Origin: Rhodothermales bacterium
Lineage (GTDB): Bacteria; Bacteroidota; Rhodothermia; Rhodothermales; VXPQ01
Direction of reading: 5' to 3'
Length of the DNA stretch: 64,000 bases
NCBI GenBank assembly: GCA_965117025.1
Contig: OZ220746.1
Span: 1,159,225-1,223,224 of the forward strand
A program made the position numbers and the translations under genes. The notes below the pieces were generated by a model. That model made no database searches. It was not told the origin of the DNA and worked only from the letters and a program-made list of their open reading frames with translations. Below are positions 1 through 64,000 of this stretch, piece by piece. Positions within the stretch are counted from its first letter, which is position 1. The number at the start of each line of letters is the position of its first letter.

Positions 1-2
1 GC

Positions 3-76
3 GGGTCCTTAGCTCAGTTGGTTAGAGCGCTACGTTGACATCGTAGAGGTCGATGGTTCGAATCCGTCAGGACCCA
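3..76 (+). tRNA. tRNA-Val (anticodon GAC)
   Basis: The cloverleaf is readable by eye. Acceptor stem GGGTCCT/AGGACCC. D-arm GCTC-AGTTGGTTA-GAGC. Anticodon stem CTACG/CGTAG with loop TTGACAT (anticodon GAC). T-arm GATGG-TTCGAAT-CCGTC. Discriminator A. No encoded CCA. Confidence 0.9.
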
Positions 77-104
77 CAGCCAAGCCTGTCGCCATACGGC
101 GAAT

Positions 105-2084
105 TTGCCCCGAATCATGCCAGCCGACCACATCGCCATTACGCTCCCCGACGGTTCCGTCCATAATCACGAAACCGGAATCACGGGGTACGAACTCGCC
201 AGCAGCATCTCGGCAGGCCTTGCCAGACAGGCATTGGCTGTACGAGTCAATGGGGAGGTATGGGATCTGACCCGGCCCATTGATCGGAACGCACGTATCG
301 AGATTCTGACCTGGAACGACCCGGACGGTCAGTTGACCTTCCGGCATTCCACAGCGCATCTCATGGCTGAGGCGCTCGAAAGCTTGTTCCCCGGTGTGAA
401 GTTCGGCATCGGGCCACCTATCGAACAGGGATTCTATTACGATGTAGATACCGGCGATCAAAAAATCGGCACGGACGATCTGGAACGCGTTGAGAAGCGG
501 ATGCGGGAATTGGCTGCACGCGACGTGGCATACGAACGAAAGGACATCCCGAAAGACGAGGCGATCCGGTATTTCCGGGACAAGGGTGACGAATACAAGC
601 TGGAACTGCTCGAAGACCTCGAGGACGGTACGATCACATTCTACCGGCAGGGTGACTTCGTCGATCTGTGCCGCGGCCCCCATATCCCTTCGACGGGCCG
701 CATCAAGTATGTCAAGCTTCTCAACATCGCCGGGGCCTACTGGCGCGGGGACGAACAGCGGCCCCAGCTGACGCGCATCTATGGCGTCAGCTTCCCGAAA
801 AAGAGTATGCTCGACGAGCATCTCGAACGGCTTGCGCTTGCAGCGCAGCGCGACCACCGCAAGCTGGGCAGGGAACTGGGGCTTTTCACCTTCGACCGGC
901 AGGTAGGCGCCGGGTTGCCGATGTGGCTGCCCCGAGGAGCGGTGCTGCGGGAAACGCTCATGGATTTTCTGAAAAAAGAGCAGCTCTCGCGGGGATATGA
1001 ACCTGTGGTTACTCCACACATCGGACGCCTCGAACTGTACAAAACGAGCGGGCATTATCCCTATTACCGGGAAAGCCAATTCCCGCCGATGCTGGACGAA
1101 AACGAAGCCGAAGAAGGGTTTCTGCTGAAACCCATGAACTGTCCGCATCACATCCGTATCTACGCAAACCGGTTGCACTCCTACCGGGACCTGCCGGTAC
1201 GTTATGCAGAATTCGGCACTGTCTACCGTTACGAACAATCCGGTGAACTGGGCGGATTGACCCGTGTGCGCGGGTTCACGCAGGACGATGCCCACATCTT
1301 CTGCACCGATGAACAGGTGAAGGACGAATTCAAAAACGTGATCGACCTGACGCTGACTGTATTGGGAGCGCTGGATTTTACCGATTTTCAGGCGCAGATT
1401 TCCCTGCACGACCCGGCGGACCGCGAAAAGTACCAGGGCGACGAGACACGTTGGGAAGAAGCCGAACGGGCTATACGCGAGGCGGTTCAGGAAATGGGGA
1501 TGGATGCGGTAGAGAAAGCAGGAGAGGCCGCCTTCTACGGCCCCAAGCTCGACTTCATGGTCAAGGATGCGCTGGGACGCGAATGGCAATTGGGCACAGT
1601 GCAACTGGACTACAACCTGCCGGAACGGTTCGAGCTTTCCTATGTCGGGGCAGACGACAAGAAACACCGGCCGGCGATGATCCACCGGGCGCCGTTCGGT
1701 TCGCTGGAGCGATTCATCGGGGTGCTGATAGAACACTGCGGCGGCAACTTCCCGCTGTGGCTGGCTCCCGTGCAGGCAATGGTCATTCCGATCTCCGAAA
1801 ATCAACGCGAATACGCCGAGGAAGTAGCTGCACGGCTGCGTGAACACGGCATCCGCGTGGAGACGGATCACCGCAATGAGAAAGCGGGATACAAGATCCG
1901 CAGCGCCGAGGTGAACAAAACACCCGTCATGCTCATCACCGGCGCACGCGAACAGGAAAAGGGCACGGTCTCGGTACGACGGCATGGCCAGGGAGAACAG
2001 GATACCATATCCGTCGAGGATTGCGTAACGCGGATGGCAAACGAGATCGCCGAGGGAAAGAAGCGTTCAGAAACCTCTGATTAA
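105..2084 (+). CDS. thrS: threonyl-tRNA synthetase
   Basis: 659-aa ORF. N-terminal TGS-like ITLPDGSV, an editing-domain motif FRHSTAHLMAEA, and class II core motifs (MNCPHH, GFTQDDAHIF, RAPFGSLERFIGVLIEH). It sits in the conserved thrS-infC-rpmI-rplT-pheST order. The start may instead be the second Met at 117. Confidence 0.95.
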   Translation: MPRIMPADHIAITLPDGSVHNHETGITGYELASSISAGLARQALAVRVNGEVWDLTRPIDRNARIEILTWNDPDGQLTFRHSTAHLMAEALESLFPGVKFGIGPPIEQGFYYDVDTGDQKIGTDDLERVEKRMRELAARDVAYERKDIPKDEAIRYFRDKGDEYKLELLEDLEDGTITFYRQGDFVDLCRGPHIPSTGRIKYVKLLNIAGAYWRGDEQRPQLTRIYGVSFPKKSMLDEHLERLALAAQRDHRKLGRELGLFTFDRQVGAGLPMWLPRGAVLRETLMDFLKKEQLSRGYEPVVTPHIGRLELYKTSGHYPYYRESQFPPMLDENEAEEGFLLKPMNCPHHIRIYANRLHSYRDLPVRYAEFGTVYRYEQSGELGGLTRVRGFTQDDAHIFCTDEQVKDEFKNVIDLTLTVLGALDFTDFQAQISLHDPADREKYQGDETRWEEAERAIREAVQEMGMDAVEKAGEAAFYGPKLDFMVKDALGREWQLGTVQLDYNLPERFELSYVGADDKKHRPAMIHRAPFGSLERFIGVLIEHCGGNFPLWLAPVQAMVIPISENQREYAEEVAARLREHGIRVETDHRNEKAGYKIRSAEVNKTPVMLITGAREQEKGTVSVRRHGQGEQDTISVEDCVTRMANEIAEGKKRSETSD

Positions 2085-2474
2085 AGACGCATGGACGAGG
2101 ACCTTGGGACGCGTCTTCTCTCAAAACATAAACGTGCGGTTGGCCGCGAGCTTGCAGGATATCCCGGGCCCTATGTTTTGTTCGAATGCGCATCCCAAGG
2201 TCCCTGTTCTCGGTTGCGATTTTGCGGTTCGGCGTTGGATGGTCTTGTTGCGCGCCGCGGATCGTTCCGGCGAAACCCAGTGGATTTCCCCGATTTCGCC
2301 AGCGTTTATAGCAGCGCTTTTCCTGGTTCCTCTGCACAACCTTGTTACATTTCGTGTGAAACCAAATCATCCCGGCTCGCGTGAAACAGATTTTGGGGGA
2401 CATGTATACATGCCCCTGCCTTCCCCAGGCGGTACGCCTGAGCCACCAGAATAACTCCCGGACCAAACCCCTTT

Positions 2475-3011
2475 ATTCACCAACCAAAAAGACACAGAAC
2501 CATCGCTCGTAAAGTACGCATCAACGAAGATATCCGGGCCAATATGGTTCGAGTCGTAGATCCCGGCGGAGAACACCATGTAGTCTATATCGACGAGGCC
2601 TTGCAGCGGGCTCGCGCACATAGAATGGACCTGGTCGAGATTGCACCATCGGCCGACCCCCCGGTTTGCAAGATTGTCGACTACGGAAAATTCCGTTATG
2701 AACAACAGAAAAAAGGGAAGGAGCAGCGCAAAAAATCGCAAACCATCCAGCTGAAAGAAGTCCGTTTCCGCCCCCACACCGACACGCACGACTTTGAATT
2801 CAAAACGCGCCATGCGCGCAGCTTTCTGCAAAGCGGGAACAAGGTCAAGGCATGGGTACAGTTTCGCGGCCGGGACATCATCTACAAGGAGCAGGGCATG
2901 GCTCTGCTGCAACGATTCACTGAGGATTTGCAGGATGTGGCGCGGATCGATCAGCCGCCCCGCATGGAAGGACGCCGCATGACCACGATTCTGACCCCGG
3001 ACAAAAAGTAG
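2475..3011 (+). CDS. infC: translation initiation factor IF-3 (non-canonical ATT start inferred)
   Basis: The ORF-track ATG at 2544 begins at MVRVVDPGGEH. The in-frame upstream codons encode RKVRINEDIRAN, the conserved IF-3 N-terminal motif. The frame is open only from 2442. The only initiator-like codons there are ATT (2475), ATA (2451) and ATC. An AUU start is the classical infC autoregulatory feature. Confidence 0.85.
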   Translation: MHQPKRHRTIARKVRINEDIRANMVRVVDPGGEHHVVYIDEALQRARAHRMDLVEIAPSADPPVCKIVDYGKFRYEQQKKGKEQRKKSQTIQLKEVRFRPHTDTHDFEFKTRHARSFLQSGNKVKAWVQFRGRDIIYKEQGMALLQRFTEDLQDVARIDQPPRMEGRRMTTILTPDKK

Positions 3012-3055
3012 GATACGCTGATAGCGGGGGCCCCGGCGCACAAGAAAACGGGAAC

Positions 3056-3084
3056 TTGACAGCTATCGGCAACGTATTTATAGT
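3056..3084 (+). promoter_or_regulatory. sigma70-like promoter candidate (TTGACA-17 nt-TATAGT) in the infC-rpmI spacer
   Basis: TTGACA at 3056-3061, an exact 17-nt spacer, then TATAGT at 3079-3084. A similar TTGAAT-17-TATATT sits upstream of rpsL, which suggests this promoter type is used in this genome. Confidence 0.45.
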
Positions 3085-3147
3085 TTGGGTCTTTTGCACA
3101 AAAACAAGCCTGCCATACTCCGTAGTAGCACAGGCATGCACATTGCG

Positions 3148-3224
3148 AAAAACGACCAAAAATAGCCTGAAAAAGCTCGAAAATAGCCCAAAAAGGCTAA
3201 AAAAGACCCGAAATAGCCCAAAAA
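3148..3224. repeat. phased A-tract block with three copies of AAATAGCC(C)
   Basis: Eight A3-A6 tracts start at 3148, 3158, 3170, 3180, 3190, 3199, 3211 and 3220, with a mean spacing of about 10.3 bp. The exact 14-mer AAATAGCCCAAAAA occurs at 3181-3194 and 3211-3224. A related AAAAATAGCC is at about 3158-3167. Confidence 0.7.
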
Positions 3225-3269
3225 CACGCACCTTTGTGACACCCCGAACGCGCCCGGCGTCAGATGCTT

Positions 3270-3464
3270 ATGCCCAAGATGAAATCAAATAGTGGAGCCC
3301 GGAAACGTTTCAAGGTGACCGCAACCGGGAAGCTGGCCCGGAAAAAGGCATACAAAAGCCATATCCTGACCAAGAAATCGGCGAAACGCAAGCGTGGCCT
3401 GCGTGAAAGTACGCTCGTCGACAAAACCGACACGCCGCGAATGCAACGGCTCATTCAATCCTGA
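3270..3464 (+). CDS. rpmI: 50S ribosomal protein L35
   Basis: [33 protein letters not shown] matches the L35 N-terminal pattern (MPKxKTxxGAAKRFK). The ORF-track start at 3264 adds two residues (ML). Confidence 0.93.
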
Positions 3465-3480
3465 TTGTCCCTTTATTCTT

Positions 3481-3831
3481 ATGCCACGTACCGCTCACAG
3501 CGTAGCGTCGAGAAGGCGCCGCAAAAAAGTACTCCGGATGGCCAAGGGCTATCGCGGCGCGCGCTCGAAAATTTATACCGTTGCAAAGCATTCCGTCGAG
3601 AAAGCCCTGACATATGCCTATCGGGATCGCCGGCAGCGCAAGCGGGTGTTTCGGCGCCTCTGGATTACGCGCATCAATGCAGCGGCACGTCTGAACGATA
3701 CCACCTACTCTCGTCTCATGGGAGGGCTGCGGAAGGCCGGCATTGGCCTGAACAGAAAGGTGCTCGCGGATATGGCTGTCCACGATCCGGAAACGTTCCA
3801 GCGTATTACACAACATATCACCGGTAAATAA
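3481..3831 (+). CDS. rplT: 50S ribosomal protein L20
   Basis: The internal Met (residue 30 of ORF 3394..3831) gives [30 protein letters not shown]..., a typical L20 sequence. It follows rpmI directly. Confidence 0.93.
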
Positions 3832-3845
3832 GCGGGCCTGGCAAG

Positions 3846-4838
3846 ATGCCCGACGACATCCTGAAAGATATCGAGTCGGAAATCATTGACTCGAAGGAAA
3901 CTGCCGAGGCGTTCCGGGTCAAATACCTGGGGAGAAAAAGCGGAAAAATCACCGGGATGCTCAAGCGAATTCCGGAAGCTCCTCCGCAGGAACGAAGAGA
4001 ACTCGGCAGGCGCATCAACGAACTCAAAAAAAGGGCGGAAGAGCGCCTGGCGTCTTTCGAGGCCGATCTGCATACGCCGGACGCTGCCGGGCCGCAAACA
4101 GGCATTGATCTCACGCTTCCAGGACGCCCCCCGGCGCCTCCGGGTTCTATTCATCCGCTGACGCACACGCTGAACGAAATCGCTCGCGTCTTCGAAGGGT
4201 TCGGGTTTTCGATCGCCACCGGACCCGAAATCGAAACGGAATGGCATAATTTCACGGCGCTGAATTTCCCGTCGGACCACCCCGCGCGGGACATGCAGGA
4301 CACCTTCTTTCTGGAGCCGGACCGTGTCCTGTTGCGCACGCACACATCGCCCGTGCAAATACGCACCCTGCTGACCGAACAGCCGCCTGTACGCGTCATC
4401 GTGCCCGGGCGGGTGTACCGCAACGAAGCCGTTTCCTACAAATCGTACTGCCTGTTCCATCAGGTGGAGGGGCTGTACGTGGACGAAGGAGTTACCTTTG
4501 CCGACCTGAAACAGGTGCTGCGCCTGTTTGTGCAAGCGCTGTTCGGCGCCGATGCCCGGATGCGCTTCCGTCCCAGTTTTTTCCCGTTCACCGAGCCCAG
4601 CGCCGAGGTGGATATCTGGTGGGCGGACGAAGCTTTGGCGGGCAATGGGCGCTGGCTTGAAATCCTTGGATGCGGCATGGTGGATCCCAATGTATTTGTT
4701 GCCGTCGATCTGGATCCGGAACGATGGACCGGGTATGCTTTCGGGATGGGGATCGAGCGTATTGCCATGCTGCGGTACGGAATCCGCGACATCCGTACGT
4801 TCTATGAAAACGATATACGGTTCCTGGAACAGTTTTGA
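3846..4838 (+). CDS. pheS: phenylalanyl-tRNA synthetase alpha subunit
   Basis: 330-aa ORF with an N-terminal coiled region and class II core motifs ([48 protein letters not shown]). Confidence 0.95.
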
Positions 4839-5009
4839 GCAGGACGTGCGGTACACTTTTTCAGACGCTGCGAGGTCGGAAACGGCCCGGGAACAGGGAT
4901 CGCCGCCCCGTACGTTGACAGAACATGCGCATGCCATGGACAACCGCCGGACTACGATGAAAGCACAGTGCACCGGCACTTCCGTCCCGGCACGACAACA
5001 CGGTACATC

Positions 5010-7514
5010 ATGAACATCTCGTACAATTGGTTACGGGAATACGCGCCCGTCCAGGAGACCCCGGAGGAACTTGCAGATATCCTCACCATGGGCGGCCTGG
5101 AAGTAGAAAGCATTGACAAGAAAGGCTTGTCGATGGATGGGGTGGTCATAGGGCGCGTGGAGCGTGTACGTCCCCATCCGAATGCCAATCGCCTCTCCTG
5201 TTGCGAGGTCGATCTGGGCGGCCCGGAGCCCGCCCGCATCGTGTGCGGCGCACCGAATGTCGCCGAGGGCCAACTTGTCCCCGTAGCCACACCGGGCGCA
5301 ACACTCATGCTGCCCGATCGGGAAGACCCTGATATACACACGCCGGTCACCATCCGAAAGACAAAACTTCGGGGCGAGCCTTCGGAAGGCATGATCTGTG
5401 CGGAAGACGAACTGGGGCTCTCCGATAACCATGACGAAATCATGGTATTGACCGGTGCGCCCGGCGCCGAACCCCGCGTTGGGCAACCTTTTTCGGAATA
5501 CCTCGAGGCTCGTGGCATCGTATACCGAGACGCCGTGCTGGACATAAGCGTCACGCCCAATCGCCCGGATGCAACCAGTCACCTCGGAGTAGCCCGCGAT
5601 GCAGCGGCACTCACAAACATCCCGCTTCGCCTCCCGGAGGCGCCCGCACCGAAACCCGGCGGCGAAGCGGCCGACCTCGTTACTATCGACATACAAGCGC
5701 CCAGGGCGTGTCCGCGGTACGTGGCGATGATCGTGCGGGACGTAACCGTCCGCGAATCTCCCGCCTGGCTTCAGGCAAAGCTGAAAGCCATCGGATTGCG
5801 GCCCCGCAACCACATCGTAGACGTCACGAACTACCTTCTCCATGATGTGGGTCAACCGCTGCACGCTTTTGATTTCGACACCATTGCAGGGCAGCATATT
5901 CGCGTACATCTCACCCGGGAGGTCACGCCCTTTATCACCCTCGACGACAAGGAGCACTCCATCCCTCCCGGCGCCATCATGATTGCAGACGCCGAACGCG
6001 ACGTAGCCATCGGCGGTGTGATGGGCGGGCAAAATTCGGAGGTCCGCGAAACCACAAGGAACGTACTCATTGAATCCGCCTTCTTCGACCCGTCGCATAT
6101 CCGCAGGGTCGCGAAGGCGCTCGGCATCCAGAGCGATGCCTCCTATCGCTTCGAGCGCGGCGTGGACCCTACCGGGCAGGTGCGCGCTGCTGCACGGGCT
6201 GCCGCCCTTATAGCAGAACTGGGCGGTGGAACCGTCGTCCCCGGCATCGTGGACGCACATCCCACGCCTTCTTCGCCAAGGCATATTACCGTACGCGCAG
6301 AGCGGATAGACAGCCTGCTTGGCGTGCACATTCCCCTTGAAACCACCGAACGCCTGTTGCAAGGCATCGGATTCGACATGGAACGACAAGGCAACGCGGA
6401 GACACCCCGGCTTCGCTGTACCGTTCCTCCTTTCCGGCCCGACATCGAGCGCGAGGTAGATGTAGTCGAGGAGATTGTACGCCTCTACGGGTATAACAAC
6501 ATACCTGAGCCGGTTCAGGCAGCCTCCCTGTCCAGTGGTACGTTGCACGAAAGCCCGGAAACACGCCTGCGGCGGGCAGCCCGCACTCTGCTTGCCTGCA
6601 CCGGACACCGGGAAATTTACACGAACAGCATGCTGCGGTCGGAAACGGCCGAACAGTTTGCGGAACTCGTGGGAAACGCACCCGATAGTGTCGTCAGAAC
6701 ACTAAACCCGATTTCCAGCGAAATGGCGGCCCTGCGTCCCAGTCTGTTGCCCGGCGCGCTGCAGGTCATTGCTTTTAATCGCAATCACGGACAGCACGCA
6801 CTGCGGTTTTTTGAATTCGGCCATGTGTTCCGGCGTACGGATGATCAGGATCGGAACGAAACCGTCGTGGAAAACTATGCGGAGTATGAATCCATCCTGC
6901 TGACGTTGTCGGGCCAGGCAACGGACACCGGCTGGAATACGTCCGCTCGGGCTTTCGATCTGTTCGATGCGAAGGGGACTGTGGAAATGCTGCTCCGGCA
7001 TGTACGGGCGCCCGATGTTCGCATGGCGCCCGTACATACTCCCGCGCCCGGTACATCCTGCGGGCTTGACATCTTTTCAGGGGATGTCCGCATTGGTAGC
7101 ATCCTCGAGATGACTCCGGACTTTTCCGGCGGGAACACCCCCGAAGAAATCGTCTATACGGCGGAATTGAATTGGACCGAAGTGGTGCGGCTGGCGGCGC
7201 CATACCTTGACAGCACGTATCAACCTGTAGAACGCCATCCCGCAGTGGACCGCGACATTGCTTTGGTCGTTGGTCTTGAAGAACCGGCGGGAGCTATATT
7301 AGAAACGATTCAACGCATCGGGGGACGCCTGCTGCAACAAGTGCGTCTCTTTGACCTCTACGAAGGCAAACATGTAGATCCGGGCAAAAAAAGTGTGGCA
7401 TTCGCCCTGCGCTTTGGCGCCAACCGCACACTCACAGATCGGGAAGTGAACAAAAAGATGGCTCGTATCGTCCACGCGCTGGAAAAAGAACACGGCGCTT
7501 CTTTGCGAGGTTAG
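5010..7514 (+). CDS. pheT: phenylalanyl-tRNA synthetase beta subunit
   Basis: MNISYNWLREY is the canonical PheT N-terminus (residue 15 of ORF 4968..7514). tRNA-binding, B3/4, B5 and C-terminal FDX-ACB-like regions are recognisable. It follows pheS. Confidence 0.93.
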   Translation: MNISYNWLREYAPVQETPEELADILTMGGLEVESIDKKGLSMDGVVIGRVERVRPHPNANRLSCCEVDLGGPEPARIVCGAPNVAEGQLVPVATPGATLMLPDREDPDIHTPVTIRKTKLRGEPSEGMICAEDELGLSDNHDEIMVLTGAPGAEPRVGQPFSEYLEARGIVYRDAVLDISVTPNRPDATSHLGVARDAAALTNIPLRLPEAPAPKPGGEAADLVTIDIQAPRACPRYVAMIVRDVTVRESPAWLQAKLKAIGLRPRNHIVDVTNYLLHDVGQPLHAFDFDTIAGQHIRVHLTREVTPFITLDDKEHSIPPGAIMIADAERDVAIGGVMGGQNSEVRETTRNVLIESAFFDPSHIRRVAKALGIQSDASYRFERGVDPTGQVRAAARAAALIAELGGGTVVPGIVDAHPTPSSPRHITVRAERIDSLLGVHIPLETTERLLQGIGFDMERQGNAETPRLRCTVPPFRPDIEREVDVVEEIVRLYGYNNIPEPVQAASLSSGTLHESPETRLRRAARTLLACTGHREIYTNSMLRSETAEQFAELVGNAPDSVVRTLNPISSEMAALRPSLLPGALQVIAFNRNHGQHALRFFEFGHVFRRTDDQDRNETVVENYAEYESILLTLSGQATDTGWNTSARAFDLFDAKGTVEMLLRHVRAPDVRMAPVHTPAPGTSCGLDIFSGDVRIGSILEMTPDFSGGNTPEEIVYTAELNWTEVVRLAAPYLDSTYQPVERHPAVDRDIALVVGLEEPAGAILETIQRIGGRLLQQVRLFDLYEGKHVDPGKKSVAFALRFGANRTLTDREVNKKMARIVHALEKEHGASLRG

Positions 7515-7778
7515 GGCCTGTTAACACTATGCAGCGGCGCTCTGCGGGGCCTATTTTTCTGCCAGGCCAGGCGCCGCGAGCGCAGTGTGGCCCGGCCACA
7601 TAAGCGAGCGGCAACGCCGCATGGCGGGAAAACAGGCCCCGCCCTTCGGGTTCCGCCGGTCACGGCGTCACTCTTCGTTGCTCGTCGCTCATTTGGAACC
7701 ACCAAACTTTACTCCTCGCGCCTTGATTGACGCCGTGCCTGACGGAACAGAGCATCGTTGCATAGTTTTAACAGGCCC
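7514..7778. mobile_element. MITE-like element: 23-bp terminal inverted repeats flanked by a TTA direct duplication (alternative: structured ncRNA)
   Basis: The left arm GGGCCTGTTAACACTATGCAGCG (7514-7536) pairs with the right arm CGTTGCATAGTTTTAACAGGCCC (7756-7778). That is 23 positions with 2 non-Watson-Crick pairs. TTA occurs immediately outside both arms (7511-7513 and 7779-7781). The interior is GC-rich with nested inverted repeats, for example CACGGCGTCA 7661-7670 with TGACGCCGTG 7729-7738. Confidence 0.5.
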
Positions 7779-7838
7779 TTAGTGAACCTCTTTGCACGTG
7801 TTGCGCATATATAAAAAGTATTCTCTTGACGCCCTGAC

Positions 7839-8201
7839 ATGTCGATGACCGAGAAGACGAGCGATTCCATGCCAGAACCCGATACCGATGCGCCGAATAC
7901 GTATCCCGGAATCGAAGAGGGTATGGGTGAACGTGCCGGAAAAGAGAAGTCGCCGCCGGAACCGGCCTCGCTGGATGCCTTGCGCCGCCGTGTCGAGGAA
8001 GCCGTCAGGCTCATTGAAGCGTTGCGCGCAACCAATGCCGCGCTCCTGAAAAAAGTGAACGAACTGGAACAACGCCCCGCCATCCACCGGGACCATGCAT
8101 TCTTCTCGCTACCCCGCAACCCGGACTCGCTAAAGGACGACTTGCGTTCCTTCATTGAAACCCTCGACGAATATATGGAACGGGAGCGTGACGATGCATA
8201 A
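7839..8201 (+). CDS. hypothetical coiled-coil protein upstream of zapA (ZapB-like by position only)
   Basis: 120-aa ORF. It has an acidic/proline-rich N-terminus followed by a heptad-like segment (LDALRRRVEEAVRLIEALRATNAALLKKVNELEQ). The start is uncertain and I recognise no family signature. Confidence 0.5.
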   Translation: MSMTEKTSDSMPEPDTDAPNTYPGIEEGMGERAGKEKSPPEPASLDALRRRVEEAVRLIEALRATNAALLKKVNELEQRPAIHRDHAFFSLPRNPDSLKDDLRSFIETLDEYMERERDDA

Positions 8202-8240
8202 CGTACCCGCTACCCGATTCCGCATAAACCGGTAACTATC

Positions 8241-8552
8241 GTGTCCCAGTCCATTCGTGTCCGCATTCTTAACCGAGACTATTCCCTGCAGGTAGACAAG
8301 CAGAACGAGCAACGCGTACGCAGCATTGCGCGATACGTCGATACGAAGGTCAGACAATTCCAGCGGGATCATCCCGATCAGCCCGACATAACGGGCCCGG
8401 TCATCGTGGCGCTGGGCATTGCCGAGGAACTCTTTGCAGAACGCGAGAAGCGGACCACCACCGAAACCGACCTGCATACGGATATCGGGCAACTCATTGC
8501 CTCTCTGGACGCCGCGCTGGCTCCCGGTGAATCGGCCCCCGCCGGGAAATAA
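8241..8552 (+). CDS. zapA: cell division protein ZapA
   Basis: 103 aa. The N-terminal pattern IRVRILNRDYSLQVDKQNEQRVRSIARYVDTKVRQF and the later IVALGIAEELF match the ZapA layout (VxIxGRxYxLxC...E..L..AA..LD). Confidence 0.75.
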   Translation: MSQSIRVRILNRDYSLQVDKQNEQRVRSIARYVDTKVRQFQRDHPDQPDITGPVIVALGIAEELFAEREKRTTTETDLHTDIGQLIASLDAALAPGESAPAGK

Positions 8553-8636
8553 GGGGGTGAAAATTACATCTCCGTCTCAGGGATACCAGCGCAAAAAGAA
8601 CCGGCGAAGCTTCCTGATGCTATTGTGGCTTATGGA

Positions 8637-9422
8637 CTATATGGCAGGGGCATGGGGCTGTGCATCTTCAGATAACACAGGAACCCGCCCCCTGTACAGG
8701 GAGACCACCCCGAACGTCAGCGGCTTCCACAACAGATCCTCATACCCGGCCTGCCGCAACTCGTCCAGAAAGTCCTCCCCCGACGGAAACACCTTCACGG
8801 AAGCCGGCAGATACTTATAGGCTCCCGAATTGCCCGACAGAAGACGACCGACAAAGGGCAATACGATATCCGAGTAGACCTCGTACAACTTCCGGATCCA
8901 CAATACGCCGGGCCGACTGAACTCAAGGATCACCAGCACCCCTCCTGGACGGAGCACGCGCCGCATCTCCCGGATACCGTCCTGAAGATTCTCAAAGTTT
9001 CGTACGCCAAACCCTACCAGGACCGCATCGAACGAGGCATCCGGGAACGACAAACAAGCCGCATCCCCACGCTCCAGCGTGATGGTTCCGCCAAGATCCA
9101 GACGCCGGACCTTTATCCGGCCGCGCGCCAGCATCTGCTCGGAAAGATCGACGCCTACGATCCGCTCCGGACCAAGCGCGGCAGCGGCAATAGCCAGATC
9201 GGCGGTGCCGGTCGCTATATCCAGAATCCGAGCCGGCGCTTCCGCGCGCAGCAAGCGGATCGCCGCGCGGCGCCACATGCGGTCAATCCCGAAACTCAGC
9301 AGGCGATTGAGCAGGTCGTACCGGGGCGCCACCCCGTCGAACATGGCCTCGACGGCTTCCCTCTTGCCGGGAGCCTGTCCCGGCGGCGGCATACGGTGTG
9401 GAGATGTGGGCAAAACGTTCAC
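8637..9422 (-). CDS. ubiE: demethylmenaquinone/ubiquinone methyltransferase (UbiE/MenG family)
   Basis: MFDGVAPRYDLLNRLLSFGIDRMWRR, the SAM motif ILDIATGTADLA, and GGVLVILEFSRP are hallmark UbiE/MenG sequences. Confidence 0.88.
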   Translation of the reverse strand: MNVLPTSPHRMPPPGQAPGKREAVEAMFDGVAPRYDLLNRLLSFGIDRMWRRAAIRLLRAEAPARILDIATGTADLAIAAAALGPERIVGVDLSEQMLARGRIKVRRLDLGGTITLERGDAACLSFPDASFDAVLVGFGVRNFENLQDGIREMRRVLRPGGVLVILEFSRPGVLWIRKLYEVYSDIVLPFVGRLLSGNSGAYKYLPASVKVFPSGEDFLDELRQAGYEDLLWKPLTFGVVSLYRGRVPVLSEDAQPHAPAI

Positions 9423-10396
9423 AGGGCGTCGGCAATGCGCCGCGCCGTTTCCTCAAAAGGCCGGGGGCGCCACCCCAGTTTTTCACAGGCAAGGGTGTTG
9501 TCGTACCGGTTGACTGCGGACATGAAACGGGCATTGGGGCGAGGAAGAAGGGGTTCTGTACGGGTCAGAAAAGCGCCTGCTTCTGACAACCATGCGACGA
9601 GTATGGCGGCTGACGGCGCCATACGGATGGTCGGGGGCGCCACGCCGCATGCTCGCGCCAGTTGGCCGAAAATTTCTTCCCAGGACAGGTTATGAGCCGC
9701 CAGTACGAACCGGTCGCCAGCCTCACCATACTGCATGGCCCGCACCATACCGTCCGCCACATCCAGCACATCGACGACACTTGTAACGCCCGCAGGAAAC
9801 ATGCGCATCCGTTTGCGGCGGATCTGATCCACGATACGTCGGGTGTTCTCCCCTTTACGACCCAGGCCAAAAATGAGCGAGGGATTGACCATCACTGCAT
9901 CCAGCCCTTCCGCAATGCCTCGTCTTACCTCCAGTTCCGCAAGGTACTTCGAGTAGCCATAGGTGCTACTTGATTTTGACGGTTGCCATACCGCGTTCTC
10001 GTCGAGAATGGCGTCGGGACGGTTGGAGCGGCCCAGCGCCGCCACGGACGAGGCATGAACAAGGCGCCGTACGCCCCCGGCGAGCGCCGCATTGACGACC
10101 GCTGCGGTTCCATCCACATTGACGGACATGAGCCGATTCCGCACACGAGAAGAACCAAAGCCGATATTTCCGGCCACATGATAGACATACTCCACACCGT
10201 GCATGGCCTTTTGGAGCGCGAGATCGTCTGTGATGTCCCCGAGGGCGTGCTCGACCTCCTGCGCTGTCTCGCCGAGCAAATCGAGTTTTGAGCCGGCGCG
10301 CCGGAAAACACGGACGGGAACGCCATCCTGCACAAGGCGCCGGGTCAGCACGGCCCCCACGAATCCCGTGGCCCCCGTGACAAGGGTCATCGACAT
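9419..10396 (-). CDS. NAD-dependent epimerase/dehydratase family (extended SDR)
   Basis: N-terminal Rossmann motif TLVTGATGFVGAVLTRRL and a YxxxK-type catalytic motif (YGYSKYLAE). It overlaps the ubiE start by 4 nt, which suggests an operon. Confidence 0.8.
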   Translation of the reverse strand: MSMTLVTGATGFVGAVLTRRLVQDGVPVRVFRRAGSKLDLLGETAQEVEHALGDITDDLALQKAMHGVEYVYHVAGNIGFGSSRVRNRLMSVNVDGTAAVVNAALAGGVRRLVHASSVAALGRSNRPDAILDENAVWQPSKSSSTYGYSKYLAELEVRRGIAEGLDAVMVNPSLIFGLGRKGENTRRIVDQIRRKRMRMFPAGVTSVVDVLDVADGMVRAMQYGEAGDRFVLAAHNLSWEEIFGQLARACGVAPPTIRMAPSAAILVAWLSEAGAFLTRTEPLLPRPNARFMSAVNRYDNTLACEKLGWRPRPFEETARRIADAL

Positions 10397-10401
10397 GGCA
10401 A

Positions 10402-10917
10402 CTACTCTATTTCGAGAAGAAGATCGTTCTTGCCGACCGCATCGCCGGGCGCTACATGCACCGCTCGGACGGTACCTCCTCTTTCAATACGCAATTCGTT
10501 CTCCATTTTCATGGCCTCGAGGACCAGGGCGCCGGTTCCCGCCTCGACATGTTGTCCCGGTTCCACGGCCACGGACAGAACCATACCAGGCATAGGCGCA
10601 TGCACTTTCAGCATGTCGCTTTCAACTCCCCCGGATAACCCGAAACGTTCAAGCAGCAGCGCCCGTTCGTCTTTCAAAGACACATCGAACGTAGCCCCGC
10701 CGACCCCTATGCGCCGACGATCCCCGGATTCTTCCAGAACCACCGCCACATAGCTCTTGCCATCTATCAGCAAGGCCATGCGTTCTTCGTCAAGGCGTTC
10801 GTATGAAAACGGGACGGTGCGGCCATTACACGTCAACTGATCCGCGCGCACGGAAACTTCCATAACCCGACCGGCGCATGCTATCTGAAAATGTTCTGAG
10901 GCTCGTTTTCTCGCCAT
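10402..10917 (-). CDS. biotin/lipoyl-attachment (biotin carboxyl carrier) domain protein
   Basis: The C-terminal domain carries the biotinyl-lysine motif LEAMKMENEL and a flanking hammerhead pattern (VHAPMPGMVLSV...GDAVGKNDLLLEIE). Confidence 0.8.
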   Translation of the reverse strand: MARKRASEHFQIACAGRVMEVSVRADQLTCNGRTVPFSYERLDEERMALLIDGKSYVAVVLEESGDRRRIGVGGATFDVSLKDERALLLERFGLSGGVESDMLKVHAPMPGMVLSVAVEPGQHVEAGTGALVLEAMKMENELRIERGGTVRAVHVAPGDAVGKNDLLLEIE

Positions 10918-10995
10918 AGTCCGGATCGGGAGCGTTTTTATGTAATATAAGGGGCTTATAGCGAATAGTTCACATGGAACACGTTGGAGTTATTT

Positions 10996-11004
10996 TGGTA
11001 TAAT
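10996..11004 (+). promoter_or_regulatory. extended -10 promoter candidate (TGgTATAAT) for tnpB, implying a near-leaderless mRNA
   Basis: TGGTATAAT at 10996-11004 ends 7 nt before the tnpB ATG (11012). The -35 region is poor (GGAACA). It lies in the AT-rich left flank of the insertion. Confidence 0.3.
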
Positions 11005-11011
11005 TCTTTGA

Positions 11012-12253
11012 ATGACAAGAGTTTATACATATCGTATTGAGCATTTGACTCCGGCGAAACATTGCCGATTGGAGGCGTTTTTCTCCCACCTGACGTGGCT
11101 GTACAATCAGGGTGTGGAGTATTGCCGCGCCCAGCATGCCGAAGGCGCAAAGACTCCAACGTATTACGATCTGTGCAAGTGGTTGACCGGCAAGCGGGGC
11201 CAAGATATTCGAACTGGTCGGTGGAATGCGTCGTGCCAGCGTTCGGTTCTGAACCGCATCCACCGTGGATACGACAAGTTCTTCCGTGACCACAAGGGTT
11301 TGCCTCGTTACAAGTCTTTTGACCGGGGCGTCCGGTCGTTCGAGACGGAAGCGGCAAAGCCCCGCAAGCGCAAGAACGACAAAGGGCATTACGTACAGAT
11401 CAAGGGATTGGGCCGATTGTCATTTACGGACACTCGCGGCTTTCTCGACGATGCCACGGTCAAGATTGTCCGCGTTGTGCGTACCCCATTGCGCTACGAG
11501 ATACAGCTTGTATGCGACGTACCGGAACCTTCGCGGGTCGTTGACAAGCGCGATGTGGTCGGCATAGACCTGGGAGTGAAGTCGTCTGTAACGCTATCGA
11601 ACGAGGTGCAGTACCGCCCACTCGCCCACGACGACACGCGCCGCAAAAGGCTACAGCGCAAGGTATCCCGCGCCAAATGTGGCGGCAATGGGCGTAAGAA
11701 AGCGAAGGTGCTGCTGGCAAAGGAGAGTAGGCGCATTTCGATTCGCCGCCACAATGCCATTCACCGAATGACGACCGAGATCGTCAAGACGCACTCTGCG
11801 AATCTGGTTCTGGAGGACTTGGAAGTACAGAATATGACCGCATCCGGCGGAAGCCGCAAGCGTGGTCTGAATCGTTCCATGCTACAACAGGCATGGGGAA
11901 AAATCGGAACCCAGTTGATTTACAAGGCTGAGAGCGCCGGAGGCCAGTGCGTACGGGTTCCACCGCATCACACGACGCAGACATGCAGTAATTGTATGAA
12001 TCTGCCCCGTGAGTCCATAGACCTGTCGGTGCGCATCTACGAGTGCGAGCACTGCGGTTATGTAGCGGATCGGGACGTAAATGCGGCACGGAATGTCCGT
12101 CGGAAGGGACTTGACTTCTTCCACCGGGTGGGGCTATCCCCGGAGCGTCAGGCGGAGGCAGCGAAACCGGTAAGATTGCACGGTACTTCGGTACCCGATA
12201 GCACGGTCATGGCGCGGAACCGTAGCATTACGAGCACACAACCTGTCAAGTAA
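11012..12253 (+). CDS. tnpB: TnpB, an IS200/IS605-family (IS1341-like) RNA-guided RuvC nuclease
   Basis: 413 aa. The N-terminus RVYTYRIEHLTPAKHCRLEAFFSHLTWLYNQGVEY resembles the OrfB_IS605 N-terminal pattern. RuvC-I is VVGIDLGV (D186). RuvC-II is LVLEDLEV (E268). The zinc ribbon is C325-x2-C328...C345-x2-C348. RuvC-III is ADRDVNAARNV (D353/D355). Confidence 0.9.
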   Translation: MTRVYTYRIEHLTPAKHCRLEAFFSHLTWLYNQGVEYCRAQHAEGAKTPTYYDLCKWLTGKRGQDIRTGRWNASCQRSVLNRIHRGYDKFFRDHKGLPRYKSFDRGVRSFETEAAKPRKRKNDKGHYVQIKGLGRLSFTDTRGFLDDATVKIVRVVRTPLRYEIQLVCDVPEPSRVVDKRDVVGIDLGVKSSVTLSNEVQYRPLAHDDTRRKRLQRKVSRAKCGGNGRKKAKVLLAKESRRISIRRHNAIHRMTTEIVKTHSANLVLEDLEVQNMTASGGSRKRGLNRSMLQQAWGKIGTQLIYKAESAGGQCVRVPPHHTTQTCSNCMNLPRESIDLSVRIYECEHCGYVADRDVNAARNVRRKGLDFFHRVGLSPERQAEAAKPVRLHGTSVPDSTVMARNRSITSTQPVK

Positions 12254-12263
12254 TGAATATAAG
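12107..12263 (+). ncRNA. putative omega-RNA (reRNA) scaffold overlapping the tnpB 3' end. The boundaries are approximate.
   Basis: Three hairpins are readable in the non-conserved C-terminal tail codons 366-413. They are CCGGG/CCCGG at 12124-12143, GGTAC-TTCG-GTACC at 12182-12195 (a UUCG tetraloop), and ACGGT/ACCGT at 12203-12223. The position matches where omega-RNAs lie in characterised TnpB elements. Confidence 0.4.
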
Positions 12264-12312
12264 TCCCAATGCTTCCATGGACAGCGCTCCAGGTCACTCA
12301 CGTACGAAGAAA

Positions 12313-12543
12313 ATGTGGAAATGGGCGATCCTGATCATCGGCGCCCTCTTTTTTCTTACCGTCCTGCGCGAAGCCATCGACCCGTACGGCGACCAGCCGT
12401 ACATAGAAATCACGCATGGAGACCATGTCCACTATGTACCGCACGATCGGGACCCGAAGGTTTCCATCAGCAAATTTCCCACGGTTCCACCCGGACCGGA
12501 TGAAATCATTACGCCGGAAGGACGCATCGTGCCAAAGGAATAA
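12313..12543 (+). CDS. small single-pass membrane protein with a histidine-triad-like HGDHVHYVPH motif (putative metal binding)
   Basis: The TM segment is WKWAILIIGALFFLTVL, followed by ITHGDHVHYVPHDRD. This resembles the HxxHxH (HGDHYHYIP) zinc-binding triad of streptococcal Pht proteins. The ORF-track start at 12253 overlaps the tnpB stop (TAATG), so the Met at 12313 is preferred. Confidence 0.6.
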   Translation: MWKWAILIIGALFFLTVLREAIDPYGDQPYIEITHGDHVHYVPHDRDPKVSISKFPTVPPGPDEIITPEGRIVPKE

Positions 12544-12586
12544 CGAACCCGACGCGGCGAGGCGCTGGCGAAAAAGGGAAACTTTC

Positions 12587-14818
12587 CTACCACAGCGCCT
12601 TGATCAGGACTTTAACGTTACGCCCCTGCTCAGGCATGATGCTCTTTACTTTCGAAAGATGGTCCCGGTATTCGGCGTTCGTGGCATTCTCCACCCCGAT
12701 ATCGAAGGTGTACAAAATACGACCCAGAGAGAGGTAGTACTGCGCATGCGCCCCGAACACGACATACCCATCGGTCGGCTCCTCGAATTCCCCCAGACGA
12801 TCCTGCCGCCGCGCCGCCTCCGCGGAACCGGACAGCCTGATCTTCCCGCGGGCGTACGCTGCTTCCAGCCGCCCCCGCAAGGGAGGAATGAAGGACATCG
12901 GCTCGTCGTCGTCGATTAGCGTACCCCGGACATACGCGCCCGACCAGGAAAGCATGACGGAAGGCGCCGCCTGCAGCGAAAAGGAAGCTTCCGACCCCGT
13001 CATGCGGACCGACGAACCGGTTTGCTGATATTCCGTCAGCAGGGTGCGCACGTTGAGCCGGCCCGTATTTCTGGGGTAAATGTAATCCTGAATATGGTTT
13101 CGATACGCATTCAGCGACCCGGAGAAACGCGCGCTGCGGTATTCCGCGAACGCTTCGAAGCCCAGGCCCTTTTCGACGCCGAGGTCCGCATTGCCTATTT
13201 CGAAAGCATAGGCCGCCAAATGAGGTCCGGTTGAGAAAAGTTCTTCGATCCCCGGCATGCGAATGGAGCGCACGCCGCCCAGGCCCGCGGAGAAATGGTC
13301 GCCGAATCGCCGCAAGACCCGAAAAGAGCCGGAAACGCCCCCGGTCGTCCGGTTGCGAATCCGTCCGGCGCGCGTTTCCTCGCCCACAGCGAAGCGCCCG
13401 GTGGTGCGGGGACGTACGGCGCGTATATCGTACCGAAGCGCGCCCTGAAGCGACAGGTTCCTCAGATTGATATCCTGATACCGGAACGCCGCGGCCGTCC
13501 ATTCCCGGGAGTTCGGCGTAAACGTAAATCCGCCGGAAGCAAAATCCCGGTGTCCGGCCCAGATACTCGTCAGACTGTTGCTTCTGCGGCCATGGACGCG
13601 GGACAGAATCCGGCCGTAATACGACAGGAGTCCGAACTCAATGCCCAGCGACCCGCTCGCTTCGTATTCCTGATGAAAATACCTCGAAAGCGATGCCTCG
13701 AATTCCAGGTGCGAGAACCGGGGAATCGCATCCAGCAACAGGCCCTTCGCTTTCAGGTAACGACGGGATAACTCGATATCCACGCCGTTCGGATGCGCCC
13801 CGACGAATCCGCCCGGTATGCCGTACCGGGAAGCGTAGTAACTGCCCGAAACACCCGCATGCCCCCACGAACCGATACGGCTCGCGCTGACAGAACCGTT
13901 TCCGGTCGTCAAATCGGTGTTGGCCAGTACCCCGACCGGCGTGGACACGTCTCCCGCATTGCGCAAGCTGCCGTCGGCGCGCACCGCAAAGCCGCCCGCA
14001 GGCGCTTCGACGCTGAACCCGCTCGAAATCCCGTCGTGGGCGGATTGCCCTTGCAGCACGGCCACCACATGCGTCTCCGGCGGCCTGGTCGCAGGCACAT
14101 ATCCGCGGACCGCGTTCACCACGCCGCCCAGCGCGTTCGGCCCGTACAGCAGCGCCGCCGGGCCGCGAACCACCTCAATCCGCTCCGTCATCAGCGGTTC
14201 TATCGCAACCGCATGATCGGCGGACGTGGCGGACAGGTCTCCGGTGCGCCCGCCGTCCTCCAGGACCAGCAGCCGCTCGCCGCCCAACCCGCGCAACACC
14301 GGGCGGGCGGGAGCGGGCCCCATGGATCGCATGGAAATGCCGGGTTCGTTGTCGAGCGTTTCGGCGATCGTCGTTCCGAGATGCTGCCGAAGCCGCTTGC
14401 CCTCCATATCCATATCGGCCTCGCGGAGCGCGACGGACTCGCGTTGCCCGTCCACGAAGACTTCCCCCAATTCAATCGGAGAAGCCGACATGCGCAGCAC
14501 GACGCGAGACGTATCCGAGGCGCCGCCCACCGCGACCTGGCTCGTCAGCGACTCATAGCCTATGCGCCAGGCGGTAAGCGTGTAGACCCCCGGCTCCAGA
14601 AACCGCATCTCGAAACGGCCTTGCCGATCCGTTCTGGAACTGCGGTTGGCGTCTTCCGCCAGCACCTGGGCATGGCGCACGGGTTCTCCGGTTTCCGCAT
14701 CTTCTACGGAGCCCGAGATCACCGCCGTATGCTGGGCTTGCAGCGTCCCGGCGACCGCCATCGCGCAACACGCTGCAAGCCCGAGGCGGCAAGCAAGCGA
14801 GGATGTACTACAACGCAT
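12587..14818 (-). CDS. TonB-dependent outer-membrane receptor with an N-terminal carboxypeptidase-regulatory-like domain
   Basis: 743 aa. Signal peptide, then CarboxypepD_reg-like ISGSVEDAETGEPV...GVYTLTAWRIGY. The plug region contains ISMRSMGPAPARPVLRGLGGERLLVLEDG. A long beta-barrel region ends in the aromatic terminus LIKALW. Confidence 0.9.
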   Translation of the reverse strand: MRCSTSSLACRLGLAACCAMAVAGTLQAQHTAVISGSVEDAETGEPVRHAQVLAEDANRSSRTDRQGRFEMRFLEPGVYTLTAWRIGYESLTSQVAVGGASDTSRVVLRMSASPIELGEVFVDGQRESVALREADMDMEGKRLRQHLGTTIAETLDNEPGISMRSMGPAPARPVLRGLGGERLLVLEDGGRTGDLSATSADHAVAIEPLMTERIEVVRGPAALLYGPNALGGVVNAVRGYVPATRPPETHVVAVLQGQSAHDGISSGFSVEAPAGGFAVRADGSLRNAGDVSTPVGVLANTDLTTGNGSVSASRIGSWGHAGVSGSYYASRYGIPGGFVGAHPNGVDIELSRRYLKAKGLLLDAIPRFSHLEFEASLSRYFHQEYEASGSLGIEFGLLSYYGRILSRVHGRRSNSLTSIWAGHRDFASGGFTFTPNSREWTAAAFRYQDINLRNLSLQGALRYDIRAVRPRTTGRFAVGEETRAGRIRNRTTGGVSGSFRVLRRFGDHFSAGLGGVRSIRMPGIEELFSTGPHLAAYAFEIGNADLGVEKGLGFEAFAEYRSARFSGSLNAYRNHIQDYIYPRNTGRLNVRTLLTEYQQTGSSVRMTGSEASFSLQAAPSVMLSWSGAYVRGTLIDDDEPMSFIPPLRGRLEAAYARGKIRLSGSAEAARRQDRLGEFEEPTDGYVVFGAHAQYYLSLGRILYTFDIGVENATNAEYRDHLSKVKSIMPEQGRNVKVLIKALW

Positions 14819-15287
14819 AATTCTTTGCTACGGCAGCTTCTTCGACCTTAACGGGGATATCGGGCGTCGTGAAATCCGAGTGTCCTTCGTGCAACAGCAT
14901 CACCCGTATCGCGGTGTCGCCCGCCTCTTCTCCATCCAGCGTAAAGGTCCACCGACCTTCCTTGTGGACGTGCACGATGTCGTCTCCCTGCACCTCGACG
15001 CCGAGAGAAAATTCGTCGTCCAGTTCGTCGGCGTGCACTTCCTCGTCGTCGTGGCCCAAAAACTCCACGGTGATCTCGTCGGTTTCGTCGCCTACCGGGA
15101 CGGTCAGCGACCCCTCGACCTCGCCCTCATGGACGTGAACGACTTCTTCGCCGCCAATAAGAAGCATAAGACCTTCTACTTCGGCGTGCTCGTCATGGTC
15201 ATCTTCGGCAGGATTGGAGCAGGCAACCAGCCCGCTCATGATCAAAAATACAATAACGGCAACGCCGTAATGTTTGGATACAAACAT
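14808..15287 (-). CDS. His/Asp/Glu-rich lipoprotein (putative metal-binding partner of the receptor)
   Basis: Lipobox LVAC after a signal peptide. Repeated HVHEGE / HVHKEG / LHEGH and DDHDEH motifs. It overlaps the receptor start by 11 nt, which suggests an operon. Confidence 0.7.
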   Translation of the reverse strand: MFVSKHYGVAVIVFLIMSGLVACSNPAEDDHDEHAEVEGLMLLIGGEEVVHVHEGEVEGSLTVPVGDETDEITVEFLGHDDEEVHADELDDEFSLGVEVQGDDIVHVHKEGRWTFTLDGEEAGDTAIRVMLLHEGHSDFTTPDIPVKVEEAAVAKNYAL

Positions 15288-15320
15288 AGCTCCTCTGTTG
15301 TTTTAAAGGTGTGTCTGGGG

Positions 15321-15347
15321 AAAAAACGCCGCCGGAACGGCGCGCGG
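15321..15347 (-). terminator. rho-independent terminator candidate
   Basis: On the minus strand: CGCGCCG-TTCC-GGCGGCG stem-loop followed by TTTTTT (the A-run at 15321-15326 on the plus strand). Confidence 0.55.
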
Positions 15348-15630
15348 ATCGAGTCAAGAAGACGCTGATTACATCCGCGCGAACCAGCGTCTTAACGGGG
15401 AGAGGGGGGATGCGCAGACAAGAAATGGCGACGCAGCGCGGCGGCTCCGCGCAATGAGAAAAGCCGCCGACAGACGCGCTCCTTGCCGCCTCTCCCGTGC
15501 TGCCTCTTAAAGAGCGCTTGGCGCCTGCGAAGCCGTCGTGTTTACCGCTGATTTCAGCGATGGAGACAGGACAGCTTGCATGCGCGAACGCAAGGCGCAG
15601 GTCGACGCGGATTGGATCGGCGTATCCTTA

Positions 15631-16008
15631 CTACGCCGCCGGAGGCGCGCGTATCGAGCGATGGAAAAGGCTGCGGGCGAAGCGAACGGACCGGAGCGTC
15701 TGCCCGGTCACATGCACAGGAAGCGCCGGGGGCTGGATTTGCTCGATAACCGAGGCGGCCAGCGAACGAAGCGCGCACAGATCGCACTCCAAATGATCCG
15801 AAGGCGCTTGTTCTTCCGAAAGAAAATCTTTCGATGCGCCGTGCGGGCACGGCAATTCGCTGCCCGCCTCCTCGGCAGGGTCCTGCGCATGCTCCAGCGA
15901 GCGAATATGCGACACGTCGTGCCCGAAAGGGGCCGCCACCATCCCGCAGAACAGCACGGCAAGCAGGAAAACCCCTGAGCGTTCGATATGCGCGCGCTTC
16001 GAAAGCAT
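15631..16008 (-). CDS. hypothetical secreted/membrane His- and Cys-containing protein
   Basis: 125-aa ORF with an N-terminal hydrophobic segment (GVFLLAVLFCGMVAAPF) and scattered His/Cys (HDVSH, CPH, HLECDLC). I recognise no family. Whether it is coding is uncertain. Confidence 0.4.
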   Translation of the reverse strand: MLSKRAHIERSGVFLLAVLFCGMVAAPFGHDVSHIRSLEHAQDPAEEAGSELPCPHGASKDFLSEEQAPSDHLECDLCALRSLAASVIEQIQPPALPVHVTGQTLRSVRFARSLFHRSIRAPPAA

Positions 16009-16184
16009 CTATTTCGGATTTCGCAGGGGCAAGGGAAGGCGAAGGGACGGTCTCAGGGGCAAACTACAGGCGCTCCGACGATGCGCCTGCCACACTACGC
16101 AGTAGAAGAATACTGTAAGAGGATTGCAAAGATCCTGAAAAAGCAACGTCCGGCAAACATATTTCCCATATCCTCATCCTTCGC

Positions 16185-16748
16185 TCATTTGGTCCCCGCA
16201 TACAGAGGATAATCGGCCTCGGCCTTGCCGCTGGCGACGTCCCGAAGCTTGCGCCGCAGAAGACGCCTGCGAAATGCGCTTATGCGATCCACAAAGAAGA
16301 TGCCTTCAAGATGATCCACCTCATGCTGGATCACACGCGCCGGTAACTCCCCCACCTCCAGTTCCTGCGGCTGGAAATGGCGATCCAGATACGTAAGCCG
16401 GATTCGCTCAGAGCGCTTGACCGCCTCGGTTATACCCGGAATGGAAAGACACCCCTCCTCAAATTCGCCTTCTTCTTCACTCTCCCAGATAATCTCGGGA
16501 TTGATGAATGCCATCGGCTGTGACGCCTCCTCCGGCACAGGCTCAAACTGTATTTCCGCTGCCAGATCAGCCACGAAAATACGCTCCGTGCGGCCCACCT
16601 GAGGAGCAGCCAGACCAATGCCCGATGCGCCCCGCATGGTCTCGATCATATCGTCGATAAGTTGCTGGACACTGGCACTGTCCCCGGCGACATCTTCAGC
16701 GCCGTTCCTGAGCACGGGATCACCATATAAACGAACAGGAAGAATCAT
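16185..16748 (-). CDS. def: peptide deformylase
   Basis: MILPVRLYGDPVLR N-terminus (residue 14 of the ORF) and the three PDF motifs: GIGLAAPQVG, EGCLSIPG and QHEVDHLEG. Confidence 0.93.
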   Translation of the reverse strand: MILPVRLYGDPVLRNGAEDVAGDSASVQQLIDDMIETMRGASGIGLAAPQVGRTERIFVADLAAEIQFEPVPEEASQPMAFINPEIIWESEEEGEFEEGCLSIPGITEAVKRSERIRLTYLDRHFQPQELEVGELPARVIQHEVDHLEGIFFVDRISAFRRRLLRRKLRDVASGKAEADYPLYAGTK

Positions 16749-16758
16749 AAGAACCGGA

Positions 16759-17193
16759 TCAGGATGTTTGCTCCTGTGTCTCGTCAATATAATCCTGAAG
16801 AATGACTGCGGCAGCGGCGGCGTCTATTCTTTCCTTCCGCCGGCGGGCTTTCTTCCGAACGCCCGATCGGACCAGCAAATTCCTTGCCCGGACCGAGGAA
16901 TACCGTTCATCCTGCATAACGACTTTCTTGCCGGGAAATCGCCTGGAAAGAAGGCGAATGAAAGACTGCACGATATCCGTAGCCGCTCCCTCCTCGCCCG
17001 ACAGGGTCAAAGGCCATCCCACAACGATCGTGTCAAATCCGGGATCGGTATTCAGGGACGCAAGCTGCCGTATTGCCTCGTCACTGGAGTATGCCCCAAG
17101 GGATTGCGCATACAGCCGAAACGGGTCGGACATGGCCAGGCCGATTCGCTGCGTGCCGTAATCGATACCGATGATGCGAGGCAATGCGTCCAT
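16759..17193 (-). CDS. ruvX: Holliday junction resolvase-like / pre-16S rRNA nuclease YqgF (RuvX)
   Basis: IIGIDYGTQRIGLAMSD N-terminal motif and DERYSS(V) motif, typical of the YqgF family. The start is taken at Met12, downstream of the HU gene stop. Confidence 0.85.
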   Translation of the reverse strand: MDALPRIIGIDYGTQRIGLAMSDPFRLYAQSLGAYSSDEAIRQLASLNTDPGFDTIVVGWPLTLSGEEGAATDIVQSFIRLLSRRFPGKKVVMQDERYSSVRARNLLVRSGVRKKARRRKERIDAAAAAVILQDYIDETQEQTS

Positions 17194-17206
17194 ACAACCT
17201 GATAGC

Positions 17207-17599
17207 CTACGATGCTTCGGCAGCATCAGGGGTTTGCATGGGATCGCCGGCTATATGCTCATCCGGAGTCCGATGCGTCGATTCAGGCAAGGGCTCCTGC
17301 AAAACCTTCTTTAGCCGCTTGCCCGGTCTGAAATGTGTCTTGCGCCGGCCAGGTACAAAAATCGTCTCGTTTGTTCTCGGATTGCGGGCCTTTGGCCTGG
17401 CTTTGGTCTTTTTGACCTCGAATACGCCAAAATCGCGCAACTCGATGCGAACCTCCGGATCGGCATCGATCATGATATCACGGATGGCATGGATAACCGC
17501 TCGAACCCAGGGTTCCACCTTGTAAACCGGCTCGCCCATGGATTCTGCAACCCGACGAGCCACATCTTTCCGGGTCTGCGTACCGGATGCATCGGACAT
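17207..17599 (-). CDS. HU/IHF-family DNA-binding protein with an extended C-terminus
   Basis: The core RIELRDFGVFEVKKTKARPKARNPRTNETIFVPGRRKTHFRPGKRLK matches the Bac_DNA_binding arm motif (GFGxF...RxGRNPxTGE...F.PGK.LK). Confidence 0.85.
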   Translation of the reverse strand: MSDASGTQTRKDVARRVAESMGEPVYKVEPWVRAVIHAIRDIMIDADPEVRIELRDFGVFEVKKTKARPKARNPRTNETIFVPGRRKTHFRPGKRLKKVLQEPLPESTHRTPDEHIAGDPMQTPDAAEAS

Positions 17600-17713
17600 G
17601 GTGGTAGCCTCTCCTATAAGCCTGTGGTATAAATGAACTTATCGGTAAAAAACGAGCAATAGTTTACGGAAAAAAGGAGGCGACTTACAAGCTTCACAGG
17701 CAAAAAAGCCCCA

Positions 17714-19954
17714 TCACTCCTCAAACCGGTACACTCCGTGAATCCCGTCGATGCGCTTTAGCCGCTCAATAAGACGGCGAAGATGCGACAAATCCGTCAC
17801 CGAGCACACGATCGTGCCCTCAAAAACGCCATCCTCGGAATCCACCGTGATGGAACGAATATTTGTTTTCAGGTTTTTGGAAATAACGGTCGTGATATCG
17901 CTTACCATCCCCACGCGATCCTCTCCCATCACGCGCAAGCCGGACAGGAATTGCACGTCTTTCTGCCTGCTCCATTCCACCGATACAATGCGGTCAGGAT
18001 GATTTACGAGCAGGCTGGGGGCGTTCCGGCAATTGATACGATGAATCTTTATGCCGTCACTGCGACTTATGTAGCCGAAAACATCGTCGCCGGGGATCGG
18101 ATTGCAGCAAGGAGCATACCGCGTGACGATATCCGTATGCAATTCACCGTCGATTTCGAGCGCAGGGCGGACCGCCACCTGAGCCGAATCGAGAAAATTT
18201 TCGTACCGCAACCGAAGACCTTCCTGCTCGGCAACCTCTTCTTCTTCCTTTCGCCCACGGGACTCGTTCCTGACGAACTCCACAAAATCCTTCGCATCAA
18301 AAAGTCCCGTTCCAATCTCATAGAACATTTGTTGGGTGTTCGGAAACTTGAGCCGGTTGGCTGCCCTGCGCAACTTCTGCGCGTCAACATCCAGACTGGC
18401 CTTGTCCAGTTTTTTCTCGAGCATTTCCCGACCCAGGTCAATACTGCGACGGCGCTTCTCATTGATTAAATGCCGTACTCTACTGCGCGCCTTGTGTGTA
18501 ACGACAAACTTCATCCAGTCCGGATTCGGCGTTTGCTTCTTCGATGTGATGATCTCCACCTGATCACCGCTCTGAAGTTTGTAGGAAAGCGGCACCATCC
18601 TGCCGTTCACTTTCGCCCCGATGCAATGCATGCCTATTTCGGTATGCACCTGAAAGGCAAAATCGACAGGGGTCGCATTCCGGGGCAGTGTCATCAAATC
18701 CCCCTTGGGGGTGAAAATGTATATTTCTTCGTCATACAGATTGAGTCGAAACTCCTTGACAAACTCCGTGGCATGTTCGGGGTTGGGATTTTCAAGAATA
18801 TCCCGCACCCATACAAGGAATTGCTCCATCCCCCGGTCCTGATCACTCACGGCCTCCTTGTACTTCCAGTGCGCCGCCACGCCGCGCTCGGCGATGGCAT
18901 GCATTTCCTCCGTGCGGATCTGCACTTCCACCCGCCGCCCCGTGGGACCAAGAACCGTCGTGTGCAGACTCTGGTAGCCGTTGGACTTGGGCACCGAAAT
19001 AAAATCCCGGAAGCGTTCCGGCAACGGTTTGTACAAATCCGTAATGATCGAATACACCCTCCAGCAATCTTCTTTTCCTTTTTTTCCGGTGCTTTTCAGG
19101 ACAATACGAATGGCAAGCAAGTCGTATATCTCTTCAATCGGCTTATCCGTCCGTTTCATCTTCCGCCAGATCGAATAAAGATTCTTCGACCGGCCGGCCA
19201 TCTCGAAATCGAAGCCATCGCTCTCGAGACGCTCCCGCAACGGTTCGATAAAACGACGCACATAGCCGTCCCGCTCGACTTTGGACGCCTGCAAACTTCG
19301 CACAATATCGCGGTATTCTTCCGGGTGGAGGATTTTCAGGGAAATATCTTCCAACTCGGCCTTGATGACGTGCAGCCCGAAACGATGGGCAAGCGGCGCA
19401 AAGAGATCCAGGGTCTCGCTTGCAATCTTGAGTTGTTTTTGTTTGGGAAGGGACTCGATGGTGCGCAGATTGTGCAAACGATCTGCAAACTTTATGAGAA
19501 TGACACGAATGTCCGTCGCCATGGAAAGCATGAGCTTGCGGACATTTTCTGCCTGACCCAGTTCGCGGTTCCAGGAAACTCCCCGGATCTTGGTCAATCC
19601 ATCGACGATGTTCGACACCGTGTCGCCGAATTCTTCTCGTATGAGATCCAGGGAAAACTCGGTGTCTTCCACGGTGTCGTGTAATAGCGCCGAGACGACA
19701 CTTATGTCATCAAAACCGATATCCCTGGCCACGATCACCGCTACCTCGATCGGATGCGTAATGAATCGTTCCCCCGAGGCTCGCCGGTCGTTGCGATGCG
19801 CCCAGTAGCCCAGCATGAAGGCGCGACGGATCATATCCTCATCCGCCGACCGCAGAGATTCGCGGCACGCATCAAGCAATTCGTCGAGCCCGGCTTCGAA
19901 TTCCGGTTCGACCTGCAAGTCGGTATTGCTAAGGATGGAAGAAGCTCGCAACAT
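17714..19954 (-). CDS. spoT: bifunctional (p)ppGpp synthetase/hydrolase, RelA/SpoT family
   Basis: HD hydrolase motif (HPIEVA...LLHDTVEDT), the RelA_SpoT synthetase region (YRSLHTTV-like QSLHTTVLGP), a TGS domain (IYIFTPKGDLMTLPRNATPVDFAFQVHTEIG) and a C-terminal ACT domain. The start is taken at Met23 (MLRASS...). Confidence 0.93.
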   Translation of the reverse strand: MLRASSILSNTDLQVEPEFEAGLDELLDACRESLRSADEDMIRRAFMLGYWAHRNDRRASGERFITHPIEVAVIVARDIGFDDISVVSALLHDTVEDTEFSLDLIREEFGDTVSNIVDGLTKIRGVSWNRELGQAENVRKLMLSMATDIRVILIKFADRLHNLRTIESLPKQKQLKIASETLDLFAPLAHRFGLHVIKAELEDISLKILHPEEYRDIVRSLQASKVERDGYVRRFIEPLRERLESDGFDFEMAGRSKNLYSIWRKMKRTDKPIEEIYDLLAIRIVLKSTGKKGKEDCWRVYSIITDLYKPLPERFRDFISVPKSNGYQSLHTTVLGPTGRRVEVQIRTEEMHAIAERGVAAHWKYKEAVSDQDRGMEQFLVWVRDILENPNPEHATEFVKEFRLNLYDEEIYIFTPKGDLMTLPRNATPVDFAFQVHTEIGMHCIGAKVNGRMVPLSYKLQSGDQVEIITSKKQTPNPDWMKFVVTHKARSRVRHLINEKRRRSIDLGREMLEKKLDKASLDVDAQKLRRAANRLKFPNTQQMFYEIGTGLFDAKDFVEFVRNESRGRKEEEEVAEQEGLRLRYENFLDSAQVAVRPALEIDGELHTDIVTRYAPCCNPIPGDDVFGYISRSDGIKIHRINCRNAPSLLVNHPDRIVSVEWSRQKDVQFLSGLRVMGEDRVGMVSDITTVISKNLKTNIRSITVDSEDGVFEGTIVCSVTDLSHLRRLIERLKRIDGIHGVYRFEE

Positions 19955-20066
19955 GGAATGGTTGGCTAAACCATCGGGATATGCATGCGACCGTATGCGG
20001 ACACCCACAAATAACAACATCTAAAAGATTAAATCTCGCTTCCTGCGCACGGTTTCCCCTGTCCTT

Positions 20067-21551
20067 TCATTGCGCTATGAAGCGCTCCACCTCGCTGTGA
20101 ACACGCGCAACGGTTTCGCTGGAGGGCGGCGATGTCATACAGGAGACCCCCACAGCAACCGATGCGTTCACGAAGAGAGCCCATAACCCGCCGTGTACGC
20201 CTAACGGGTGAGGGAATACGACCAGCGTAAGCCAGAGAATAATCATCCCGACAGCCAATCCGGCCAGTACGCCCGCCCTGCTGAGCGAGCGGCCGCCGGG
20301 AAAGCATATACCAACAATGGCAGGCATGAGTTGGAGTGCGCCTGCCCCGGATAGCGTAATGATGTGCACAAGGAGGTCACTCTTGGTCAGCGATAAAATG
20401 CAGGCTACCACAAGAAGCGCAAGCACAATGATGCGCCCCACAAAAACGTAGTGCGCCTGACTTTTTCCCCGCGCCACATAGCGCTGGTACACATCGCGCG
20501 TGAGCACCGTCATGTTCGCGTGCAGGATGGAATCCAGGGTAGACATGGCAGCCGCCGCAGCCCCGGCAAGAATAACGCCGGTAAGCCACGCCGGGGCATG
20601 CGCGAAAAGCAATTCGGGGAAAATGCGGTCAGCCGCTTCCAGTTCCGGCATGACCAGTGCTCCACCCAGTCCTACGAGTGCTGCAGGAATATAAAGCGTC
20701 ATCAAATAGACAGGCGTAGTTGCGCCGAGCAGCTTGAGCGTCTTGCCGTCCACCGCCGTGTAATAGCGAATCATCATGTGCGGCTGAAAAACGATCCCGA
20801 AGGAAAGCGTAATCACCATCCCGATCCACATACCGGGCGTGAAAAAGCCCGAAGGACCCGGAAGCGTGAGCAAATCGGGCCGCTCCAAAGCAACGCGACG
20901 CCATAATTCGAACGGACCCCCGAAAAGTTCGAAGGAAAGTAGAAGGGCCCCTGCCCAGATAGCGATATACATCCAGACGCCCTGCAGCACATCGGTCCAG
21001 TAGACCGCGCGCAATCCCCCAATCATAAGATGTACTACTGCCACGACAAGCATGACAATAACGCCGATCTCGAAGGAAATACGTCCACCGGAGGCTACAT
21101 CCATGATGTAGCCGAGGGCAATCGCTTGCACCTGAATGTAGAGAATGGTGAACACCACGGAGACGATCGCGACCGCTATACGCACCGCCTCCGACTCGTA
21201 AAAATCGGCGAGCATATCCGCCGGCGTAACGTACCCGAACGCTTTACCCAGTGCCCAGATGCGGGAACCGAGTACGTACGTGATGGCGCCCACAAGCACG
21301 GTCCACGCCCCTGCAGCCCAGAAACCGATCCCGTGCGTAAAGAAAAAGCCTCCCGAGCCGAGAAAAGCAAACGCCGAATGGAAGGTGGCAACAACCGTAA
21401 GATAAAGCACTACGAAGCCGGCTCGGCGTCCGTAGAGAAAGAAATCCTCCATGTCGACCGTCAAACGACGGCCCGCCACTACGGCCAATCCGAGCGTGAC
21501 CAGCAGATAGATACCAATCAGGCCGGTAGCGACAACCCAGGTTTCCATCAT
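20067..21551 (-). CDS. sodium:solute symporter (SSS) family transporter
   Basis: 494-aa polytopic membrane protein with SSS-like segments (GRRAGFVVLYLTVVATFHSAFAFLG, WTDVLQGVWM). It is preceded by a DUF3311-like small membrane protein, which is a common pairing. Confidence 0.8.
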   Translation of the reverse strand: MMETWVVATGLIGIYLLVTLGLAVVAGRRLTVDMEDFFLYGRRAGFVVLYLTVVATFHSAFAFLGSGGFFFTHGIGFWAAGAWTVLVGAITYVLGSRIWALGKAFGYVTPADMLADFYESEAVRIAVAIVSVVFTILYIQVQAIALGYIMDVASGGRISFEIGVIVMLVVAVVHLMIGGLRAVYWTDVLQGVWMYIAIWAGALLLSFELFGGPFELWRRVALERPDLLTLPGPSGFFTPGMWIGMVITLSFGIVFQPHMMIRYYTAVDGKTLKLLGATTPVYLMTLYIPAALVGLGGALVMPELEAADRIFPELLFAHAPAWLTGVILAGAAAAAMSTLDSILHANMTVLTRDVYQRYVARGKSQAHYVFVGRIIVLALLVVACILSLTKSDLLVHIITLSGAGALQLMPAIVGICFPGGRSLSRAGVLAGLAVGMIILWLTLVVFPHPLGVHGGLWALFVNASVAVGVSCMTSPPSSETVARVHSEVERFIAQ

Positions 21552-21586
21552 GCGGCCCTAACAAGGTGAAAGAATTTCTCCGACGA

Positions 21587-21844
21587 CTACACGCCCCGTC
21601 GATACGCCAGAATCAGCACGGCGATGAGGGCCACATAGATAACAAACAGTGCCGCATATAAAAAAGGCACTCCGAAGAAAGACGGTTCTATCCTATTCAG
21701 AAAAGCATGGGTGACCGGAGGCATCGCGAGCAGAAACAACGCGGCGAAGGCAACGGTTACGATGCGCCCGTCACGGGTGCGAGGAAGGAATCGGCGACGT
21801 GGAGGAGATGAGAAAGACATAGAGGAAAATACGAAGGGCGCCAC
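21587..21844 (-). CDS. small two-TM membrane protein (DUF3311-like) coupled to the symporter
   Basis: 85 aa with two hydrophobic helices (IVTVAFAALFLLAMPPV, LYAALFVIYVALIAVLILAY). It lies immediately upstream of the SSS gene on the same strand. Confidence 0.55.
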   Translation of the reverse strand: MAPFVFSSMSFSSPPRRRFLPRTRDGRIVTVAFAALFLLAMPPVTHAFLNRIEPSFFGVPFLYAALFVIYVALIAVLILAYRRGV

Positions 21845-21892
21845 AGCAATGCACCAGGCCCTATCGCACGCCCCGATCTTGTCGTCAGCTAT

Positions 21893-22627
21893 CTACGAGG
21901 ATGCTTCCGACGCCTTGTCGGTCGGCTTCTTCTTTGTATCCTCGGCTTCGGATGCCTCCGCCTTCGCGGGCTTGGATGCTTTCGCCTTCGCGGCCTTGGG
22001 CGCTTCCGTCTTTGTATCCTCGGATGCTTCCGGAACAGGCGCCTCTGCCTCTTTCACCTCTTCAGCCGGTTCCTCGGGGGTTTCCTCCTGCTCATTGGAA
22101 TCTTCAGGAGCTTCCTCCTGCTCGTTAGAATCCTCGGGCGCTTCCACTGCAGGGGTCTCGTCTGCCTCTGGTGTGGTCGCAGGCGTTACCGGCCTGGCGC
22201 TGCGCCGGCGGCCGCGCCGTGTCCGTTTGCCGGTTTTCTGCGAGCCGGATCCGGTCGCTGTGTCCGCTTCATTGTAATCAACAAGTTCAATAATAGCCAT
22301 GGGGGCGGCATCTCCTGCACGGCGGCCAATCCTGACAACGCGCGTATACCCGCCCGGGCGCTCTCCAATCTTTTCGGCTACTTCGGTGAACAGGGTCGTG
22401 ACGGCCTGTTTGTCCCGCAAATGCCGAAACGCCTGCCGCCGATTATGCTGAGAATCGTCTTTGGCCCGGGTAATAATGGGCTCGATGAAGGTGCGCAGGG
22501 CCTTGGCCCGCGGCACCGTCGTCGTCACGCGCTTGTGTGTGATCAGCGCATTGCTCAACGCTACGAGCGTGGCCTTGCGATGGGATGCAGTACGCCCCAG
22601 CTTGTGCCGCTTTCTCTGGTGTCTCAT
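21893..22627 (-). CDS. rplQ: 50S ribosomal protein L17 with a ~125-aa acidic/Ala/Lys-rich C-terminal extension
   Basis: MRHQRKRHKLGRTASHRKATLVALSNALITHKRVTTTVPRAKALR is canonical L17. The conserved core ends near AIIELVDY (about residue 118) and the remaining residues are low complexity. Confidence 0.92.
   Translation of the reverse strand: MRHQRKRHKLGRTASHRKATLVALSNALITHKRVTTTVPRAKALRTFIEPIITRAKDDSQHNRRQAFRHLRDKQAVTTLFTEVAEKIGERPGGYTRVVRIGRRAGDAAPMAIIELVDYNEADTATGSGSQKTGKRTRRGRRRSARPVTPATTPEADETPAVEAPEDSNEQEEAPEDSNEQEETPEEPAEEVKEAEAPVPEASEDTKTEAPKAAKAKASKPAKAEASEAEDTKKKPTDKASEASS
22082..22141. repeat. 30-nt tandem duplication inside the rplQ tail (APEDSNEQEE x2)
   Basis: Residues 163-172 and 173-182 are identical at the protein level. 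At the DNA level the two units are near-identical: cctcctgctcattggaatcttcaggagctt and cctcctgctcgttagaatcctcgggcgctt. Confidence 0.8.
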
Positions 22628-22636
22628 AATATCCGG

Positions 22637-23617
22637 CTACGCCTTTTCCTCGTATTTTTCCTCACTCATTCCAAAATGCAGACCGCGATCATTAAGCACG
22701 TGAACCAGTTCCTGCAACGATTTGCGCCCGAAATTCCGGAATTTCAGCATCTCCGATTCCTCTCGGCTGACCAGATCGCCGATATTCGTGATATTGGCGG
22801 CTTTCAGACAATTCTGTGCACGTACGGACAAGTCCAGTTCATCCACGGGTTGTACAAGCAATTCGCGAATACGCTGCGTTTCCGTATCGACGACCTCTGC
22901 CTTCTCGGCAGGATCAGGTACGCTGTCCATCGAAATAAACAGGTCCACATGATTCCGCAGAATGGTCGCGCCCTGCATCAGCGCGTCCTCTGCCGAAATG
23001 GAACCGTCCGTGTCGATCTCCATCGTCAGGTATTCGTAATCTATCTTTTGCCCGACACGCGTCGGCTTGACCGAATACCGGACATTCCGGATGGGTGTAA
23101 AGATGGCATCAATGGCAATCACCCCTATCGGATCGTCGGCGCGCTTGTTTTCGTCAGCAGGTATGTACCCCCTCCCCCGCTCAATGCGCAACTCAACGCT
23201 CAGCGCCGCATTCTCATCCAGCGTGGCGATGTGATGATCCGGATTGAGCACTTCGTAATCATTCGTTGCGGCGCCGATATCTTTGGCCGTGAAGGAACCG
23301 GGGCCTCGGATCACAAGATGTATAGCGCCGTCTTCCGCCTCTTCGGACGCACGAAAGCGTACTTCCTTGAAATTCAGAATGATATCGGCCACATCTTCGG
23401 TTACGCCCTCGATCGTCGAAAACTCATGCTGTACGCCGTCGATCCGCACCCCTGTGATGGCAACGCCTTCGAGCGATGACAAAAGAACACGCCGCATCGC
23501 GTTCCCTATCGTTACGCCGTACCCGCGTTCGAGAGGCTGTAACGAAAACCGCCCGGAAAACTCCGATGCATCTTCAATCTGAATACCGTCCGGCATATGG
23601 ATTACATGATTGCTCAT
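22637..23617 (-). CDS. rpoA: DNA-directed RNA polymerase alpha subunit
   Basis: 326 aa. The N-terminal domain contains LERGYGVTIGNAMRRVLLSSL. The C-terminal domain contains the HhH region LDLSVRAQNCLKAANITNIGDL. Confidence 0.96.
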   Translation of the reverse strand: MSNHVIHMPDGIQIEDASEFSGRFSLQPLERGYGVTIGNAMRRVLLSSLEGVAITGVRIDGVQHEFSTIEGVTEDVADIILNFKEVRFRASEEAEDGAIHLVIRGPGSFTAKDIGAATNDYEVLNPDHHIATLDENAALSVELRIERGRGYIPADENKRADDPIGVIAIDAIFTPIRNVRYSVKPTRVGQKIDYEYLTMEIDTDGSISAEDALMQGATILRNHVDLFISMDSVPDPAEKAEVVDTETQRIRELLVQPVDELDLSVRAQNCLKAANITNIGDLVSREESEMLKFRNFGRKSLQELVHVLNDRGLHFGMSEEKYEEKA

Positions 23618-23698
23618 GGCTTCTCAATCGGTCAAAGTCTTGCAAGGGTGAAATAGCGGATGCCGTAACACATCGGTTCGGCAAGAATCGTCAAGCAA

Positions 23699-24301
23699 CT
23701 ACTTCGAATACAACTCGACGATCAACTGCTCGCGGATATTTTCCGGAATGTCTTCCCGGGCCGGCATATCCAGCATTTTGCCTCGGAGATCGCCGCGATC
23801 GACCTCGAGCCAGGCGAAAGCCCGTCGGTTCTGCGTAACCGACTCCATGATCGGCCGCATGGCGCGGCTTCTCGGTCGAACCGCAATCGTATCGCCCGGA
23901 CGCAGTTGCGCCGACGGGATATTTACGATCTGGTCATTCACCATGATGTGTCCATGGTTTACCAGTTGCCGGGCCTGACGCCTCGTACGCGCAAAACCAA
24001 GGCGAAACACCGTATTGTCCAGTCTGGCTTCCAGGAATTTCAGCAGGTTTTCCCCGGTGACGCCTTTCTTTCGGGATGCCTTTTCAAACAGGTTGCGAAA
24101 CTGGCGTTCCTGGAGGCCATACGTATACCGTGCCTTTTGTTTTTCCTTCAACTGCACGGCATATTCGCTCTCTCTGGAACGACGTCCCTGCCCGTGCTGG
24201 CCTGGCGGATACAACTTGCGCTCAAGCGCCTTACTCGGACCGAAAATCGGTTCCTTGAAGCGCCGGGCAACTTTCTGTTTGGGGCCTCTGTATCGAGCCA
24301 T
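23699..24301 (-). CDS. rpsD: 30S ribosomal protein S4
   Basis: MARYRGPKQKVARRFKEPIFG is the canonical S4 N-terminus, and an S4 RNA-binding domain is present. Confidence 0.96.
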   Translation of the reverse strand: MARYRGPKQKVARRFKEPIFGPSKALERKLYPPGQHGQGRRSRESEYAVQLKEKQKARYTYGLQERQFRNLFEKASRKKGVTGENLLKFLEARLDNTVFRLGFARTRRQARQLVNHGHIMVNDQIVNIPSAQLRPGDTIAVRPRSRAMRPIMESVTQNRRAFAWLEVDRGDLRGKMLDMPAREDIPENIREQLIVELYSK

Positions 24302-24351
24302 TATCGCTGTCTGCTGTTCTTAACTTTCTTCAACAAGTAGCACTGCTACCA

Positions 24352-24762
24352 TCACACGCGGCGGCGTTTCGGGGAACGACAGCCGTTATGAGGAATGGGC
24401 GTTACATCCCGGATTGACGCAATATCGAGCCCCGCGCTGGCAAGCGCCCGAATGGCCGACTCCCGCCCCGATCCAGGACCCTTCACATACACATCTACAC
24501 GCCGCAGGCCCAAGCCATGCGCCTCTTCGGCAGCGGTCGTAGCCGCTACCTGCGCCGCATACGGCGTATTTTTGCGGCTGCCTTTGAAACCCATCTTGCC
24601 GGAACTGGCCCACGAAATGACATTTCCGTACTGGTCCGTCAAGGTTACGATCACGTTGTTGAACGTAGCCTTGATATGCGCCTGTCCATTCGACTCGACG
24701 ATAACGTTCCGTTTCCGGGCCGAACGGCCGGAACGCCCCGATTTTTGCTGCTTCTTCGCCAT
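24352..24762 (-). CDS. rpsK: 30S ribosomal protein S11
   Basis: [43 protein letters not shown] is the canonical S11 core. Confidence 0.96.
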
Positions 24763-24798
24763 ATAACCCTGAATTTACAAGAGATCGAGACGGTACGA

Positions 24799-25179
24799 TT
24801 ATTTCCGCGGAGCCTTCTTCCTTCCGGCCACGGTCTTCCGACGCCCCTTGCGTGTACGCGCATTTGTACGCGTCCGTTGTCCACGTACAGGGAGTCCCCG
24901 GCGATGCCGAAGACCCCGGTAACAACCGATGTCCATCAATCGCTTGATGTTCATCTGTACTTCCGAACGCAACTGCCCCTCGACAAGGTACTCGTCCTCA
25001 ATAAGGCGCCTCACACTTCGGGTCTGCTCCTCCGTCCAGTCGTTCGGATGCACATCGTGCTTGATGCCGACACGATCAAGGATTTCTTTAGCACGAGAAC
25101 GTCCAATCCCGAAAATCGAGGATAAGGCAATTTCTCCGCGTTTATCTGGAGGTACGTCTACTCCGGCTATTCGAGGCAT
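24799..25179 (-). CDS. rpsM: 30S ribosomal protein S13
   Basis: The internal Met57 of ORF 24799..25347 gives [34 protein letters not shown], the canonical S13 N-terminus. The upstream part of the ORF overlaps rpmJ in another frame. Confidence 0.94.
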
Positions 25180-25240
25180 ATAGTTTCGGGTTTTCCGGCA
25201 GCGTCCGTTCGGAAACGCCGCATCATACACCGAAAGGGTT

Positions 25241-25357
25241 TCAACCCTGTCGCTGTTTGTGCTTCGGGTTTTTTTTGTTGATGACGTAGATGCGCCCTTT
25301 GCGCCGAACGATCTTGTCGTCGGAGCTGCGCTTTTTGACACTGGCACGAACTTTCAT
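25241..25357 (-). CDS. rpmJ: 50S ribosomal protein L36
   Basis: This gene is not in the ORF track because it is under 60 aa. The minus-strand translation is [38 protein letters not shown] (38 aa), a typical non-zinc L36. Confidence 0.9.
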
Positions 25358-25417
25358 GGGTTCGCTCGCTCTCGTTCGTAAAAAATCAAGGTATAGCCTC
25401 TACGTAACGCGCATCGG

Positions 25418-26245
25418 CTACACAGGTTCATAAATTTTGTATGTAGTCGGCGAATCAAAAGCAACGCCGGACACCTCTTCGATATACTCGAAGGTGCTTA
25501 GCACTTCCGCCTTGCCCGAATACACAACCACCATGTGCTCGTAATGCGCCGCAGCTTTCCCGTCCGCCGCGCGAATAGCCCACCCGTTCGGGTCCGTTAC
25601 GATCCTGGCGGTCCCGAGGTTGATCATGGGTTCAATGCATAGCGTCATACCGCGCACCAGTCGGGATCCGGTTCCCGGTTCGCCGACATTCGGCACATTA
25701 GGCTTCTCGTGAAGTTTTTTGCCGATCCCATGGCCTACGAGTTCCCGCACGACGCCATACCCTCTACTTTCACAGTACTCTTGTATGGCAAAGGATATAT
25801 CCCCAATGCGCCCCTCCGTCGTCGCATGCTCAATACCCTTGTATAAGGCTGCGTACGTCGTTTCGCACAAGGCACGCTTTTCGTCAGAAATTTCACCGAC
25901 AGCAAAGGTATAGGCACTATCGCCGTAATAGCCATTCAGCCGCACGCCGCAATCCACTGACAGCAAGTCCCCCTGTCGAAGCGGGCTGTCATTCGGAATG
26001 CCATGTACTATCGTATCGTTTACGGATGTACAGAGCGTGCTGGGAAACACCAGATTACCCACACGATACCCCTTGAACGCCGGTTCGGCGCCATGATCGC
26101 GGATGAATACTTCCGCGATCCGATCCAGCTTGCGCGTCGTGACCCCCGGCTCAATGTACCGTGCTATCTGGCCAAGCGTCCGCCCGACAAGCTTTGCGCT
26201 TTCCCGGAGACGGTCGATTTTGTATGCGCTTTTCGTCAAGGCCAT
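25418..26245 (-). CDS. map: type I methionine aminopeptidase
   Basis: 275 aa with the metal-ligand context typical of MetAP1: VCHGIP-like IVHGIPN, DCGVRLNGYYGDSA, HGIGKKLHE and CIEPM. Confidence 0.94.
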   Translation of the reverse strand: MALTKSAYKIDRLRESAKLVGRTLGQIARYIEPGVTTRKLDRIAEVFIRDHGAEPAFKGYRVGNLVFPSTLCTSVNDTIVHGIPNDSPLRQGDLLSVDCGVRLNGYYGDSAYTFAVGEISDEKRALCETTYAALYKGIEHATTEGRIGDISFAIQEYCESRGYGVVRELVGHGIGKKLHEKPNVPNVGEPGTGSRLVRGMTLCIEPMINLGTARIVTDPNGWAIRAADGKAAAHYEHMVVVYSGKAEVLSTFEYIEEVSGVAFDSPTTYKIYEPV

Positions 26246-26292
26246 GGGCTCGGAAAGGCGGGGACGGTCTTACGACCGGACTACCGCCGCTA

Positions 26293-27609
26293 CTACATAT
26301 ATCGCCCTCGAACACGTCCGCTTTTCATGAAGCCATCGTAATGACGCATGAGCAAATGGCTTTCGATCTGCTGGAGTGTATCCAATGTCACCTGCACGAG
26401 AATAAGCAGACTCGTCCCTCCGAAGAAGGCGGCAAAACCGGGTGAGACGCCAGCCTGCATGGCAAATGCAGGAAGAATCGCAACAAGCCCGAGGAAAATC
26501 GATCCGGGCAAAGTGATTTTCGTCAGAATGTTGTCGATGAACTCGCTGGTCTGCTTACCCGGCCTGATCCCGGGAATAAATCCGCCCTGCCGCTTCATGG
26601 TATCCGCCATTTCCCTTGGATTAACCGCAATAGCGGTGTAGAAATAGGTAAAGAATACGCAGATCACGAAAAACACGGTCGAATATCCCCAGCCGGAGAT
26701 GTCCGAGAACCAGCGTCCAAATTCGACCATGAAGGCACTGTCGGGAAAAAACGATGCGACCGTCGCAGGAACGAACATGATCGACTGCGCAAAGATAATG
26801 GGCATGACCCCCGCCGCATTGACACGAATCGGGAGATACTGGGTTGTGCCGCCGTACACTTTGCGCCCCACGACACGCTTCGCATACTGCACAGGAATAC
26901 GGCGCATACCCTGAGAAATCAGCACCACGCCAAGCATCACGAGTGCCCATATACCGATCTCCATCAGGAAGATGAAGAGATTGTCCGTGAGCGTAAACTC
27001 GTTGAAGAGGGCATTGGGCAAAAAGGCGATAATACCTACCATAATGACGATGGATATGCCATTCCCGATCCCGTTTTCCGTAATGCGCTCCCCAAGCCAC
27101 ATAACGAATACGGTACCGGCAGTCAGCACAATCACCGTCGAAATCATAAAAAACGTGGAATCGATTACGATCGCCTGGCCGGTGGCTCCATACTGCAGGT
27201 TGATCGCATATCCGATGGACTGAAAAGCGGTAATGCCTACGGTCCCATACCGTGTGAGCTGGGTGATTTTCCGGCGCCCTTCCTCGCCCTCACGCTGAAG
27301 CTTCTGAAAATAGGGAACCACCGCACCCAGCAACTGGATGATAATGGAAGCGGTGATATACGGCATGATGCCGAGTGCGAAAATACCGGCCTGGCTGAAG
27401 GCCCCTCCCACAAACATGTCCAGAAAACCGAAAATGTCGTTCGGATTTCCTTGTGCATTGACATCCGCCAGGATACCGGCATCCACGCCGGGAAGCGTTA
27501 CGTATGCTCCCAACCGGTACACGAGGAGTAACCCGACCGTGTACAGGATCCGGCGGCGGAGCTCATCTATCTTCCAGATGTTGCGTACGTTCTCGCCGAT
27601 ACTCGCCAT
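26293..27609 (-). CDS. secY: preprotein translocase subunit SecY
   Basis: 438-aa, 10-TM protein with LRRRILYTVGLLLVYRLGAYVTLPGV, GIMPYITASIIIQLL and ITQLTRYGTV motifs. Confidence 0.96.
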   Translation of the reverse strand: MASIGENVRNIWKIDELRRRILYTVGLLLVYRLGAYVTLPGVDAGILADVNAQGNPNDIFGFLDMFVGGAFSQAGIFALGIMPYITASIIIQLLGAVVPYFQKLQREGEEGRRKITQLTRYGTVGITAFQSIGYAINLQYGATGQAIVIDSTFFMISTVIVLTAGTVFVMWLGERITENGIGNGISIVIMVGIIAFLPNALFNEFTLTDNLFIFLMEIGIWALVMLGVVLISQGMRRIPVQYAKRVVGRKVYGGTTQYLPIRVNAAGVMPIIFAQSIMFVPATVASFFPDSAFMVEFGRWFSDISGWGYSTVFFVICVFFTYFYTAIAVNPREMADTMKRQGGFIPGIRPGKQTSEFIDNILTKITLPGSIFLGLVAILPAFAMQAGVSPGFAAFFGGTSLLILVQVTLDTLQQIESHLLMRHYDGFMKSGRVRGRYM

Positions 27610-27648
27610 GATGGGGTGTTGGATAGAGGACCGTTGCCGGTCCGTACA

Positions 27649-28110
27649 TTAGTCAAGGACGGTTGCCTTGCCTCCGGCCGCTTCAATCTTTTTCCTTGCA
27701 GAGGCACTGAACGCGTGCGCAGTGATCGAAAGCCCTTGCGGGGAATCACCGCTCCCAAGAATTTTAATCCGATCGGCCTTACGCGCAACCCCGGCCCCCA
27801 CAAGCACCTCAGGCGTCACCTCCGCAGCACTATCGATTCGCCCCTCGTCTACAAGGCGTGCTATCCAGGAAAGGTTTACGGCGCGGTATTCGACGCGGAA
27901 CCGGTTGTGAAATCCGAACTTCGGAACACGGCGCTGAAGGGGCATTTGACCTCCCTCGAACCACGCGGGAATACGTGCTCCCGCACGGCTCTTCTGACCC
28001 TTCGTCCCCTTCGTGGAACTGTGTCCGCCCTTGCCCGAACCCACACCGCGGGCAATGCGCTTCTTTTTTCGAGTAGCGCCCTTAACAGGCTTCAGATTGC
28101 TGAGATCCAT
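27649..28110 (-). CDS. rplO: 50S ribosomal protein L15
   Basis: MDLSNLKPVKGATRKKKRIARGVGSGKGGHSSTKGTKGQKSR is canonical L15. Confidence 0.95.
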   Translation of the reverse strand: MDLSNLKPVKGATRKKKRIARGVGSGKGGHSSTKGTKGQKSRAGARIPAWFEGGQMPLQRRVPKFGFHNRFRVEYRAVNLSWIARLVDEGRIDSAAEVTPEVLVGAGVARKADRIKILGSGDSPQGLSITAHAFSASARKKIEAAGGKATVLD

Positions 28111-28182
28111 AATGCATTTCGAATGGGTGCCCGTCCTCGGACGAAAGCCAGGGAATGAAAAACCCCCGACCTCTAAAGCGGA

Positions 28183-28365
28183 TCAGGCTTCGGTAACAGT
28201 AACAAGATGTCGAACCTTGTCAATCATCCCCCGCAGTTGTGGAGAGTCCGTATGTTCGACACGCTGGTGCATTCGCCGGATACCGAGCGCCTCGAGGGTG
28301 CGAACCAGGCGCTTCGATGAACCGATTGCAGATTTTGTCTGGGTTATGATAATCTTGTTCGCCAT
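28183..28365 (-). CDS. rpmD: 50S ribosomal protein L30
   Basis: 60 aa. IIITQTKSAIGSSKRLVRTLEALGIRRMHQ is typical L30. Confidence 0.93.
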   Translation of the reverse strand: MANKIIITQTKSAIGSSKRLVRTLEALGIRRMHQRVEHTDSPQLRGMIDKVRHLVTVTEA

Positions 28366-28417
28366 ATCCTTGTACGATCTGACCGCGAGTCATCGCACGC
28401 GAAAATCCGATGGTCGT

Positions 28418-28942
28418 TTATCCCTCGAACACCCTCTTCAGTGAAACACCGCGGCGCTGGGCCACTTCCATAGGGTCTTCAATCCGCTCCAGTGCCTGCA
28501 TCGTTGCAGAGACCTGATTGTGCGGATTACTCGATCCAAGGGATTTGGAAAGAATGTCCCGGATACCGGCACATTCCAGCACAGCTCGTACTCCCCCTCC
28601 GGCAATCACGCCAGTCCCGGGAGCTGCGGGCTTCAACAACACCTTCCCGGCATCCTGCCGACCCACGACGGGATGTGGAATCGTGTTATCCTTGAGCCGA
28701 ACGCGAATAAGGTTCTTCTTCGCATCTTCAGTCCCTTTTGAAATGGCGTCGGCCACCTCGTTTGCCTTGCCGAGACCAGCCCCGACCGTTCCCTGCCCGT
28801 CGCCTACTACCACGACGGCATTGAATGAAAAGCGGCGCCCGCCTTTAACGACCTTCGCCACACGGGATACGGATACAAGCCGCTCCTGCCAATCCTGGCC
28901 TTCCGCCGCCTCACGTCGTCGTTGCTCCTTTCGTGCTGCCAT
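28418..28942 (-). CDS. rpsE: 30S ribosomal protein S5
   Basis: Internal Met89 of the ORF gives MAARKEQ...[32 protein letters not shown], canonical S5 (174 aa). Confidence 0.94.
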
Positions 28943-28982
28943 ACAAAACCTGAATGAGTTGTACCTGGTGTCTCGTAAGAAA

Positions 28983-29336
28983 CTACAGTTGTAATCCCCC
29001 TTCGCGAGCGCCGTCCGCCAAAGCCCGCACGCGCCCGTGATACCGATAGCCGTTCCGGTCGAACACAACCCGTTCAATACCCTTCTCCAGAGCACGGTGG
29101 GCAAGGTTCGTTCCAACGGCTTTGCTGACCTCCATGGGCGTATCGCCAACGATGTCAGACTCTTTGCTCGAGGCCGCTGCCAGTGTAACGCCCGCCCGAT
29201 CATCAATCAGTTGTGCATATATGTACTTGTTCGAACGAAAGACGGAAAGACGAGGACGCGAAGAGGTACCTGCGACCTTGTCCCGCATGCCGCGTTTTAC
29301 GCGTTGTTTCCGTTCCTGCTTTTTACGCACCGCCAT
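28983..29336 (-). CDS. rplR: 50S ribosomal protein L18
   Basis: [20 protein letters not shown]...[22 protein letters not shown] is canonical L18. Confidence 0.95.
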
Positions 29337-29388
29337 AATTCCTGTCGGATACTCAAATCAAGATGCTGAGGGTTGAGCCGTGAAATAT

Positions 29389-29943
29389 TTAGCGAGCCGC
29401 TGTCTTCCCGGCCTTGCGACGAACATATTCGCCCACGTAGCGAACCCCCTTGCCCTTGTACGGCTCGGGGGGGCGTAAGGCCCGGATCTTCGCGGCTACC
29501 TGCCCGACGATTTGCTTGTCCGTTCCTTCGATCGTAACCACCGTGTTCTTGCCTCGCTGAGCCTCTACCGTAACAGAGACAGTCCCTGGCGGCACAAAAT
29601 AAATCGGATGCGAAAAGCCAAGGGCCAGTTCGAGAACTCCATTGTTTACCGAAGCACGGTAACCTACGCCAATCACTTCCAGTTGCTTGCGGTACCCTTT
29701 CGTAACACCCTCGACTGCATTGTCAATCAGTGAACGATACAACCCATGCATCGCCTTATGGCGCTTCTGATCGTCGGGGCGACGGACCACGATACTCCCG
29801 TTCTCCTGTGCCACCGTAATTTCAGAGGCGACCTGAACGAACAGTTCCCCCTTGGGCCCCTTGACGGTCACAAGGTTATCCTTCGAGATATTCACGGATA
29901 CGCCGTCGCTGATCTCAATGGGTTGATTGCCTACGCGAGACAT
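29389..29943 (-). CDS. rplF: 50S ribosomal protein L6
   Basis: Internal Met16 gives MSRVGNQPIEISDGVSVNI...PEPYKGKGVRYVGEYVRRKAGK, canonical L6. Confidence 0.94.
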   Translation of the reverse strand: MSRVGNQPIEISDGVSVNISKDNLVTVKGPKGELFVQVASEITVAQENGSIVVRRPDDQKRHKAMHGLYRSLIDNAVEGVTKGYRKQLEVIGVGYRASVNNGVLELALGFSHPIYFVPPGTVSVTVEAQRGKNTVVTIEGTDKQIVGQVAAKIRALRPPEPYKGKGVRYVGEYVRRKAGKTAAR

Positions 29944-30011
29944 GTTTCTTCTTTTTCGGGGTTGACGGATAGTGTGGTATACCTGCAACTCGCAGCGGAA
30001 TGCTTAAGGAA

Positions 30012-30413
30012 TCAATAGAGATAGGCAAGCACCTCGCCGCCAATATGCGCCTTGCGTGCCTCTTTGTCAGTCATCATGCCACGGGATGTGGACAAAATGG
30101 CTATTCCCAATCCGTTCATCACACGGGGCAATTCATTCGCCCTGGTATACCGGCGCAAGCCTGGTGTGGAGACACGTTTCATCATGCGAATGACCGGCTC
30201 TCCCTGCGCATCGTACTTCAGGCGGACTCGAATGAGTCCCTGCTTGCCATCATCCACATTCAGGTAACTGCGGATATATCCCTTGTCCAGCAAAATCTGC
30301 GTGATTGCACGTTTTTGCTTCGAGGCAGGTATATCCACGTACTTTCGCCCGGCCTGCTGGCCGTTGCGAATGCGCGTCAGATAATCTGAAACCGGGTCTG
30401 TAATGCCACTCAT
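30012..30413 (-). CDS. rpsH: 30S ribosomal protein S8
   Basis: TDPVSDYLTRIRNGQQAGRKYVDIPASK...GGEVLAYLY is canonical S8. Confidence 0.95.
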   Translation of the reverse strand: MSGITDPVSDYLTRIRNGQQAGRKYVDIPASKQKRAITQILLDKGYIRSYLNVDDGKQGLIRVRLKYDAQGEPVIRMMKRVSTPGLRRYTRANELPRVMNGLGIAILSTSRGMMTDKEARKAHIGGEVLAYLY

Positions 30414-30434
30414 ATCGTCTGGGGTCGAAAAACG

Positions 30435-30704
30435 TTACCAGGATGCCTTGCGCACACCGGGTATCTTACCTTCAAGCGCCATCTCGCGAAAAGCGATACG
30501 GGAAATGCCGAAATCACGCATATAGCCCCGGGCACGGCCCGTAAGCGGGCACCGGTTGTGCAACCGGACGGGGCTTGCGTCGCGTGGAAGTCGTTGCAGA
30601 CCGATCCAATCACCCTGCTCCTTGAGCAGGCGACGTTTCTCGGCATACTTTTCGACAGTACGCCGGCGCTTCCTTTCACGAGCCATCCAACTTGTTTTCG
30701 CCAT
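30435..30704 (-). CDS. rpsN: 30S ribosomal protein S14 (long, Cys-free form)
   Basis: [28 protein letters not shown]...[41 protein letters not shown] is canonical S14. Confidence 0.94.
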
Positions 30705-30768
30705 ACGTGTAAGATGTTATCAATTGCAGGTGTCTAATGCGGGAGGGACAAAGTGACTGTATACGGGA

Positions 30769-31341
30769 TCAGGCGGCTGCGGATCGTTCTTCCCGCCGTA
30801 CAAAAGGAATACCGAACTCCTTCAGTAGCGCATACGCCGCATCGTCCGTCGGCGCCGTCGTTACAAAAGTAATGTCCAGCCCGCTAATTCGATCAATCTT
30901 GTCCACATCGATTTCGGGAAAGATGATCTGTTCCCGGATGCCCAGGGTGAAATTACCCCGACCATCGAAACTGCGGTCCGATACGCCACGAAAGTCGCGC
31001 ACACGCGGCAACGCCAGCGTAATGAGACGGTCCACAAATTCGTACATGTAATCTCCGCGCAACGTCACGAAACAGCCGATGGGCATACCCTGCCGCAGTT
31101 TGAAATTCGAAACACTCTTCCGCGCTCTCGCCACCCTGGGCTGCCGGCCCGTGATGCGCCGCAATTCGTCCATGGCGTTGTCCAGTGCTTTTTTGTCCGC
31201 AGAAGCATCCCCAACCCCTTTGTTGACAACGACCTTCTCCAGGCGAGGAGCTTGCATAACATTCCCGTATCCGAACTGCTTCATCAGTGCAGGAATGATC
31301 TGCTTTCGATACCGGTCCTTCAATCTCGGTGTGTATGTCAT
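30769..31341 (-). CDS. rplE: 50S ribosomal protein L5
   Basis: Internal Met24 gives [40 protein letters not shown], canonical L5. Confidence 0.94.
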
Positions 31342-31413
31342 CTGTCCAATCTCAATGGGCAAGGTGTAGAGAAATAACGGCCTGCAATCGCGCGTTCGGT
31401 GCAGACGCATGCC

Positions 31414-31767
31414 TCACGCAAGTTCTTCCCCTGTGTTTTTTGCATATCGGACCCATTGTCCGCGCCCTGTTTCCGGATCCGTAATCCGCTTGCGCCCCAC
31501 CCGTGTCGGATTTCCGTCCGAAGCAATGGGTTGTACATTGGACACATGGATAGGCACTTCTTTCTCTATACGTCCCCCCTGGGGATTGGCGGCGCTCGGT
31601 TTTTCGTGATGGAAGCGGAGGTTCACCCCCTCGACAATCACACGCTCCTTCTCCGGAAAAATCACCAGGATCTTCCCTTCGTACCCCCGATAGTTGCCCG
31701 CAATCACGCGTACGCGATCCCCCTTTTTGACGTGTACCTTCTTTTGTGCATTGTGTTTTCTCGGCAT
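31414..31767 (-). CDS. rplX: 50S ribosomal protein L24
   Basis: Internal Met27 gives [34 protein letters not shown], with the KOW motif typical of L24. Confidence 0.92.
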
Positions 31768-31771
31768 GACG

Positions 31772-32140
31772 CTATAGCACCTCCGGGGCAAGAGAAACAA
31801 TGCGCATAAACCGTTTTTCGCGCAATTCGCGGGCCACAGGCCCAAAAATCCGTGTGCCGCGCGGCTCGTCCTGAGGATTCAAAAGCACAGCAGCGTTTTC
31901 GTCGAAGCGGATATACGAACCATCCTTGCGGCGAAGCTCTTTCTTCGTACGAACCACCACGGCTGGCGAAACGTCTCCTTTTTTGACAGTACCTCCCGGC
32001 ATAGCGGATTTGACCGTCACAATAATTCGATCACCGATGCGCGCATAACGCCGACCGCTTCCACCGAGTACACGGATACACAGCACCTCTTTGGCGCCGC
32101 TGTTATCCGCAACGGTAAGTCTCGATTCCTGCTGAATCAT
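31772..32140 (-). CDS. rplN: 50S ribosomal protein L14
   Basis: [28 protein letters not shown] is canonical L14. Confidence 0.96.
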
Positions 32141-32163
32141 GGCTTCCCTGAGAGTGTTGGGGG

Positions 32164-32454
32164 CTATCTGGCCCGTTCGATGACTTCGGCAAGACGCCAG
32201 CGCTTGCGCTTGCTAAGCGGACGCGTTTCCATGATGCGAACGGAATCTCCCCGCTTTGCATCGTTGCTTTCATCATGCGCCATCAACTTCGTCGTCTTCT
32301 TGATGAACTTACCGTATATCGGATGCTTGATCTGGCGCTGCACCGCCACCAGGATCGTCTTGTCCATACGATCGCTGATGACAACTCCGATACGCTCCTT
32401 ACGCGCTGGCCGGCGTACCTGCCGCTCCACAGTCTCTGTGGTGTCTGTACTCAT
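32164..32454 (-). CDS. rpsQ: 30S ribosomal protein S17
   Basis: [45 protein letters not shown] is canonical S17. Confidence 0.95.
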
Positions 32455-32473
32455 AGTGTCTTTTCGTTCCGGT

Positions 32474-32671
32474 TCAGGCCTTGTTCTCCTGCTCGTGGAG
32501 GATGGTCTTCAGCCGCGCAACCAGCCGTCGCTTACGGCGCAGTAACGTCGGATTCTCAATCTGCGCGATGGCGTGCTGAAAATGCAGCCGGCGCAATTGG
32601 TCTTCCTCCTCGTCAATGCGCTTTCGGACCTCTTCCAGACCGAGTTCACGAATTTCTTTTGCCTTCAACAT
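32474..32671 (-). CDS. rpmC: 50S ribosomal protein L29
   Basis: [35 protein letters not shown] fits the L29 pattern. The ORF-track start at 32683 is a TTG four codons upstream. Confidence 0.92.
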
Positions 32672-32691
32672 GGCATGCTCCAATGGGATTG

Positions 32692-33132
32692 CTATCGTCC
32701 GACAGATTCCTGAGGCTGATAATCCGGGCGCATTACAAACTTTGTCTTGATCGGCAACTTGTGCCGGGCAAGCCGAAGCGCCTCCCGGGCCAATTCTTCC
32801 GAAATGCCGCCGCCGATCTCAAACAAGATGCGTCCCGGCTTCACATTAGCGGCCCAGTACTCCGGAGAGCCTTTGCCCTTCCCCATACGAGTTTCCGCCG
32901 GCTTTTTCGTAATCGGCTTGTCCGGGTAAATGCGAATCCACACCTTACCGACACGCTTCATGTGACGCGTCATGGCAATACGCGCCGCCTCAATCTGCCG
33001 GCTGGTAATACGCCCCGGTTCCAGTGCCTTGATACCAAAATCTCCAAAATTGATGCTTGCTCCCCGGTGTGCATTCCCTCTGATGCGCCCTTTCTGGTAC
33101 TTTCGGTACTTTGTACGTTTCGGCATTAACAT
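32692..33132 (-). CDS. rplP: 50S ribosomal protein L16
   Basis: [24 protein letters not shown] is the canonical L16 N-terminus. Confidence 0.96.
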
Positions 33133-33175
33133 GGCTATCCTCTATCTCGAATCCCTGAGTGATAGAAAGCAATGG

Positions 33176-33919
33176 TCAGGACGCTTGGTCGCCATCACGT
33201 GACCGGCGACCCCGGCGCTTACGAGCCGGTGGCTGGAACTGCTGCTGCATTTGCTGCCGCTGCGCCTGGATGTTCGGGCTCAGGTCAGGCTGACCGAGAA
33301 TTTCGCCCCGATATATCCATACTTTCACGCCGATAGAACCATAAATGGTGTGGGATGTCGCCTGCGCGAAATCAATGTCGGCCCGGATCGTGTGCAAGGG
33401 AACGCGGCCTTCAAGATACTGCTCTGTACGTCCCATCTCTGCTCCGCCAAGACGTCCTGCAACACGAATGCGGATCCCTTCCGCACCCATGCGCATGGCT
33501 GCCGTAACCGCTTGTTTCATGGCCCGGCGGAACGAAACGCGGCCCTCCAACTGCTGAGCCACATTCTGGGCAACCAGTTCAGCATCCAGTTCGGGACGCT
33601 TGATTTCGTTGATATTTATCCGAATGTCCTCTTTGTTCGTCAGTTTCTTGATTTCTTCCCGGAGCTTCTCCACCTCGCTACCACTGCGGCCAATGACCAC
33701 GCCGGGACGACTCGTATGTAACGTCAGCACCACGCTCTTCAACGTACGTTCGATAACACAACGGCTTAATCCTGCACGACGCAGGCGCGTCGCGAGATAC
33801 CGGCGAATTTCTTCGTCCTCAACAAGTTTTACCGGAAGATCCCGGGCCGCATACCAGTTGGAATCCCAACCCCGAATGATGCCTAATCGAAATCCGACCG
33901 GATGTGTTTTCTGACCCAA
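33176..33919 (-). CDS. rpsC: 30S ribosomal protein S3 (with a basic/Gln-rich C-terminal tail)
   Basis: MGQKTHPVGFRLGIIRGWDSNWYA, plus KH and S3-C domains. The tail is QRQQMQQQFQPPARKRRGRRSRDGDQAS. Confidence 0.96.
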   Translation of the reverse strand: MGQKTHPVGFRLGIIRGWDSNWYAARDLPVKLVEDEEIRRYLATRLRRAGLSRCVIERTLKSVVLTLHTSRPGVVIGRSGSEVEKLREEIKKLTNKEDIRININEIKRPELDAELVAQNVAQQLEGRVSFRRAMKQAVTAAMRMGAEGIRIRVAGRLGGAEMGRTEQYLEGRVPLHTIRADIDFAQATSHTIYGSIGVKVWIYRGEILGQPDLSPNIQAQRQQMQQQFQPPARKRRGRRSRDGDQAS

Positions 33920-33968
33920 TGTCTTTCTCTGTTTAGCGTGTCATGTTCTGCGGTTACGTAATGGCGCC

Positions 33969-34346
33969 TCACGCGTCGTCTTCCGGCTGTTCCACTTCGG
34001 TCTCGCCCGTCGTAGCCACTACCACCGTCAGGTGGCACGAACGCTTGAGTATAGGGTGCGCACGACCACGGGATACCGGGCGAAATCGTTTCATGCGTAC
34101 CCCTTCGTCCGCTCGTATTTCCCTTACTACCAGATCCGTTTCTTCAAACCGGTCATCCGGATTCCTGTCCATCAGGTTGTAGACCGCTGATTGAATCGTC
34201 AATTCAACCGGGCGGGTTATCCTGTGCGGCTGATAGTGCAGAATGCTGAGAGCATCGGCAACCGTTTTCCCGCGAACGAGATTGATCACCGTACGCATCT
34301 TGCGAGGCGAACTCCGGATATGCTTTCTTATGGCGCGTGCTTCCAT
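33969..34346 (-). CDS. rplV: 50S ribosomal protein L22
   Basis: MEARAIRKHIRSSPRKMRTVINLVRGK resembles the canonical L22 N-terminus. The start is Met19 of the ORF (Met17 at 34352 is also possible). Confidence 0.93.
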   Translation of the reverse strand: MEARAIRKHIRSSPRKMRTVINLVRGKTVADALSILHYQPHRITRPVELTIQSAVYNLMDRNPDDRFEETDLVVREIRADEGVRMKRFRPVSRGRAHPILKRSCHLTVVVATTGETEVEQPEDDA

Positions 34347-34421
34347 ATTCATCGTGCGTCCTGGTAAGCTATGCGAAGACCCACAGGCCCTGCGCAGCAA
34401 CGCGGAGCGCGACTTTTACTG

Positions 34422-34706
34422 TTATCGTTTCATGCGCTTGTCCGTGCTTTTCCCGGCGTGTCCCCGGAAAGAACGCGTAGGCGAAAATTCGCCCAACTTG
34501 TGTCCGACCATATTCTCTGTCACATATACAGGGATAAACTGCTTCCCATTGTGTACGGCGAATGTATGTCCTACGAATTCCGGCGTGATCATGGAGTCGC
34601 GACTCCAGGTTTTGATCACCTTTTTTGAGTTACTTTTGTTCAAGGCATCCACCTTGCGTTGCAACTTAAAGTGAACGTAAGGTCCTTTGCGTAGTGAACG
34701 TGCCAT
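34422..34706 (-). CDS. rpsS: 30S ribosomal protein S19
   Basis: [15 protein letters not shown]...[38 protein letters not shown] is canonical S19. Confidence 0.96.
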
Positions 34707-34753
34707 CTTGCTGTAATCTGATCTCTCCGGAAGCGATCAGGCGCGGGACGCAC

Positions 34754-35578
34754 CTATCGGCTTCGGCGCCGGACAATGTACTTGTCCGATTGCTTGTTTT
34801 TCTTGCGTGTCTTATACCCTTTGGCCGGCACGCCATGCGGAGAACGCGGAAGCCCTCCGGATGCCTTTCCTTCCCCGCCGCCCATCGGGTGATCAACCGG
34901 ATTCATCGCCACACCGCGCGTCTTCGGACGTATGCCGAGCCATCGACTACGTCCGGCCTTTCCGATATCTATGTTCATATGATCCGGATTACTCGCCGTA
35001 CCGATGGTCGCCACGCACTGCACAGGAACAAGGCGGGTCTCTCCCGAGGGAAGTTTGAGGGTGGCATACTTCCCTTCGCGCGCCGTGAGCTGCGCACCGG
35101 CGCCGGCTGAGCGAGCCAGTTGCGCTCCTTTTCCGGGACGCATTTCAATAGCATGTACTTGTGTGCCAAGAGGAATGTTGGACAGTGGAAGACAGTTGCC
35201 CGGTTCGGGCGGCGCATCCGGGCCATTTTGAAGGGTCATACCCACTTCTACCCCATCGGGAGCAATGATATAGCGCTTCTCTCCATCGGCGTACGCCAGA
35301 AGCGCGATGCGGGCCGAACGATTCGGGTCATACTCGATGGTAGCAACCCGTGCCGGGATCCCCGTTTTATCGCGCTTGAAATCAATGATGCGATACCGCC
35401 GCTTGTGCCCCCCGCCCTGGTGACGAGTCGTAATGCGACCCGTGTTGTTACGACCGGCCTTGTGCTTCAACGGAGCCAGCAAACTTTTCTCGGGCTTCGA
35501 CGAGGTAATGTCGTCGAAAGCATCGAGCGTATATTGCCGTCTGGCGTTGGACGTCGGCTTTACTTTCCTGATGGCCAT
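34754..35578 (-). CDS. rplB: 50S ribosomal protein L2
   Basis: Internal Met15 gives [15 protein letters not shown]... with [15 protein letters not shown] and [14 protein letters not shown] motifs. Confidence 0.95.
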
Positions 35579-35626
35579 GGGTTTAGGCGATTCTATAAGG
35601 GGTAAGCCCCTGCTTCGCAATGGGTA

Positions 35627-35926
35627 TTAAACCTGCTCGAAAAAGTCGATCGGCTCCGAATCCGGGTGAAGCGTTATGATAGCCCGCTTGTGCCGCGCGG
35701 TGCGGCCATGCACAATCCCGCGCCGGGTACGCTGACTGCGCTGTTTGCCCCGGACGATATAGGTGCGAACCTTTTTGATCGAAACAGACGGATAGCGCTC
35801 CTGTACCGCCTTTTTGATCTCCACCTTATTGGCGTCCAGCCGAACATGGAATGTATAATGCCGCTCTTCCATGAGCCTTGTCAGCTTTTCGGTAACCAAT
35901 GGCTGGATGAGTACGTCGTCAGGCAT
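35627..35926 (-). CDS. rplW: 50S ribosomal protein L23
   Basis: 99 aa. LIQPLVTEKLTRLMEERHYTFHV...NKVEIKKAVQERY fits L23. Confidence 0.93.
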   Translation of the reverse strand: MPDDVLIQPLVTEKLTRLMEERHYTFHVRLDANKVEIKKAVQERYPSVSIKKVRTYIVRGKQRSQRTRRGIVHGRTARHKRAIITLHPDSEPIDFFEQV

Positions 35927-35964
35927 GGTGATTTTTTTCGTCGATCCGTTCGCAATATCGCGGC

Positions 35965-36612
35965 TCAGGCCGCAGCTTTTTCACTTGACCCCAGCAGCCG
36001 GGTGAGGAGCGCCAGAGCTCCTTCCTCAAACATCACTACATCTGCTTCGAGAATGTCGAGTGTCGAAACATGCCGTGCCTCCTTAACCCGGATGCGTGGA
36101 AGGTTACTGCTTGAACGATACACCTCCGGCCTATGCATTTCCGTAAGCACAAGCACCTTGTTGCCGGAAAACCCCATCGTCGTCATGAGTTCGGAAAGCT
36201 TTCGGGAATTGGGCTCAGCGTACTGCAAATCTCCCACAACACACAATGCATCTCCCTGCGCCTTGTAACTGAGCGCTGACCGGCGGGCAAGACGGCTCGC
36301 CTTCGTATTCATTTTGAAACCGTACTTCCGCGGACGCGGCCCAAAAAACGTTCCGCCACTCCGGCGAAGCGACGATTTTCTGGAGCCCGCACGCGCATAC
36401 CCTGTACCTTTCTGGCGATACATCTTTCTGGTGCTTCCCCGCACTTCGCTGCGTTCCTTCGTTTTGTGCGTCCCCTGCCGGGCACTGGCCTGTATTCTCC
36501 GCACATCCAGCCAGATGACATGGTCATTGGGCTCGATGGCGAACACGGAGGGATCCAGTTTCACCTTACGCTTTCTCGTACTCCCGTCAGAACCGAAAAC
36601 CTTGGCATTCAT
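35965..36612 (-). CDS. rplD: 50S ribosomal protein L4
   Basis: MNAKVFGSDGSTRKRKVKLDPSVFAIEPNDHVIWLDVRR...QGTHKTKERSEVRGSTRKMYRQKGTGYARAGS is canonical L4 of the Bacteroidota type. Confidence 0.94.
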   Translation of the reverse strand: MNAKVFGSDGSTRKRKVKLDPSVFAIEPNDHVIWLDVRRIQASARQGTHKTKERSEVRGSTRKMYRQKGTGYARAGSRKSSLRRSGGTFFGPRPRKYGFKMNTKASRLARRSALSYKAQGDALCVVGDLQYAEPNSRKLSELMTTMGFSGNKVLVLTEMHRPEVYRSSSNLPRIRVKEARHVSTLDILEADVVMFEEGALALLTRLLGSSEKAAA

Positions 36613-36681
36613 AATGTATCCGGACATTCGCGTTTCTGCAGGGGCAAGCGGCGGAGTATCCCCCGACCCGAAACAGGGCGA

Positions 36682-37317
36682 TCATTTCTTTTTATGGATC
36701 GTGACAAAGCCTCCCCTGGGCCCCGGTACAGCGCCCTTCAGCAAAAGAACATGCTGCTCACCCAGCACCTGCACTACTTCAAGATTCTGCACGGTTGTAC
36801 GAGCGTTGCCCTGACGCCCGGCCATCTTCATGCCGGGAAACACCCGGGAAGGATCAGAAGAGGCGCCGATAGACCCTGGAGCGCGCTCCCGATTGTGCTG
36901 CCCGTGCGTGCGTGAGCCGACTCCTTTGAAACCGTGCCGGCGCACTACTCCCTGGAAACCTTTCCCTTTCGAAATACCGACGACATCCACGATATCACCT
37001 TCCTCAAACACATCATCCAGAGCAATTTCGTCTCCAAGCGATAGCTCTTGTCCAACAAAACCACGGCGAAATTCGACCGACTTTTGTTTTGGCGAGGTTC
37101 CCGCCCGCTCATAATGACCGCGCCGGGCGCGCGTTACCCGTCCGGTCTTGCGTTCGACGGCTGCAAGTTGCACCGCGTCGTAGCCATCCACCCCATCGGC
37201 AGACTTCACCTGGGTAACCACATTCGGCGTTACTTCGACGAGTGTGCAGGGAATATTATTCCCGACCTCGTCGAATACACTGGTCATGCCAACTTTTCTA
37301 CCAATCAGCCCGCTCAT
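36682..37317 (-). CDS. rplC: 50S ribosomal protein L3
   Basis: MSGLIGRKVGMTSVFDEVGNNIPCTLVEV...GKGFQGVVRRHGF is canonical L3. Confidence 0.96.
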   Translation of the reverse strand: MSGLIGRKVGMTSVFDEVGNNIPCTLVEVTPNVVTQVKSADGVDGYDAVQLAAVERKTGRVTRARRGHYERAGTSPKQKSVEFRRGFVGQELSLGDEIALDDVFEEGDIVDVVGISKGKGFQGVVRRHGFKGVGSRTHGQHNRERAPGSIGASSDPSRVFPGMKMAGRQGNARTTVQNLEVVQVLGEQHVLLLKGAVPGPRGGFVTIHKKK

Positions 37318-37319
37318 GG

Positions 37320-37787
37320 TTATGACTGCTTCTGAACAGTGATCGTGACCGTACCTTCGTAATCCGTACTCGGCATGAAAATGGGGTTAATGAACGCCGC
37401 ATTGGCCGAAAGATTCGCCTGCGTGTCGCTTTGAAAAGCATAATTGAACGGGAGACTCGCGCCCGTGGGTGTCGTCAACGTGAGCGTTCGCGGTCCGTCA
37501 TCCACCGCATAGGTTCCGCCAAGCGTCAGGTCCTCACGCCCCGAGTCGTCCTTGTAATCCACCGTAATCAAAAAAGCAGGATCTTCGTCGCCCGCCTGGA
37601 ATACCGCAGTCAGACTATTCACAAGCGCCACCAATTCCGCCGACTGATCTCCATTGCCATCTCTGATACTGGTAGCCACCCAGGTTCCGACAAATCTCTC
37701 CGCATCGGAAGGCCCGTCGTCGTTCGAATCGCATCCCGCGACCAGGAAAGCCAGCAACGCTACTATGGGCAGTATTTTCCGTGTCAT
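37320..37787 (-). CDS. lipocalin-like lipoprotein embedded between rpsJ and rplC
   Basis: Signal peptide plus lipobox (KILPIVALLAFLVAGC), followed by the FVGTWVA motif typical of lipocalin-like beta-barrel lipoproteins. The stop lies 2 nt before the rplC start and the start about 30 nt after the rpsJ stop. Confidence 0.7.
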   Translation of the reverse strand: MTRKILPIVALLAFLVAGCDSNDDGPSDAERFVGTWVATSIRDGNGDQSAELVALVNSLTAVFQAGDEDPAFLITVDYKDDSGREDLTLGGTYAVDDGPRTLTLTTPTGASLPFNYAFQSDTQANLSANAAFINPIFMPSTDYEGTVTITVQKQS

Positions 37788-37816
37788 CGTTCTCTTCCCG
37801 GGTTCAAAATCAGGGG

Positions 37817-38128
37817 TCACACCTTGATCTCCACATCGACGCCGCTCGGAAGCTCCAGCTTCATAAGCGCATCCACGGTCTTGCTGCTGGTGGACAGAAT
37901 ATCGATCAGGCGCTCGTGGCTTCGCGTCTCGAACTGCTCCCGACTTTTCTTGTCCACATGCGGGCTACGCAGCACGGTATACACCGACCGCTTCGTAGGA
38001 AGGGGAATCGGTCCACTTACGACAGCACCGGTCGACTTCACCGTACGGAGTATTTTACTCGCACTCTTGTCGATCAGTCGATGATCGTACGACCTGAGCT
38101 TGATTCGAATTTTCTGATTTACCGCCAT
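37817..38128 (-). CDS. rpsJ: 30S ribosomal protein S10
   Basis: The internal Met gives [45 protein letters not shown] (103 aa), canonical S10. The longer ORF-track version is an upstream extension. Confidence 0.95.
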
Positions 38129-38184
38129 GATCCTTCCGGTCATCGCCACCGGCCCACAGAGCCTGTGGCTACACCTCGTTCCTG

Positions 38185-39381
38185 CTAATCCAGTATCTTC
38201 GTCACCACGCCGGCGCCCACGGTACGGCCACCCTCGCGAATCGCGAATCGCAAGCCTTCCTCCATCGCCACCGGCTGAATCAGTTTCACCTCGAACTGCG
38301 TATTGTCGCCGGGCATCACCATCTCCACGCCCGAAGGCAATTCGATATCCCCTGTCACATCCGTGGTGCGGAAGTAGAACTGCGGGCGATACCCCTTGAA
38401 GAACGGCGTATGACGCCCTCCCTCTTCCTTGGACAATACATACACCTCGCACTCGAAATGGCGATGGGGCGTAATAGAGCCCGGCTTGCAGATCACCATT
38501 CCGCGCTCGATAGCATCCTTGTCGATGCCACGGAGAAGCAATCCCACATTATCTCCGGCCTGGCCGGTATCAAGAAGTTTCCTGAACATCTCCACCCCCG
38601 TCACCGTGGAAGTCAGTTTCTCTTCCTGCATACCCAAAATTTCCACCGCTTCACCCACATTGACCACACCGCGCTCGATGCGTCCCGTGGCAACCGTCCC
38701 GCGACCCGTAATGGAGAAAATATCCTCCACGGGCATCAGAAAGGGCTTGTCCATCTCGCGAGCAGGCGTCGGAATGTAGGTATCCACTGCGGACATCAAC
38801 TCGATGACCTTGTCCTCCCACTCCGATTCACCATTCAGCGCACCCAGTGCGGAACCTGAAATGACCGGCGTGTCATCTCCGGGAAATTCATACGTATCCA
38901 GCAGTTCCCGAACCTCCATCTCGACGAGTTCCAGCAACTCCTCATCATCGACAAGGTCCACCTTGTTCAGAAACACCACGATGTAGGGAACGCCCACCTG
39001 ACGGGCGAGCAGAATGTGTTCCCGGGTCTGCGGCATGGGACCATCGGTTGCCGCCACCACAAGGATCGCGCCATCCATCTGGGCCGCTCCCGTCACCATG
39101 TTCTTGACATAGTCCGCGTGTCCCGGGCAATCCACATGGGCATAATGCCGCGCTTCCGTGGCATATTCCACATGCGCCGTAGCGATCGTGATGCCGCGCT
39201 CGCGCTCTTCGGGGGCATTGTCGATTGAATCGAACGAACGGATTGCATTCGCCGGATCTTCCACGCGACGATTCAAAACCAGCGTAATCGCTGCCGTCAG
39301 CGTAGTCTTTCCGTGATCCACATGTCCGATCGTGCCTATGTTCACGTGAGGCTTACTGCGCTCAAAAGTTTCCTTGGCCAT
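38185..39381 (-). CDS. tuf: elongation factor Tu
   Basis: [33 protein letters not shown]..., with DCPGHADY and NKVD G-motifs. Confidence 0.98.
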
Positions 39382-39451
39382 GGCTGAATGCTTCTGTTTG
39401 GCGATAAGGTGTTCAGAAAAATGGTTTTAGTGAGGGTTGCCTTGCCGGCGG

Positions 39452-41548
39452 CTATGCCGCAACGGCTCCGGCGTTTGACGAAACGATCTCTTCGGCAATG
39501 CTCTTCGGCACTTCCTGGTAATGGTCGAATTGCATCGTATAGATGGCCCGTCCTTGCGTGATGGATCGGAGATCGGTTGAATACCCGAACATCTCCGACA
39601 GAGGTACGGATGCTGTGATGCCCTGCGCATCCTGACGCGGAGCCATGCTCTCGATACGCCCCCGACGACTGTTCAGGTCACCAATCACATCCCCCATGTA
39701 CTCCTCCGGCGTGATCACTTCCACATGCATAATGGGCTCCATCATAACCGGGCTTGCCTTCCGGGACGCGCTACGAAAAGCCATGCGGCCCGCAATCTCA
39801 AAGGCGTTCTGGTCGGAATCTACATCGTGGTATTTCCCGTCGTAGAGACGAGCCTTGACTCCTTCGACAGGATAACCGGCCAATGGCCCTTGCATCATAG
39901 CGGCCTTGATGCCCTTCTCTACGGAGGAAATGAACTCCTTCGGAATATTTCCCCCCTTGATTTCGTCGGCAAATTCGAAACCCACACCATCCTCGGTGGG
40001 CGTGAACTCAACATGAACCTCTGCAAATTGCCCGCGGCCCCCTGTCTGCTTTTTGTGCACGTATCGCTCGTCCCAGGAAGCAGTGATCGCTTCGCGGTAC
40101 GCTACCTGGGGGCGACCGATATTAGCAGCAACCTGGAACTCGCGTTTCAGACGGTCCACAATGATTTCAAGGTGTAATTCACCCATCCCCGCAATGATCG
40201 TCTGTCCCGTTTCCTCGTCGGTGCGGACTACAAACGTCGGGTCTTCCTCGGACAATTTCATAAGGCCCTGGGACATCTTGTCCCCGTCCGCCTTGGTCTT
40301 CGGCTCGATCGCGATACGAATGACCGGCTCCGGAAATTCCATGTGTTCGAGAACAACCGGGTGTCCGGGGTCACATAAAGTATCTCCCGTCCTGATTTGC
40401 TTGAGCCCGACCGCTGCCGCAATGTCTCCGGCTACCACGCGCTCAATATCCTCCCGATGGTTCGCATGCATAAAGAGAATACGTCCGATCCGTTCCTTGT
40501 TCTGCGAGGACGCATTCATCACCTGGGTACCCTTGTTGAGCGTACCGCTGTAGACGCGGAAAAAAGTCAGTTTCCCGACGTAGGGATCCGTTGCGATTTT
40601 GAACGCGATGGCACTGAACGGGGCTGATGAATCGGGATTGCGCTCGAGTGCCTGACCGGTTCTCGGATGAATTCCGGATACGGCCGGAATGTCGACTGGA
40701 CCCGGCAGATAATCAATGGCGCCATCCAGCAAACGCTGGACGCCCTTGTTTTTGAACGCGGAACCACAAAAAACCGGTGTAATATCGATGTTTAATGTGG
40801 CTGCACGGACCGCTGTCCTGATTTCCTGTGCCGTGATCTCCTCGCCTTCGAGGTACTTCATCAGAAGCGCATCGTTGTACTCCGCAATCGCCTCAAGAAG
40901 GTGAATGCGCCAGTGTCTTGCCTCCTTCCTGAGATCCGAGGGAACATCGATCTCATCCCAGGTCGCTCCCTGAGATTCGTCGTGCCAAACGATAGCCTTG
41001 TCCTCAATCAGGTCGATTACCCCCCGAAACATGTCCCCTGAACCAATAGGAATCTGCACAGGGATGGGATGTGCTTTCAGCCGTTCGCGCATCATCTGCA
41101 CGGTGTTCTCGAAATCGGCTCCCGTGCGATCCATCTTATTGACAAAGGCAATACGCGGGACGCCGTACTTGTTGGCCTGGCGCCATACGGTCTCGGATTG
41201 GGGCTCCACCCCTCCTACAGCGCAGAAAAGTGCAATAGCTCCATCGAGCACACGCAGGGAGCGTTCCACTTCGACCGTGAAATCCACATGGCCCGGCGTG
41301 TCGATAATGTTGATGCGATGATCTTTCCAGAAACAAGTGGTCGCGGCACTCGTGATCGTAATGCCGCGCTCCTTTTCCTGCTCCATCCAGTCCATTGTAG
41401 CACCGCCCTCGTGCACCTCTCCCATGCGATGGAGGCGACCCGTATAAAACAGAATGCGCTCCGTCGTGGTGGTTTTCCCCGCATCAATATGGGCCATGAT
41501 CCCGATATTGCGGGTTTTTTCAAGAGGTATCGTCTTTACAGTGGCCAT
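39452..41548 (-). CDS. fusA: elongation factor G
   Basis: [33 protein letters not shown] and NKMDR motifs. 698 aa with EF-G domains II-V. Confidence 0.98.
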
Positions 41549-41620
41549 AATCTTGCTTTCGATGGATCAAACTTGCGGTCGTAAACAAGCGACCACAGGC
41601 TGCGAAACACATCGTTGCCA

Positions 41621-42088
41621 TTAAAACCGAAAGTGAGCGAATGCTTTATTGGACTCAGCCATTCTGTGCGTATCGTCTTTCTTCTTCACAGATCCTCCCT
41701 CTCCATTTGCCGCAGCCTGTAACTCATTCGCAAGCCGCAATGCAAAACTCTTGTCGCTGCGAGCCCGCGCATATCTGATAATCCACCGGAATGCCAGCGC
41801 TGTGCGGCGCTCGGGGCGTACTTCGACGGGAACCTGATAGGTGGCCCCGCCTACCCGGCGGCTCCGCACTTCAATGAGCGGCGCCACGTTGTTTACGGCC
41901 TTTCTGAACACCTCGACGCCCGACTCGCCGCTGCGCTCGCCTGCAATCTCGAACGCATTATACACGAGTCTTTGCGCCGTGCTTTTCTTGCCATCTTTCA
42001 GCACACTGCTGATAAAACGGCCAACGAGCTCGTCACCGTAGACGGAATCTTCGACCGCCTTGCGTTTTTCTGCCCTGTTTCTGCGCAT
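41621..42088 (-). CDS. rpsG: 30S ribosomal protein S7
   Basis: MRRNRAEKRKAVEDSVYGDELVGRFISSVLKDGKKSTAQR...MAESNKAFAHFRF is canonical S7. Confidence 0.96.
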   Translation of the reverse strand: MRRNRAEKRKAVEDSVYGDELVGRFISSVLKDGKKSTAQRLVYNAFEIAGERSGESGVEVFRKAVNNVAPLIEVRSRRVGGATYQVPVEVRPERRTALAFRWIIRYARARSDKSFALRLANELQAAANGEGGSVKKKDDTHRMAESNKAFAHFRF

Positions 42089-42151
42089 GATTCAGACTCT
42101 GTTTCGATACATATCAGACACTGCGTCTCTGAACAATGAAAATCCGGTGCG

Positions 42152-42526
42152 TTACTTCCGCGGCCTTTTTGCGCCGTACTTCGACCGACTCTGCATGCGA
42201 TCCCCGACGCCCGCCGTATCCAGCGCACCACGTACAATATGATACTTCACACCGGGCAGATCCTTTACACGCCCTCCGCGCACAAGCACAATCGAATGCT
42301 CCTGCAGATTGTGCCCCTCACCCGGGATGTAGGCGATAACCTCATAGCCGTTCGTAAGCCTCACCTTGGCTACCTTGCGAAGCGCAGAGTTAGGCTTCTT
42401 CGGCGTCGTCGTATAGACGCGCGTACAGACACCCCGCTTCTGCGGACTGCCTTCAAGCGCCGCAGCTTTGGTTTTTCCAGGCTTTCGGGCTCGCCCCTGG
42501 CGAACAAGCTGCTGAATAGTTGGCAC
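42152..42526 (-). CDS. rpsL: 30S ribosomal protein S12 (GTG start)
   Basis: (M)[56 protein letters not shown] is canonical S12. The first codon reads GTG on the minus strand. Confidence 0.96.
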
Positions 42527-42626
42527 GATATCGGTATCGGTTCAATGTGGTGGGTGCGCGCATAAAGATGCCGCAGAGTCGTTCTGAACGGTTCTGTAGA
42601 AAAAGCCAGAACAACGCAAGCCGCAT

Positions 42627-42655
42627 AATATAGTGTTTATCCGATTTTGATTCAA
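42627..42655 (-). promoter_or_regulatory. sigma70-like promoter candidate for the str operon (TTGAAT-17 nt-TATATT)
   Basis: On the minus strand, TTGAAT is at 42655-42650, followed by an exact 17-nt spacer and TATATT at 42632-42627. It lies about 100 nt upstream of the rpsL start. An inverted repeat CCGATTT/AAATCGG overlaps the -35 and spacer region. Confidence 0.4.
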
Positions 42656-42717
42656 TGAAATCGGTTAAGATCAAGTAAAAAATATCAAGGACCCGCGCGG
42701 CAGCCAGGTATCAGAAT

Positions 42718-44844
42718 CTACGCACTGCCGGCAGTTTCCCCACTTTCTTCAGAATTTGCCGCCGACTCGGGGGCAGCCTCTTCGCCAAATTCTGTATGAC
42801 GGTCATCTGCAACGATACCGTTCCCGCCACCAGCCTCCGTCCTGACTTCCTTGTCAGGAGCGCCGTTCAGCGAAATGTATTCACCAAACGGGCGAGGCCC
42901 GAGAATCTCGACAATCTCTTTCGGACCCAATACTTCTTTTTTCAGCAATGCCTTCGCCATGTCTTCAAGGAATGCACGCTTCTCCTCAAGCAATGTGCGC
43001 GCACGCTCGCGAATCTCGTCAATGATGTCTCGCACTTCCTCGTCGATAATACGAGCGGTTTCGTCGGAATAAGGTTTCTCGAAAACCGGAGCATCCTGAT
43101 CCCGGTTCGAGCGATTATAAGAGACACTGCCGATCCGCTCGCTCATCCCGTAATAGACCACCATGGCATACGCCATCCTGGTAATGCGTTCGAGGTCATT
43201 CTGCGCCCCGGTCGAGATACGTCCGAAAACGATTTCCTCGGCAACGCGCCCGCCGATGGCCATGGTCATCCGGTCCAGCAACGCCTCTTTGGTGTAGAGA
43301 TAGCGTTCTTCGGGAAGGTACTGGGCATAGCCGAGAGCGGCCAGACCACGTGGTATAATAGACACCTTGACCACCGGATCCGTATTCTCCAGAAACCAGC
43401 CCGTAATGGCATGTCCGGCCTCGTGGTAGGCAACAATCTTTCGCTCTTCCGGCGAAATGAGTTTGTTCTTCTTTTCAAGCCCGGCGATCACTCTGTCGAT
43501 TGCGCGCTCGAAATCCTCCATCTCAATGGAGTCCTTTTCTTCCCGGGCAGCAAGCAGGGCTGCTTCATTGCATACATTGGCGATTTCGGCGCCCGCAAAA
43601 CCTGGTGTTTGCCCGGCCAGCACTTCCGGATTCACATCCTCATGCAACACCAGCCGGCGAGTATGTACCCTGAAGATTTCTGCGCGCTCACGCCGGTCGG
43701 GTTTGTCTATCATGATCTGCCGATCAAAGCGACCGGGACGCAGCAATGCACTGTCAAGCACGTCCGGGCGATTGGTGGCAGCCATGATAATGACCCCCTT
43801 GTCGGTATTGAACCCGTCCATCTCGACAAGTAACTGATTCAGCGTATTCTCGCGCTCGTCGTTGGCCCCCATCATCATACCGCGCCCGCGAGTCCGTCCG
43901 ATAGCATCAATTTCGTCGATAAAAATGATGCAGGGCGCCTTCTCCTTGGCCTGCTTGAAAAGATCGCGTACACGCGCGGCGCCTACCCCCACAAACATCT
44001 CGACAAAATCGGATCCGGACAGGGAAAAGAAAGGAACTCCGGCTTCCCCGGCGACAGCCTTTGCCAACAAAGTCTTGCCAGTCCCGGGCGGACCAACGAG
44101 CAGCACGCCCTTGGGCAGCTTGCCGCCCAGCTTGATGAACTTTTTCGGATTCGTTAGAAAATCGGCTACTTCGGCAACCTCTTCCTTGGCTTCATCAAGT
44201 CCCGCCACATCCCTGAACGTTAACTGCTGATCTCCCATAGCGTCGAAAAGCACTGCCTTGTTCTTTCCGATATTGAGGACCTGGGATCCGGGATTCATAC
44301 GTCGAATCAGAAAAATCCACAGAAAAACAATAAGAAGCAGGGGAAAAATCCATGCCAGCATTCCGCCGAACCATCGTTCTTCGACACGTGCCGAAAATTC
44401 CACAGTGGATTTATCCCCGGCGCCGGCCTGCTCATTGTAATCCCGCAAAAAGTCGGTCAGATCATGGTCGTCAGGCTTCGTACTGGAAAAATCAAGGGGG
44501 GTCTCTTCGGAACGGGCCGCAAGAAAATTGTTTGTCGGCTCCGGTACTTCGACCAGACCCTGTTCGACGGCTTCCGGCGTATAAACACCCTCAATGCGCT
44601 GGTCGTTGACAACAACCACCTTATCGACATATCCGCTCTCCACATACTGAAGAAATGTACTGTAGTCGATCGGATTCGATGAGCCGACAGACCGGAAGAG
44701 CAAAATGTGGAAGAGCAGCATCAGAAATACCGCCAGATATATCCACACTGCAAGCTTCGGCCTGCGTTTCAGCGGGCGCGAGCTATCCTCTCTGGACGAA
44801 TTGTCCACTTCGGGTTGTGTGTGTTCAGGGCCGGTTTCCGACAT
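42718..44844 (-). CDS. ftsH: ATP-dependent zinc metalloprotease FtsH
   Basis: Two N-terminal TM segments, AAA+ Walker A (GPPGTGKT) and Walker B (IIFIDEID), the SRH, and the zinc motif HEAGHA. Confidence 0.97.
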
Positions 44845-45033
44845 ATCGCAAGTGGTTGTGCCCGTACGGCATTACACCCCGTCAACCTGTTTGCCGCATC
44901 ATATGGGTTGATACGCAGAGGCGAACTTTATGTACCTGCAACAAATAGGGCTGTTCCTCCCGGGGGCACTACGCATCAGAAGAGATAAGGATACAAACAG
45001 CGCCCCAAAGCCATCCTGCACCCCGGATCGGGG

Positions 45034-48000
45034 CTACGGAAGAATCAGTGGTTGCACACGGGGGCGTTCCGCAAGCCGGCCAAGCATAGACCCAAGCCTT
45101 TCCAGCGCTGCACCGGCAGCCTCTTCATCCGGAAAATGCCCAAGTGCAGCACGATACACAACCCTGTCATTCACCGAGCCGGGTAATACGGCGGCTCGAA
45201 GACCTTGCTGGACGTATGGAGCGACAAGTATTTCCATAGGTTCGCGTTCGTTGTCGGCGCCGAGCACAATCGTGAATCCACCCAATTCAGGCCGTATGCC
45301 CCCTCCACCGTACAAAGAAAATTCACCGCTCGGGATCGCGGGCAGGGCTGTTTCATTGGAAAGCAAGGCCTCCTCGTCAGCAGGCAAAAGCGCCTCCTCA
45401 GACGGTAAGGGCACTTCGTCAGGAGGCAAAGGGGCCTCGTCAGGGGGGACATAGGTTTCGTCGAAAGGCAAGAACACCTCGTCAGAAACAGCAGGAACAG
45501 TGCCAACCTGTTCACTCGCAAGGGAATCCGGGAGAGAAGAGCCGGCAAGGGTATCGGATGCTACAGAGTCCACAGGAGCTTGCAAGGCCTGTAGTTCCTG
45601 ATCCAGCATGTCGAGAATATCTCCGGCCCTATCCGCATAGGCGGTGGATGGATACAACGTTCGGACACCGGTATACACCGAACGGAGATCAACCATATCC
45701 GTTTTGGCGGAAGCAAGAAGATCACTTTGCGGCGCAACGCCGCCCTCGGGTGGTACAACCACCGTATCCGGGGCAGTGTACTCTTCTGAATCCTCCAGAG
45801 CAAAACCTGTATTGGCTTCTCGCTCCTGGGCCAGCAGCGAATCTGCAGAAGAGGGAAAGGCCGCAGCAAGTTCCACAATACCGGCCTGTGCAAGCACCGA
45901 ATCGGGTAGCTGTATGGGCAACGGACCAAACACATCCAGCGAATCGGAGGCCGCCCATTCGAAATAAATGCGCCCCGCTGCAAACAGCGCCCGTGGCGCC
46001 ACCTCCGTATTTCGATATCGGGAAGCTATTAACACCATGCGGTTGAGTGCTTCTTCGTACGCCCCGCGACGCCATCGAATCACCGCCTCGTCGTATTCTT
46101 CCAGCGCCACGGCGAGACTGTCGAGCGTTTCCTCCGGCTCAAGACCAAGCTCCATGCGGACTCTGTCCGCAAAATCAGAATCCGGATAATCGGCCAACAC
46201 CTGCCTGTATATCCCTTGCGCACTGGCGATATCGCCCAATGAGCGCTGCACTTCGGCCAGGGCATAAAATGCTCGCTGAGCAACTTCCGTATCAGCATCT
46301 TTCTCAATTACCATACGATACCAGACCGCCGCAGAATCCGGTTCATTCATCGAAAGAAAAAGGACATTCCCCAGTTCGTACCGGGCCAGCGCCCGTTCCT
46401 CTTCCATAATCACCTGACTCAGCGAATCACGCGGAACGTCCGAAATGTCGATCAATGGCAACGCATACATCCCTATACCGTCGCCGCTATCGCCCGGCGA
46501 AGTCGTTCCCTCTCTGGAATCGGAATGCTCTCTCTCACTCAAGGCAATCGTCACGGCTTCTATACGGCGCCAGTTGGGTACATGGGGACGTTCACCCCAG
46601 CGCGCCACAAAGTTCATGCGCGCTTCCTGTACGCGAGTACGATCCCGGTGATACAGAAACCCGGCCTCGCCGGTATCGGCAGCATTGGAACCTGTGCCCG
46701 CACCTTGCGCACCCGTCCGGGAGGCCGCATCCTGAAAGCCGCGTTCCGCTTGCAGTTGTTCTGCACGCCGTCGCTCTTCGGCAAGCTCTTCGGCTTTCTG
46801 CTGCTGCAATGCGAGAATACGTTCATCGAATGCCTCGTCGGACAAGCGGCCCAACTCAAGCAACGAATCCATACGGGCAATGTTATTGCGTACATTGGCA
46901 AAACTGGCAAACACTTCGGCCTGGCGAGTCGCATCCGTCACAGCTTCGGGGGTGTATTGCAAGGATTGCCCGGAACCTGACGAGGAAGAGGGAATCGCTG
47001 TGCGGGCAGTATCGAAATGCGCCGAGGCAAGAAGGTAGTCTTTGAAAACATCCCGGTACAGTTCGGCCAGTGCATAGTGGGTCAGCCCCCTGATAGTCCG
47101 GCCTGTACTTTCTTCCTCATACAGGATATGCCAATACATGGCAAGCGCATCCTGGGGTTGTTCTTGCGCATGATGAATACGGCCGCGCACGTACGCGAGT
47201 TCGAAACGCCGGTCATAATGCTTGTCGTCACGATCCATGCGGCGCAACGCTTCCAGCGCCGCAACCCCATCGAGGTGCATGCCCTGCACACGCACGATAC
47301 TCAACGACGCGGCATAGTCAAGTTCATACGGAGGACGCACCTTGAGCACGCGCCTGTAGGCCTCGACCGCTTCTTCGTAGCGTTCCAGTGATTCGTACAC
47401 CTGGCCGAGCAGAAAGGCCCCTTGAGCCTGGAGGTCTTTGCTACGCACATCCAGCAAACCCGCTTCAAGCTCAGTAGCCGCTTTTTCGAAATCCCCCTGT
47501 TTAACGGAAAGTTCGCCGAGAGCAAGTCGAAGACGCGCCGCCGACCGCCGGGACATATCTTCCCGGTCCAGGCTGCTCGCAAGGTGTTGCTGCGCCGATT
47601 CGTAGGCTCGAGCCGCCATCAATGTCCGGGCCAGCCATATCCGGGCATCTTCTGCAAGACTGGTTTCGAAAGCAATTACTTCACGGAATTTCTGCTCGGC
47701 CCCTACATAATTCTCCTGATAGAAATAGGATTGCCCGATAAGCAGGAGCGCATCGTCCACCCATTTGGAGCGCGGATGGTCCCGCAGTACATTGGCGCTT
47801 CGTTCTATCGCATTCTGAAAGGCGGCATTCCCGCCCGACCGGGGCGGACCGCCGAAGATGTTGATGTACCGCGTCCGGTCTATGGGCTGTTCGGAGGACT
47901 CCATGGCTTGAACGCCATTCCTATAGTCCTGCTCTGCGTTATAGAACGTGTTGTAATAAGAGGTGAAATTGTCGTAATGCTTCCCCACGAAAGAATTGCC

Positions 48001-48072
48001 CCCGCAACCGGCTGCAGCAAAAAACAGGATGGCCGCAAAAAGATGAGTGCCGGTGCGAGCGGAAAACGACAT
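45034..48072 (-). CDS. large TPR-repeat lipoprotein with a C-terminal SPOR-like domain
   Basis: 1012 aa. Signal/lipobox LFFAAAGCG. There are many TPR-like helical repeats (for example YFYQENYVGAEQKFREVI and QGDFEKAATELEAGL). The C-terminal ~80 aa (GFTIVLGADNEREPMEILV...YRAALGHFPDEEAAGAALERL) resembles a SPOR peptidoglycan-binding domain. Confidence 0.7.
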   Translation of the reverse strand: MSFSARTGTHLFAAILFFAAAGCGGNSFVGKHYDNFTSYYNTFYNAEQDYRNGVQAMESSEQPIDRTRYINIFGGPPRSGGNAAFQNAIERSANVLRDHPRSKWVDDALLLIGQSYFYQENYVGAEQKFREVIAFETSLAEDARIWLARTLMAARAYESAQQHLASSLDREDMSRRSAARLRLALGELSVKQGDFEKAATELEAGLLDVRSKDLQAQGAFLLGQVYESLERYEEAVEAYRRVLKVRPPYELDYAASLSIVRVQGMHLDGVAALEALRRMDRDDKHYDRRFELAYVRGRIHHAQEQPQDALAMYWHILYEEESTGRTIRGLTHYALAELYRDVFKDYLLASAHFDTARTAIPSSSSGSGQSLQYTPEAVTDATRQAEVFASFANVRNNIARMDSLLELGRLSDEAFDERILALQQQKAEELAEERRRAEQLQAERGFQDAASRTGAQGAGTGSNAADTGEAGFLYHRDRTRVQEARMNFVARWGERPHVPNWRRIEAVTIALSEREHSDSREGTTSPGDSGDGIGMYALPLIDISDVPRDSLSQVIMEEERALARYELGNVLFLSMNEPDSAAVWYRMVIEKDADTEVAQRAFYALAEVQRSLGDIASAQGIYRQVLADYPDSDFADRVRMELGLEPEETLDSLAVALEEYDEAVIRWRRGAYEEALNRMVLIASRYRNTEVAPRALFAAGRIYFEWAASDSLDVFGPLPIQLPDSVLAQAGIVELAAAFPSSADSLLAQEREANTGFALEDSEEYTAPDTVVVPPEGGVAPQSDLLASAKTDMVDLRSVYTGVRTLYPSTAYADRAGDILDMLDQELQALQAPVDSVASDTLAGSSLPDSLASEQVGTVPAVSDEVFLPFDETYVPPDEAPLPPDEVPLPSEEALLPADEEALLSNETALPAIPSGEFSLYGGGGIRPELGGFTIVLGADNEREPMEILVAPYVQQGLRAAVLPGSVNDRVVYRAALGHFPDEEAAGAALERLGSMLGRLAERPRVQPLILP
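45340..45486. repeat. degenerate tandem repeats encoding a Pro/Asp/Glu/Leu linker (PPDEAPLPPDEVPLPSEEALLPADEEALL)
   Basis: On the plus strand, reiterated cctcgtcag / ctcctcag units occur every ~18-27 nt. The linker sits between the TPR region and the SPOR-like domain. Confidence 0.6.
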
Positions 48073-48172
48073 AAGGCGGCAGTCGAATATGCTGCACAGA
48101 AAAGAGAGAAAACGTGAGAAACCCCGACCAGAACGCAGGAAACCGGGGAATAGTATACGCTATCCTATAGTC

Positions 48173-49606
48173 CTATATGCGGCTTACCTGAATCATGTTG
48201 GTTCGCCCCTTTGCGGGCAACGGCATCCCTGCCGTAATGACGATCAGGTCCCCGGAACGGACCAGGCCTTGCTCCCGCAAGACGGAGTGGACAATCTGGA
48301 CTCCTTCGTCGGTACCCCGTTGGAACGGAATCAGGAACGATGTGGTTCCCCAGAGAAGGTGCAACCGGCGCATCACTCTTTCGTCATCGGTAAACGCATG
48401 AAGAGGCATCCCGGGACGATGACGGGCGATTGCGCGCGCCGTGGTTCCCGTAGCCGTAAGACAAGCGATAGCGACGGCCCCTACCTGCTCGGCGAGATCA
48501 ACCGCCGTAAAGCTTACCGATTCTGTAACGTCCTCGGAGATAAAACGCCGCTCCACCGGCTTGGAAAGCGGGCTCTGGTACTGCCATCGATGCCGTTCGG
48601 CTTCCTCAACAATCCGGGACATGACTTCGACGACCCGGACCGGATGTTTCCCCACCGCCGTTTCGCCGGAAAGCATAACCGCGTCACTCCCGTCAAGCAC
48701 CGCATTGGCGACATCGCTTGCCTCGGCCCGCATCGGACGAGGATTGTTGATCATGCTCTCGAGCATCTGCGTTGCCGTGATCACCGGCTTGCCAGCCACA
48801 ATGCACTTGTGGATGATCATTTTCTGCGTGGATGGCACCTGTGAGATAGGCATTTCGATGCCCAGATCCCCGCGCGCCACCATGATGCCCTCGCTTGCCT
48901 CCAGAACAGCATCGAAACGGCGGACAGCTTCCGGTTTCTCGATTTTGGCTAACGCCATGATGTCTTTGCCCGATGCACGTATACGTTGCAGCAAGTCGAT
49001 TACGTCGGACTCGTCGCGCACGAACGACAGGGCAATCATATCCACATCCTGTGACAATCCGAATGCAAGGTCGCGCTGATCTTTCGCAGTAAGCGCCGGC
49101 GCAGACGTTTTGATGTCGGGCAGATTGACCCCCTTGCGGGAAGACAAGGGCCCGCCGACAATCACCTCGGTGACGACATCGGAGTCGATAATGTCAACTA
49201 CTTGCAATTCGAGCAAGCCATCGTCGATCAGGATGCGACCACCCACGCTGACATCCTGTGCCAGCAGGTCGTACGTGATCTGCACCCGCTCGGCCGTGCC
49301 GTATTCGACGGGTTCGGCGGTCAGCGTTAACCGCTGCCCCTTGCCGATGGGAATGGAACCGTTCCTGACCGGCCCAAGCCGGATCTTGGGGCCCTGCAGA
49401 TCCTGCAGGATGGGCACCACCTTCCCCTGTTCGTCAGCAGCCTCGCGCACATACCCGATAAGCCGCGCATGATCATCGTGACTGCCGTGAGAAAAATTGA
49501 GTCGGGCAATATCCATACCCGCCCGAATCAACTCCCGGATCGTGCCGGTGTCGGACGAAGACGGTCCCAGGGTACAAACAATTTTGGTACGTCGCCTCAT
49601 AGCCAC
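48173..49606 (-). CDS. pyk: pyruvate kinase
   Basis: RRTKIVCTLGPSS, ARLNFSHG, MVARGDLGIE and the C-terminal allosteric domain. 477 aa. Confidence 0.96.
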   Translation of the reverse strand: MAMRRRTKIVCTLGPSSSDTGTIRELIRAGMDIARLNFSHGSHDDHARLIGYVREAADEQGKVVPILQDLQGPKIRLGPVRNGSIPIGKGQRLTLTAEPVEYGTAERVQITYDLLAQDVSVGGRILIDDGLLELQVVDIIDSDVVTEVIVGGPLSSRKGVNLPDIKTSAPALTAKDQRDLAFGLSQDVDMIALSFVRDESDVIDLLQRIRASGKDIMALAKIEKPEAVRRFDAVLEASEGIMVARGDLGIEMPISQVPSTQKMIIHKCIVAGKPVITATQMLESMINNPRPMRAEASDVANAVLDGSDAVMLSGETAVGKHPVRVVEVMSRIVEEAERHRWQYQSPLSKPVERRFISEDVTESVSFTAVDLAEQVGAVAIACLTATGTTARAIARHRPGMPLHAFTDDERVMRRLHLLWGTTSFLIPFQRGTDEGVQIVHSVLREQGLVRSGDLIVITAGMPLPAKGRTNMIQVSRI

Positions 49607-49745
49607 AAACTAACGATGGACGCCCCACCATCAAAACACGTAACGGGAATATAATCTGCTGTGCAGAGAGAACGAACGCCTTCGGCTCCTTGTGCTGAAA
49701 CGCAGGCGGAAGACAGGGAACGCGTCGGACGCCTCTCCATCAGGT

Positions 49746-50135
49746 CTATCCGTACACTTCATCCGGATCAAACACGCGCTCGCTGTCCGTAATAAGACGT
49801 GCATGTTCGTACCGGCGATGAAAACACGATTTGTACCCGGCGTGACAGGCAGCTCCTCCATGCTGTCTCACTTTAAAGAGAAGCGCATCGCCGTCGCAGT
49901 CGATCCGGATTTCCATGACCTCCTGAATATGACCGCTGCTTTGACCCTTCACCCAGACTTCCTGACGAGAACGGCTCCAATACGTCATGACGTTCTCTTC
50001 GAGTGTGCGCTGGAGAGTGTCCCGGTTCATCCAGGCAAGCATCAGTATCTCACCCGTTTCATGGTCTTGCGCCAGTGCTGCAACCAGTCCATCGGTACCG
50101 AATTTTACTTGTTCGAGCAATTCATTCCTGTCCAT
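49746..50135 (-). CDS. hisI: phosphoribosyl-AMP cyclohydrolase
   Basis: GLVAALAQDHETGEILMLAWMNRDTLQRTLEENVMTYWSRSRQEVWVKGQSSGHIQEV...DCDGDALLFKV is canonical monofunctional HisI. Confidence 0.92.
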   Translation of the reverse strand: MDRNELLEQVKFGTDGLVAALAQDHETGEILMLAWMNRDTLQRTLEENVMTYWSRSRQEVWVKGQSSGHIQEVMEIRIDCDGDALLFKVRQHGGAACHAGYKSCFHRRYEHARLITDSERVFDPDEVYG

Positions 50136-50271
50136 GATTCCACATTCGGTTTTGCTGCCGCATGAGGGCTGCTTCTAACGCCCCGCCCGCAAACGGATGG
50201 TATAGTACGGGTACGCAGGAACCGGGATTGTCCTTGCCGAATTACACGAAATCCCTGCCGAACGGTTCTCT

Positions 50272-50577
50272 ATGCGTTTTTCCGACCGCGACCTTCCGTT
50301 CATGAACCGCACGATCACATACGTGGCACATATTCCGCGCATTTTCCTCAAGGGACTGGTGCGCTTCTACCAGTACGTGCTGTCTCCGCATATACCGTCC
50401 AGTTGCCGCTACACGCCCTCATGTTCGGAATACGCCGTGGAGGCTCTCGAGAAATACGGTGCATTGAAAGGAACGGTGCTGGTTATTCACCGCCTCCTTC
50501 GATGCGCTCCATGGGGCCGGGGGGGATACGATCCACCGCGCTGGTATAACGAAAAAGAAGTGGCGAAGCATCCGTGA
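50272..50577 (+). CDS. yidD: membrane protein insertion efficiency factor YidD
   Basis: [50 protein letters not shown] is the YidD signature. The true start may be the Met at 50302. Confidence 0.88.
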
Positions 50578-51077
50578 GTTACGACGAGCACAAGCAGGCC
50601 GCTCAAAACACCCCCGTGCGCGCCGGGGTGATCACTGTCAGCGATACGCGGACGGAAGCGACGGATACCAGTGGTCGATATATAATGGAAACCCTTGCGG
50701 AAGCCGGTGTCGAAATCATAGAGACCCGTATCGTGCCCGACACGCCGGAACGCATCGAGTCGGCCCTGGATGAACTGGTCACCCGTTGCGAAGTAATCGT
50801 GACCACCGGCGGCACAGGCATTAGCCGGCGGGACACAACCATTGAGGTCGTGACTCGGAAGTTCGAGCGAACGCTGCCGGGATTCGGCGAAATTTTCCGG
50901 ATGCTTTCCTATGAGGAAATCGGATCAGGCGCCATGCTTTCGCGCGCTGTTGCGGGAATGTGGAGCAATGTGCTTGTCTTTTCCCTTCCGGGTTCATTGC
51001 ATGCCGTGCGTCTGGCAATCGAGCAATTGATCCTGCCCGAAATCCATCATCTCGTCTGGGAAATGATCCGGCAATAA
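50574..51077 (+). CDS. moaB: MoaB/MogA-family molybdenum cofactor biosynthesis protein
   Basis: [11 protein letters not shown]...DTSG...[17 protein letters not shown] matches the MoCF_biosynth domain pattern. It overlaps the yidD stop by 4 nt. Confidence 0.8.
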
Positions 51078-51216
51078 GCACAGGCCGAAAGCAACCCGCA
51101 TAGAAGCAGGGCCTTCGCCGGAAGATGCCCGGTTACCATGCAGGCACTTCCGCAGCATCCTGCCGTTACATATTGGTTTGTAAAGAATCCGAATCGTAAC
51201 CGCATAGCACGCCCCA

Positions 51217-52746
51217 ATGCCGGAAAAAATCTTCCGCATGTATAATTCGCTGACGCGAAGCACGGAGGCCATCGAACCGGCCCAGCCAGATCATCTACGA
51301 TTCTATGCGTGCGGCCCCACAGTCTATTCCTATGCGCATATCGGAAATTTTCGCTCGTTTCTGACCGCCGATCTCGTGCTGCGAACCGCACAAGCCATCG
51401 GATGGAAAACGACCTATGTTACCAACATCACAGATGTGGGGCACCTGACCGAAGACGACATCGCGGATGCGGAAGGGGAAGACCGCATGACGAAAGCGCT
51501 TCGATCAAAGGAAGGCGAACGTTTTGCGAATATCTGGGATCTGGCGCGCTATTATACAAACACGCTACTGTCCGACTGGCAGGCACTCAATCTCCGCGAA
51601 CCCGATGTGCGCCCGCGAGCTACAGATCACGTAGCGCAGCAAATCCGCGATGTAGCCCGGCTATTGGACAAAGGACATGCCTACGAAACGGAGCAGGGCG
51701 TCTATTTCTCGGTGACTTCTTTTCCGGAATACGGCAAATTGTCCGGCAATGTATTGTCGAACTCATTGGATGAGGGCGTCCGCGATGTGGTGCAGGACCC
51801 GGAAAAAAGAGACGCGCGCGATTTTGCGCTATGGAAAAAGGACCCCGGCCACCTCATGGTATGGCACAGCCCGTGGGGATGGGGATTTCCGGGATGGCAT
51901 ATCGAATGTTCAACCATGGCGCAGGCCTATCTCGGAGCGTCTTTCGATCTTCACACAGGAGGCGAAGACAACAAATTTCCCCATCACGAATGCGAAATCG
52001 CGCAGGCTGAGTGCCTCACCGGCAAACCGTTTGCCCGGTACTGGCTGCATACGCGCTTCTTGCAGGTGGAAGGCGAAAAGATGGCTAAAAGCGCAGGGAA
52101 TTTTTTCACCGTCCGCGACCTCGTCGGCCCGGAATCGGAAGGAGGGCACGGTATACACCCTCTCGCACTTCGCCTGGCGCTGATCTCGGGGCAATATCGG
52201 AAGCCTCTCAATTTCACCTTCGATCAACTCCATGTGTGTGCAAGGCATATCCAGCGGTTCGAAGAGGCCATGGACCTCGCAGAGCACGGAATCGCTCGCG
52301 GAGCATCCGGAAAGAACCACCTGACGGAACCGCTTGAGGAGTTGTACGAACGTGCACTCGATGCCATGCTGGACGATCTGAATACGCCGGAAGCCATCGC
52401 CGCCGCCATCGAGGGAGCAAAATTGATCCTCAGGTCCGGACAGGAACTCAGTGGCGGCGCGGCGCAATCCGCAAAAACCTGGCTGGATAAAATCAACAGC
52501 CTGCTGGGTATTGTGCGTCAGGAGACCCTCCATGAAGCAAGGCAAACCTCCGAATCCGACGCTGCAGAAACCCTGTTTTCCCGGCAGGTGGAAGAGCTGC
52601 TGCATCAACGCGCCGAGGCCCGTGCACTGCGTGATTTCCAACGAGCCGATGCCATCCGGGACCAACTCGACGAGATGAATGTCGAAATTATGGATACTCC
52701 GGAAGGTACGCGGTGGCGCCGCAAAATAACCGGTTATGTTTCATAG
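51217..52746 (+). CDS. cysS: cysteinyl-tRNA synthetase
   Basis: Class I HIGH motif ([10 protein letters not shown]), the zinc-ligand context (WHIECS), and KMSKS as KMAKSAGN. 509 aa. Confidence 0.95.
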
Positions 52747-52780
52747 CGCACCGCAATGCGCCGCTTTACACCCTGTTTCA

Positions 52781-53764
52781 ATGCGTATCCGCCCGCGAAG
52801 GCTAAGAACGAATTCCGGCATACGTCGACTGGTCCGGGAGACACATCTTGCGACAGATCACCTCATTGCGCCGTTGTTCGTGGTCGAAGGCGAGGAAATT
52901 CGCGAGGAAATCGCCTCTATGCCTGGTCAATACCGGTTGAGTCTCGATGAAATGGCAAAGGAGGTGCGTGAACTGGCCGAACTCGACATTCCGGGCATTG
53001 CGCTATTTCCAAAGATCGAGGACGAACTGAAAGATTCGCAAGGAAGTGCATCGCTGGATCCGGAGGGCCTTATCCCGCGGGCCATTCGAGCGGCCAAAGA
53101 GGCAGCGGAGACTATGTTGATCATCACGGATGTGGCCCTGGACCCGTACTCTTCGGACGGCCACGACGGAATAGTGAAAAAAGGACGCGTACAAAACGAT
53201 GAAACCCTGGAACTGCTGGCCGGCATGGCCGTCGTGCAGGCCGATGCAGGGGCCGATATCGTCGCCCCGTCGGATATGATGGACGGACGCGTGAAAACGA
53301 TACGCAACGCGCTGGATACCCACGGACATACAGAGGTCGCCATTCTTTCCTACACGGCCAAATATGCATCCGCCTTCTACGGGCCCTTCCGGGATGCCCT
53401 TGATTCTGCGCCAAGGACCGGCAAAGACATCCCCGTAGACAAAAAAACGTACCAGATGGACCCCGCCAATGCAGAGGAAGCGCTTCGCGAACTCGAATTG
53501 GACCTTGCAGAGGGAGCTGATATGGTGATGGTTAAACCTGCCCTCCCCTACCTGGACGTGATTTACCGGTTGCGACAATATTCGACCGTTCCCGTAGCCG
53601 CATACCATGTGAGCGGGGAATACGCCATGCTTTCCGCAGCGGGGCGAAACGGATGGGTTGACCGGCAGGAAGCCATGATGGAATCCCTGACGGCTATCCG
53701 TCGGGCCGGAGCCGACATTATCCTGACGTATTTTGCAAAAGAAGCCGCAAAACACCTGCGCTGA
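52781..53764 (+). CDS. hemB: porphobilinogen synthase (delta-aminolevulinate dehydratase)
   Basis: MRIRPRRLRTNSGIRRLVRETHL is the canonical HemB N-terminus (Met16 of the ORF). The active-site region contains PSDMMDGRV and YxVSGEYAM. The aspartate-rich DVALDPYSSDGHDG suggests a Mg-type rather than Zn-type enzyme. Confidence 0.94.
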   Translation: MRIRPRRLRTNSGIRRLVRETHLATDHLIAPLFVVEGEEIREEIASMPGQYRLSLDEMAKEVRELAELDIPGIALFPKIEDELKDSQGSASLDPEGLIPRAIRAAKEAAETMLIITDVALDPYSSDGHDGIVKKGRVQNDETLELLAGMAVVQADAGADIVAPSDMMDGRVKTIRNALDTHGHTEVAILSYTAKYASAFYGPFRDALDSAPRTGKDIPVDKKTYQMDPANAEEALRELELDLAEGADMVMVKPALPYLDVIYRLRQYSTVPVAAYHVSGEYAMLSAAGRNGWVDRQEAMMESLTAIRRAGADIILTYFAKEAAKHLR

Positions 53765-53768
53765 GTCC

Positions 53769-54296
53769 ATGACAGAAACCAACGAAACCCTTCGTGTCGT
53801 CCACCTTGACTACAGCCACCTCGGAGGAGGGCTAAGCCGCATGATGGACCGCTTCAGAGACGAAGGCACACTGACCGGTGAACCCGATGCGGACGCTTTC
53901 CTGCGCAATAATCCGGCCGGAGCACTGCTCGGTTTGCTTTACGATCAGCGAGTTCGGGCGGAATATGCTTTCACAGGACCGATCCGCCTGCACGACCGCC
54001 TTGGTCATCTGGACCTTTTGCTGATTGCGGACATGAACCCCGAGAAACTGCAATCCCTGTTCGCAGAAACGCCGGCTGTACATCGCTTTACCAACAAGAT
54101 GGCCGAATACACGCAACAGGTAGCCCGCTTTGTAACGGATACCTACGAAGGAGATGCCTCGCGTATCTGGAGTGACGGGGCTCCATTCGCCGTGATCGAG
54201 AAGCGGGTACGCGCTCTGCCGGGGTTTGGCGCACTCAAAGCCGCCAAGATGAAGTACGTATTGCACTACTTCGGCTACCGCGACTTTTCGGGGTAA
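53769..54296 (+). CDS. HhH-GPD-type base-excision DNA repair family protein
   Basis: LTGEPDADAFLRNNPAGALLGLLYDQRVRAEYAF...PAVHRFTNKMAEY...ALPGFGALKAAKM matches my recollection of the short HhH-GPD-type repair protein family. The start is taken at MTETNE. Confidence 0.65.
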   Translation: MTETNETLRVVHLDYSHLGGGLSRMMDRFRDEGTLTGEPDADAFLRNNPAGALLGLLYDQRVRAEYAFTGPIRLHDRLGHLDLLLIADMNPEKLQSLFAETPAVHRFTNKMAEYTQQVARFVTDTYEGDASRIWSDGAPFAVIEKRVRALPGFGALKAAKMKYVLHYFGYRDFSG

Positions 54297-54341
54297 ATAG
54301 TGCGGGTGTTCGAGTCTCCCTGCAGGGCATGGATCAGCGTG

Positions 54342-55889
54342 TCACCGCTTCCAGAACGCCGGCGCCAGTATGATGAGCACGGTGAACAACTCGAGTCGGC
54401 CGGCCATCATCAGAAAAGAGAGCACCCACTTCCCAAATACAGGAATGTCTGCATAATTGCCGGTAGGGCCGAACGAACCGAAGGCCGGGCCGATATTGCC
54501 GACACTTGCAATGGCGGCGCTGAAGGCACTGAGGAGATCAAGGCCCAGCACAAACATGATCATCGTACCCAACCCGATACCCCCCACATAGAGCACTATG
54601 AACGAAAGTACGTTGCTCAAAATGTCTTTGGGAACGACATCCCCGCCCAACCGCACATGAATGACTGCCGCAGGATGCAATAACTGCCTGATCTCACGGA
54701 AGGAATTTTTGAACATCAGCATGTGCCGGATAATTTTGACCCCGCCGGATGTCGAGCCAGCCATGCCGCCACAAAAAAACAATAGAAATATGATGCCTAC
54801 GCCGAGCGGGGGCCATAGCTGATAGTCTGCAATGGTGTACCCGGTGGTTGTCATGATGGCAACCGCCTGAAAGGCTGCTCGACGTAACGCATCCGACAGC
54901 GTCGCATACCCCTCGAAGGCGCCCGCTTCGCGTCCGACCCATGGCATGACGTCCACCGCCGTGTCCCAGATACCGATGGCGACCAGCAGCATCGCCGCAA
55001 GAGCAATAGCCGCATACACCCGAAACTCGGCGTCCCTGAAAAGCAGATTGGGGCGCCCTTTCAGCATGTGGTAATGCAAAACAAAATTCACGCCTCCGAT
55101 AAACATGAATACGGTAATGACCCATTCCACATAGGCAGAGCCATACTCCCCGATGGAACCGTCCTGGGTGGAAAACCCACCGGTGGCCATCGTGGTGAAG
55201 GCATGATTGATGCTGTCGAAAAGCGACATGGCCGGCAGCAGGAGCAGGACCTGAGCCACTGTAAAGCCGACATAAATGAGCCACAAGCGCCGGGCCGTTT
55301 CGCGCACGCGGGGGGTAATTTTGTCAGCAGACGGCCCTGGGACTTCCGCTTTGAAAAGCTGCATGCCGCCGATGCCCAGAATCGGCAGAATCGCAAGGGT
55401 GAGCACGATAATACCCATACCCCCCAACCATTGGGCAAGACTGCGCCAGAACAAAAAGGCATGGGGAATCTCCGATATCGCCGGATTCCCGCCTCCACCC
55501 AGGATCGTAGCGCCGGTCGTGGTAAACCCGCTCATCGTTTCAAAAAAGGCGTCGGCGTAGGAATCCAGCACACCGCCCAGCACAAATGGGACCGAGCCGA
55601 CCAGCGACAGTACAAACCAGGAAAGGCCCACGACGGCAAACCCCTCCCGTATGCCGAGATGCCCGGAGAAATTCTTCAGGCCGCGCCACATCGCAAATCC
55701 GGCCAGGAAGGAAAACGCTGCCGTAACACCGAACGTCCACCACGCCGCCTCGCCATAGCATACCCCAACGGCCATGGGCAACAGCAAAGCCGCCCCCAGA
55801 AACATGAGCAACACGCCAAGGGTGGCGAAAACAGGCTTTATATGAAGAAGCATAGCGTGCTTCCGGAAAGGGATGTCACAGGGTCGCAA
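54342..55889 (-). CDS. trkH: Trk-type potassium uptake protein TrkH
   Basis: Polytopic membrane protein with reiterated selectivity-filter-like segments (SGFTTTGATI, MATGGFST, TTTGYTIAD, GSTSGGVK). The start may instead be MLLHIKP at 55853. Confidence 0.9.
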   Translation of the reverse strand: MRPCDIPFRKHAMLLHIKPVFATLGVLLMFLGAALLLPMAVGVCYGEAAWWTFGVTAAFSFLAGFAMWRGLKNFSGHLGIREGFAVVGLSWFVLSLVGSVPFVLGGVLDSYADAFFETMSGFTTTGATILGGGGNPAISEIPHAFLFWRSLAQWLGGMGIIVLTLAILPILGIGGMQLFKAEVPGPSADKITPRVRETARRLWLIYVGFTVAQVLLLLPAMSLFDSINHAFTTMATGGFSTQDGSIGEYGSAYVEWVITVFMFIGGVNFVLHYHMLKGRPNLLFRDAEFRVYAAIALAAMLLVAIGIWDTAVDVMPWVGREAGAFEGYATLSDALRRAAFQAVAIMTTTGYTIADYQLWPPLGVGIIFLLFFCGGMAGSTSGGVKIIRHMLMFKNSFREIRQLLHPAAVIHVRLGGDVVPKDILSNVLSFIVLYVGGIGLGTMIMFVLGLDLLSAFSAAIASVGNIGPAFGSFGPTGNYADIPVFGKWVLSFLMMAGRLELFTVLIILAPAFWKR

Positions 55890-55894
55890 AACCG

Positions 55895-57247
55895 CTACTT
55901 AGCGGCAAACTTGCGCTCGACGTCGTCCATGCGAGAAGGCATGGCGAACACGATAGCCTGATCCCCGGCGGTTATGTGCGTATCTCCAGTGGCAATGAAT
56001 ACTTCGCCTTCATGTAACACGGCGCCAATGAGTGCGCCGGACAGCAGTTGCAATTCCCTGAGAGGCTTTTGGGATATCCACGACCGGGGTTTAGCCTCGA
56101 TTTCGACGATCTGGGCATCCAGACCATGTATGGTGGCCACGCTCCGTACATGCGTTCCACGCAGATACCGGTGAATCTCTCGGGATACAGCCAGTTTTTT
56201 ACTGACGGCTGCATCCAGGCCGATACTCTGACTGATCGGGATGTACGTATTCTTGGAAAGTAACGCTACGGTCTTCCTGACGCCGAGATGCTTTGCCATG
56301 AGACAGGTGACCAGATTCGATTCCTCGTCGTCCGTCACCGCTACGAAGGCATCCATCTCACCCAGCCCCTCCTGAACCAGTAAATCTATATCGGTGGCGG
56401 CGCCATGGATGACGAGCACATTCTTCAATATCTCCGCCAGTTTCGCCGCCCGCTCCTTGTTTGGCTCCACAAGTTTCACGGTCTTGTTCTTTTCGCATCC
56501 GAACTGGGAAGCGACCCCCACACCCACTGCGGTTCCGCCAAGAATCATGATGTGATTTGCCCGGGTCTCCGCCTTGCCCATCATAGCAGATATATATCCC
56601 ATGTATTTCGGCAAGGCAAGCACGAAAACCTGATCACCTTGCCGGAGCGTATCGCTGCCCCCTGGAATAATCGTACGAGCGCCCCGACTAATGCCCATTA
56701 CGCGAAACTGCACATGGCTATGGGCCGCCGCTATATCCTGGAGTTTTTTTCCCGCAACGGGGGCATCAGCATCAATCCGGAGGCCCATCAACTGTAACCG
56801 GCCATCGGCGAAATCGAGAATGTCGGTGGCGCTGGCGCGGCGCACCAGCCACACCACTTCATTGGCGGCGCTTTCTTCCGGGTGAATGACAAGATCAATC
56901 CCGAAATCGCTCGTCTTGAGCACAGATTGGGCGCGAGTGATTTCATCGGACCGGACACGGGCAATCGTCGTGGATACACCGAGCCGGTCCGCCAGCATAC
57001 AGGCAATGATATTCACTTCGTCCACGGGCGTTACCGCGATCAGCATATCCGCCCTGGTTATACCCGCCTCATCAAGCACCTCGGAGGATGTGCCATTGCC
57101 GACAATGGCCATCACGTCGAGTTTTTCATGAACCTGCCGGATGGCGTCGGCATCCTGGTCGATGACCACCACGTCATGCTCCTCGCGTGACAGCATACGG
57201 GCCACATCGTAGCCTACTTCACCGGCTCCTACGACAATTACGCGCAA
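55895..57247 (-). CDS. trkA: Trk system potassium uptake protein TrkA (tandem RCK/NAD-binding domains)
   Basis: MRVIVVGAGEVGYDVARML and a second IMILGGTAVGVGVA Rossmann motif, each followed by a TrkA-C region. 450 aa. Confidence 0.92.
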   Translation of the reverse strand: MRVIVVGAGEVGYDVARMLSREEHDVVVIDQDADAIRQVHEKLDVMAIVGNGTSSEVLDEAGITRADMLIAVTPVDEVNIIACMLADRLGVSTTIARVRSDEITRAQSVLKTSDFGIDLVIHPEESAANEVVWLVRRASATDILDFADGRLQLMGLRIDADAPVAGKKLQDIAAAHSHVQFRVMGISRGARTIIPGGSDTLRQGDQVFVLALPKYMGYISAMMGKAETRANHIMILGGTAVGVGVASQFGCEKNKTVKLVEPNKERAAKLAEILKNVLVIHGAATDIDLLVQEGLGEMDAFVAVTDDEESNLVTCLMAKHLGVRKTVALLSKNTYIPISQSIGLDAAVSKKLAVSREIHRYLRGTHVRSVATIHGLDAQIVEIEAKPRSWISQKPLRELQLLSGALIGAVLHEGEVFIATGDTHITAGDQAIVFAMPSRMDDVERKFAAK

Positions 57248-57323
57248 TTCAAAATCGCAGATATGGGATCAGCGCAACAACGGATATTCCCGATCCCTCG
57301 AACGCAAGGCGTGCAGGAAAGGT

Positions 57324-60300
57324 TCAGGAAGCGGTGACGCTGTCGTCGATCAAAGGAAAACGCACCTGAAAAACAGTTCCCTTGCCGACCTCCGTCGTGA
57401 ATCCGATGGTTCCCCGCATCTCTTCCACGCTCTTCTTCACGATAGCCAATCCAAGTCCGGTGCCGCTTGTTTTCGTCGAGAAGTGCGGTTCAAAAATTTT
57501 CTGGCCCACCGCTTCTTCAATCCCCGATCCATTATCGACCACATAGCTGCATCCCCATACCTTTCCAGCCACCTCTTCCAGTTCGGTGCGCACCTCGACC
57601 CTGCCCATTTCCGGCGCTGAAATAGCCTGGAGGGCGTTTTTGATCAGGTTGATGTAGGTACGGCGCAATTCCGCCCGGTCGGCTTCGATAAAAAGCGGAG
57701 CTTCGGATAAAGCGGATCGGATACCGATCTCACTTTCTTCCTGCATCAATGAAACGGCTTCCCGGATCACGTCATTCATATCTATACGCTGCATCTCACG
57801 GGAGGGCATCCGGGCAAACGCATGAAACTCGCTCGCTATACGCGCCAACGAATCAATCTGCTCGATCAGCGTACCCGTAATGCGGTCGAAAACCTGACCA
57901 AATCTATTCCGGGCGTCCGGCTCGTTCCCCCGGTCCGTGAAAGCCTGACGCAGATGCTGCACGGACAGTTTCATGGGAGTAAGCGGATTCCTGATTTCGT
58001 GAGCCACCTGTCGCGCCATTTCCCGCCACGCAAGCTGACGTTCCTGCCGGGCCAGCTTGATCTGACTTTCGGAAAGCTGTTGCTGCATTTCATTGAATGT
58101 TTCGACAAGTTCCCCGATCTCATCGCGCGAATCAACCGGAAGTGTATTGCCGAAACGTCCCACAGCAACCGCCTTCAGACCGGATCGAAGCCGGGCGATC
58201 GGCTTCGATATGGCGTTCGCAAGCAACAACCCCGTCAGCACCACAAGCAGCACGAGAAGCAACAACGAACCGAAAAGGTAAGCGACGGTATCCGCACGTT
58301 CCTCCTCAATGATTTCCTGCTCGGGAAGAATGGGGGTGGAAACGACATAACGCGGACTTCCCTCTTCTCCGACAAACGCCCTGAATCCCGCCATATACGT
58401 AAAACTTCCTACGCGCTCGTCGGTGAACGTAACCCGGTCCGCATCGGTGTACAATGCCTTGTACGCCTCGATCGGCAACCGCCGATCTACGAGCCGGTCA
58501 CGAATCAGTTGCGGGCGGCTGAGGCGGGAGATCGTATGCCCTTCATATATATTCAAGTCAATGCCTACGCGGGCTGCCAACGAATCGATAGGCATGCGGT
58601 CAAGCACGCTGGATGGACGTTCGCCGTGGCGCGCCTCTGCCGCCAGTACCTGTTCGACGCGATCAAGGTGCCGGTGGAGCCACCGCTGTACGGATTGCCT
58701 GCTTTCGACCGTGACTGCTTGCTCTCCCACCACACCGACAAGACCTACCAGGATAATGCCAATTCCGATAAGCGCGTTCAGCACCTTGTCCCGGAAGCGA
58801 ATATGGGGAGCTGGCAATAGCCCCCTCCGGTGACGAACCCGGATGCCGACCAGGTAACATAACAACGCGATCACAAGACCGCCCATGGTCAGGCGCAACA
58901 GGTAATACAAGTGATCGAACAGGGTAACGTGAGGAGCACGCACCGCAAACACCTGCATCGCACCCGGAAATGAATCCATCGCCGGCGCAGGTTCTCCACG
59001 CATATAGTAGCTCTGCCAGGCGCCTCCTTCCAATCGCTCGTTCCTCCAGACAGTCGGTTCATGCAAGAGCGCTTGCGTCACGTCTTCCGGAAGCCGGTAT
59101 CGTTCGAAATCACGCCCGGTACTCCGAAACAGAAAACCGTCGCGAAACTCCGCCCCGGAAAACGTATCGAACAAGGCATCGTTCGAACCGGAAGGCAATA
59201 ATACGCCGGAAATCGGCGTGCCGCCCTCTGCAAACGAGACGCGTGGCCCCTCCCCTTGAGCGAATGCCTCCGCAGCCGCAATCATGCGCACATGCCGGCT
59301 GGCATCCAGACCCAGATAAAACATGGGGTACAGCAGAAAGGTCACAAGAAAAACCAGCGGGAAAAGATTCCGAAGCGTGATGAGGTTCATCAGCTGAGCC
59401 GACCGCAACATGCCAAGACACACCAGCCCGAAAACAGCTGCAAGCATATAGCCCAATACGGCAAGAGGAAGCACGGTCCCGATCGGAGTAAGCATATACA
59501 CTGCGACGACAGGTACGGCCACAGAGAATCCCGCAAGGACCCCGAAGGTCCAGGGAGAGCTCCGGGGCGCCAACCGATGAAGTGCTTCCGTAACCGCTAC
59601 CCATGTCACACCCGCGGCAAGCAGAATCACACCGATCTGCATCAGCACAAGACTGCAAAAAACGACCAGCAGATGCAGATCGGGAATAAGCCCCCCCTTG
59701 GCAAAAAAGTCGAATGTGCTATGCAAGGCCACATGTCGCGCTACAAGCGCCGGTAAAAACAGCAGACCCGCAAGGATACCTGTGCATGCCGCCACCACCC
59801 CGGCAAGAACCATCCGCGAAATGCGACGTGGACGGAACAGCCGGTCTCGTACTTTCCGGAGTGCGCCGACCCATTCCAGGAAAGCCCCGGAAAAGGCAAC
59901 CAGAAACAGAATGGTGATCAACAATTCGCCGGTGGAGCCAAGCACCCCTCCGAATAATCCGGACGAAAGATGTGTCGGGTCAAAAAGCGGGGCAAGAGGC
60001 GTCTTGCCTTGTTGCCACCGGGACGGAACGTTCATCTCCAACAGGATGAAGCGAAGCAACCACCAGTATACAGCACACATCGCGAAGCCTCCGACCACAG
60101 CCCACCACCGGTTACGGCTCGGCTTCGCCTGCAAACGCCGAACCTCCCGGCGATACAGGCACCACATTCCGCCCATCGTCCAGAAAAGAAACAGCGCGGT
60201 CCAAAGCGCCATGAGATGATCGGGCAGCACGGCAGCCAGGGCCGTCATTTGCCTGACGGAAGGAGCATCTACGGTAACAAGGCCCAGCACCGTGCCATCT

Positions 60301-60995
60301 ACACCCTGCAGCAAACGCGAGAAAGCTGCAGCCTCTTCAATGGACACATCGAATGTCAATTCCACAGGTAGCTTTGCCAGCCTTCGCCATTTAGGAACGA
60401 GGCTCACATCCTTGATATATTCGTTGTGAACCGGGGGCGCATACCCCACAAGGCGCATTGCCCTGACCACGCCCAGGATACGGGTATCGCGTTCTATCGG
60501 ACGCCATGCAACAATTGCCTGACGAAATGCCCCGTCTTGTGCAATGCCCGTGTGCAACCCGGCAGGGAATTCCGCTAAAGCCGGAGCTGCATCCATAGGC
60601 ATACTGAATCCATTCCAGGCTACCAGTTTCATCTCCGGGGTGTACAACTCAACCGACGTTCCGTAGGGCACCGCCATGGCGGAAAAGTAGCGCACGAGCG
60701 TTGCCGAATCAGGCTGTGCAAGGGCTCCCTGCGCATCAAGAGCCTCCATGACTTCCGGGGCGGAGGCAATGCGTCCGGTGCGCTCGAAGAGGTCACGCTG
60801 CATAACCCCGAAGTCACGGTTAATGCGATCCAGCGCTACCGAGACCACCTCTCCCCGGTACACCTGGGGAGCCTTCTCGATTCGGGCGCTGTGCACCTCC
60901 CGGAACATCCACGTGAGGGGTATCAGCAAAAGAAGTCCCCCGGCCACCACCATGAAGCGAATGAAGCGCCCTCGAACCGGAAAGAATTTTTTCAT
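57324..60995 (-). CDS. very large multi-TM sensor histidine kinase (NtrY-like HAMP-HisKA-HATPase C-terminus)
   Basis: 1223 aa. There are at least 10 predicted hydrophobic segments and two large extracytoplasmic regions. These are followed by HAMP (ISKPIARLRSGLKAVAVGRFGNTLPVDSRDEIGELVETFNEM), an H-box (AHEIRNPLTPMKLSVQHL) and the N/G boxes of HATPase_c (DNGSGI, GTGLGLAIVK). Confidence 0.85.
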   Translation of the reverse strand: MKKFFPVRGRFIRFMVVAGGLLLLIPLTWMFREVHSARIEKAPQVYRGEVVSVALDRINRDFGVMQRDLFERTGRIASAPEVMEALDAQGALAQPDSATLVRYFSAMAVPYGTSVELYTPEMKLVAWNGFSMPMDAAPALAEFPAGLHTGIAQDGAFRQAIVAWRPIERDTRILGVVRAMRLVGYAPPVHNEYIKDVSLVPKWRRLAKLPVELTFDVSIEEAAAFSRLLQGVDGTVLGLVTVDAPSVRQMTALAAVLPDHLMALWTALFLFWTMGGMWCLYRREVRRLQAKPSRNRWWAVVGGFAMCAVYWWLLRFILLEMNVPSRWQQGKTPLAPLFDPTHLSSGLFGGVLGSTGELLITILFLVAFSGAFLEWVGALRKVRDRLFRPRRISRMVLAGVVAACTGILAGLLFLPALVARHVALHSTFDFFAKGGLIPDLHLLVVFCSLVLMQIGVILLAAGVTWVAVTEALHRLAPRSSPWTFGVLAGFSVAVPVVAVYMLTPIGTVLPLAVLGYMLAAVFGLVCLGMLRSAQLMNLITLRNLFPLVFLVTFLLYPMFYLGLDASRHVRMIAAAEAFAQGEGPRVSFAEGGTPISGVLLPSGSNDALFDTFSGAEFRDGFLFRSTGRDFERYRLPEDVTQALLHEPTVWRNERLEGGAWQSYYMRGEPAPAMDSFPGAMQVFAVRAPHVTLFDHLYYLLRLTMGGLVIALLCYLVGIRVRHRRGLLPAPHIRFRDKVLNALIGIGIILVGLVGVVGEQAVTVESRQSVQRWLHRHLDRVEQVLAAEARHGERPSSVLDRMPIDSLAARVGIDLNIYEGHTISRLSRPQLIRDRLVDRRLPIEAYKALYTDADRVTFTDERVGSFTYMAGFRAFVGEEGSPRYVVSTPILPEQEIIEEERADTVAYLFGSLLLLVLLVVLTGLLLANAISKPIARLRSGLKAVAVGRFGNTLPVDSRDEIGELVETFNEMQQQLSESQIKLARQERQLAWREMARQVAHEIRNPLTPMKLSVQHLRQAFTDRGNEPDARNRFGQVFDRITGTLIEQIDSLARIASEFHAFARMPSREMQRIDMNDVIREAVSLMQEESEIGIRSALSEAPLFIEADRAELRRTYINLIKNALQAISAPEMGRVEVRTELEEVAGKVWGCSYVVDNGSGIEEAVGQKIFEPHFSTKTSGTGLGLAIVKKSVEEMRGTIGFTTEVGKGTVFQVRFPLIDDSVTAS

Positions 60996-61101
60996 GATGG
61001 GATTGTCATGAGCCGGACAAGCCGCGACAATAACAAGGCGGAAAACCTGGCAAAGTTCTTCGCGGGTGTGTATACTCAGCGCTCATTGAGCGGGAAATAA
61101 C

Positions 61102-64000
61102 ATGATAAGAAAGTCGCAAATTTCATGCCTGATACTACTCCTTTCGCTGCCAATCACGGCGACAGCGCAGAATGTGACTATATCCGGCTTGGTAACAGAC
61201 ACCGATAACCAGGCGCTTATCGGTGCAAACGTATCCATTCCCGATTGGCTGCTTGGCGCTTCGACAGACATCGAAGGCCGCTATTCTTTTGGAGTGCCTT
61301 CCGATTATGTAGGGGAGTCCGTCGATCTCAGGGTCCAATATCTCGGCTATTCACCGCAGACCCGGGCCGTCACCATCTCGCTCCTGGAAATGACGGAGCA
61401 CTTTGTGCTTATCGAGGATTTTTTCAATCTGGATGAGGTCGTCGTAACAGGAGTTGCTGAAGCAACGCCAAAAAAGAAGCTGGCCTTCACGGTAGATCAG
61501 GTCGATAGAGATCTGGTGGAACTCGCGCCGGCACGCAGTCCGCTTCACGGCCTGCACGGGAAAGTGGCTGGAGCCAGCGTAATGGCTCAGAGCGGGCAAC
61601 CGGGGGACGGCATTTCCGTGCGACTGCGCGGGTCTACCAGCATTTCGGGAAGTTCGCAGCCACTCTATATCGTCGATGGCGTCATTCTCGGAGCCGACCA
61701 GGTCGACATCGATGCACTGGACATCGAAAACATAGAGATTGTCAAGGGGGCTTCCGCATCGTCACTCTACGGATCCCGCGCGCAAAACGGGGTCCTTCAA
61801 ATTTCGACCAAGCGGGGCGATCATATCCCTATAAACCAGACACGCGTAACGATCCGCAATGAGGTCGGCACTAACTTCATGACAAATAATTTTATTCCCA
61901 ATAATTCGCACAACTATCGGACAAATGCTGCCGGAACCTCTTTTGTCGATGCCCATGGGAACGACATCCCTTATGGATCTGCGACCGTCATTGACGGAAG
62001 TACAGCGGTATCCTTTTTTGACAATCCGTATCCGGGTGAAACGTACAACGCGTTCGACGAATTTTTCAAACCGGGTAATACGTGGACCAATTCCATCGCA
62101 ATAAGCCGCAATACGAGGGCTACCAACTTTCTTTTTTCATTTGCGAATCTGACAGAAGAGGGTATCATTGTCGGCCAGAAAGGATACAATCGAAAAAGTC
62201 TTCGCCTTAATATGGATCATCACCTGAAACGTACATTGTCTATTTCACTCTCAAGTTTTTATGCAACCTCTACGCGGGATGCTCCAAATAATGTGGACAT
62301 AAATCCGTTTTTCGGCATTATGTTTACCAGCCCCGCAGTGAGTCTTGCGGAGCGTGACGAAAATGGTGAACTTAAGGTACGCGCCGATCCTTTATCTATT
62401 GAAGACAACCCGCTCTACATTATCGAGAACGTCGACGAAGTCCAAAAACGCTCGCGGATATACGGCAATCTCCGGCAAAGCTGGAAACCCATAGACTGGT
62501 TTGATCTTGAAGCCAATCTGAGTTTCGACCGCTCGGACCGCGACGGTCTGGAGTTTTATGACAAGGGATATCAGCAGATTGGCGACAACAGTAAGGAAGA
62601 GGGCGAAATCGATCGCAGTAATGCCCTGTCCTCCGCCCTGAATGCCAACGTAACGGCTTCCTTTCGCAAGCAATTCGATCGCCTGGTTGCACGCACACAG
62701 TTTCGCTGGGCAAAGGAGGATTTCAGCAATGAGGCGGAATTCATCAGTGGTAGAGGACTGGCGACGGCAGGACTTGCAGATCTTTCCAATGTGAACACCG
62801 ATGATAAAACCATCAGTTCCAGCAGTTCAACGATCCGTTCCGAGGGCTTTTATGGGCTGATAGGCACAGACTATGCCGACCGCTACATCATTGACGCCTT
62901 AGTGCGCCGCGATGGCAGTTCACTGTTCGGCGCGGAGGAGAGGTGGCAAACCTATTTTCGCATCAGCGGCGCATACCGCCTATCGGAAGAAACCTGGTGG
63001 CCTGCCAGGGGGGCGCTTCCTGAATTCAAGCTGCGAGGTTCGTACGGCACCGCAGGCGCACGTCCATGCTTTGAATGCCAATACGAAACATTTTTTCTCT
63101 CCAATGGCCAACTAAGTAAATCGACCCTTGGTAATGAACTGCTGAAACCTGAATTGCAGAAAGAAACCGAACTGGGGCTGGAATTTTCTGTTTGGAATAA
63201 GGCATTTGTCGAATTGATATATGCGGATTCCAGGGTGGAAGATCAGTTGCTGCTCGTTCCATTGTCTGCCTCGGCAGGCTATCAAGGGCAATGGCAAAAT
63301 GCCGGAACCCTCGAATCCAATACGATAGAGGCATCTATCCGTACATCGTTGTTCCGAAATGCTTCCGGTAGCCTGGACATAGGAGTCGTTTTTGACCGCA
63401 CGCGTCAGAAAATCACCGAGTTTGCCCCTCCAGCGTTCCGGGGCGGCCCCAAGAATGCCTTCTATATTCGAGAAGGTGAAATTCTGGGTGCCATGTACGG
63501 CGACAAGTTCCTCACGAATATGGATGAACTGCCTCTGGGCGTTTCAAAAGATCAGTTCCAGGTTAATGATCACGGCTATGTGGTATGGGTCGGTTCGGAT
63601 AACACCTATATGGACGGCATTTCCCAAAGCCTTTGGGGAACCTCCAGCAGCCACATGACGACGCCCTGTGGCGACAAGTCGTACGAATGGGGTATGCCGA
63701 TTCTGTTCGAGAATGAAGAATGCACAGCATTCTCCAGAATTGGCAATACCCTCCCCGACTATAATCTGGGAATAAACACCACATTACGCTGGCGCGGAGT
63801 CACCGTCTATATGCTCTGGAATGCACAGATAGGCGGCGATATATACAACGCTACTGCCCAGTGGGCCTACAGGGATGATCGGCATCGGGATCAGGATCAG
63901 GCAGGTAAGCCTGATGAAGTCAAGAAGACGGCGAATTACATGCAAGCCCTCTACCACGCGAACGGGACAAATAACCACTTCGTCGAAGAAGGCGATTATG
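61102..64000 (+). CDS. SusC/RagA-family TonB-linked outer-membrane receptor (3' end truncated by the window edge)
   Basis: This gene is absent from the ORF track because there is no stop codon inside the window. My hand translation is open from the ATG at 61102 to 64000. It reads MIRKSQISCLILLLSLPITATAQNVTISGLVTD (signal peptide plus CarboxypepD_reg), then DEVVVTG, then the plug motifs ISVRLRGSTSISGSSQPLYIVDGV and IEIVKGASASSLYGSRAQNGVLQISTKRG. Confidence 0.88.
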   Translation, partial: MIRKSQISCLILLLSLPITATAQNVTISGLVTDTDNQALIGANVSIPDWLLGASTDIEGRYSFGVPSDYVGESVDLRVQYLGYSPQTRAVTISLLEMTEHFVLIEDFFNLDEVVVTGVAEATPKKKLAFTVDQVDRDLVELAPARSPLHGLHGKVAGASVMAQSGQPGDGISVRLRGSTSISGSSQPLYIVDGVILGADQVDIDALDIENIEIVKGASASSLYGSRAQNGVLQISTKRGDHIPINQTRVTIRNEVGTNFMTNNFIPNNSHNYRTNAAGTSFVDAHGNDIPYGSATVIDGSTAVSFFDNPYPGETYNAFDEFFKPGNTWTNSIAISRNTRATNFLFSFANLTEEGIIVGQKGYNRKSLRLNMDHHLKRTLSISLSSFYATSTRDAPNNVDINPFFGIMFTSPAVSLAERDENGELKVRADPLSIEDNPLYIIENVDEVQKRSRIYGNLRQSWKPIDWFDLEANLSFDRSDRDGLEFYDKGYQQIGDNSKEEGEIDRSNALSSALNANVTASFRKQFDRLVARTQFRWAKEDFSNEAEFISGRGLATAGLADLSNVNTDDKTISSSSSTIRSEGFYGLIGTDYADRYIIDALVRRDGSSLFGAEERWQTYFRISGAYRLSEETWWPARGALPEFKLRGSYGTAGARPCFECQYETFFLSNGQLSKSTLGNELLKPELQKETELGLEFSVWNKAFVELIYADSRVEDQLLLVPLSASAGYQGQWQNAGTLESNTIEASIRTSLFRNASGSLDIGVVFDRTRQKITEFAPPAFRGGPKNAFYIREGEILGAMYGDKFLTNMDELPLGVSKDQFQVNDHGYVVWVGSDNTYMDGISQSLWGTSSSHMTTPCGDKSYEWGMPILFENEECTAFSRIGNTLPDYNLGINTTLRWRGVTVYMLWNAQIGGDIYNATAQWAYRDDRHRDQDQAGKPDEVKKTANYMQALYHANGTNNHFVEEGDY

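Follow-up and report, generated by a model that had tools for sequence, protein, structure and literature searches.

Several bacterial MITEs form hairpins in mRNA, among them ERIC/IRU of enterobacteria, the Correia elements of Neisseria, RUP/BOX and MITEPsy1; they are co-transcribed, and some are reported to alter the fate of the mRNA. The interiors of MITEs are usually disposable. The element analyzed here is likewise small and palindromic, with terminal inverted repeats, and its family is likewise found at intergenic TA or CTAG sites, often abutting genes (for MITEPsy1, a MITE of IS5 type, the target is CTAG/YTAA; PMC3189936). However, it has no sequence relation to these elements, its Y-shaped core with fixed motifs is far more elaborate, and the same core appears between many unrelated end types, across phyla.

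Insertion sequences (ISs) of the IS427 group are described as 832-865 bp long, with inverted repeats of 13-21 bp, direct repeats of 2 bp and two ORFs with a frameshift (PMC3281130). The terminal 16 nt of our element, GGGCCTGTTAACACTA, are the same in IS1248, ISKpn12, ISPs1, ISLpl3 and an unnamed 805-bp IS in Enterobacter plasmid CP071789.1, and, as in these ISs, the ends have G as their first base and lie between YTA…TAR flanks (TA inside CTAG or YTAR). Unlike these ISs (~810 bp), our element is 265 bp long, lacks a transposase and has an unrelated interior. Mobile insertion cassettes are similarly modular, with ends that specify the transposase and an interior that is a passenger, but what is carried here is a structured, non-coding module of ~200 nt, not a gene. 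REPINs (REP doublets mobilised by RAYT) also consist of two inverted hairpin units that can fold separately or together, and also persist for long within lineages; however, our element has the ends of a DDE IS, not those of a RAYT system, and its flanks carry a TA/CTAG target signature. A literature string search for the arm returned an unrelated primer only, and a literature keyword search, with ISfinder outside its scope, found no description of an IS427-type MITE with a conserved core.

The element at the pheT junction

The window, i.e. the whole 64,000-nucleotide stretch of Rhodothermales DNA that was analyzed, carries a 265-bp inverted-repeat element, TTA/GGGCC…GGCCC/TTA, at positions 7511-7781, where the following features were delineated:

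4968-7514, plus strand: pheT-like ORF with a predicted start, from the ORF list; its orthologues in L089-L098 have PheT Pfam domains and the same end position
7511-7513: left flank TTA, one putative copy of the duplicated target; only its TA is consistent among family members
7514-7544: left terminal inverted repeat, forming the 5' side of the outer stem; 7514-7534 is conserved in all MITE copies
7544-7642, plus strand: hairpin A, with a lower stem (7544-7567 / 7619-7642) and a variable apical stem-loop
7642-7650, plus strand: central mini-hairpin CCCTTCGGG, cUUCGg on the plus strand and cGAAg on the minus strand
7650-7748, minus strand: hairpin B, mirror of A, with a lower stem (7650-7673 / 7725-7748)
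7748-7778: right terminal inverted repeat, forming the 3' side of the outer stem
7779-7781: right flank TTA, second putative copy of the duplication
7839-8201, plus strand: conserved downstream ORF of 110-120 aa, followed by zapA at 8241-8552

An earlier note on this DNA had described the arms as GGGCCTGTTAACACTATGCAGCG (7514-7536) and CGTTGCATAGTTTTAACAGGCCC (7756-7778) with TTA at 7511-7513 and 7779-7781; on re-reading, all these coordinates agree, and the inverted repeat proved longer than noted, spanning 32 nt (7513-7544 / 7748-7779) with 88% complementarity. When the window was scanned with the arm pattern allowing at most 3 mismatches, only two places matched, both in this element (shuffled sequences lead one to expect 0), so that no second copy was found. 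ORFs inside the element do not exceed 65 aa and overlap the stems, and a tblastn search over the window and ~600 kb of related loci gave no match to a cognate transposase. The window element combines terminal inverted repeats and small size with the lack of an internal transposase gene, as expected of a MITE.

The stop codon of pheT, TAG at 7512-7514 as read from the ORF at 4968-7514, combines the flanking TA with the G at which the element starts. As had been proposed, the insertion is silent at the protein level: PheT ends in ..EHGASLRG before the stop here and in ..LRS in relatives, with equal length. The protein is unchanged because the element end starts with G, so that insertion into a ..YTAG stop rebuilds TAG. 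Among 22 Rhodothermales copies, the junction TAG is the stop of an ORF of at least 290 codons in 8. Positions 7782-7838, upstream of the 110-120-aa ORF, are kept in relatives that lack the element.

Comparison of the pheT junction among relatives, suggested in the earlier note as a search for an empty site, revealed remnants or nothing where the window has a full copy: a 25-nt left arm in L096, 7 nt in L098, the right arm's final 8 nt and then TTA in L090 and L092, and no trace in L089. The reverse polymorphism was also observed, L012 being occupied at a site where the window is not. The insertion at the pheT junction is old, with independent deletion remnants at this site in related lineages.

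Dispersed copies, partner insertion sequences and target sites

When the arm was searched against other genomes, 88 genome stretches were found to carry the 20-mer arm. Two Rhodothermales MAGs, CAZSNF01 and JANQSQ01, hold more than 20 full copies (264-266 bp, 93-97% identity) at unrelated loci and in both orientations, along with deleted forms and solo arms. Identity to the consensus is 94-99% for the Rhodothermales copies and 96.6% for the window copy. Copies of 51-55 bp that consist of the arms only are present at L005, L021, L060 and L067.

The first 16 nt of each arm (on the left, 7514-7529) are identical, 16/16, to the ends of 805-823-bp IS427-type ISs (L099, L102-L109). One of these, L099, is 805 bp long; it ends in GGGCCTGTTAACACTA, has two ORFs, contains an A8 slippery run and matches NCBIfam NF033580 (IS5) with E-values of 7e-32 and 1e-36; ten further IS copies (814-823 bp) have the same ends. 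The partner ISs carry Pfam DDE_Tnp_1 and DUF4096 in a two-ORF, frameshift-dependent DDE transposase, and agree with the published properties of the IS427 group (PMC3281130). CTA…TAG flanks, i.e. a TA duplication in a CTAG target, were found in 10 of the 11 autonomous IS copies. The partner transposase clade is >70% identical across many phyla, and the conservation of the arms across phyla is explained by this very wide distribution. The overlap between the MITE and the IS is confined to the ends, of 16-21 bp, the IS lacking the hairpins and motifs of the interior. When plasmids were searched, no IS of the GTGCACCGTCTCGCATATAATGGTGA end class was found.

No transposase was found between paired arms or beside solo arms in the 88 loci; a 710-bp arm pair in L009 encloses a small membrane ORF only, and a 1.5-kb arm pair in L171 a hydrolase-like ORF. 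Mobilisation would be in trans, by an IS427-type transposase. Taken together, the dozens of dispersed copies, the allelic series at the pheT junction and the transposase-encoding IS with the same ends bear out the MITE reading of the earlier note, and the window element is very probably a MITE, a non-autonomous transposon belonging to the IS427 group of the IS5 family.

The pair of inverted hairpin units, REPIN-like in design, and the flanks, which extend the palindrome instead of forming direct repeats, would fit an integron attC-like site or an element of REP/REPIN type whose mobility depends on a RAYT (HUH) transposase, but such an origin is hardly credible: the ends are identical to those of DDE ISs of the IS5 family, the copies are dispersed in both orientations and form no arrays, and the loci contain no multi-copy or adjoining HUH or integrase gene. 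For RAYT specifically, no recurrent gene adjoins the arms in the 88 loci. Integron attC, Xer/dif, retron and REPIN readings were dropped, with no matching feature or neighbour gene.

In this copy TTA is present on both sides, as the earlier note had it, and comparison with L089, where the site is empty, yields +3 nt; as a family signature the 3-bp TTA duplication fails, being found in only 2 of 35 copies. The usual flanks in the family are YTA…TAR (or YYA…TRR), and among metagenome MITE copies with these ends CTA/TAG flanks are the commonest, the window copy being atypical. The flanks indicate that members of the family probably duplicate a TA lying within YTAR or CTAG, like the parent ISs; the duplication of the window copy would be either TTA, or TA with one extra T. 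Occupied and empty sites differ by +1, +2 or +3 nt depending on the locus, the +1 and +2 results probably arising because most 'empty' sites look like remnants of deletion. The entire window lacks CTAG, which probably accounts for the degenerate flanks. Two family rules, a TNA duplication of 3 bp and a CTAG duplication of 4 bp (the ends then being GGCC…GGCC), were rejected: flanks of the TTA…TAA type are inverted repeats and not direct ones, and the G and C never vary.

The folded interior and its conservation

The interior folds into a two-fold-symmetric Y composed of a hairpin, the cUUCGg mini-hairpin and a mirror hairpin. The internal loop of hairpin A contains CCAGGCG at 7567-7573 (family consensus CAAGGCG) and GCAACGC at 7611-7617, and hairpin B has, on the minus strand, CAAGGCG…GCAACGA at 7725-7675. 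In the mini-hairpin, family members differ only in the middle loop base, which is T, G or A. The central loop is as compatible with an RNA UNCG loop as with a DNA GNA loop. The nested stems reported in the earlier note are real, and CACGGCGTCA/TGACGCCGTG belongs to hairpin B.

The folding energies of the two strands are −153.6 and −154.4 kcal/mol (z = −10.7 and −10.1); 0 of 200 shuffles folded as well as the element, and neither strand folds better than the other. Across the elements folded, z-scores ranged from about −10 to −19. In the family alignment, compensatory changes were found in 62 of 90 pairs, and 93% of the cells are paired, compared to 72% in shuffles (0/500) and ~40% in slid controls. 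The interior (7544-7748) is not IS-derived, and is a conserved, covarying module of two mirror-image hairpins of ~100 nt with the cUUCGg mini-hairpin between them. The earlier note had offered an either/or test, many copies pointing to a MITE and compensatory changes to a non-coding RNA; this is a false dichotomy, because both hold.

The Rfam scan proposed there yielded no family for the element under gathering and E-value thresholds, the sub-threshold matches being at chance level; the only match passing in the window is a tRNA at 3-76. An Rfam scan of the Variovorax copy of the element gave nothing meaningful. There are 0 terminator-like sites in 7350-7950 and no T-run after either hairpin, i.e. 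no intrinsic terminator, and no sigma-70 promoter was detected within the element. The strong structure, the covariation and the UNCG-type central loop on the plus strand would fit a conserved non-coding RNA gene specific to this locus, either a pheT 3' UTR or a leader of the zapA locus, as the earlier note had alternatively suggested. This alternative is very improbable, given that the element is absent or reduced to a remnant at the pheT junction in close relatives, occurs in dozens of copies at unrelated loci in both orientations, and has no Rfam match; the dispersed copies and the remnants or absence in relatives refute it.

A pattern search of metagenomes with the core motifs only identified at least 120 loci. 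In 24 of the 66 elements with clear terminal repeats, the ends are of the GGGCCTGTT type, and the remainder fall into ~20 further crude clusters, which we read as apparently representing at least 15 real end classes in all, IS427-like and from many phyla. Although the lower stems comprise 62-64 distinct sequences, 13-14 of their 16 positions are paired, compared to 8.3±1.7 in cross-element controls. Fixed across the end classes are CAAGGCG, GCAACGC, CCCTNCGGG and their spacing, whereas the stems covary freely.

The mismatches in the two hairpins are of opposite kinds, with 39 G·T vs 19 A·C in hairpin A and 14 vs 41 in hairpin B (Fisher p = 1.2e-5); the Rhodothermales copies show the same trend. 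Over the whole structure and all classes the counts are 62 vs 63, the signal appearing only when the hairpins are separated. These counts show that each hairpin is under selection on the strand running inward from the element end closer to it, and G·T is tolerated on that strand only. The wobble asymmetry is as compatible with the DNA strand that is not transferred at each end as it is with RNA.

An ordinary decaying MITE with a functionless interior, its structure a relic of an inverted duplication, is an improbable explanation of this pattern. Positions 31-129 of the element do match the other half in reverse at ~74%, as such a duplication would produce, and the copy here is old, with relatives decaying. 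However, a duplication explains the pairing of left with right, not the separate hairpin of each half with complementary stems that diverge between lineages; the fixed motifs and spacing over at least 15 end classes in several phyla, and the opposite wobble bias of the two hairpins, are likewise left unexplained.

Possible functions of the core

We infer from these sequence patterns that the core functions either as an orientation-independent RNA 3'-end structure or in a DNA-strand role in transposition. On the former account, the transcript of whichever flanking gene reads into the element would encounter, immediately after the stop, an RNA hairpin that folds correctly, and this first-met hairpin could serve as an orientation-independent 3'-end stabiliser, terminator or insulator. 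Insertions at stop codons would be harmless and long-lived because the hairpin would act at the 3' end. As a tentative proposal, then, the element may belong to an ancient MITE superfamily of many phyla, in which the symmetric module has followed, or been repeatedly swapped onto, at least 15 IS427-type ends and been kept as an orientation-independent RNA 3'-end structure, terminator or insulator, making CTAG/TAG stops safe landing sites. If this is true, a selfish element carries its own 'harm-reduction' RNA device.

Relative to flanking genes, the Rhodothermales copies show an orientation bias of about 10:1-3 (12:1-2 by codon-based gene calls). We do not rely on this bias as evidence for an RNA role because it is weaker with a cruder ORF test (8:3:3) and absent in the metagenome set (11 vs 14).

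It is also possible, if doubtful, that the MITE is purely selfish and that the conserved hairpins act on DNA in transposition, with no RNA role, either by folding on the non-transferred (5'-ended) strand or as a cruciform that joins the ends or binds the transposase or a host factor. Two-fold symmetry is expected of something that acts at both transposon ends; the wobble asymmetry points to the strand with its 5' end at the nearer terminus, i.e. the non-transferred strand; the two strands fold equally well; the core stays linked to IS427-type ends over at least 15 end classes; no general orientation bias relative to genes is seen; and the centre of the minus strand reads cGNAg, a stable DNA triloop. 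However, the autonomous ISs are without hairpins and motifs, so that the transposase has no need of them, and arms-only copies of 51-55 bp occur; moreover, no use of internal hairpins is known for DDE transposases of the IS5 family.

For annotation, the consequence is that pheT has a chimeric stop codon and a putative 265-bp structured 3' UTR. Viewed at this single locus, the insertion is that of an ordinary, silent, old MITE. What is unusual is the wider pattern, a ~200-nt interior that kept its motifs, geometry and pairing across phyla and many transposase specificities, with a strand-specific signature of selection. If functional, the core would be either a portable, orientation-independent RNA structure that could serve as a genetic part or a new cis-acting cofactor of IS5-family transposition, and would help to explain the long persistence of MITEs on stop codons.

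Structure and copies of the element at the pheT stop codon

When the sequence was re-read, the arms and TTA flanks of the inverted-repeat element were found as the earlier note had given them, and, according to a repeat finder, the inverted repeat spans 32 nt (7513-7544 / 7748-7779, 88%) and encloses two further repeats.

Features of the element (window coordinates)
7511-7513: left flank, TTA
7514-7536: left arm, 23 nt
7544-7567 / 7619-7642: nested 24-nt inverted repeat (repeat finder), in hairpin A (7544-7642, + strand)
7650-7673 / 7725-7748: nested 24-nt inverted repeat (repeat finder), in hairpin B (7650-7748, − strand)
7756-7778: right arm
7779-7781: right flank, TTA

Both strands fold into the same Y shape, in which hairpin A, hairpin B and, between them, a mini-hairpin of 9 nt stand on an outer stem; the energies are −153.6 and −154.4 kcal/mol for the two strands, and the z-scores lie near −10. 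Neither a U-tract terminator nor a sigma-70 promoter was found in the element, no Rfam family matched it, and the window contains no further copy of the arm when up to 3 mismatches are allowed (shuffled sequences also gave no match). The long ORF 4968-7514 terminates with TAG at 7512-7514, so that the TA of the stop codon comes from the flank and its G is the element's first base. The length of PheT does not differ between the window (..LRG*) and the relatives (..LRS*), which bears out the proposal that the insertion is translationally silent. A 105-bp palindromic element unrelated to the MITE lies at 2099-2203, just past ORF 39-2084. This possible further MITE-like repeat has arms of 32 nt (81%), GGACCTTGGGACGCGTCTTCTCTCAAAACATA and the reverse complement.

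A scan with the pattern GGGCCTGTTAANACTATGCA, using one genome per species, yielded 88 stretches, most of them in the Rhodothermales MAGs CAZSNF01 and JANQSQ01. Full copies (264-266 bp) number more than 20 and occur in both orientations, with 93-97% identity to the window copy and 94-99% to their own consensus (window copy, 96.6%; closest pair, 99.2%), along with forms with deleted interiors (134 and 190-200 bp), arms-only copies (51-55 bp) and many solo arms. With such dispersed and deleted copies, the MITE reading of the earlier note stands. Variovorax, a Lysobacterales MAG and Marinicella each have one copy that matches in arms and length and is diverged in its interior. Such a copy is also shared by three Comamonadaceae species (two of Giesbergeria and one of Simplicispira) at an orthologous locus with 91-98% identical flanks, which suggests that an intact copy was retained vertically for a long time. 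The single Halomonas copy is of the same length and has a diverged interior and a variant arm, GGGCCTGTTGACGTTTCA.

Loci with copies, solo arms or a shared flank
L023 5090-5353, L042 4200-4463, L061 1870-2133: proteobacterial version, orthologous Comamonadaceae locus
L020 4360, L036 6412, L038 1733 (−), L076 4803 (−): solo arm with in-frame ATG
L009 3133-3146, L016 5207-5218, L044 2491-2502, L053, L071, L074, L078, L086: GGATAC[GT]CTGATTA flank

Solo arms of 20-21 nt each open an ORF of 400-530 codons in four genomes of Gammaproteobacteria, with the internal ATG of the arm (CACT ATG CA) in frame; here, the arm may have been fused to the gene start by deletion. At eight loci, the arm is preceded by one and the same 12-14-nt flank, GGATAC[GT]CTGATTA. 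This flank supplies the C-terminal residues (..GYAD*) of a Kef-like ORF of 566 aa in L009 and looks non-coding at the other loci. A second abundant repeat family in CAZSNF01, of about 200 bp and containing CCGCATAATGAGGAATGAC and CTCGCAGCCTCCCGAAGG (L016 5240-5420, L054, L071, L086, L026, L044, L079 and others), often immediately adjoins solo MITE arms.

Target site and parent insertion sequence

TTA stands on both sides of the window copy, as described in the earlier note, but is not a rule of the family: among 35 paired copies, TTA/TTA flanks only the window copy and that at L088. These 35 copies have a left flank of YYA and a right flank of TRR, which extends the palindrome rather than forming a direct repeat, and the commonest combination in Proteobacteria and metagenome copies is CTA/TAG, followed by CTA/TAA and TTA/TAG. 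Judged from these flanks, the target signature of the family appears to be TA duplicated within YTAR; for the window copy, either a 3-bp TTA or a TA plus one extra T fits. Rhodothermales copies show many CA and TG flank variants, coinciding with a genomic scarcity of CTAG. This tetranucleotide occurs 0 times in the 64-kb window compared to about 79 expected (both strands counted) and is also missing from related genomes (L089-L098, about 26 kb); it reaches only 0.16 of expectation in the two Rhodothermales MAGs, where 13 of the 32 CTAGs are MITE junctions. We infer that junction CTAGs were lost by purging after insertion; the scarcity points to a restriction system specific for CTAG, or to biased repair, in this clade.

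An arms-only query against plasmids retrieved an annotated IS5-family transposase on the Enterobacter plasmid CP071789.1. The ends of this IS (805 bp, flanked by CTA…TAG), GGGCCTGTTAACACTA, match bases 1-16 of the window arm exactly; its two overlapping ORFs join at an A8 run, both halves matching NCBIfam NF033580 (E 7e-32 and 1e-36). Ten more autonomous copies with identical ends span 814-823 bp, almost always between CTA…TAG, and some of them come from ERZ26167216, the ENA sample that is also the source of L089. An Azospirillum IS whose protein is only 41% identical still ends in CTA followed by GGGCCTGTTGACATTC, and YTA followed by GG is found in all of the named relatives ISKpn12, ISPs1 and ISRel13. 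The transposase has thousands of close homologues (Proteobacteria, Bacteroidota, Acidobacteriota, Nitrospira, Verrucomicrobia and others) that remain more than 70% identical between phyla, which accounts for the conservation of the arms from phylum to phylum. The published properties of the IS427 group (832-865 bp, IR 13-21 bp, DR 2 bp, two ORFs with a frameshift; PMC3281130) agree with those of these partner ISs. The IS and the MITE have only their ends in common, and no cognate transposase was found in the window or in loci L001-L088.

History at the pheT junction

Orthologous pheT-ORF-zapA loci from related uncultured Bacteroidota, reached via homologues of the downstream 120-aa ORF, were aligned between two conserved anchors.

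State of the pheT junction
Window: element complete
L096: first 25 nt of the left arm only, joined to the downstream flank
L090/L092: TTA, last 8 nt of the right arm (ACAGGCCC), TTA, GTGAACC
L098: TTA, then GGGCCTG
L095: TTA, then GGG
L089 (most distant locus): GAG CTA ATGAACC, no trace

Given these remnants, the insertion predates the split of several lineages and has been eroded by independent deletions, a process that explains the solo arms genome-wide. The window becomes colinear with L089 once the element and 3 nt are taken out. Elsewhere, a full-length copy of 266 bp is found in a related MAG (L012 6621-6886) at the site equivalent to window ~105-111, between tRNA 3-76 and the next ORF, where the window has no MITE or at most a 4-nt GCCC trace (AATT-TGCCC-CGAATC vs. 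AATTACCCCA-element-CGAATC in L012). Occupied and 'empty' sites differ by +1 and +2 nt (L012 vs. window; L019 vs. L086), but the 'empty' members of these pairs resemble remnants (GCCC, AACAG) and are unusable for sizing the duplication. In all, a MITE of the IS5/IS427 type is genuinely present at the pheT stop codon; its insertion is old and translationally silent.

The interior module and its possible role

Copies from different phyla, although differing in their stems, can be aligned end to end, with conserved blocks CAAGGCG, GCAACGCC, CCCTTCGGG, GGCGTTGC and CGCCTTG. In ten diverse copies, 93% of cells are paired compared to 72% after shuffling (0/500) and about 40% with slid partners, and 62 of the 90 pairs show compensatory changes. 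The left and right halves are mirror images (~74%), and the central loop varies at its middle base only (T, G or A).

A metagenome scan with the core motifs only (CAACGC-N-CCCTNCGGG-N-GCGTTG) identified at least 120 loci in soil, sediment, freshwater and marine samples. Among the matches listed, 66 elements have clear terminal repeats (mostly 260-277 bp, first end base mostly G, CTAG at one or both junctions in 38); 24 of these belong to a GGGCCTGTT-type cluster, and the remainder have unrelated ends, e.g. GTGCACCGTCTCGCATATAATGGTGA, GTACCCTGTCAAGGTGATA, GGGGGCGTTCTCAATTAGTTT, GAACCCATCTCATAAATAGGGA and GTGTCCTGTCCCCGAAATAAGC. Crude clustering of these 66 gave 24 clusters, which we read as at least 15 real end classes. 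Also among the matches listed, CAAGGCG and CGCCTTG, which lie outside the search pattern, nevertheless occur at fixed spacing in 69 of 96 cores, and the lower stems of the two hairpins comprise 64 and 62 distinct sequences, pairing at 13.7 and 12.9 of 16 positions within an element vs. 8.3±1.7 between elements. The interior represents a widespread, covarying, two-fold-symmetric module common to many IS427-like MITE families, for which no description was found in Rfam or the searchable literature.

For stem alignments picked by Watson-Crick matches only, isolated mismatches were counted on the CCCTNCGGG-carrying strand. Hairpin A contains 39 G·T vs. 19 A·C mismatches and hairpin B 14 vs. 41 (Fisher p = 1.2e-5), with a similar trend in hairpin A of Rhodothermales copies. 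This opposite asymmetry implies that each hairpin is kept foldable on the strand running 5'→3' inward from the nearer end, which fits both an RNA produced by transcription entering either flank and the non-transferred DNA strand at each end. The main rival explanation, namely that the module acts at the DNA level in transposition, accommodates the asymmetry in the latter way, and we consider it only somewhat less likely than the RNA role favoured below. A gene-orientation bias does not settle the choice between RNA and DNA; only the Rhodothermales set shows it, and the metagenome set does not. In 8 of 22 Rhodothermales copies, the junction TAG ends an ORF of at least 290 codons, so read-through into the element is the normal case. 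We tentatively favour a function of the module as an orientation-independent RNA 3'-end, terminator or insulator.

What the first reader, a model, noticed from the sequence alone, without database searches (positions are those of the whole stretch)
10940..12312. Solo, catalytically intact TnpB (OMEGA-type RNA-guided nuclease) island with no transposase partner
The only clearly foreign segment in this housekeeping window is an AT-rich block of about 1.35 kb. It carries a 413-aa ORF with every TnpB hallmark:
- OrfB-type N-terminus (RVYTYRIEHLTPAK...).
- RuvC-I GIDLG (D186).
- RuvC-II LEDL (E268).
- CxxC...CxxC zinc ribbon (C325/C328/C345/C348).
- RuvC-III DRDVNAARN (D353/D355).

I found no Y1 (HUH) TnpA and no serine-recombinase ORF on either strand anywhere in the 64 kb. 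The element is therefore either non-autonomous or a domesticated nuclease. TnpB proteins are established RNA-guided DNA endonucleases and ancestors of Cas12. This copy, from an under-sampled GC-rich lineage that looks like Bacteroidota or Rhodothermota, could have a distinct TAM and guide architecture.
Basis: partly seen in the sequence, partly recalled or inferred. Interest (0 to 1): 0.78.

Follow-up and report, generated by a model that had tools for sequence, protein, structure and literature searches.

The report
Solo TnpB inside IS1595-type transposon ends
This is a real, intact RNA-guided TnpB nuclease gene with its guide-RNA scaffold, but it sits in a 1.3-kb mobile element whose ends are those of a DDE-transposase (IS1595-family) transposon rather than the classical IS200/IS605 type, so it is a less common variant of an already known kind of element.

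Summary
ORF 11012-12253 (+) encodes a 413-aa TnpB with an intact D186/E268/D355 triad and a CxxC…CxxC zinc ribbon. No transposase was found among the 60 ORFs of at least 90 aa called across the 64 kb.

The interpretation needs correcting:
- **Element type.** The element spans 10951-12267 (1,317 bp) and is not IS200/IS605-like. It has terminal inverted repeats (GGGGCTTATA…TATAAGTCCC).
- **Mobility.** Sister copies (up to 92% identical) lie at unrelated sites in other Rhodothermales genomes, flanked by exact 8-bp target duplications.
- **Partner transposase.** The same TIR class bounds a MITE and IS1595-family DDE transposons. In locus L109 an IS1595 transposase gene plus a tnpB moved as one unit with a perfect 8-bp duplication. 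The window copy is therefore a non-autonomous derivative, probably mobilised in trans.
- **Guide RNA.** A covariation-supported ωRNA-like structure (12080-12227) overlaps the tnpB 3' end.
- **Insertion history.** An empty orthologous site shows the element replaced 39 bp of intergenic DNA.
- **Candidate TAM.** The predicted guide matches the empty allele, where ATG lies immediately 5' of it. ATG recurs at this position in 5 of 11 insertion sites.

TnpB within DDE/TIR transposons, and solo copies moved in trans, were described in 2023. The IS1595 partnership is not named in the literature I could search. Interest is moderate.

The parts
10951..12267 (+). Whole mobile element (1,317 bp): left TIR, tnpB, ωRNA-like scaffold and right TIR
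   Evidence: blastn homology to the 92% copies L002/L005 stops at these borders and the flanks are unrelated. End alignments A2/A3. TIR coordinates.
10951..10976 (+). Left terminal inverted repeat, GGGGCTTATAGCGAATAGTTCACATG
   Evidence: 9 of the first 10 bases pair with the reverse complement of the right end, with further scattered matches. Sister clades have perfect 23-bp TIRs (L094, L090). It is the same class as the IS1595 transposon TIR GGGAATTATATACG in L101.
11012..12253 (+). tnpB CDS, 413 aa. Catalytic codons: D186 (11567-11569), E268 (11813-11815), D355 (12074-12076). Zinc-ribbon cysteines at 11984, 11993, 12044 and 12053.
   Evidence: dN/dS of the core is 0.11-0.21.
12080..12227 (+). 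Structured core of the ωRNA-like RNA (8 helices), overlapping tnpB codons 357-405
   Evidence: RNAalifold predicts 41 pairs, 23 with double-sided changes. 95.5% of cells are paired against 40-46% when partners are slid, and 0/500 shuffles reach the observed values. The covariance model gives one hit in the window and hits in non-training relatives. Synonymous divergence is suppressed here.
12228..12267 (+). 3' tail of the RNA scaffold. It includes the right terminal inverted repeat (12242-12267, …AATATAAGTCCC) and the tnpB stop codon (12251-12253).
12268..12287 (+). Predicted guide-encoding flank, AATGCTTCCATGGACAGCGC (host DNA immediately outside the right end)
   Evidence: Position is by analogy with IS605 TnpB ωRNAs (inference). 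The 20 nt are identical in the empty orthologous allele L110, where CATG lies directly 5' of them.
10943..10950 (.). Left flank 8-mer TAATATAA, preceded by ATG. It is not duplicated at the right flank (AATGCTTC, 12268-12275).
   Evidence: The missing duplication is explained by loss of 39 bp of host DNA relative to L110.
12253..12543 (+). Host small membrane-protein gene. Its original start codon was lost, and the right end of the element supplies a new in-frame ATG that overlaps the tnpB stop (TAATG).
   Evidence: L110 ortholog begins MNASMDSAPG…, the window protein begins MNISPNASMDSAPG….

Best explanation
The feature is a 1,317-bp non-autonomous insertion sequence (10951-12267). It carries one protein gene, a nuclease-competent-looking tnpB, and a structured ωRNA-like scaffold that overlaps the tnpB 3' end and runs to the right end of the element.

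**Ends and mobility.** Its ends are imperfect terminal inverted repeats of the IS1595 (Merlin-like) DDE-transposon type. Members of the family make 8-bp target duplications. The element is therefore moved by an IS1595-family DDE transposase encoded elsewhere and acting in trans, not by a Y1 or serine TnpA. This is shown for the family and inferred for this copy.

**Nuclease function.** By analogy with IS605 TnpB (inferred, not shown), the RNA reads out of the right end, so its guide is the adjacent host DNA (AAUGCUUCCAUGGACAGC…). The TnpB-RNA complex would cut alleles that lack the element, where that sequence lies next to a TAM (candidate 5'-(Y)ATG). Recombinational repair would then copy the element in or retain it.

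**This copy.** It landed in the 69-bp spacer between two divergent host genes and replaced 39 bp. It now supplies the start codon of the downstream small membrane-protein gene.
For: **The protein is TnpB with an intact triad**
- Family membership and catalytic alignment.
- Purifying selection on the core, dN/dS 0.11-0.21.

**The element is mobile**
- Copies at 92% identity sit in unrelated contexts, and homology stops at 10951 and 12267-12276.
- The orthologous syntenic locus L110 is empty.

**The ends are of the DDE/IS1595 type**
- Perfect 23-bp TIRs in L094 and L090.
- Exact 8-bp duplications in L002, L005 and L094, in L003+L007 and in L109.
- A 338-bp MITE with a related 25-bp TIR and an exact 8-bp duplication.
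- The IS1595 transposon L101 has the TIR GGGAATTATATACG, matching 13 of 14 bases of the L094 TnpB element.
- In L109, an IS1595 transposase gene (PF12760+PF12762) plus tnpB are enclosed by one TIR pair with the perfect duplication TATTTAAT.
- In L099, a tnpB is recombined with an IS1595 transposase tail.
- The IS1595 family usually makes 8-bp duplications (PMC8101967).

**No Y1 TnpA in the close family.** None occurs in the window or any close-family locus, whereas the same probe finds one beside tnpB in about 28 distant IS605-type relatives.

**The RNA is real**
- Covariation analysis.
- The covariance model hits non-training loci L008, L044 and L040.

**TAM candidate**
- ATG in 5 of 11 sites (P~1e-7) and TG in 8 of 11 (P~1e-8).
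- No mirror-image CAT is seen on the other side of the duplications.
Against: - This particular copy has no target duplication and only about 10 bp of well-matched TIR. It may no longer be mobile.
- No IS1595 transposase lies in the 64 kb, and the rest of the genome could not be searched.
- Expression, the RNA 5' and 3' ends, guide length, TAM and nuclease activity are all inferred.
- The ATG motif could be a transposase target preference rather than a TAM. It is absent from L094, L102 and L109.
- The single-sequence fold is no more stable than shuffles (z = 0.74). The support for the RNA comes from covariation only.
Confidence: 0.75

Rival explanations
1. It is a classical IS200/IS605-family 'IS1341-type' solo tnpB element, moved as single-stranded DNA by a Y1 TnpA (or by an IS607 serine recombinase) encoded elsewhere.
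For: The protein belongs to the TnpB family, and NCBIfam IS200_TnpB scores 169 bits, although that is below its 425-bit cut-off. Distant relatives (<=40% identity) do sit beside Y1 TnpA genes.
Against: - IS200/IS605 and IS607 have neither TIRs nor target duplications (PMC13565253).
- This family has both, and its ends match IS1595 transposons.
- No Y1 gene lies beside any of the close-family copies.
Confidence: 0.05
2. It is a domesticated TnpB that now serves the host, for example as an RNA-guided regulator of the adjacent small membrane-protein/TonB-receptor genes (TldR-like) or as a fixed nuclease.
For: - The tnpB stop overlaps the start codon of the downstream host gene, and the predicted guide equals the first 20 nt of that gene's region.
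- This copy lacks a target duplication.
- The ORF is intact, whereas the sister copy in L005 is a pseudogene.
Against: - The 92%-related ortholog locus L110 lacks the gene.
- Sister copies lie at unrelated sites.
- The catalytic triad is intact, unlike in TldRs.
- In the occupied allele the guide match is preceded by GTCCC, not the candidate TAM, so self-binding is not expected.
Confidence: 0.07
3. It is a stranded, decaying relic. The element was once mobile, but this copy is immobile and functionless and is simply awaiting deletion.
For: - No target duplication, and 39 bp of flanking DNA lost.
- Degenerate TIRs.
- No transposase within 64 kb.
- A sister copy (L005) already carries a stop at codon 41.
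Against: - The ORF is full length with every conserved residue.
- dN/dS between this copy and L002/L088 is about 0.2.
- The RNA helices are intact.
- The other 92% copies have the same degenerate TIRs yet carry perfect, hence recent, duplications.
Confidence: 0.13

Closest known systems
DDE-transposase-associated TnpB branches and trans-mobilised solo TnpBs (Altae-Tran et al. 2023, PNAS, PMC10691335; a 2026 review, PMC13565253, summarises them as ISL2, IS630 and IS1031 associations)
   Same: - TnpB and its ωRNA lie near one end of a transposon bounded by inverted terminal repeats.
- The TnpB 3' end lies within 250 bp of the transposon end.
- Solo copies carry ends nearly identical to those of transposase-bearing elements.
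   Different: The partner here is an IS1595-family (Merlin-like) transposase with 8-bp duplications. 'IS1595' does not occur in that paper's main text, and none of the nine papers that mention both TnpB and IS1595 is about such an association, judging by title and abstract. I could not inspect that paper's figure 4 or supplements, so overlap with one of its unnamed DDE branches is not excluded.
ISDra2 / IS200-IS605 TnpB-ωRNA (OMEGA) systems
   Same: - Same protein family and the same catalytic triad positions.
- The RNA scaffold overlaps the tnpB 3' end and abuts the right end.
- The guide is presumed to come from the flanking DNA.
   Different: - No Y1 TnpA.
- The ends are TIRs rather than subterminal hairpins.
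- Insertions make 8-bp duplications, so an empty site is TAM + 8-mer + flank rather than a scarless TAM junction.
- Only about 25-30% protein identity.
IS1595 family insertion sequences and their passenger-carrying or MITE derivatives (Siguier et al. 2009, as summarised in PMC8101967)
   Same: - Terminal GG(G) TIRs and 8-bp duplications.
- Relatives with a Zn-ribbon + DDE_Tnp_IS1595 transposase share the TIR (L101, L109).
- Passenger genes and MITEs occur in the same TIR class.
   Different: The window element has no transposase at all. Its only cargo is an RNA-guided nuclease and its RNA.
Eukaryotic Fanzor1 elements embedded in DDE transposons
   Same: A TnpB-family nuclease rides in TIR/TSD-type DNA transposons and is often separated from the transposase.
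   Different: The window element is bacterial and compact (413 aa), and there is no evidence of direct relatedness. A Fanzor-Merlin association was not found in the literature searched.

Membership tests
TnpB (RNA-guided endonuclease, OMEGA class) | Sequence membership above curated thresholds (OrfB_IS605 and TNB/Zn-ribbon domains; NCBIfam guided_TnpB) | tested here: met
   PF01385 scores 60.7 bits (cut-off 30.5). PF07282 scores 78.2 bits (cut-off 26.3). NF040570 scores 206 bits (cut-off 100).
TnpB (RNA-guided endonuclease, OMEGA class) | Intact RuvC D-E-D triad at the positions of ISDra2 D191/E278/D361 | tested here: met
   D186/E268/D355 align to those positions and are invariant in 20 relatives.
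TnpB (RNA-guided endonuclease, OMEGA class) | Cognate structured ωRNA overlapping the 3' end of tnpB and reaching the element end | tested here: met
   Eight helices, with 23 of 41 pairs showing compensatory changes, and the controls passed. The covariance model gives hits in non-training relatives. Transcription itself was not tested.
TnpB (RNA-guided endonuclease, OMEGA class) | RNA-guided, TAM-dependent DNA cleavage | not testable with these tools
   Only indirect evidence: a recurrent ATG 5' of the target, and the guide match is intact in the empty allele.
IS200/IS605 family (including the IS1341 group) | No terminal inverted repeats and no target-site duplication; subterminal hairpins; insertion 3' of a fixed tetra- or pentanucleotide | tested here: not met
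   TIRs of up to 23 bp and exact 8-bp duplications. The family definition is taken from PMC13565253.
IS200/IS605 family (including the IS1341 group) | Association with a Y1 HUH TnpA, in cis or in close relatives | tested here: not met
   The Y1 probe finds none in the window or in the close-family loci, with positive controls in about 28 distant loci.
IS607 family | A serine recombinase TnpA; ends without TIRs or duplications, usually terminating in GG | tested here: not met
   No resolvase-type Pfam hit in any window ORF, nor among the genes called in close loci. TIRs and duplications are present.
IS1595-family transposon (non-autonomous derivative) | TIRs beginning with GG and 8-bp target-site duplications | tested here: met
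   Met for the family: with the criterion taken from PMC8101967. For the window copy the TIR is present but the duplication is absent, because 39 bp of flank were lost.
IS1595-family transposon (non-autonomous derivative) | Ends shared with elements that encode a Zn_ribbon_IS1595 + DDE_Tnp_IS1595 transposase | tested here: met
   L101 TIR GGGAATTATATACG against L094 GGGACTTATATACG. The L109 composite moved as one unit.
IS1595-family transposon (non-autonomous derivative) | Actual mobilisation of this element by an IS1595 transposase present in the same genome | not testable with these tools
   Only 64 kb of the genome is available, and it holds no such gene.
TldR / domesticated nuclease-dead TnpB | Inactivated RuvC site and fixed, vertically inherited genomic position | tested here: not met
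   The triad is intact. The ortholog locus is empty, and copies lie at unrelated sites.

The most novel reading that the evidence does not exclude
This TnpB clade has co-adapted with a cut-and-paste DDE (IS1595) transposon. Insertions are retained, or made, where a TAM (5'-ATG) lies exactly at the strand-transfer position 5' of the 8-bp duplication. Every new copy is then automatically armed with a guide (duplication plus flank) against its own empty allele. That would extend TnpB 'restorative homing' from scarless Y1/serine transposons to TSD-making DDE transposons. A recent review considers this rare and mechanistically puzzling in prokaryotes (PMC13565253).
Probability: 0.3. Interest if true: 0.65.

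Novelty: new variant of a known kind. Interest (0 to 1): 0.42.

Why it matters
- **Annotation.** Most annotation pipelines would file this gene as an 'IS200/IS605 accessory protein'. The ends show that it lives in a different transposon superfamily.
- **Evolution.** The association adds IS1595/Merlin-type DDE transposons to the short list of prokaryotic DDE partners of TnpB. That arrangement is the rule for eukaryotic Fanzor1 but rare in bacteria.
- **Biology.** It offers a compact natural system (a 1.3-kb element, a 2.5-kb autonomous composite, and a MITE) for asking what an RNA-guided nuclease does for a transposon that leaves double-strand breaks and target duplications.
- **Practical use.** It yields a 413-aa nuclease with a defined about 190-nt scaffold region, a predicted guide start and a testable short TAM (ATG/NTG).

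Tried and rejected
- **Rfam:** no match in or near the element at gathering or permissive thresholds.
- **Single-sequence RNA fold:** not more stable than shuffles, so only covariation is used as evidence.
- **Logan contig L001:** simply the same sequence, and uninformative for the ends.
- **Metagenome scan with the family profile:** returned only relatives of <=40% identity, mostly classical IS605. It was useless for mapping the ends but useful as a Y1 positive control.
- **First reading of the flank repeats:** I initially read them as IS605-type TAM or guide features. I rejected this once the perfect TIRs were seen.
- **IS1595 'tail' protein search:** gave only 54-96-aa fragment ORFs. One of them led to L101. 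The apparent co-occurrence on a 6,207-bp contig (L100) was not confirmed.
- **Sigma-70 promoter and terminator scan:** at chance level.
- **PHROGs on the 100-kb circular contigs:** only a weak tape-measure hit.
- **Plasmid and phage databases:** no relative above 33% identity.
- **Supplements of PMC10691335:** not held, so the identities of its DDE-1 to DDE-5 branches could not be checked.
- **Not run:** structure prediction and the 1.84-billion-protein search, because the sequence alignment to solved TnpB structures was already decisive.
Full report
**1. The observation**

The window contains a 413-aa ORF at 11012-12253 on the + strand.

- It passes the Pfam thresholds for OrfB_IS605 and the Cas12f1-like TNB (zinc-ribbon) domain.
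- It scores 206 bits on the NCBIfam 'guided_TnpB' model against a cut-off of 100, covering residues 5-365.
- In an alignment with 19 relatives of 47-91% identity, D186, E268, D353, D355 and C325/C328/C345/C348 are invariant.
- phmmer against PDB sequences aligns the protein to ISDra2 TnpB (8bf8/8ex9/8h1j, E 9e-25). D186, E268 and D355 fall opposite D191, E278 and D361. The third catalytic residue is therefore D355, not D353.
- The HTH_OrfB_IS605 model did not hit.
- The 'AT-rich block' is not real. The element has GC 0.55 in a window averaging about 0.56. Only the roughly 100-bp left end dips to 0.46-0.48.

**2. No transposase in the window**

- All 59 other non-overlapping ORFs of at least 90 aa were scanned against Pfam. 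They are housekeeping genes: thrS, pheT, ubiE, def, HU, relA/spoT, the secY-ribosomal operons, EF-G/EF-Tu, ftsH, pyruvate kinase, cysS, trkAH and others. None is a transposase or recombinase.
- A Y1-TnpA probe finds nothing in the window. The probe sequence (IS608 TnpA) was written from memory. It is validated by strong hits directly upstream of tnpB in about 28 distant loci.
- An IS1595 transposase probe also finds nothing.

**3. The element is mobile, and its true borders**

Relatives come from Rhodothermales MAGs. blastn of the window region against the 92%-identical copies in L002 and L005 aligns only 10951 to 12269/12276, and the flanks are unrelated. End alignments and a motif search place the element at 10951-12267 (1,317 bp).

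The orthologous, fully syntenic locus in a close relative (L110; its biotin/lipoyl protein is 92% identical) has no tnpB between the small ORF and the biotin/lipoyl gene. The element is an insertion, not a domesticated resident gene.

**4. The ends are not IS200/IS605 ends**

The left end (GGGGCTTATA…) is the inverted complement of the right end (…TATAAGTCCC).

| Copy | TIR | 8-bp flanks |
|---|---|---|
| L094 (= L004, L096) | perfect 23 bp | AAAGATTT, exact |
| L090 | 23 of 24 bp | ATTCAAGT / ATTCAAAT, 7 of 8 |
| L002 | imperfect, as in the window | AAACTGGC, exact |
| L005 | imperfect, as in the window | AATCTTTC, exact |
| L003 + L007 (one copy split over two contigs) | imperfect | AAACACAT, exact |

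IS200/IS605 and IS607 elements have neither TIRs nor duplications (PMC13565253). Both features are hallmarks of DDE transposition.

**5. Which transposase**

- *MITE.* A 338-bp MITE in L088 has a 25-bp TIR (GGGGATTAYATACAAAAGTTGCCAA) and the exact duplication TATAATTA.
- *L101.* This locus comes from the same sample as L088. It holds a 4.45-kb transposon with a perfect 24-bp TIR (GGGAATTATATACGTGTTTACCCA). The transposon encloses a Zn_ribbon_IS1595 + DDE_Tnp_IS1595 transposase gene, itself split by an IS256-type insertion, plus methyltransferase/HNH cargo. Thirteen of its 14 outermost bases match the TnpB element in L094.
- *L109.* An intact 298-aa IS1595-type transposase gene, a 66-aa ORF and a tnpB (52% identical to the window's) lie head to tail. 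The pair formed by the IS1595 left TIR (1744) and the TnpB-side right TIR (4253) is flanked by the perfect duplication TATTTAAT. The inner IS1595 pair is not. The transposase gene and tnpB therefore moved as one 2,510-bp unit, and the TnpB-side end is a working IS1595-type end.
- *L099.* This locus shows a tnpB whose 3' part has been replaced by the tail of an IS1595 transposase gene.
- *Literature and reach.* The IS1595 family is characterised by 8-bp duplications (PMC8101967). The TIR architecture extends to TnpBs only 34-35% identical to the window's: L010 has a 43-bp TIR and L044 a 22-bp TIR. Other distant relatives (<=40% identity) carry a Y1 TnpA.

I conclude that the window element is a transposase-less member of a TnpB clade that lives in IS1595-type shells and is mobilised in trans. 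This is shown for the family and inferred for this copy.

**6. The RNA**

The last roughly 190 nt of ten family members were aligned.

- RNAalifold predicts 41 pairs in 8 helices, and 23 pairs show changes on both sides.
- 95.5% of cells are paired, against 40-46% when the partners are slid by 1-3 columns. The compensatory-pair count is 23 against 2-9. None of 500 shuffles reaches the observed values.
- In the window the core is 12080-12227 (helices mapped), followed by 40 nt that include the right TIR.
- A covariance model of the core finds one copy in the window. It also detects the same RNA at tnpB 3' ends in relatives not used to build it: L008 at 48 bits, L044 at 39 bits and L040 at 25 bits.
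- The coding signal agrees. The protein core has dN/dS of 0.11-0.21. In the overlapping tail, synonymous change is suppressed (dS 0.44 against 1.30 for window-L094) and dN/dS approaches 1. Selection in the tail is on the RNA.
- Rfam has no matching family.

**7. This insertion, and a candidate TAM**

Compared with the empty allele, the window has lost 39 bp (TAATACTT…GTCATCATG) at the insertion point. This explains the absence of a duplication: the flanks are TAATATAA and AATGCTTC.

The lost segment held the start codon of a conserved small membrane-protein gene (L110: MNASMD…). In the window the right end of the element supplies an in-frame ATG (MNISPNASMD…) that overlaps the tnpB stop as TAATG.

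The 20 nt just outside the right end (AATGCTTCCATGGACAGCGC) would be the guide by analogy with IS605 TnpB. In the empty allele they are intact, and CATG lies directly 5' of them.

Across 11 independent sites, the three bases 5' of the target are ATG in 5 (binomial P about 1e-7) and NTG in 8 (P about 1e-8). L010 adds another ATG. No mirror-image CAT follows the duplications, so this is not a palindromic target preference. The two non-TnpB elements with the same TIR class (the MITE and L101) lack the motif, but two elements are too few to draw a conclusion. I treat 5'-(Y)ATG/NTG as a candidate TAM or a co-adapted insertion preference.

**8. Comparison with what is known**

- Altae-Tran et al. 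2023 (PMC10691335) described six TnpB branches associated with DDE transposases, all with inverted terminal repeats. [quoted passage not shown]
- A 2026 review lists ISL2, IS630 and IS1031 as the DDE partners. It calls the association rare in prokaryotes and mechanistically puzzling.
- 'IS1595' does not occur in the 2023 main text. None of the nine papers that mention both TnpB and IS1595 is about such an association, judging by title and abstract. I could not see the 2023 figure or supplements.
- No relative above 33% identity exists in the annotated plasmid and phage collections.

**9. Verdict**

A solo TnpB alone is commonplace. What is less ordinary is the context: IS1595-type TIRs and 8-bp duplications, an autonomous composite relative, a MITE sibling, a well-supported ωRNA, and a recurrent ATG at the position where a TAM should be.

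I rate it a new variant of a known kind, with moderate interest (0.42). Confidence is 0.75 in the architecture and trans-mobilisation model, and about 0.3 in the TAM-coupled homing reading.

Noticed in passing
window 12251-12280 and 12253-12543: The element's right end supplies a replacement in-frame start codon for the downstream host small membrane-protein gene (HGDHVHYVPHD motif). The ATG overlaps the tnpB stop as TAATG. The original start codon lay in the 39 bp that were lost, so the host gene may now be co-expressed with tnpB.
   Followed up: partly
window 62000-64000: This is the lowest-GC stretch of the window (0.49-0.51). Its only ORFs of at least 90 aa have a third-codon-position GC (GC3) of about 0.4 and no Pfam hit. 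It is compositionally more 'foreign' than the TnpB element.
   Followed up: no
L088 7931-8268: A 338-bp MITE with a 25-bp TIR (GGGGATTAYATACAAAAGTTGCCAA) and the exact 8-bp duplication TATAATTA. It has the same TIR class as the TnpB element and the IS1595 transposons.
   Followed up: yes
L101 1498-5947: A 4.45-kb IS1595-family transposon with a perfect 24-bp TIR. It carries two N6/N4 DNA methyltransferase genes and an HNH domain as cargo. Its transposase gene is split by an IS256-type insertion.
   Followed up: partly
L100 4954-5104: Three identical 29-nt repeats spaced 61 nt apart (32-nt spacers) form a CRISPR-like mini-array. It starts about 5 nt after the stop codon of a distant TnpB (38% identical to the window's), just where that TnpB's guide would lie.
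   Followed up: no
L097, L098 (circular contigs of 98-100 kb at 87-207x coverage) and L006 (100.6-kb contig): Phage-like contigs made almost entirely of unannotated genes, with a weak tape-measure hit. They carry two to five paralogs of this TnpB family. In L097/L098 the gene is tightly packed between ORFs, with a right-end-like TACAAGTCCC but no detectable left TIR.
   Followed up: partly
L006 3948-4025: A 19-nt unit (CAAGGACATACACATATCG) is repeated 4.1 times at 100% identity, duplicating the first codons of that tnpB.
   Followed up: no
L005 4001-5241 and L005 1-1009: The 92% sister copy in L005 has a stop at codon 41 and is a pseudogene. The same locus also holds the 3' part of a second, L094-type TnpB element, and an IS1595 right-end remnant near 2850.
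   Followed up: partly
L110 4695-5585 versus window 12543-12587: The orthologous locus has two extra ORFs (124 and 149 aa, no Pfam hits) between the small ORF and the TonB-dependent receptor. The window lacks them, so a second indel difference lies next to the insertion site.
   Followed up: no
one search hits P0121-P0189: The C-terminal approximately 55 aa of the IS1595 transposase recurs in public data as 69 separate short ORFs (54-96 aa), with no full-length protein among the nearest hits. This suggests many truncated or interrupted IS1595 copies in these communities.
   Followed up: partly

Follow-up and report, generated by a model that had tools for sequence, protein, structure and literature searches.

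A conserved structured RNA at the 3′ end of tnpB, probably an omega-RNA scaffold, in an inverted-repeat element with IS1595-like ends

In the window, by which we mean the whole 64-kb stretch of DNA analysed here, the plus-strand segment 12102-12267 at the 3′ end of a tnpB gene is, on the evidence of compensatory substitutions, a conserved and structured RNA. The best explanation, which we hold to be very probable, is that it forms the scaffold of a TnpB omega-RNA within a non-autonomous inverted-repeat element, followed from 12268 by a putative guide derived from the flanking DNA. An omega-RNA at the 3′ end of tnpB is expected, and what is added here is a well-supported RNA family with its covariance model and structure. 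A permissive Rfam scan of 10800-12700 returned no family, only chance lncRNA fragments, and judged by sequence comparison this is a new omega-RNA family, without Rfam match, in an unusual DDE-transposon context. The RNA is presumably expressed, processed and bound by TnpB.

A structured RNA overlapping the end of tnpB

The gene and the sequences preceding it are as follows.

11012-12253, plus strand: tnpB, 413 aa, encoding an apparently intact RNA-guided nuclease (Pfam, NCBIfam, structure alignment)
10996-11004, plus strand: extended -10-like box TGGTATAAT, 7 nt before the tnpB start, a putative promoter element (read from the sequence)
10997-11010, plus strand: GGTATAATTCTTTG, surrounding the -10-like box and aligning to the internal right end of the IS1595-type element of locus L099 (alignment)

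The tnpB product matched PF01385 (OrfB_IS605) and PF07282 (Cas12f1-like_TNB) in Pfam as well as the NCBIfam model guided_TnpB (206 bits), and aligned to ISDra2 TnpB (8BF8) over residues 30-367 (E 9e-25), with GIDLG, LEDL and DRDVNA opposite the catalytic motifs of the latter. Across 37 TnpB homologues, D186, E268, D355 and the CxxC pairs were invariant, and both the RuvC D-E-D triad and the zinc finger are intact in this partner protein. A sequence-only reading of the same DNA had described the tail beyond the RuvC-III motif (DRDVNAARN, residues 353-361) as lacking protein conservation, which the alignment of homologues bore out: homology to solved TnpB structures ends at residue 367, conservation among homologues collapses past residue ~368, stop-codon positions differ between loci, and the tail contains frame-shifting indels. 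Among ~92%-identical copies, variable sites per codon position numbered 45/28/81 in the gene body vs 4/8/8 in the RNA part, where they lie in loops or preserve pairs. The close copies thus have no third-position excess in the RNA part, the codon-like, stem-breaking variation which that reading had named as evidence against an RNA. By these comparisons, the TnpB tail is unconstrained as a protein.

A promoter scan upstream of tnpB returned only a weaker site (10969-10996) and gave no internal promoter for the RNA region, and no terminator-like site was found after this region on the plus strand. The 64-kb window holds no other copy of the tnpB element.

The RNA and its parts are listed below, with the share of alignment cells that are paired and the number of pairs showing compensatory changes.

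12102-12267, plus strand: candidate omega-RNA scaffold, 166 nt (covariation, covariance model R1)
12102-12122, plus strand: hairpin P1 (12102-09 with 12115-22), 92.5% paired, 4/8 pairs compensatory
12124-12143, plus strand: hairpin P2 (12124-28 with 12139-43), 97.3% paired, 4/5 compensatory
12130-12135, plus strand: GGGGCU in the loop of P2, forming the 5′ strand of a pseudoknot by pairing with 12262-12267 (AGUCCC)
12145-12215, plus strand: long arm in which P3 encloses P4 and P4 encloses P5 (covariation; RNAalifold predicts P3 and P4)
12145-50 with 12210-15, plus strand: P3, 98.9% paired, 4/6 pairs compensatory
12166-69 with 12204-07, plus strand: P4, 90% paired, 3/4 pairs compensatory
12182-12195, plus strand: hairpin P5, GGUAC-UUCG-GUACC, 5/5 pairs compensatory
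12216-12225, plus strand: conserved unpaired stretch GGAACCGUAG, holding the 3′ arm of a hairpin rejected below (alignment A5)
12226-12255, plus strand: hairpin P6 (CAUUAC 12226-31 with GUAAUG 12250-55), of variable sequence and length, 81% paired

Across 15 homologous loci, the scaffold consists of six helices and one pseudoknot; it overlaps the last ~50 codons of tnpB on the same strand and stops at the last base of the element. A structure-blind MAFFT alignment of these loci had 93.7% of 491 cells paired, vs 35-51% with partners slid, and compensatory double changes in 23 of the 34 pairs, with none of 500 shuffles reaching any of these measures. The model-fitted alignment of 16 sequences yielded 91.5% paired cells and 27/34 compensatory pairs, the covariation support as a whole coming from only ~16 distinct sequences that are phylogenetically related. 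Approximately 30 G.U cells fit the plus strand only, for example at column pair 41/49 (12108 with 12116), where G.U occurs in 9/15 loci. Model R1 had a single match in the window, at 12101-12267 and on the plus strand only, and it also matched, at the homologous place, two loci outside its training set, L098 (E 8e-12) and L107 (E 1e-17); this subclade has a different right end, and L098 was excluded from the A5 pair statistics. None of 80 metagenome TnpB loci matched R1, these being too distant at 24-33% identity, and no TnpB relative above 33% identity was found in annotated plasmid and phage collections and no close relative in IMG/VR scans.

The sequence-only reading had proposed a scaffold of three compact hairpins, and all three sequences are present where it placed them, namely CCGGG/CCCGG at 12124-12143, GGTAC-TTCG-GTACC at 12182-12195 and ACGGT/ACCGT at 12203-12223. 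The first two correspond to P2 and P5, and covariation supports both as RNA elements: compensatory substitutions in the stems of homologous loci, the check which that reading had suggested, were found for each. The arms of P5 recur as GGCAC/GTGCC, AGCGA/TCGCT, GACGG/CCGTC and GGCCCTGC/GCAGGGCC, with UNCG-type loops as the usual cap, and in close copies the change at 12184/12193 is compensatory and that at 12185 gives G.U. The third hairpin was mis-paired, with 75% of cells paired, no compensatory change, 420/500 shuffles reaching its value and its closing pair broken in 9/15 loci. Its 5′ arm, CGGU (12204-07), pairs upstream instead, with ACCG (12166-69) in P4, where the covarying pairs are AU 6, GC 4, UA 2 and CG 1, and pairing of the 12216-12225 stretch with 12203-07 is unsupported. 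Three hairpins also fall short of the full scaffold, which further includes P1, the long-range P3/P4 pairings, P6 and the pseudoknot.

The pseudoknot (12130-35 with 12262-67) was paired in 96.7% of cells with compensatory changes in 3/6 pairs, and takes the forms GGGACU/AGUCCC, GGGCAU/AUGCCC and GGGCAC/GUGUCC among loci. For P6, 6/6 pairs were compensatory, though measured on the model-fitted alignment, and a hairpin was seen by eye at this place in every locus. The tnpB stop codon sits in the 3′ strand of P6, and the 3′ strand of the pseudoknot is made of the final six bases directly before the putative guide. Local pairs predicted by RNAalifold within the P2 loop (12130-31 with 12137-38) were rejected, as the competing pseudoknot covaries. 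Candidate helices further upstream, including GCGG/CCGU (~12083-12100), GGUU/AACC (~11956-59 with 12218-21) and others in 11898-12100, showed invariance or wobble changes only, and a long-range pairing of 11041-56 with 11935-50 was rejected as not conserved.

The omega-RNA of ISDra2 TnpB from Deinococcus radiodurans (8BF8, 8EXA, 8H1J) has four stems and a pseudoknot formed by nucleotides just 5′ of the guide (PMC10097598). Both RNAs overlap the 3′ end of tnpB on the same strand, stop at the right end and are followed by a flank-derived guide, putative here. In each, several stems accompany a pseudoknot that joins the nucleotides directly 5′ of the guide to a site >100 nt upstream; one hairpin is enclosed by a long-range stem, and a final hairpin precedes the strand of the pseudoknot (PMC10097598). 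They differ in that the two RNAs have no sequence similarity, the present scaffold measures ~166 nt (116 nt are resolved for ISDra2), the pseudoknot here draws its 5′ strand from a hairpin loop, and the carrier is not of the IS200/IS605 type. The candidate TAM also differs: R-Y-G stands in place of TTGAT, and the duplication lies between it and the left end.

Ends of the carrier element

The element, its flanks and the candidate guide and TAM are located as follows.

10951-12267: carrier element, non-autonomous, with 24-nt terminal inverted repeats
10951-10974, plus strand: left terminal inverted repeat GGGGCTTATAGCGAATAGTTCACA, where homology to loci L001, L004 and L002 begins
12244-12267, plus strand: right terminal inverted repeat, ending in the 3′ strand of the pseudoknot (6 nt, 12262-67)
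10943-10950, no strand assigned: 8-mer TAATATAA flanking the left end, where relatives carry the left duplication
10940-10942, plus strand: candidate TAM ATG, for which the family consensus is R-Y-G, immediately preceding the 8 bases that abut the left end
12268-12287, plus strand: candidate guide AAUGCUUCCAUGGACAGCGC, of an assumed length of 16-20 nt, the first non-conserved DNA past the scaffold

The inverted repeat formed by 10951-74 and 12244-67 is 71% complementary over its 24 nt, and those of relatives measure 20-24 nt. Conservation across all loci ends exactly at 12267, with flanks that are unrelated between loci. Since the last 24 nt are also the transposase-binding repeat, DNA-level and RNA-level constraints overlap there. 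Target-site duplications of 8 bp were identified at 10 related insertion sites, with 8/8 identical positions at seven, 7/8 at one and 6/8 at two. The duplication of the window copy is not intact, its left and right flanking 8-mers matching at only 2/8 positions, and its empty-site target therefore cannot be reconstructed. With the element removed, the flanks of its insertion site read …TTTTTATG + AATGCTTCCATGG…, and a search for an empty site via the adjacent biotin-lipoyl protein found no record with the exact protein.

One related locus, L099, is a composite in which a complete IS1595-family DDE insertion sequence and tnpB with its RNA moved as one unit. It encodes DDE_Tnp_IS1595 and Zn_ribbon_IS1595 (PF12762, 1.7e-37; NF033547, 176.7 bits against a cutoff of 75). 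The window element ends in GGGGCTTATA / TATAAGTCCC and the insertion sequence of L099 in GGGAATTATA / TATAATTCCC, and the right end of the L099 composite, TATAAGTCCC, is that of the window element. The end consensus of the ISNwi1 group is ggnnatTAT. Judged from the ends of the window element and of L099, the carrier's family shares its termini with IS1595-family DDE insertion sequences. No DDE transposase gene was found in the window element or in the whole 64-kb window, and the window copy could be, at most, a non-autonomous derivative of the IS1595 family.

IS1595 members usually make 8-bp duplications (PMC8101967). The present family resembles the ISNwi1-type members of IS1595, which include ‘plus’ variants with passenger genes, in its GG-initial inverted repeats, its 8-bp duplications (PMC8101967) and the transposase of L099; the window element differs in having no transposase gene, its passenger being tnpB with a putative guide RNA. 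Literature on IS1595 together with TnpB yielded only incidental co-mentions, and no report of such a passenger was found. An IS1595 DDE remnant upstream of tnpB in L105 was not counted, as it lies outside the inverted repeat and duplication of that element.

Candidate guide, candidate TAM and a proposed mechanism

The right copy of the duplication follows directly on the last base of the element, and the guide would therefore consist of the 8 duplicated bases followed by downstream DNA. The segment 12268-12287 is unique in the window, the corresponding flank differs in every locus, and its position next to the scaffold points to a guide role, with transcription presumed to continue into the flank. 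At the other end, the base at position -1 before the left duplication is G in 11/11 independent insertion sites, and R-Y-G occurs at 9/11 sites (binomial tail 3e-9), compared with only 2/11 for its mirror image, C-R-Y, on the right. These 11 sites make R-Y-G a candidate TAM. Given that C follows the right duplication in 6/11 sites, the G at -1 could partly be a symmetric preference of the transposase.

In the mechanism that we propose, the scaffold would derive from the tnpB transcript, whole or in its 3′ portion, and fold into P1, P2, the long P3-P4-P5 arm and P6, with the P2 loop knotted to the last six nucleotides of the element and ~16-20 nt of flanking DNA from 12268 serving as guide. An empty site, made of R-Y-G, the 8-mer and downstream DNA, would offer the candidate TAM and, after it, a complete match to the guide, and so could be cut by TnpB. 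Both junctions of an occupied site would be spared, the left one as only 8 nt of the guide are matched and the right one as CCC stands at the place of the TAM. Cleavage of empty or excised sites may then, through recombination, help the element to be restored or to spread. Restoration and spread through the cutting of empty sites has been shown for IS200/IS605 TnpB, and a homing role of this kind is what we infer for TnpB and its omega-RNA here.

More tentatively, and as a possibility that falls a little short of being probable, TnpB and its omega-RNA may constitute a third-end add-on of IS1595-family DDE insertion sequences and of collapsed solo-tnpB derivatives, the window element being one of these, in a partnership previously undescribed. 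The duplication would then supply guide nucleotides 1-8, with an R-Y-G TAM abutting it, and empty and occupied sites would be discriminated on behalf of a cut-and-paste element. On phage-like genomes, related copies have retained the RNA and the right end but show no detectable left end, a pattern suggestive of an RNA-guided homing nuclease used on its own.

Competing explanations and related systems

Several other explanations were weighed against that of an omega-RNA scaffold. It would be unlikely, in our judgement, that the region is only a structured portion at the 3′ end of the tnpB mRNA, acting in cis to affect stability or termination or to control how TnpB or the transposase is expressed, with no guide role. 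The RNA does lie on the same strand as the mRNA and is contiguous with it, no internal promoter was detected, and guide use is itself deduced from sequence; however, the structure stops precisely at the element end, a pseudoknot stands directly before the flank as in solved TnpB omega-RNAs, the nuclease motifs are intact, an asymmetric motif occurs at the expected TAM place, and no terminator-like site comes next on the plus strand. Markedly less likely still is an explanation by DNA-level and coding constraint only, in which a transposase-binding right end and the C-terminal coding sequence of tnpB would account for the conservation and the hairpins would be incidental. Such constraint would fit the location of the region inside an ORF and of its last 24 nt in a terminal inverted repeat, and single-sequence folding was no more stable than that of shuffles (z = +0.37 for 12040-12290 and +0.39 for 12101-12267). 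Yet compensatory changes reach 166 nt from the end, well past the 24-nt repeat, the protein tail lacks conservation and varies in its stops and frame, close copies lack a third-position excess in the RNA part, and in L096 the right end finds a better complement in the P2 loop than in the left end.

The sequence-only reading had itself argued for an omega-RNA scaffold overlapping the 3′ end of tnpB and running to the right end, with a flank guide next, and this general arrangement is upheld by the covariation, the pseudoknot topology and the stop in conservation. Taken exactly, as an IS200/IS605-type element with three local hairpins and a guide from ~12264, its model is contradicted in its details and extremely improbable. 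Two of the three hairpins are real, and the scaffold and guide position are right in general, but the third hairpin is unsupported, and both the conservation stop and the inverted repeat move the element end from 12263 to 12267 and hence the guide start to 12268. IS200/IS605 elements are defined as having no terminal inverted repeats, with subterminal hairpins instead (PMC13565253), a definition incompatible with the terminal inverted repeats and 8-bp duplications seen here. The IS200/IS605 trait of insertion 3′ of a tetra- or pentanucleotide without duplication is likewise at odds with the 8-bp duplications of the relatives, one of which, L099, has an IS1595-family DDE partner, and no Y1 (HUH) TnpA adjoining tnpB was called in any locus with gene calls examined. 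By its ends and duplications, the element is IS1595-like, not IS200/IS605-like.

The omega-RNA scaffold reading also sets this family beside other TnpB systems found in inverted-repeat elements. Prokaryotic OMEGA systems beyond IS200/IS605 and IS607 were described in a 2026 review as rare and uncharacterised (PMC13565253), and tnpB branches inside inverted-repeat elements with DDE transposases have been reported (Altae-Tran et al. 2023, PMC10691335; PMC13565253). As in those branches, tnpB lies <250 bp from an end and solo copies share the ends of autonomous ones (PMC10691335). In contrast, the DDE families named in the texts of these sources are IS630, ISL2 and IS1031, without mention of IS1595, and the texts describe neither a three-ended composite, nor a guide that includes the duplication, nor the RNA structure (PMC10691335, PMC13565253). 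Eukaryotic Fanzor omega-RNAs similarly pair a nuclease with a 3′ guide RNA in inverted-repeat, duplication-making elements, the RNA crossing the right repeat into the flank (PMC13565253). Their short, fixed duplication reportedly belongs to the TAM and the scaffold (PMC13565253), whereas the duplication here is a variable 8 bp and putatively part of the guide, and the protein is a bacterial TnpB of the ordinary kind.

The 2026 review also asks in what way homing by guide RNA might benefit DDE transposons, which make duplications (PMC13565253), and this tnpB element family would offer a concrete answer, with a guide that opens with the duplication, a 3-nt candidate TAM outside it, and two occupied junctions that both escape. 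For experiments, the family provides an autonomous composite found in nature (L099) together with several copies that are non-autonomous, and the combination of a short R-Y-G candidate TAM with a ~410-aa nuclease could interest genome-editing work.

The tnpB gene and its homologues

The element (10951-12267) carries the only tnpB copy in the 64-kb window, whose product contains OrfB_IS605 and Cas12f1-like_TNB domains (Pfam) and scores 206 bits (cutoff 100) for the NCBIfam "RNA-guided endonuclease TnpB family", without reaching the IS200- and IS607-specific cutoffs. Residues 30-367 align with ISDra2 TnpB (8BF8/8EXA/8H1J; E 9e-25), with GIDLG, LEDL and DRDVNA aligned to its catalytic motifs, and D186, E268, D355 and both CxxC pairs show no variation in 37 homologues. 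Residues 368-413 align to nothing and vary in both sequence and length across the family alignment. The position of the stop codon differs between loci, and in L093 and L094 the frame is shifted by indels and the ORF extends beyond the element end.

Homologous loci L001-L006 came from a genome scan (Rhodothermales MAGs and one "Gammaproteobacteria" MAG), while a protein search returned 299 TnpB homologues at 91-30% identity, and the contigs of ten of these provided L087-L099 and L105-L107. A metagenome scan yielded only TnpBs at 24-33% identity. Compared with copies about 92% identical (L001, L004, L002, L006), nucleotide homology runs from 10951 to about 12269 between unrelated flanks. The final conserved block reads ...TATAAGTCCC, with variants, in every locus of at least 48% protein identity, and conservation ceases after window position 12267.

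An extended -10-like box (TGGTATAAT, 10996-11004) stops 7 nt short of the tnpB ATG, and the resulting mRNA would be nearly leaderless. Downstream, the mechanical ORF of a small protein (12253-12543) begins at an ATG within the right inverted repeat and overlaps the tnpB stop. Translation more probably begins at ATG 12313 (MWKWAILIIGALFF..., giving an N-terminus that looks membrane-like), and an automated annotation could attach transposon sequence to the gene.

A structured RNA at the element end

The sequence-only reading had proposed an omega-RNA scaffold built on three hairpins in the tnpB 3' end (12124-12143, a UUCG-capped hairpin at 12182-12195, and ACGGU/ACCGU at 12203-12223), all of which are present in the sequence. 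Folding energies of the single sequence were not unusual against shuffles (z = +0.37 and +0.39) and no Rfam family matched, even at permissive settings, so that support has to come from comparison between loci. RNAalifold on the MAFFT alignment returned the first hairpin, an additional upstream hairpin, and two long-range helices, but not the third hairpin, and inspection revealed complementarity between the loop of the first hairpin and the six terminal bases of the element.

Features of the gene and RNA, all on the plus strand (P1-P5 and pseudoknot counted on A5, a structure-blind MAFFT alignment of 15 sequences; P6 from a model-fitted alignment)
11012-12253, plus: tnpB, 413-aa ORF
12102-09 with 12115-22, plus: P1
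12124-28 with 12139-43, plus: P2, the first proposed hairpin
12130-35 with 12262-67, plus: pseudoknot
12145-50 with 12210-15, plus: P3
12166-69 with 12204-07, plus: P4
12182-86 with 12191-95, plus: P5, the UUCG-capped hairpin
12226-31 with 12250-55, plus: P6, variable

On A5, standard pairs filled 93.7% of 491 cells, compared to 35-51% when partners were slid by 1-3 columns, both sides changed in 23 of the 34 pairs, and the covariation score reached 0.489 versus 0.05-0.08 in slid controls; none of 500 shuffles matched any pairing measure. The pseudoknot by itself was 96.7% paired, with variants including GGGACU/AGUCCC, GGGGCU/AGUCCC, GGGAUU/AGUCCC, GGGCAU/AUGCCC, GGGCAU/AUGUCC, and GGGCAC/GUGUCC. 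Every pair of P5 and P6 showed compensatory changes in the model-fitted alignment, which leans towards structure. About 30 cells of A5 are G.U, hence the helices work on the plus strand only. The first two proposed hairpins thus lie within supported helices (P2 and P5). The third (12203-07 with 12219-23) did not hold up, being 74.7% paired with no compensatory change and scoring no better than shuffles; its 5' arm instead forms the 3' strand of P4.

A covariance model of the scaffold (R1) gave a single window match, at 12101-12267 on the plus strand, and also matched, in the corresponding place, two loci on which it had not been trained, namely L098 (45.6 bits, E 8e-12) and L107 (58.6 bits, E 1e-17). 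No match was obtained in 80 distant TnpB loci.

Variation among close copies fell at codon positions 45/28/81 in the gene body and 4/8/8 in the RNA part of the ORF, where variable sites lie in loops, are compensatory (12184 with 12193), or replace G.U by G-C or A-U. Identity at synonymous sites, compared over 13 loci, is about 0.45-0.55 before residue ~341 and 0.62-0.68 beyond it. The pattern is the reverse of the third-position, stem-breaking variation that the sequence-only reading had named as counter-evidence. DNA-level (transposase) and RNA-level constraints overlap in the last 24 nt of the element. Taken together, the comparisons, which are the whole of the evidence and draw covariation from about 16 mutually related sequences, make it very probable that a structured RNA which acts as the guide scaffold of TnpB is encoded at 12102-12267.

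Another stretch of tnpB, 11912-11985 (YKAESAGG-coding, some 280-355 nt 5' of the right element end), has a synonymous-site identity of 0.71-0.75 versus about 0.5 elsewhere, and its RNAalifold helices are without compensatory support. In L004 (3001-4241, a Rhodothermales MAG), an apparent frameshift near residue 160 divides tnpB between two reading frames, with the RNA region intact (164 bits).

Inverted repeats, duplications and IS1595

The window element ends in an imperfect 24-nt inverted repeat (10951-74 with 12244-67, 71% complementary). Repeats in relatives span 20-24 nt (22 perfect bases in L105), and 8-bp direct repeats lie directly outside them, perfect at seven sites and imperfect in L088 (7/8), L092 (6/8), and L096 (6/8).

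Perfect 8-bp duplications
L001: AAACTGGC
L004: AATCTTTC
L002 and L006: AAACACAT
L003: AAAGATTT
L099: TATTTAAT
L105: AAATATAT
L106: TTCATTTG

IS200/IS605 and IS607 elements have neither inverted repeats nor duplications (PMC13565253), and IS1595-family elements usually combine 8-bp duplications with a DDE transposase that carries a zinc ribbon (PMC8101967). In the fetched loci with gene calls, neither a Y1 nor a serine TnpA was called next to tnpB. Judged by its ends, the window element is not IS200/IS605-like. Its own flanking 8-mers (TAATATAA and AATGCTTC) match at 2/8 positions; each flank alone is typical (TATG before the left 8-mer, a right 8-mer starting AAT), which leads us to suspect that copies have recombined or that a rearrangement took place next to the element.

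In L099, an IS1595-type insertion sequence is present in full (1744-2986, 1243 bp), with a 23-nt inverted repeat (91% complementary) and a transposase matching PF12762 (1.7e-37) and NF033547 (176.7 bits). Its right end is separated by 14 nt from tnpB, which is succeeded by the RNA and, at 4253, by a second right end. Because a single duplication flanks 1744 and 4253 (L099:1736-4261), it follows that the composite transposed as a single unit, by way of the left end of the insertion sequence and the right end of the tnpB module. The short 5' UTR of the window tnpB aligns to the internal right end of L099, which suggests that solo-tnpB elements are composites with a collapsed insertion-sequence part. 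The -10-like box falls in this aligned stretch.

Other observations concern neighbouring genes and contigs. L099 has a 66-aa ORF of no assigned family (2751-2951) between the transposase gene and tnpB. The two element types co-occur further in P0110, a 227-aa protein joining a TnpB TNB domain to a C-terminal piece of a DDE_Tnp_IS1595 domain and encoded on a 5.4-Mb contig equal in length to those of P0040 and P0070, and in L105, where an IS1595 transposase remnant (2827-3399) lies outside the tnpB element, 420 nt upstream. Homologues also occur on circular phage-like contigs of 85-100 kb (L093:10001-11248, L094:1421-2668, L095:10001-11233, L097:10001-11212, L005:3001-4206) with capsid, tail-fibre, GH108 endolysin, and integrase genes, five paralogues (P0012-15, P0018) being on one 100,560-bp contig. 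Closely hemmed in by phage genes, these copies retain both the RNA (89-137 bits with R1) and the motif of the right end, with no left inverted repeat or duplication detectable.

Candidate guide and TAM, and known omega-RNAs

With the element terminating at 12267, a guide would begin at 12268 (AAUGCUUCCAUGG...) rather than at about 12264 as initially proposed, and its first 8 nt would correspond to the duplication in intact relatives. Directly 5' of the left duplication, G occurs at 11/11 sites and R-Y-G at 9/11 (binomial tail 3e-9), the window candidate being ATG at 10940-42. A mirrored C-R-Y follows the right duplication at 2/11 sites; C is at +1 in 6/11, so that part of the G signal may reflect a transposase preference that is symmetric. 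We regard R-Y-G as a candidate TAM and infer the guide length, RNA 5' end, and biological role. An unoccupied site would offer the candidate TAM and a full guide match, whereas an occupied site would match only 8 nt of guide at its left junction and present CCC at the TAM position at its right junction. The self/non-self logic shown for IS200/IS605 TnpB would then be reproduced in a duplication-making element.

The ISDra2 scaffold comprises 116 nt and four stems, with long-range stem 2 enclosing stem 3, stem 4 preceding the pseudoknot strand, and nucleotides -5 to -3, just 5' of the guide, pairing with -103 to -105 (PMC10097598). The window RNA displays no sequence similarity to it but a common order of parts: 5' hairpins with the upstream pseudoknot strand, P3/P4 enclosing P5, P6, the pseudoknot strand (-6 to -1), and the flank. 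We conclude that the window RNA, which has the sequence-level features of the class and, beside them, a candidate TAM, would work like a TnpB omega-RNA and is, on this comparative basis, a new member of it.

Altae-Tran et al. 2023 (PMC10691335) described TnpB branches that are associated with DDE transposases and have inverted terminal repeats, together with solo copies bearing the same ends. The DDE families named there and in a 2026 review (PMC13565253) are IS630, ISL2, and IS1031, with IS1595 absent from both texts, and one of the DDE branches left unnamed in the 2023 study may correspond to this family. A literature search for IS1595 with TnpB returned incidental co-mentions only. The IS1595-type context, three-ended composite, and guide-includes-duplication geometry appear undescribed.

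A more distant subclade (L098:4093-4320 and L107:5079-5300) keeps P1-P6, has one hairpin more, and terminates differently (...GTGGACYTCCCC). L107 encodes a 496-aa multi-HTH protein, and no DDE transposase, 3 nt upstream of tnpB, and in L098 the terminal motif recurs downstream.
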